Of a stretch of DNA of 7,410 bases, positions 1 to 7,410 are shown piece after piece. Position numbers and translations under genes: made by a program. The stretch is from a virus (lineage: Duplodnaviria; Heunggongvirae; Uroviricota; Caudoviricetes), in IMG/VR virus record IMGVR_UViG_2617270946_000020, positions 1 through 7,410 of that record. The stretch is one strand, 5' to 3'. Numbering within the stretch: the first letter of the stretch is position 1; the number at the start of each line of letters is the position of its first letter. The notes beneath the pieces are model-generated. The model had not been told where the DNA came from and did no database searches. It was given only the letters and a program-made list of their open reading frames with translations.

Positions 1-609
1 TCAGCCAGCAGGCCATCCGACAGCATAACTGCGGATCGCCTTCAGGTCTGTCAGCGCCTCAACCTCGGCTTTCATCTGCAACTGCCGTGTATTAATCTCC
101 ACTCCCTTCGCAAACATCGCCTGCTCTGTCGCATCTGCCAGCGCAATTATCTCCGCCGCCGTCACCGGCACCACATTATTATCCCCGTCGGTCCAGGCAA
201 AACCTTCCGGAAGACGGTTATTCTCTGCCATCAGGCGTGTCGTGCTTATCCTGGACAACGTCTTCTTGCCGTAATCCCAGTTCCTTCCGTTGAATTCCAT
301 CACGTATTCCATACTCTCCTGCACATCACGCCAGATATTAATCTCTTCCCGTTTCGCCGCCTTTGCCGCTTCCAGTACTGCTTCCGTGGCAACAAAGGCA
401 CTCACGCTTCCGTACGTTCCTGCTGTCAGCCCAGACCACAATGCTTTTCCGTGTTCTGTATTATCCGTTTCCGTTGCAGTATACGGCAGCCATACCTGTT
501 CCCCTTTTTCATTCACCGCGTCTTCAAACTGCACCTCACAGTTTATCCCGCCATATTCGTTGCTGGCTGCATTTCGTACTGCAAGAATCTCTTTTCCCTT
601 ATCCACCAT
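1..609 (-). CDS. Tail-fibre-associated protein of unknown function; possibly a tail fibre assembly/chaperone (Tfa-like) by position and size
   Basis: Open frame ending with a TGA stop at 1-3. A perfect AGGAGG Shine-Dalgarno (minus strand, about 611-618) lies in the 10 nt between the stf stop (TAG, 618-620) and ATG 609-607, which is followed by GTG 606-604 (spacing 2 nt to the ATG, 5 nt to the GTG). Product about 201 aa, similar in size to lambda Tfa (194 aa), but the canonical Tfa C-terminal motif is not evident. The frame stays open upstream to a stop at 724-726, so the ORF track reports 1..696 from a GTG. Confidence 0.5.
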   Translation of the reverse strand: MVDKGKEILAVRNAASNEYGGINCEVQFEDAVNEKGEQVWLPYTATETDNTEHGKALWSGLTAGTYGSVSAFVATEAVLEAAKAAKREEINIWRDVQESMEYVMEFNGRNWDYGKKTLSRISTTRLMAENNRLPEGFAWTDGDNNVVPVTAAEIIALADATEQAMFAKGVEINTRQLQMKAEVEALTDLKAIRSYAVGWPAG

Positions 610-617
610 GACCTCCT

Positions 618-2012
<1,395 letters not shown>

Positions 2013-2023
2013 ATTCACCCCAC

Positions 2024-2049
2024 AAAAAAGCCCGCCTGAACCGGCGGGC
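2024..2049 (-). terminator. Rho-independent terminator downstream of the lom-derived ORF
   Basis: Minus-strand sequence GCCCGCC-GGTTCA-GGCGGGC-TTTTTTG: a 7-bp GC stem, 6-nt loop and T6 run, lying between the stop at 2077-2079 and the stf start. Confidence 0.7.
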
Positions 2050-2076
2050 TGTCATAACACTGTGTTACCTGGCTAA

Positions 2077-2712
2077 TCAGAATTTATAACCGATACCCAC
2101 GATGAAACCGTCAGTGCGCCAGTCACCACTGCCGGAGCCTTCATAAGCAATATCAATGGCCACGGATTCGGTCGGGTTAAACTGCACGCCAGCCCCCCAC
2201 GCCAGAGACGTGTTGCTGTGGCAACCGTCATCACTTCCGGTCAGCACGTCGTGCGTTTTCCCCTTGTTGTCAGTTACGCGGAGATAATCCCCGGAGAAAG
2301 TCGACACACGGCTGTAAGCCACACCCGCCATCGCATACGCGCTGAACCATTCATTCACGCGTACAGACGGCCCCGCCATCACGCTGAACCAGCGGTTACG
2401 CACGGAATCTTCATGCCAGCGGGTATCTCTGTAGCGCGTTTTTTGCTCATCCTCAGCATTGGCATAACTGAAGGACGTAAGACGGGCATACACCGCCTCC
2501 GGTGCCGTGTCATCACCGGCAATACGTATCTGGTACCAGCCTTCGTTCATCTGACGGCGAAAGCCCGGCATCTGCATCGACAGGGCGCGAATGGCTTCCG
2601 CTGCCGTGTTCACATACAGGCTGAGGCGGCGGCCAAATCGTTGTAAATCCCCGTGAAGGCAGATGCGTGCCAGTGGCGGTGACGCCAGACAGAATGCGTT
2701 CGTCGTTGCCAT
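2077..2712 (-). CDS. Chimeric ORF: N-terminal about 78 aa of tail assembly protein I fused in frame to the C-terminal about 130 aa of a Lom/Ail-family outer-membrane beta-barrel protein (J deleted)
   Basis: N-terminus MATTNAFCLASPPLARICLHGDLQRFGRRL...EGWYQIRIAG matches lambda gpI as I recall it (MAATHTLPLASPGMARICLYGDLQRFGRR...DGWYQVRIAG). C-terminus ...SVMAGP...SAYAMAGVAYSR...AYEGSGSGDWRTDGFIVGIGYKF matches lambda Lom. There is no signal peptide, and no J-like ORF exists between K and stf. Junction estimated near 2470-2485. Confidence 0.8.
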   Translation of the reverse strand: MATTNAFCLASPPLARICLHGDLQRFGRRLSLYVNTAAEAIRALSMQMPGFRRQMNEGWYQIRIAGDDTAPEAVYARLTSFSYANAEDEQKTRYRDTRWHEDSVRNRWFSVMAGPSVRVNEWFSAYAMAGVAYSRVSTFSGDYLRVTDNKGKTHDVLTGSDDGCHSNTSLAWGAGVQFNPTESVAIDIAYEGSGSGDWRTDGFIVGIGYKF

Positions 2713-3353
2713 TTTTCGGAATACCTCTCCCGTTTACTCAGTTGTTCAGGCAGATGGTGAAGCAGCTCACCGTTGCCGCAGTAAATGGCGGCATGGTTCG
2801 GTACCGAAGCACCAAAGCAGCACAGCAGAATATCGCCCGCCTGTGCAGAGGACAGGGGCACCCGGTAAAAGCCTGTGACCGCCATATTGTCCAGGTAAAG
2901 GTTCTGACCGTTGCGCCACCAGTCATCCTCGCGATGAAAATCCGGCATTTCAGTCCCCGCCAGATGATAAGCATCCCGAAACAGCGTGTAACAGTCCGTC
3001 ACCCCGTGCTCAAAGCGCCGTCCTGTCAGATGTGGCACACAGCGGAATTTGTGAATGTCACCCCGGCAGACCAGCCACCAGGGCAGTGCGCTTTTTATCT
3101 GCAGCCGCCGGTCAGCCTCGCTCAGCCAGGGCAGCCCACCGGGATGACTGTGGACCAGTGCCACAATCTCCCCCTGCATCTCTGCCCGCAGCCAGTCTTC
3201 CGGTGCGATACGAAAATACGCCTCCGGCTCTGCAGAAATATTCACACAAGGGATATACCACTCCCCCTCCGGCGTGCTTATCACGAAGCCGCACGACTCC
3301 GCAGGCGCACACCGCCGGGCATGCGCCAGAATCGCTGATTCAGTCTGTGTCAT
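2610..3353 (-). CDS. K: Tail tip assembly protein K (JAMM/MPN metalloprotease-like plus NlpC/P60-like domains)
   Basis: Begins MTQTESAILAHARRCAPAESCGF... as I recall lambda K. Contains the JAMM motif HSHPGGLPWLSEAD (H-x-H-x7-S-x2-D) and an NlpC/P60-like Cys/His region (DCYTLFRDAYH ... NHAAIY). Start is 10 bp after the L stop. The 3' end overlaps the I-derived start by 103 nt in another frame. Confidence 0.88.
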   Translation of the reverse strand: MTQTESAILAHARRCAPAESCGFVISTPEGEWYIPCVNISAEPEAYFRIAPEDWLRAEMQGEIVALVHSHPGGLPWLSEADRRLQIKSALPWWLVCRGDIHKFRCVPHLTGRRFEHGVTDCYTLFRDAYHLAGTEMPDFHREDDWWRNGQNLYLDNMAVTGFYRVPLSSAQAGDILLCCFGASVPNHAAIYCGNGELLHHLPEQLSKRERYSEKWQRRTHSVWRHRHWHASAFTGIYNDLAAASACM

Positions 3354-3363
3354 AAACCGGGAT

Positions 3364-4062
3364 TTACTGCGAAAGTTTATTAATGGAAAGGAAACCGCCA
3401 AAATTGCCGACATTCCTGCGCAGTTCACACCCGCGCATGCACTTGCTGCATCTGTCCTTACGGATATCCGTGGTGGGTTTATCGAACTCATCCGCCACAG
3501 CCCCGCCCGTGTAACCACACTCATCAGAGCGGTAGGTCCACATACAGGTGTTCGCCAGCATGATACGACCGGGAAACAGCGCCCCGTCCGTCTCGGTCGG
3601 TGTGGCCAGCACAAACGAGGCCGTCATGGCTGTCAGCTGCGACATCTGCTCCACCACCCAGCGGTCACTCAACTCCTGCTCCGGGTCCGCCGCCGGATTG
3701 CCCGCAACGAAATTCACCGCATCCAGAAAACGGGCATACACCCGGCGGCGGACCACCGTGGCCCCCACCAGACTCTGCAGGTCTTCCGCCATCCCGGTGA
3801 CCAGACCGAACAGATTGGACACCGTCAGCGACGGTCTGGCACTGCTGCCCTTCCCGCTCATCTCAAAGCCGCTGCCATCAATCGGGTACGCCTGGTACTT
3901 CCGCCCCTGCCAGGTGACCGGCTCCCCTTTTTCATTCAGCTCATTACAGAAAAAATACCGCTCACCACCCTGCACCGTCAGGTCAATTTCCCAGAGTACC
4001 ACCCGCGGTGACTGCTCTGATTTAACCGACTCGCTCAGACTTTCTTCGTGAATATCCTGCAT
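3364..4062 (-). CDS. L: Minor tail protein L (tail tip complex)
   Basis: 232 aa, the same length as lambda L. MQDIHEESL...VVLWEIDLT...GERYFFCNE...GEPVTWQG...FGGFLSINKLSQ matches lambda gpL end to end; the C-terminal cysteine cluster is retained. Confidence 0.9.
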   Translation of the reverse strand: MQDIHEESLSESVKSEQSPRVVLWEIDLTVQGGERYFFCNELNEKGEPVTWQGRKYQAYPIDGSGFEMSGKGSSARPSLTVSNLFGLVTGMAEDLQSLVGATVVRRRVYARFLDAVNFVAGNPAADPEQELSDRWVVEQMSQLTAMTASFVLATPTETDGALFPGRIMLANTCMWTYRSDECGYTGGAVADEFDKPTTDIRKDRCSKCMRGCELRRNVGNFGGFLSINKLSQ

Positions 4063-4095
4063 CAGTTCACCACCTGCTTAAACTCCGCGCTGAAC

Positions 4096-5788
<1,693 letters not shown>

Positions 5789-5964
5789 GAAACAGTCTCA
5801 CAATAAATACAGGGGCCGACATGAAAGTGCCCGAAAATGACTTTTTTAGGCGTTTTCATGTCGGACCTTTTACGGATTCGATATTAGAAAAAACAAATAG
5901 TTATGTTCGAGAAGTACCGACATGATTTTCCCCGGAAAATTTTCATAAATAGCGAAAACCCGCG
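5789..5964 (-). promoter_or_regulatory. cosB-like terminase binding region between cosN and the Nu1 start
   Basis: Read on the minus strand it begins CGCGGGTTTTCGCTATTTATGAAAATTTTCCGG, matching the lambda left end immediately after the cohesive end. It carries three copies of a CGACATGA-type motif, two direct and one inverted (plus-strand about 5816-5824, 5856-5864, 5917-5925). The cosN-to-Nu1-start distance (about 177 bp) is as in lambda. Confidence 0.7.
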
Positions 5965-5976
5965 AGGTCGCCGCCC
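5965..5976 (-). other. cosN cohesive-end site (12-nt GGGCGGCGACCT on the minus strand)
   Basis: Plus-strand aggtcgccgccc is the exact reverse complement of the lambda 12-nt cohesive end GGGCGGCGACCT. The flank on the other side (minus strand ...GTGGGTCCTTTCCGGCGATCCGGGCCGTTACG) resembles the lambda right end (...CGGGTCCTTTCCGGTGATCCGACAGGTTACG). Confidence 0.85.
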
Positions 5977-6012
5977 CGTAACGGCCCGGATCGCCGGAAA
6001 GGACCCACGAAA

Positions 6013-6027
6013 TGATAATGATTATCA
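6013..6027. promoter_or_regulatory. Fur-box-like 7-1-7 palindrome TGATAATGATTATCA
   Basis: Perfect inverted repeat TGATAAT-G-ATTATCA, matching the 7-1-7 Fur operator model (tGATAATnATTATCa); about 15 of 19 positions match the classical 19-bp Fur consensus. Lies about 40 bp from cosN in an AT-rich region and about 155 bp upstream of the plus-strand ORF starting at 6183. Confidence 0.35.
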
Positions 6028-6182
6028 TCTATATAAGGTTTATCACAACATGTGTGTACGCCATCAAACCACGAGAAATAATCAATTATGACGCAGGTAT
6101 CGTATTGATTGATCTGCATCAAATTAACGTAAAAGCAACTTCAGATAATACAAATCAGCAACACTGAATATGGGGAAACATT

Positions 6183-6383
6183 ATGTCATCAAAGAACAGA
6201 ACCCGCAGAACAACAACCCGCAACATCCGATTTCCAAACCAGATGATTGAACAAATTAACATCGCTCTTGATCTGAAAGGTTCAGGAAACTTTTCAGCGT
6301 GGGTTATTGAAGCCTGCAGGAGAAGGCTGGCAACAGATGCAACGCATCTGCGCCCGGCCAGCATGAAAAATAACGAGAAATGA
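6183..6383 (+). CDS. Small basic protein, YlcI-like (DUF3950-type) by recollection; possible DNA-binding protein
   Basis: The 66-aa ORF MSSKNRTRRTTTRNIRFPNQMIEQINIALDLKGSGNFSAWVIEACRRRL... has an Arg/Thr-rich N-terminus and a motif I recall from small YlcI-family proteins found next to Nu1 homologues (nohD) in E. coli cryptic prophages. It is transcribed opposite to the late operon. Confidence 0.6.
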   Translation: MSSKNRTRRTTTRNIRFPNQMIEQINIALDLKGSGNFSAWVIEACRRRLATDATHLRPASMKNNEK

Positions 6384-6514
6384 ACGTTCGGCTACAGGAG
6401 CAGGTACCCACTGTCCTCCAACAATATTTCATCTTCATATCCGACGGAACAAGACTTACCCTGCCGGGATGTACAGAATAACAACAGAGTGATAATTAAT
6501 TTCTGATGAAATAA

Positions 6515-6847
6515 TCAGGGTGCAGAAGGACTAAAGATAAACGTTTTCTTCACGCCTTTACACGGCCTGTCCTTCTCAAATCGCCATTTTGCCATCGCCT
6601 TTACAACCTGCTCATCAAACAAATGGTGCGGCTCTGAACGGATAAACTCAATTCGGGTGACAGTACCATCAGCACCAATATCAAACTTCACATCAACCCG
6701 TCCCTTTATATAATTTGCCGCTGCATAGGCCGGATATTGTGGTAATGCCTTAACCAACTGTCGGGGCATATCTGTTTTATGTTGCGTACAGCCCATAACC
6801 AGAGAAGACAACAAAATAATTAACGGAAGGTTTCTTTTCATTTTCAT
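6515..6847 (-). CDS. Lipoprotein with TonB C-terminal-like domain
   Basis: Signal peptide with lipobox (MKMKRNLPLIILLSSLVMG-C, Thr at +2) followed by PQYPAYAAANYIKGRVDVKFDIGADGTVTRIEFIRSEPHHLFDEQVVKAMAKWRFE, which aligns with the E. coli TonB C-terminal domain as I recall it ([56 protein letters not shown]). The start could be ATG 6847 or ATG 6841; the ORF track starts at GTG 6856. Confidence 0.7.
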   Translation of the reverse strand: MKMKRNLPLIILLSSLVMGCTQHKTDMPRQLVKALPQYPAYAAANYIKGRVDVKFDIGADGTVTRIEFIRSEPHHLFDEQVVKAMAKWRFEKDRPCKGVKKTFIFSPSAP

Positions 6848-6861
6848 TCCCGGCACAGATA

Positions 6862-6878
6862 AGAATAAGTCTTATTCT
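6862..6878. promoter_or_regulatory. Perfect 8-1-8 palindrome AGAATAAG-T-CTTATTCT immediately upstream of the TonB-like lipoprotein start; candidate operator
   Basis: Exact inverted repeat 15-31 bp upstream of the start codon. It overlaps a possible -10 hexamer (TAGAAT on the minus strand) and has GATAAG/AATAAG half-sites loosely resembling Fur hexamers. Confidence 0.35.
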
Positions 6879-7185
6879 AACAATGCCACCCTGTCGGTCA
6901 TCAATCCTCTGCTTAATGGCAACGACAATTATCCGACTTAAATCACAAATCAGACACATGACATAACAGAGCTTGCGAGGTAACACATCGTCCGGTTTCT
7001 TCCACCATCGCACCGGACCAGCGACCATGAGGGGACAACGCCGCGCTCCGTTAACGCGGTAAACCCCGGTGTGTATCGTTTTTGATTATCCCCGCACACT
7101 CGCGCAGAGGAGTCTCCCGGTCGGGCTGCGGTCTCTGTTAATGCGGGGATACGGCGACAATACCGCGCATGGTTAATAAGGTCGC

Positions 7186-7410
7186 TCAACACACTGGCTG
7201 TAATGCAGCGGATACCATGCGGCATTTAGCGGCATTCATCGTACACTCAACGGTTAGCTCTTCATTCGTGGCATTCACCTGAAAGGTCCGGGAGTGTAAT
7301 TGCGTACATTTACCACTGAACGAACCTTCAACAAGAACACGACCACGCTGCAAAATACGGAACGGAATTGTTCCCTGAAAAGGCTTTACGGTTACCAGTA
7401 ATTTCTTCAT
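7186..7410 (-). CDS. Hypothetical 74-aa protein; the ORF reaches the window edge, so it may be 5'-truncated
   Basis: Open frame MKKLLVTVKPFQGTIPFRILQRGRVLVEGSFSGKC...; the ATG sits exactly at 7408-7410, the last three bases of the window. I do not recognise any homology. Confidence 0.3.
   Translation of the reverse strand: MKKLLVTVKPFQGTIPFRILQRGRVLVEGSFSGKCTQLHSRTFQVNATNEELTVECTMNAAKCRMVSAALQPVC

Follow-up and report, generated by a model that had tools for sequence, protein, structure and literature searches.

The chimeric open reading frame (ORF) that joins the start of the lambdoid tail gene I to the end of lom (I'-'lom) is an ordinary, recent product of prophage decay and one member of a well-known class. 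It lies in a window of 7,410 nucleotides, the whole stretch of DNA that was analyzed, made up of a minus-strand lambdoid late region that has undergone extensive deletion, with four junctions (J1 to J4) relative to the intact module of Escherichia coli SF-088. Alignment to intact relatives resolved the ORF into gpI residues 1-78 followed, in frame, by Lom residues 67-199. Very probably, a microhomology deletion in a decaying prophage left this ORF behind as a by-product, its product neither exported nor folded into a barrel and devoid of gpI function. As such, the chimera is almost certainly a non-functional scar.

Junction J1 and the surrounding late region

Breakpoints were defined by base-level alignment with two prophages carrying an intact K-I-J-lom-stf-tfa region, from E. 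coli S1-CAM-01-A (L001) and E. coli SF-088 (L015). At J1, the lom side matched up to position 2480 and the gpI side from position 2479, the two shared bases being TT on the coding strand, and no filler bases were present. On the coding strand the join reads ...GCC CGT CTT/ACG TCC TTC.... Compared with each of the two intact relatives, exactly 4,529 bp was absent, so that I has kept only its 5' third and lom only its 3' two-thirds, with J and the J-lom spacer gone entirely; the lambda equivalent is 15007-19183 (4,177 bp). The size of about 3.5 kb given in an earlier note made from the sequence alone corresponds roughly to J alone and is replaced by these values. Its description of an in-frame I'-'lom fusion, for which no strand had been given (it is the minus strand), was borne out by Pfam and the alignments, and its estimate of a breakpoint near 2470-2485 agrees with the junction found. 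Likewise, complete loss of J by the same deletion was upheld by colinear mapping of the whole window, in which no J sequence was detected, and comparison with intact lom-bearing E. coli prophages supported a single internal deletion.

The gpI-type neighborhood of the fusion was kept on the side of K, while the J neighbor was absent. The K stop at 2610 and the I start codon (ATG) at 2712 give the same overlap as lambda K (14276-14875) and I (14773-15444), and the whole lom-stf spacer was nearly identical to that of lambda, terminator hairpin included; the native K/I overlap and the lom terminator had both been listed as preserved. A promoter scan upstream of the fusion returned nothing above chance, and a simple scan upstream of lom in an intact relative returned no consensus promoter. 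In intact relatives, a terminator-like hairpin follows directly after J and before lom (L015 25273-25292), implying that lom is normally insulated from transcription of J. This hairpin was lost with the J1 deletion. On this evidence, what lom has lost on its upstream side is the J-lom spacer with its hairpin. A plausible Shine-Dalgarno sequence was read before the ATG of the intact fusion ORF, making translation possible whenever the late operon is transcribed.

Coordinates of all features are listed in Table 1. Deletion at J2 removed the end of FII, Z, U, V, G, T, H and the start of M, and deletion at J3 removed the rest of B, C, D, E, FI and the start of FII. The four window deletions sum to ~16.1 kb out of the 19.8-kb Nu1-to-lom morphogenesis module, W, L, K, stf, tfa and the cosN 12-mer being kept. 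The retained cosN could in principle still serve as a cleavage site for a helper lambdoid terminase.

Table 1. Features of the window and of one additional junction in a sister locus (positions refer to the window unless a locus is named)
Feature	Position	Strand	Remarks
tfa	1-696		
stf, side tail fibre	618..2018	minus	collagen-like repeats; downstream of terminator
Intrinsic terminator after lom	2029..2050	minus (2050-2029)	8-bp stem, 7 G-C pairs, then T-run
Chimeric I'-'lom ORF	2077..2712	minus (2712→2077)	211 codons + stop
lom-derived part	2077..2478	minus	Lom residues 67-199 + stop; most of β3 + β4-β8, ending ...GYKF; strands from intact-Lom model
gpI-derived part	2479..2712	minus	codons 1-78; cut ubiquitin-like N-terminal domain without last strand and conserved C-terminal glycine
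Junction J1, I'/'lom	2479-2480		2-bp microhomology; 4,529 bp deleted; in frame; alignment versus L001 and L015
K, intact (JAB + NlpC/P60)	2610..3353	minus	overlaps fusion ORF by 103 nt
L, intact, minor tail protein	3364..4062	minus	Pfam
3' remnant of M	4062..4223	minus	bounded by J2
Chimeric B'-'FII ORF	4096..5118	minus	portal aa 1-211 joined to FII
Junction J2, FII'/'M	4222-4223		2-bp microhomology; 5,372 bp deleted; out of frame
Junction J3, B'/'FII	4487-4492		6-bp microhomology (TACCCG); about 4.2 kb (about 4,198 bp) deleted; in frame
W, intact	5115..5321	minus	
Chimeric Nu1'-'A ORF	5318..5788	minus	
Junction J4, Nu1'/'A	5686-5687		2-bp microhomology; 1,975 bp deleted; in frame
Exact lambda-type cosN 12-mer	5965..5976	minus (5976-5965)	GGGCGGCGACCT; 177 nt upstream of truncated Nu1
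Cargo genes: DUF3950 gene and PF03544 ORF	6183-6383 and 6515-6856	plus and minus, respectively	kept in all decay states
Junction J5, W'/'B	L003 823-827		5-bp microhomology; 515 bp deleted; in frame; in L003, L005, L007, L011

Some further observations were made on the flanking genes. The repeat of stf (888-1449) consists of a 45-bp collagen-like (Gly-X-Y) tandem unit in 12.5 copies. Among otherwise near-identical sister loci, the stf product measured 404, 419, 464 or 479 aa; these steps are multiples of 15 aa, indicating that the repeat array expands and contracts rapidly. The cargo genes between cos and the lysis region are of the YlcI/YnfO type (DUF3950) and a small lipoprotein-like ORF with a TonB C-terminal domain (PF03544), respectively.

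Both halves of the chimera are incomplete

Intact gpI starts with a ubiquitin-like β-grasp domain that terminates in a conserved glycine and is followed by a Gly-rich linker and a C-terminal domain, and the JAB domain of K is predicted to cleave gpI at this glycine (Iyer et al. 2006, PMC1779556). Residues 1-78 of the fusion were identical to gpI of SF-088 at all 78 positions and to lambda gpI at 46 of 78, and aligned to residues 1-78 of the lambda tail tip assembly protein I (8iyk_I). Using Pfam, Lambda_tail_I (PF06805) was detected at aa 15-69 (E = 1.3e-10, profile positions 3-55 of 83). Like lambda gpI (PF06805; 8iyk_I, 9e7m), the fusion is colinear with gpI 1-78 and has its start codon 103 nt inside K; unlike lambda gpI, it lacks the last strand of the ubiquitin-like domain, the conserved glycine, the Gly-rich linker and the C-terminal domain. 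Intact relatives continue after residue 78 with ...HEQLGEGTVIHIVPRLAGAGKGG, and the gpI part of the fusion ends before ...GTVIHIVPRLAGAGKGG of intact gpI. In the chains of the tail-tip entry 9e7m, gpI is represented by its last ~90 aa alone (residues ~134-223), and the fusion contains no part of them.

Residues 79-211 of the fusion correspond to Lom 67-199 of the relatives and to lambda Lom 74-206. This part differed from Lom of L001 at one amino acid and was identical to Lom of SF-088 at 126 of 134 aligned residues. Ail_Lom (PF06316) was detected at aa 77-211 (E = 2.9e-81, profile positions 65-199 of 199), and residues 80-211 aligned to residues 75-206 of the lambda Lom structure 9wso_C (E = 9.7e-37). 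The C-terminal AYEGSGSGDWRTDGFIVGIGYKF was present, and the protein, which has a C-terminal aromatic β-signal, ends in ...VGIGYKF. Lom homology covers the last two-thirds of the family profile only, i.e. the eight-stranded barrel is incomplete. In an AlphaFold model of intact Lom from a close relative (P0026; moderate confidence, pLDDT 58), a signal-peptide helix (2-18) and eight strands were seen, with β1 at 32-38, β2 at 52-60 and β3 from 65. Since the fusion begins at Lom residue 67, the signal peptide, β1, β2 and the start of β3 are missing by this model. In agreement with the missing strands, alignment to OmpX started at OmpX residue 53. Against the nearest NCBIfam equivalog model the fusion scored 78.5 bits, compared with a cutoff of 258 bits, and scores for NCBIfam equivalogs were far below their cutoffs.

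A signal peptide was sought at both candidate starts of the ORF, the ATG and a downstream GTG, with a heuristic based on a basic n-region and hydropathy, and none was found. Neither start is followed by a basic n-region, and the maximal 12-residue hydropathy was 1.33 for the 211-aa form and 0.64 for the 178-aa form that starts at the GTG, versus 2.6-2.9 for Lom and OmpX. Compared with lambda Lom (Ail/Lom/OmpX, PF06316; 9wso_C), fusion residues 79-211 are homologous to 74-206 (64 of 134 identical), and the two share the C-terminal β-signal ...GYKF and the terminator that follows; unlike lambda Lom, the fusion would not yield an exportable eight-stranded barrel, as judged from sequence and model. 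The earlier note, which had the Lom signal peptide and first strands replaced by gpI and the conserved Lom end retained, is supported by these data: the heuristic detected no signal peptide, the Lom match was not full length and the N-terminal 78 aa are gpI. It is extended here in that the gpI half is incomplete as well, and in that J1 is one of four deletions in the window and its product one of many Lom chimeras. With gpI and Lom both truncated, the two halves of the chimera are cut within their folds. Prediction of the fusion by AlphaFold from the single sequence gave a mean pLDDT of 35, was uninformative and was discarded. An alignment of the fusion with Lom homologues (A1) pushed the gpI residues onto the Lom N-terminus and was left out of structure prediction.

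In databases, the exact 211-aa product is recorded as EFC4077933.1 under the label "hypothetical protein". The 178-aa form (P0003), whose GTG start at 2613 lies 33 codons downstream of the ATG, was present on 11 contigs, among them the complete chromosome CP170296.1. This GTG overlaps the K stop (GTGA). Names given by NCBI to the 178-aa form are "Ail/Lom family outer membrane beta-barrel protein" or "tail assembly I family protein", the first of which overstates a truncated, signal-less fusion fragment (2077-2613).

Carriers, nested decay states and related chimeras

The window matched contig JNRI01000051.1 of the short-read draft assembly GCA_000704605.1 (E. coli) with 100% identity, and J1 recurred in 12 or more E. 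coli assemblies that are nearly identical to one another. Of the 5,426 complete E. coli genomes in RefSeq, not one spanned the junction. A 26-mer across the junction was absent from metagenome contigs and from GTDB species-representative genomes, the latter being uninformative with one genome per species. Scanning IMG/VR for the junction gave four matches, all copies of the same isolate genomes. In loci reaching the chromosome, the prophage adjoins potB-potA-pepT-roxA-phoQP, the same site as in the intact L001, except for L009. In that locus, from position 5897 (also in L024), a ykgJ-like gene is followed by an integrase, a Form_Nir_trans-family transporter gene, mlaA and fadL in place of potB, and the tfa region is only 96% identical. 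This flank reflects either a chromosomal rearrangement via the tail-fibre region of another prophage or a mis-join in the repeat-rich stf.

J1 was present in 12 of 12 loci and J2 in all loci that extend far enough. Four of these (L003, L005, L007 and L011) carry J5 and have kept C, D, E and FI, L005 also Nu1 and A. In L006 and L010, J3 was present with Nu1 and A intact, and J4 had been added in the window, L008, L013 and L014. From these nested states an order follows in which J1 and J2 came first, J3 or J5 arose on separate branches and J4 came afterwards. A segment of 2,246 bp, from the M remnant to the terminator, was identical in 9 of 11 sister loci, and the differences in L014 look like assembly noise. 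Such near-identity indicates that the lineages are very close and the deletions recent. As a candidate, a phage satellite or helper-dependent element was rejected: every state is without intact portal or terminase, and without J. The lineage retains cos and, in some decay states, head genes.

Besides ordinary 199-aa Lom proteins, a protein search with the fusion retrieved 36 or more further E. coli chimeras that end in a Lom C-terminus. Their Lom breakpoints were scattered over residues 12-99, and their N-terminal partners included portal, gpA, S49 protease, Z, U, tail tube protein, L, J domains, stf and lysozyme. One of them (P0019) is an independent gpI-Lom fusion of a different allele, in which nearly full-length gpI is joined at Lom residue ~59. 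Another (P0059) joins portal to Lom; it was listed for 40 contigs, is indexed in 47 blocks of the assembly collection and belongs to a DLP12-like prophage located elsewhere on the chromosome. As in the I'-'lom fusion, in these chimeras (also P0103, L-Lom, and P0077, gpA-Lom) a 5' fragment from the late operon is joined in frame to the 3' part of lom, the morphogenesis genes in between having been lost; they differ from it in breakpoint, partner and prophage. In-frame deletion scars of the late operon that end in lom are therefore common in E. coli. The portal breakpoint of J3 (...GAC GGG TA/C ATG) was within 1 nt of that of P0059 (...GAC GGG TAT/GAG TTT; L017 6601-6640); portal codon ~211 may be a deletion hotspot, or the proximity may be a coincidence.

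The cryptic lambdoid prophages DLP12, Rac and Qin of E. coli K-12 are defective and carry scattered late-gene fragments (nohD/aaaD, lomR, stfR/tfaR) after multiple deletions. Those elements are older and more degraded, whereas here intermediate states are still sampled among near-identical genomes.

Origin and meaning of the I'-'lom chimera

In the preferred explanation, a lambda-like prophage residing beside potB in one E. coli lineage would have undergone a single illegitimate recombination event (of the RecA-independent type) or replication slippage between two TT dinucleotides, taking out the DNA from codon 79 of I to codon 66 of lom, with the reading frame restored by chance. A deletion scar is indicated by the clean 2-bp microhomology junction, the identical missing length relative to two relatives and the other lesions in the same element. 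In lambda tail assembly, loss of J abolishes tail formation; with J gone, the element would lack the tail-tip initiator and receptor-binding protein and would be unable to build tails. In gpI, the cut falls within the ubiquitin-like domain, ahead of the conserved glycine, and the tail-tip C-terminal domain is removed. With the signal peptide and first strands of Lom lost as well, the chimera, if made at all from late-operon transcription, would be cytoplasmic, unable to form an eight-stranded barrel and presumably degraded. J1 would thus stand early in a continuing run of microhomology deletions that dismantle the morphogenesis module, and the intactness of the ORF would be due to the recent date of the event and not to selection.

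Alternatively, I and lom-stf-tfa might derive from two different lambdoid prophages in one genome, joined by illegitimate recombination between them. Lambdoid prophages are mosaic, the best matches of the two sides differ (gpI side 99.4% to many genomes, lom side 98.7% to H14), and the aberrant right-hand flank of L009 indicates that rearrangements happen in the lineage. However, the two sides are arranged colinearly with intact prophages in both order and orientation, the missing length is the same to the base pair against two independent intact relatives, and the intact L001 occupies the same potB-side site and has the same lom-stf-tfa end. An exchange between prophages would moreover require an extra chromosomal rearrangement, of which there is no trace, and is considered improbable.

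It is less likely still that the chimera was exapted for a function, e.g. with the gpI ubiquitin-like fragment acting together with K and L to poison tail assembly of superinfecting lambdoid phages, and that selection keeps the frames. In favor of such a role, the fusion ORF was intact in all 12 assemblies, and K and L had survived undamaged throughout the decay states. Three of the four junctions in the window and four of the five in the lineage (I'-'lom, B'-'FII, Nu1'-'A and W'-'B, but not FII'/'M) were in frame, the latter with a binomial probability of 0.045 at p = 1/3, a post hoc and weak result that could hint at selection for in-frame events. Furthermore, overexpression of full-length Lom is reported to block lambda-vir (bioRxiv 10.1101/2025.02.28.640651). 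Nevertheless, because the carriers are essentially identical, the integrity of the ORF is uninformative on selection and dN/dS has no power. Both domains are cut inside their folds, and a Lom-type surface function is excluded by the lack of a signal peptide (by the heuristic). The many chimeras with random partners and breakpoints make in-frame scars routine, and the fusion itself is rare, being absent from the complete genomes searched. We consider it similarly far-fetched that selection lies behind the in-frame excess and the intact K, L and W, with in-frame scars keeping up translation and transcription along the late operon and the chimera, together with K and L, serving as a dominant-negative decoy against tail-tip assembly of superinfecting lambdoid phages.

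Finally, an artefactual J1 in a chimeric contig can practically be dismissed: although the window comes from a short-read draft assembly, the junction was found in 12 NCBI assemblies, one of them the complete chromosome CP170296.1, which stem from several projects and years and are not alike in the rest of the prophage, and assemblers do not mis-join contigs at a 2-bp overlap.

Interpreted as a deletion scar, the chimera marks a prophage that has lost Lom and all tail-making capacity. Lom-associated phenotypes, including adhesion and the block of lambda-vir on overexpression, would be lost from the prophage as well. For annotation, the fusion is a warning that counts of Lom-type virulence or exclusion factors will take in dead fragments. 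As a textbook case of prophage decay it has little general import. The successive decay states, however close their genomes (about 2 SNPs in 4 kb, with three different extra deletions), form a natural set for comparing rates of deletion and point mutation and for studying the use of microhomology.

Follow-up and report, generated by a model that had tools for sequence, protein, structure and literature searches.

Fur sites that the literature treats as promoter elements belonging to genes of cryptic prophages lie 6 bp from the packaging-termination signal cosQ in phage lambda itself, and likewise beside cosQ in phages 21, phi80, and N15, which raises the question of why one of the highest-ranking Fur sites is retained by lambda at its packaging signal. 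A mundane explanation would be an insulator of the terminase operon, while another would be an unrecognized host factor in packaging. We approached this question from one copy of the element, a palindrome in a 7,410-nt stretch of Caudoviricetes DNA (positions 1 to 7,410 of IMG/VR record IMGVR_UViG_2617270946_000020), and this whole stretch is referred to below as the window. The explanation that we favor, with a probability of roughly 0.6, is that the palindrome is a genuine high-affinity Fe-Fur operator that has been inherited in the right-end/cos module of lambda-family phages and damps transcription around cos. Within this explanation, the output of Fur, i.e., the repression of transcription around cos, is only partly supported.

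A Fur-type palindrome adjoins a lambda-type cos site

A motif search over the whole window revealed TGATAATGATTATCA as a single copy with no mismatch to TGATAATNATTATCA (Table 1), and comparison with the 7-1-7 motif TGATAATnATTATCA showed identity at 14 of the 14 specified positions. After dinucleotide shuffling of the window, 0.02 matches were expected per shuffle at a threshold of ≤2 mismatches, and any match at all was seen in 4 of 200 shuffles. Against the 19-bp Fur consensus GATAATGATAATCATTATC, the site scored 15/19 on both strands (6008 to 6026 on the plus strand and 6014 to 6032 on the minus strand), which was the maximum in the window, the runner-up reaching 13/19. Among the dyad-bearing sites of the survey described below, the symmetric flanks, AAA before and TTT after the dyad, were conserved across cos contexts, and these flanks extend the symmetry in the way that overlapping Fur hexamers predict, which fits Fur as the ligand. 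Thus, the dyad is a member of the Fur-box family by every sequence criterion applied here, and the exact 7-1-7 palindrome reported in the earlier note was confirmed, along with its place. It had been put about 40 bp from cosN, on the cosQ side and upstream of a plus-strand YlcI-like open reading frame (ORF), and we found the dyad to start 6 bp past cosQ and 36 bp past the cosN cohesive-end sequence, with that ORF at the expected location.

The perfect 7-1-7 core, the match of 15/19 on both strands, and the symmetric A/T flanks are features that the window site has in common with the canonical Fur box (the 19-bp consensus above and the 7-1-7 model tGATAATnATTATCa). Canonical Fur boxes, however, typically overlap the promoters of iron-uptake or iron-storage genes, whereas the window site lies beside a packaging signal and no conserved promoter.

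Table 1. Features around the palindrome in the window
Feature	Position	Strand	Basis or description
Dead terminase ORF	5318–5788	−	Nu1 residues 1–42 (PF07471) fused to gpA nuclease-domain C-terminal part (PF20454, residues 32–115)
cosB	5808–5938	−	R repeats with CCGACATGA cores plus IHF site I1; repeat families D1, I1, and I3; layout as in the annotated cosB of phage 21
cosB, R1	5816–5837		
cosB, R2 (inverted)	about 5851–5872		
cosB, I1	5891–5903		AAACAAATAGTTA; IHF-consensus match
cosB, R3	5917–5938		
I2-like AT-rich segment	5939–5964	−	cosN-cosB interval; alignment-identical to lambda; name according to PMC4856287
cosN 12-nt cohesive-end sequence	5965–5976	−	GGGCGGCGACCT on minus strand, AGGTCGCCGCCC on plus strand; same in lambda, Qin, and DLP12
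R4-like repeat containing cosQ	5991–6006	−	TCGCCGGAAAGGACCC; direct repeat D3, in common with R3 segment
cosQ heptamer, packaging-termination signal	6000–6006	−	GGGTCCT on minus strand, AGGACCC on plus strand; direct reading; aligns to lambda cosQ (lambda 48473–48479)
Extended Fur site	6008–6032		Two 19-bp boxes overlapping on opposite strands, both scoring 15/19; could accommodate two Fur dimers
Core Fur 7-1-7 dyad, TGATAAT-G-ATTATCA	6013–6027		Exact motif match; same 15-mer in lambda and Qin
Sigma-70-like promoter match toward cos/Nu1	6021–6048	−	−35 TTGTGA (6048–6043), 16-bp spacer, −10 GATAAT (6026–6021), formed by the dyad's right half
YlcI/YnfO family (DUF3950) ORF, 66 aa	6183–6383	+	PF13132 and NF041551; transcribed away from cos
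Lipoprotein with TonB C-terminal domain, 113 aa	6515–6856	−	Domain search; between lysis genes and cos

The cos site next to the dyad is of the lambda type, looks intact, is read on the minus strand, and lies inside a badly deleted prophage. The place equivalent to its cosQ is annotated as such in the records of phages 21 and phi80, and the phi80 record names the R4-like region "cosQ; aka R4 region." The cores of the cosB repeats differ in type from those of lambda (CCGACATGA versus CGTTTCC). Since the terminase gene is destroyed in the window, cos is a fossil here; this copy of the dyad would still bind Fur. Pfam searches further identified a portal N terminus fused to a head-tail attachment domain (4096 to 5118), past which came tail L, a K-like JAB/NlpC protein, and a tail-fiber gene; tail protein I was found fused to Ail/Lom (2077 to 2712). 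The region from 1 to 5788 is a patchwork of in-frame deletions. A search of the complete-genome collection found the whole window in one place in 0 complete Escherichia coli genomes, and Rfam yielded no RNA family in the entire window.

Orthologous copies of the palindrome are bound by Fur in E. coli

Alignment revealed the same 15-mer at the same place in phage lambda and in the Qin prophage of E. coli K-12 (between nohA and ynfO), while the DLP12 prophage (between nohD and ylcI) carried TGATAATAATTATCA, which differs from the window 15-mer at the center base only. On these alignments, the window palindrome is the orthologue of the published K-12 Fur sites "nohA" (Qin) and "nohB/nohD" (DLP12), and its identity as a Fur site is not new. 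The K-12 sites lie 232 to 233 bp upstream of the start of the Nu1 homologue and 6 bp from cosQ, and the center of the window dyad is 232 bp upstream of the Nu1 start, at the same offset as that of nohA. The flanking cos and YlcI/YnfO sequences are homologous as well. The window represents another prophage than those that carry nohA and nohB, one with more extensive deletions, and the bases next to its dyad differ slightly from theirs.

In the study by Chen et al. (2007; PMC2189734), nohB (25.3 bits; coordinate 579824) and nohA (22.3 bits; coordinate 1634624, position −233) were among the strongest K-12 Fur-site clusters, compared with 11.1 bits for the weakest site in their model; these scores belong to the orthologues, of which nohA has the same 15-mer as the window. 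The K-12 orthologues were described there as clusters of 3 to 4 overlapping Fur sites over 25 to 28 bp, and 150 nM Fur shifted the nohA oligonucleotide in gels (PMC2189734). After conversion of the published coordinates to the current K-12 record, nohA fell exactly on the dyad center and nohB within about 1 bp of it. Both sites were recovered by Fur titration in vivo: a nohA fragment was picked for Fur binding by Vassinova and Kozyrev (2000), and for nohB the credit goes to Stojiljkovic et al. (1994) and their Fur titration assay.

Genome-wide binding data point to the same element. The Fur ChIP-seq data of Myers et al. (2013) have a summit at 1634625 in MG1655, 1 bp from the dyad center, and a ChIP-exo peak was reported for strain CFT073 at 1424699 to 1424711 under iron-replete conditions (Gao et al., 2023). 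We found the latter peak to overlap a variant dyad of the phage 21 type, TGATAATTATTCTCG, 5 bp from cosQ. The MG1655 ChIP-exo peaks in the same study included none at either K-12 copy; the two copies are near-identical, so reads may have been lost to multi-mapping. Taken together, Fur binding is well supported for the orthologous copies, one of which has the identical core, and would by orthology extend to the window copy. The Fur-box reading of the earlier note is thus borne out, in that the sequence is orthologous to sites bound by Fur both in vitro and in vivo.

As a Fur box, then, the window site is ordinary, a further copy of the long-known nohA and nohB sites. The published work on these sites treats them as promoter elements of nohA and nohB and does not mention cos, and our literature search, both for a link between Fur and cosQ and for a Fur box together with terminase and prophage, found no relevant paper. 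The conservation of the dyad beside cosQ while the neighboring genes change is what the present analysis adds, and this addition is modest and testable.

The palindrome is inherited with cos

For a survey of cos sites of the lambda type, viral contigs were searched for the combination of cosN and cosQ, with no requirement for the dyad, and reference loci were added; this gave 135 sites among the matches listed, a redundant set. Redundancy was reduced by clustering of the flanks, and the resulting single-linkage clusters are a rough count of independent contexts. A dyad with ≤3 mismatches lay 3 to 8 bp beyond cosQ in 98 of the 135 sites among the matches listed (73%), most commonly at a spacing of 6 bp, and each of the 37 dyad-less sites among them showed ≥6 mismatches, none having 4 or 5. 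Random 35-bp windows of the same loci reached ≤3 mismatches 0.6 to 0.7% of the time. Exact copies of the motif in the survey loci (about 1.15 Mb) numbered 65 among the matches listed, and all but one of them (64) adjoined cosQ. Clustering of the flanks from 45 to 445 bp beyond cosQ yielded 22 unrelated contexts among the matches listed, with the dyad present in 14 and absent from 8. In a conservation profile, the dyad was the last conserved block before homology collapses; this profile was built on sites preselected for the dyad, so it marks where conservation ends rather than that conservation exists, and the unbiased measures are the 98 of 135 sites (among the matches listed), the 14 of 22 contexts, and the null of 0.6 to 0.7%. 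Of 5426 complete E. coli genomes, 4169 contain a 91-bp segment comprising cosN, cosQ, and the dyad, and no annotated feature covers this segment.

These frequencies bear directly on the idea that the palindrome is a chance product of AT-rich DNA, or that it only looks like a Fur box and is instead recognized by IHF or some other nucleoid protein; coincidence and IHF were possibilities that the earlier note had raised. The region is indeed rich in AT, and IHF is a known host factor at the I1 and I2 segments of cos. Coincidence, however, does not account for a dyad at 73% of the cos sites (among the matches listed plus the reference loci) against a chance level of about 0.6%, and the IHF consensus WATCAANNNNTTR gave no match overlapping the dyad at ≤1 mismatch, while the same search recovered I1. 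With Fur binding documented on the orthologues in addition, the survey frequency and the IHF search effectively refute this explanation, which we consider barely credible.

Named phages gave the same picture. Phage phi80 carries the exact dyad, TGATAATTATTATCA, 5 bp from cosQ and within its annotated "cosQ; aka R4 region," and phage 21 has the same variant dyad as CFT073. In N15, the dyad CGATAACTATTATCG (L126, 1317 to 1331) shares bases with the stop codon of gene 59, a gene that is read toward cos, and part of the Fur-type site is hence coding sequence in this phage. In both N15 and phi80, the only neighbor of the dyad is a gene that reads toward cos and ends at the dyad, and none is transcribed away from it. 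Lambda, 21, phi80, and N15 thus retain the dyad beside cosQ, though they differ in cosB packaging specificity.

The dyad is nevertheless not a universal part of lambda-type cos, as it is missing in 37 of the 135 sites among the matches listed. It was found neither in the cos of Gifsy-1 nor at either site of elements in which a Nu1-family gene lies between two cos sites in inverted orientation, and its absence from Gifsy-1 and from these satellite-like cos sites means that cos function is not strictly dependent on it. The earlier note had proposed to compare the equivalent position in other lambdoid cos regions, and had taken presence of the same palindrome at all lambda-type cos sites, regardless of neighbors, to imply a packaging role. 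The comparison showed the palindrome to be conserved with cos (98 of 135 among the matches listed), including 34 sites that lack YlcI. The stronger proposition held for the most part, with the dyad present at those sites next to varying neighbors, and failed for Gifsy-1 and several cos classes; since it holds largely but not fully, a packaging role is not implied, nor does the result speak against one.

The divergent YlcI-type gene does not explain the conservation

Alternatively, the dyad could serve the divergent YlcI/YnfO (DUF3950) gene in particular, as an operator that provides iron-responsive control of this accessory gene. In the survey, YlcI lay within 3 kb at 64 of the 98 dyad sites among the matches listed, always divergent and transcribed away, and wherever YlcI was present the dyad accompanied it (64 of 64 among the matches listed). 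The 155-bp spacer between the dyad and YlcI is highly conserved from lambda to the window, and in CFT073 the loss of fur has its strongest derepressing effect on the divergent unit by the dyad (see below). Almost all YlcI-linked sites, however, fall into one homologous flank cluster (C0), so the association of YlcI with the dyad is not independent evidence, and the other 34 dyad sites, which span at least 12 flank contexts among the matches listed, have no YlcI. Because the dyad is kept at these 34 sites, it goes with cos and not with YlcI. A gene that leaves the dyad is also lacking in N15 and phi80, and, among the matches listed, mechanical ORF calls had the nearest ORF past the dyad reading away from cos in some contexts and toward cos in most others. 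In the window, the dyad sits about 155 bp upstream of the YlcI ATG, and no recognizable promoter was found beside it on the plus strand; in K-12 fur deletion data, ylcI and ynfO were not derepressed. Iron control of the adjacent YlcI-like gene, which the earlier note had offered as one meaning of the palindrome, hence fails to explain its conservation, and we regard a YlcI-specific operator as unlikely.

Another neighbor is the TonB-C lipoprotein gene, which was present at 11 sites with the dyad in 11 of 11 (among the matches listed). The iron-repressed stx1 promoter is an example of Fur-regulated accessory genes in lambdoid prophages, and such genes likewise place a host iron sensor on prophage DNA downstream of the lysis genes. 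Fur boxes of the stx1 type, however, sit in the promoter of a specific cargo gene, whereas the dyad of the window type stays with cos while the cargo changes.

Transcription around cos and the effect of fur deletion

In the operator explanation that we favor, iron-loaded Fur would bind the dyad when Fe2+ is available, and two Fur dimers would probably cover about 25 bp (6008 to 6032), including −10-like GATAAT hexamers on both strands. Fur bound in this manner would damp transcription that starts in or crosses the AT-rich cos-proximal spacer, whether it heads for the terminase genes or, in the opposite direction, for the YlcI-type gene, and iron limitation would relieve the damping.

To assess the promoter content of the region, we scanned 5780 to 6450, from the Nu1 start to past the end of YlcI. 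The sole sigma-70-like match in this region was the minus-strand one in Table 1, and this count was not above that in shuffles. By eye, no comparable −35 element at the right spacing was seen in sequences of the lambda, K-12, or phage 21 type. A sigma-70 promoter that overlaps the dyad and is conserved across contexts was hence not found, as only the subtype of the window has one, at chance level.

Expression data are available for the orthologous loci. In the CFT073 fur deletion (Gao et al., 2023), genes on the divergent side of the ChIP-exo peak were upregulated (log2 changes of +2.95 for C_RS26755 and +2.33 for C_RS07340), and so was the terminase/head operon on the other side (+1.34 for C_RS07355, the terminase large subunit; +1.57 for C_RS07365; and +2.13 for C_RS07370). 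These data suggest two-way damping around cos, but the derepression could also be indirect, resulting, e.g., from prophage induction in the fur mutant. In the MG1655 fur deletion (Gao et al., 2023), nohD, nohQ/nohA, ybcW, and ydfO were unchanged. Against the proposed operator output stand the absence of a conserved promoter overlapping the dyad, the MG1655 fur deletion with no derepression, the W3110 fur deletion with lowered expression of neighboring genes, and the MG1655 ChIP-exo data with no peak at either K-12 copy.

The two K-12 strains differed in this respect: DLP12 and Qin genes near cos, unchanged in MG1655, were down when W3110 lacked fur (Gao et al., 2023, Dataset 3), and the genes around both cos sites showed log2 changes of −5.1 (ynfO), −5.3 (ybcW), −3.7 (ybcV), −2.0 (ydfO), and −4.1 (appY).

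A possible role in packaging or as a Fur decoy

Since cos is the only constant neighbor of the dyad, we kept a packaging-related role as the main rival to transcriptional damping. In such a role, the dyad with Fur would be an accessory cos subsite, acting as a brake, or as a host factor that aids recognition of cosQ and cosN at termination in the manner of IHF at I1, or protecting or marking the cosQ end. The dyad is co-linear and co-inherited with the lambda cos subsites (cosQ/R4, cosN, I2, and cosB with R1 to R3 and I1) and, like I1, is recognized by a host protein. During packaging, the motor encounters it immediately ahead of cosQ, it lies 3 to 8 bp from cosQ whatever is found beyond (among the matches listed), and its position as the last block before the collapse of homology and its retention in lambda, 21, phi80, and N15 are in line with such a subsite, all the more as no conserved promoter accounts for its conservation. 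Furthermore, the 238-bp "cos" fragments used in experiments (lambda 48446 to 182) contain the dyad, so that in the literature searched its contribution was not found separated from that of cosQ. Unlike the lambda cos subsites, however, the dyad is not universal, functional cos being found in its absence in Gifsy-1 and in two-cos elements like the phage-inducible chromosomal island (PICI) EcCICFT073, and it is not named as a subsite in the packaging literature searched or in the curated records of phages 21 and phi80, which annotate cosQ and no Fur site. The distance from the dyad to cosQ is also not constant, and its variation, about half a helical turn, speaks against a fixed contact between Fur and terminase. 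We therefore judge an accessory cos subsite improbable.

A role that needs neither a promoter nor terminase would be that of a Fur decoy, in which the hundreds of copies present in lytic growth soak up Fur and thereby switch on host iron uptake for the phage. A site of this kind requires no local promoter, which would agree with conservation of the dyad where no promoter is conserved, and the orthologous sites were discovered as multicopy clones that titrate Fur and derepress a Fur-controlled reporter. The decoy idea is entirely inferential, however; a decoy has no need to be placed beside cosQ, and our search found no expression data on the Fur regulon during lambda growth. We consider it very unlikely.

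The cosQ end is the first DNA to enter the cell. Fur sitting 6 bp ahead of cosQ might conceivably serve as a termination brake or architectural factor, or act on the first-injected end, or the site might act as a Fur decoy during replication, a set of roles to which we give little credence. If one of them were true, phage packaging or early infection would be coupled to the iron status of the host. The Fe-Fur operator damping transcription around cos remains the reading that we prefer.

Other observations at cos loci

In phage 21 and CFT073, the TonB-C lipoprotein family occupies the same place as in the window, and lipoprotein genes with a TonB C-terminal domain in this region hint at an iron theme. 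Just upstream of the window gene, a further perfect palindrome, GAATAAG-A-CTTATTC (6863 to 6877), overlaps a predicted extended −10 promoter (region 6863 to 6901). It was rejected as a second Fur box, because phage 21 and CFT073 retain its left half only and it is thus not conserved as a dyad. In phi80 (L127, NC_021190), an ORF about 1 kb before cos, x171.8 (161 to 391), is annotated as "putative Fur-regulated protein"; its 76-aa product gave no Pfam or NCBIfam match.

When genome contigs were scanned for cosN plus cosQ, 120 matches were obtained, of which 6 were real cos sites and 114 were chance matches in GC-rich genomes. Three contigs (L154, L168, and L215), from assemblies including a Chromatiales metagenome-assembled genome and Oceanobacillus profundus, carried a cos identical to that of phage lambda over the stretch read, and this most likely reflects contamination with lambda control or vector DNA.

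Loci with two inverted lambda-type cosN-plus-cosQ sites (L004, L011, L013, L028, L040, L042, and L077; e.g., 3767 to 3808 and 4664 to 4706 in L013) had cosB directed inward at both sites, toward a 184-aa Phage_Nu1-family gene that separates them, with lambda-E-type capsid genes adjacent, and they resemble the PICI EcCICFT073, which is reported to have cos1 and cos2. In an attempt to identify the 184-aa Nu1-like protein as an Rpp protein, a PDB sequence search returned no match, and Pfam returned Phage_Nu1 only. In L013 (3744 to 3766) and in flank cluster C2 (12 sites among the matches listed), an intrinsic terminator hairpin, GCCGGAGAAATCCGGC, with a T run lies directly before cosQ, in the usual place of the dyad. 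The C2 hairpin is oriented with late transcription, and one of the two cos sites in the double-cos elements has such a hairpin. The presence of a terminator in the position of the dyad hints that this position may shield the terminase genes against transcription arriving from upstream.

Follow-up and report, generated by a model that had tools for sequence, protein, structure and literature searches.

A predicted lipoprotein consisting of a stand-alone TonB C-terminal domain, encoded in the lysis-terminase gap of lambdoid prophages

TonB of E. coli combines an N-terminal transmembrane helix in the inner membrane, coupling to ExbB/ExbD, and a Pro-rich, periplasm-spanning spacer with a C-terminal domain (residues ~150-239; PDB entries 1U07, 2GSK, and 2GRX). 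Two residues of that domain, Q160 and R166, are implicated in contacts with the TonB box and with FhuA. Fragments of TonB that have been freed from the membrane behave differently from the intact protein: according to one preprint, which cites earlier work, periplasmic fragments comprising residues 33-239, 103-239, and 122-239 inhibit TonB-dependent transport, and the same source reproduces the inhibition with the 33-239 fragment and ascribes fragment inhibition to blocked contact between TonB and its transporters (bioRxiv 10.1101/2020.01.05.895219). Phages also act on this interface. Llp of phage T5 and Cor of lambdoid phages, small lipoproteins of the inner leaflet of the outer membrane, act on FhuA from its periplasmic face, which TonB binding partly occludes (bioRxiv 10.64898/2026.03.26.714494); Llp is specific for FhuA and works allosterically. 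Another small outer-membrane lipoprotein of phage origin, Bor/Iss, is encoded by a moron in the gap between Rz and cos in lambda and is known for a serum-resistance phenotype.

The locus described here lies in a 7,410-nt stretch of tailed-phage DNA (IMG/VR record IMGVR_UViG_2617270946_000020, positions 1 to 7,410), hereafter the window. It encodes a predicted lipoprotein with the following features:

6515..6841, minus strand: coding sequence of the stand-alone TonB C-terminal-domain lipoprotein, 108 aa plus stop (ORF list, RefSeq annotation of near-identical loci, dN/dS)
6848..6851, minus strand: Shine-Dalgarno-like GGGA, 6 nt upstream of the ATG at 6841 (read from the sequence)
6788..6841, minus strand: predicted signal peptide (residues 1-17) and lipidated Cys18, with lipobox LVMGC, Thr at +2, and no Asp retention signal (PROSITE-type pattern)
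6530..6766, minus strand: TonB C-terminal domain, residues 26-104, corresponding to E. coli TonB ~154-231 (profiles, PDB matches, and model)

On the minus strand, a 113-aa reading frame at 6515-6856 runs from a GTG, and the ATG at 6841 is the likely start, giving a 108-aa product (MKRNLPL...). RefSeq uses the same start for an identical protein, WP_000828068.1, under the name 'TonB family protein'. The N-terminus of the product reads MKRNLPLIILLSSLVMGC-TQHK, and its lipobox LVMGC, with Cys18, fits the PROSITE PS51257-type pattern, in which hydrophobic residues lead into [LIVMFWSTAG](2)-[LIVMFYSTAGCQ]-[AGS]-C close to the N-terminus, as expected from the initial annotation, which had called the product a lipoprotein with Thr at +2. 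The pattern is also found across the family (11 of 15 members, with LSAC in one more). Under the +2 rule of E. coli, Thr at +2, with no Asp, leads to Lol-dependent sorting to the outer membrane, and by this rule the TonB-domain lipoprotein is predicted to be an outer-membrane protein. Comparison of the two E. coli variants of the gene, variant A (that of the window) and variant B (which includes the phage-21 allele), gave a dN/dS of 0.13 at a dS of ~1.4, which indicates purifying selection. This ratio and the observed conservation make it unlikely that the gene is a non-functional relic.

The identity of the globular part was evaluated with profiles, PDB sequences, and a structural model. A TonB C-terminal domain had been proposed from the sequence, with Pfam suggested as the check, and the TonB_C profile (PF03544) matched with an E-value of 1.4e-14 and 54.7 bits against a cut-off of 24.6, alongside 54.4 bits against a cut-off of 27.1 for TIGR01352 (tonB_Cterm). 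Chains of the E. coli TonB C-terminal domain (1u07, 2gsk, and 2grx) matched at E ~1e-15, with 31 of 79 aligned residues identical. An AlphaFold model computed from a 15-sequence family alignment had a pLDDT of 86.7 overall and >96 at residues 28-103, superseding a poor single-sequence run (pLDDT 56), and the modeled chain adopts the TonB C-terminal fold of helix, two-stranded hairpin, helix, and beta3. Foldseek superposed the model on TonB from the BtuB complex (2gsk_B) with a target-normalised TM-score of 0.92 and an rmsd of 1.0 Å, and on TonB from the FhuA complex with an rmsd of 1.2 Å; across the TonB C-terminal domain structures, TM-scores were 0.88-0.92, rmsd values 1.0-1.4 Å, and identities 37-42%, and the PDB matches of the model were TonB/TolA-type domains only. 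The segment concerned is the one seen ordered when TonB is bound to FhuA or BtuB. The prophage protein retains the YP motif along with the structural aromatic and Gly residues; in E. coli TonB numbering, the retained residues are Y163, P164, G174, F180, G186, F202, W213, and F230, and Y215, Q160, and R166 are replaced by F, L, and Y, respectively.

Outside this domain the resemblance to TonB ends. Cys18 and the domain are only ~8 residues apart, and the Pro-rich spacer and inner-membrane anchor were already noted as missing in the initial annotation, a reading with which the full-length models agree: TonB equivalogs (NCBIfam PRK10819 type) score 49-74 bits against cut-offs of 265-448 and match only with their C-terminal 80-90 positions (profile ~150-240). 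Because these scores fall below the cut-offs and only C-terminal positions are matched, the protein, with its 108 aa and no anchor or rod, is not a TonB energy transducer. Unlike TonB, it has no N-terminal transmembrane helix, Pro-rich spacer, or ExbB/ExbD coupling, is predicted to be lipid-anchored at the opposite membrane, ends 5 residues past beta3, and has lost Q160 and R166. Its identity as a stand-alone TonB C-terminal domain behind a predicted lipid anchor is well supported, and there is very little doubt about it.

The initial annotation placed the gene next to a prophage. It is in fact part of the prophage: in lambdoid prophages it follows Rz/Rz1 (or bor/iss) and precedes the gene for the small terminase subunit, and in the six contexts inspected it has the orientation of the late genes, the lysis cassette, and the terminase:

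Prophage sharing 99.8% identity with the window over 6150-7410: lysis-terminase gap
Strain 14EC001: lysis-terminase gap
An O157 strain: lysis-terminase gap
Phage 21: after Rz/Rz1 and bor, annotated 'TonB C-terminal domain protein'
ST131 strain JJ1887: after iss
Stx1a-converting phages: lysis-terminase gap

This slot and the late strand are common to the copies in E. coli prophages, phage 21, a Klebsiella phage, and a Salmonella prophage, with proteins 40-72% identical. The gap after the lysis genes is a classical moron hot spot and holds bor in lambda, and the gene itself is well supported as an accessory gene, probably a moron, of the lysis-terminase gap of lambdoid and HK97-like prophages; of the marks of a moron, the position and a variable presence were seen, and the promoter is a consensus match only. 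Members of the family occur in 1616 of 5426 complete E. coli genomes (~30%), with variant A in ~415 and variant B, the commonest E. coli allele, in ~1200 of the carriers, which include the pathogenic lineages O157 and ST131 and the Stx1a phages. The window itself is a decayed lambda-like prophage in which the TonB-domain gene is intact. Its ORFs include a fusion of Nu1 with terminase, as well as portal and tail genes in truncated form, its left 6 kb match intact prophages only as four pieces spread across 13 kb, and the window as one contiguous stretch was found in no complete E. coli genome of the collection.

The position in the late region invites a lysis function. The protein matches phrog_1267, labeled 'Rz-like spanin' in the category lysis, over its full length with an E-value of 7.7e-43, and the prophage gene always comes directly after the lysis cassette, in late-strand orientation, so it could be a lysis accessory or spanin-like outer-membrane lipoprotein made late in infection. 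We consider this highly improbable. Spanins are already accounted for elsewhere: by Rz and an embedded Rz1 lipoprotein in the near-identical prophage, and by annotated i- and o-spanins in phage 21. Further, o-spanins, which pair with an i-spanin, are short, Pro-rich, and non-globular, whereas a compact globular TonB fold is predicted here, and homologs occur in chromosomal, non-phage contexts with Fur boxes. The spanin label is rejected on these grounds, and it probably derives from the position of the gene.

The same neighborhood suggests comparison with the lipoprotein morons. Like Bor/Iss, the TonB-domain protein is a small predicted outer-membrane lipoprotein encoded in the Rz-to-cos gap, in phage 21 and JJ1887 by an adjacent gene; Bor and Iss differ in being encoded on the opposite strand, in their unrelated sequences, in their serum-resistance phenotype, and in having no link to TonB. 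A kindred function in host interaction or in the envelope is conceivable, with the TonB fold serving as a scaffold and the ligand being something other than a TonB box, such as peptidoglycan, Lpp/OmpA, or a host factor. The adjacency to iss/bor, the frequency in pathogenic lineages (O157, Stx1a phages, and ST131), the loss of TonB Q160 and R166, and the standing of iron limitation as a host cue all fit such a role. It is nonetheless improbable, as the conserved part of the protein is exactly the part ordered in transporter complexes, the P-R/K-x-L ... YP segment and beta3 are kept, and nothing points to another ligand. Llp and Cor share with the protein their small size, their phage origin, and the place predicted for it at the inner leaflet of the outer membrane, but there is no relation in fold: Foldseek matches were to TonB/TolA only and PHROG matches to 1267 and 34172 only, and the protein is not assigned to that group. 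A TonB domain would also be generic for TonB boxes, unlike the FhuA-specific Llp, and cor, unlike the TonB-domain gene, is located in the tail region.

An exhaustive HMMER search extended the family beyond E. coli, returning many ~110-aa proteins that align end to end at 34-49% identity, most of which carry lipoboxes. Members of the family retain the P-R/K-x-L ... YP segment and beta3 and have in common a motif lacking in TonB proper, SEPxHLFD..V..A..KWRFE..KP.KGM.K...F. The Salmonella and Klebsiella phage relatives, at 40-45% identity, occupy the same slot as the E. coli gene, and chromosomal relatives were found in Raoultella, Klebsiella, Serratia, and Erwinia. The copies whose surroundings were inspected include:

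Salmonella HK97-like prophage: after a DUF2514 Rz-like gene and before HNH and terminase genes
Klebsiella phage: the same lysis-terminase slot
Raoultella chromosome: near lacZ/lacI
Serratia grimesii chromosome: between ycgN and dsbB
Erwinia chromosome: adjoining araA/araB
Raoultella planticola island: with a toxin-antitoxin pair and an IS110 transposase

Upstream regions of 13 family loci were scored against a 19-mer Fur consensus, GATAATGATAATCATTATC, and its 7-1-7 core, TGATAATnATTATCA. In eight of the 13, a near-perfect Fur box lies no more than 45 nt from the start codon (at 3-18 nt in seven of them), with 12-14 of 14 core positions matched (shuffle p ≤0.001). The Salmonella prophage copy has a 14/14 core in the box TGATAATTATTATCA, the Serratia copy matches the 19-mer at 17 of 19 positions, and near-perfect boxes lie directly upstream of the Raoultella, Klebsiella, and Serratia chromosomal copies; none is present in E. 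coli variant B or in the Erwinia copy. Because most relatives have a Fur box at this place, control by iron starvation through Fur is concluded to be probably ancestral for the family. In the window, the corresponding region holds a palindrome and a predicted promoter:

6862..6878, strand not applicable: perfect 8-1-8 palindrome AGAATAAG-T-CTTATTCT, an exact 17-bp dyad and candidate operator
6874..6901, minus strand: predicted sigma-70 promoter with -35 ATGACC (6901-6896), a 16-nt spacer, and an extended -10 TG-n-TAGAAT (6879-6874), from a consensus scan

The palindrome proved exact and overlaps the predicted TAGAAT, as had been proposed in the initial annotation from its position over a putative -10. 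Perfect palindromes with arms of at least 8 nt number two in the window against ~0.54 expected, and any particular 100-nt promoter window would contain one with a probability of ~0.006. The -10 that it overlaps belongs to the sole promoter-like site on the minus strand, although the promoter scan performed no better than chance (two sites against 2.1 expected from shuffles). The dyad is identical in three of three other variant-A loci, and a 13-nt indel in variant B removes its right arm, so that the palindrome is absent there. Its geometry is the same 17 bp as that of the Fur boxes, and its end is 16 nt from the start codon, a register shared with the boxes of the relatives (3-18 nt), yet it is a poor match to Fur in sequence, with 13/19 for the 19-mer (shuffle p ~0.03) and 9/14 for the core (p ~0.37). 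The link to iron and Fur raised at the outset is thus borne out for the family and weak for the allele in the window.

The variant-A dyad would be a Fur site that has diverged or the target of another dimeric regulator. Chances are about even that the palindrome serves as an operator for some regulator that is not Fur or plays no part in regulation; in the latter case, expression would come only from read-through of the late operon. The low core match, the complete loss of the right arm in variant B, and a promoter prediction at chance level speak for this; the perfection of the dyad in all four variant-A loci inspected, its register with the bona fide Fur boxes of the relatives, and its 19-mer score speak against. 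An operator of the cI/Cro type belonging to the near-identical prophage is ruled out, since no dyad-related site (≤3 mismatches) occurs in 27 kb of that prophage, including its immunity region. As for RNA elements, an Rfam search of the whole window at E-values up to 1 gave only chance microRNA/lncRNA matches, with none in the upstream region 6842-7185, and a conserved GC-rich element at 6985-7190 folded no better than shuffles on either strand (z -0.7 and -1.6). The prophage sRNA svsR (PMC12803456) was considered and set aside, as it maps to the 3′ end of cI instead, and no convincing terminator was found for the TonB-domain gene.

Regulation by iron is also what a helper of iron uptake would show. 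A Fur-induced outer-membrane lipoprotein could assist TonB-dependent uptake or signaling under iron limitation; it might keep the TonB boxes of ligand-loaded transporters extended, organize transporters, or interact with a partner in the periplasm, for example a binding protein, and prophage copies would then confer an advantage in iron acquisition on the host. Near-perfect Fur boxes upstream of the Raoultella, Klebsiella, and Serratia chromosomal copies and of the Salmonella prophage copy agree with this proposal, as do the chromosomal copies outside phage contexts, and co-induction with transporters is expected of a positive factor. Set against these points are the inhibitory effect of the published periplasmic TonB fragments and the finding that no transporter or binding-protein gene adjoins any of the chromosomal copies inspected. 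In addition, we know of no mechanism by which an unenergised TonB domain promotes transport, and a helper function is, on balance, doubtful.

Our best guess at the function, held tentatively and at somewhat less than an even chance, is that of an unenergised TonB-box decoy tethered to the outer membrane. The protein cannot transduce energy because it has no inner-membrane anchor, no coupling to ExbB/ExbD, and no spacer spanning the periplasm. From the lipid anchor, the ~8-residue tether would hold one globular TonB C-terminal domain beside the TonB-dependent transporters, where its beta3 edge could pair with the exposed TonB boxes of transporters or of group B colicins; binding of TonB boxes is assumed because the domain is the segment ordered in the FhuA and BtuB complexes. 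Boxes so occupied would be kept from the real TonB, and the expected outcome would be reduced TonB-dependent entry of T1/phi80-type phages, colicins B, D, Ia, and M, and catecholate microcins, at some cost to siderophore uptake. During lytic growth the gene would be expressed by read-through of the late operon and, in lysogens, from its own weak promoter, with the palindrome covering the -10.

The nearest experimental parallel is with the engineered TonB fragments, which also present a periplasmic TonB C-terminal domain without energy coupling; they differ in being soluble, overexpressed, and longer, whereas the prophage protein is natural, predicted to be lipidated, and minimal. The suggestion of an exclusion role made in the initial annotation has become more plausible because of the ~1 Å fold match, these inhibitory fragments, the precedent of Llp and Cor, and the TolA-domain lipoprotein described below. 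Several arguments count against the decoy. TonB Q160 and R166 are replaced by L and Y, and the published inhibition required overexpression and longer fragments. Induction of a TonB antagonist by iron starvation looks counter-productive for iron uptake, unless its benefit peaks when transporters are abundant, competitors deploy their iron-regulated colicins and microcins, and cells are most vulnerable. Finally, the commonest allele, variant B, has neither palindrome nor Fur box in its ~1200 genomes. Classical self-exclusion at the phage's own receptor appears unlikely because the carrier phages use varied receptors.

The existence of the protein is already known, as databases annotate it under TonB-type names ('TonB family protein', 'TonB C-terminal domain protein', and 'partial tonB-like membrane protein encoded within prophage CP-933N'). 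What is new is the combination of a known domain with a lipid-tethered, stand-alone, phage-carried architecture, for which a role in exclusion is plausible by analogy. A literature search found no paper that discusses or tests the TonB-domain prophage lipoprotein, the genome announcement of phage 21 does not mention TonB, and PADLOC gave no defense-system match. In a 2024 review of superinfection exclusion, TonB appears only as a property of FhuA-type transporters and not as phage-encoded, and cor is listed as FhuA-directed. Were the decoy function true, nearly a third of sequenced E. coli, including O157, lineages with Stx1a phages, and ST131, as well as the classical phage 21, would carry an unrecognised defense, and one acting at the import step itself, neither at the receptor surface nor in the cytoplasm. 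Carriers would be expected to show altered sensitivity to TonB-dependent phages, colicins, microcins, and siderophore-antibiotic conjugates, with a possible trade-off in iron uptake. It would also account for many short database entries named 'TonB family protein' that are incapable of energy transduction and would correct the misleading PHROG label of spanin.

A parallel to the TonB-domain protein is encoded elsewhere in the near-identical prophage, outside the window:

L001 18505-18933: TolA-domain lipoprotein, annotated 'TolA', between tRNA genes and a nanS-like esterase gene

This 142-aa protein has the lipobox LTTGC with Thr at +2 and ends in the TolA C-terminal domain, which makes up its last 88 residues (Pfam TolA, 2.9e-22; E. 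coli TolA in the PDB, E 1e-24). It resembles the TonB-domain lipoprotein in having a lipobox, Thr at +2, a short linker, and the C-terminal domain of a transducer, and differs in that the domain is that of TolA instead of TonB and in its prophage slot, between the tRNA genes and the nanS-like gene, which is the position of stx in Stx phages. Two lipoproteins, each copying one of the transducer tips hijacked by colicins and phages, are what a decoy strategy predicts, by analogy and not as proof. A broader and less likely possibility is that enterobacterial temperate phages and some chromosomes encode a class of outer-membrane decoys that copy the C-terminal domains of TonB and TolA; these would intercept TonB boxes and TolA-binding epitopes and confer broad tolerance to group A and B colicins and to TonB- and TolA-dependent phages, with the TonB type ancestrally switched on through Fur by iron starvation, when the exploited transporters are most abundant. 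Relatives of the TolA-type lipoprotein are present in ~895 complete E. coli genomes and in phage mEp460.

Small TonB-domain lipoprotein genes homologous to the gene at window 6515-6841 are preceded by near-perfect Fur boxes, placed 3-45 nt 5′ of the coding sequence, in the chromosomes of Raoultella, Klebsiella, and Serratia and in one Salmonella prophage (loci L005-L010, L013, and L021). These boxes are TGATAATTATTATCA and close variants, with GATAATGATTTTCATTACC in Serratia. On the basis of these upstream sequences, small TonB-domain lipoproteins are predicted to form an unrecognised Fur-regulated family.

The window itself contains a second perfect 8-1-8 palindrome, ATGATAAT-G-ATTATCAT, which lies in an AT-rich stretch separating the cos/Nu1 side from a ylcI/ynfO-like gene.

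6012-6028: second 8-1-8 palindrome
6183-6383, + strand: ylcI/ynfO-like gene

This palindrome, a candidate Fur site, includes an exact Fur 7-1-7 core, TGATAATGATTATCA, and agrees with the Fur 19-mer at 15 of 19 positions. The surrounding 250 nt are 88% identical to sequences found close to the right end in HK629, HK630, and other lambda-like phages.

The product of the TonB-domain gene matches PHROG 1267 over its full length (E 7.7e-43), a family labelled "Rz-like spanin" and placed in the lysis category. Its fold and gene contexts argue against a spanin identity and indicate that the PHROG 1267 label is probably a positional mis-annotation. Separately, codon 94 of the gene (window 6560-6562) encodes Cys in the window allele and in variant B, the second E. 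coli allele type (RPCKG and RPCQG, respectively), and Arg in the other alleles of variant A, the window's own type (RPRKG). Cys94 is a single polymorphic free Cys, located in the loop preceding beta3.

A lipoprotein with a parallel architecture, carrying a TolA rather than a TonB C-terminal domain, is encoded outside the window in a prophage of E. coli CB6837 (L001) that is 99.8% identical to window 6150-7410.

L001 18505-18933, - strand: TolA C-terminal-domain lipoprotein, 142 aa

The protein has an LTTGC lipobox with Thr at +2, and its TolA C-terminal domain is recovered by Pfam (TolA, 2.9e-22) and by matches to E. coli TolA structures (E 1e-24). The gene is flanked by the prophage tRNA genes and a nanS-like esterase gene, which is the position of the stx genes in Stx phages. 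Phage mEp460 also encodes a relative, as do about 895 of the 5426 E. coli genomes.

The remainder of the window, positions 1-5800, is a heavily deleted lambdoid prophage, with genes read by eye from translations as follows.

618-2018: tail-fibre ORF with long collagen-like repeats
2077-2712: ORF with Lom-like sequence at its end
2610-3614: K-like ORF
3364-4062: tail L
4096-5118: portal ORF, truncated or fused
5115-5321: gpW
5318-5788: Nu1 N-terminus fused to the terminase large-subunit C-terminus

The window as one contiguous piece was found in no complete E. coli genome searched. Between the TonB-domain gene and a small post-Rz ORF cut by the window end lies a GC-rich non-coding element.

6950-7225: spurious 91-aa ORF overlapping the element
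about 6991-7185: GC-rich non-coding element, ~195 nt
7186-7410, - strand: small post-Rz ORF

The element is far commoner than the TonB-domain gene: 1911 of the 5426 E. coli genomes carry it, at a median of two copies, and it also occurs in phage 21 (L003 about 3690-3850); it is annotated in none of its E. coli occurrences. Nothing in Rfam matched it, and it was predicted to fold no better than shuffled sequences. The small ORF immediately follows Rz in related prophages, where it encodes 74-80 aa (MKKLLVTVKPFQG...); it had no Pfam or NCBIfam match and corresponds to the C-terminal part of PHROG 2571, a family of unknown function.
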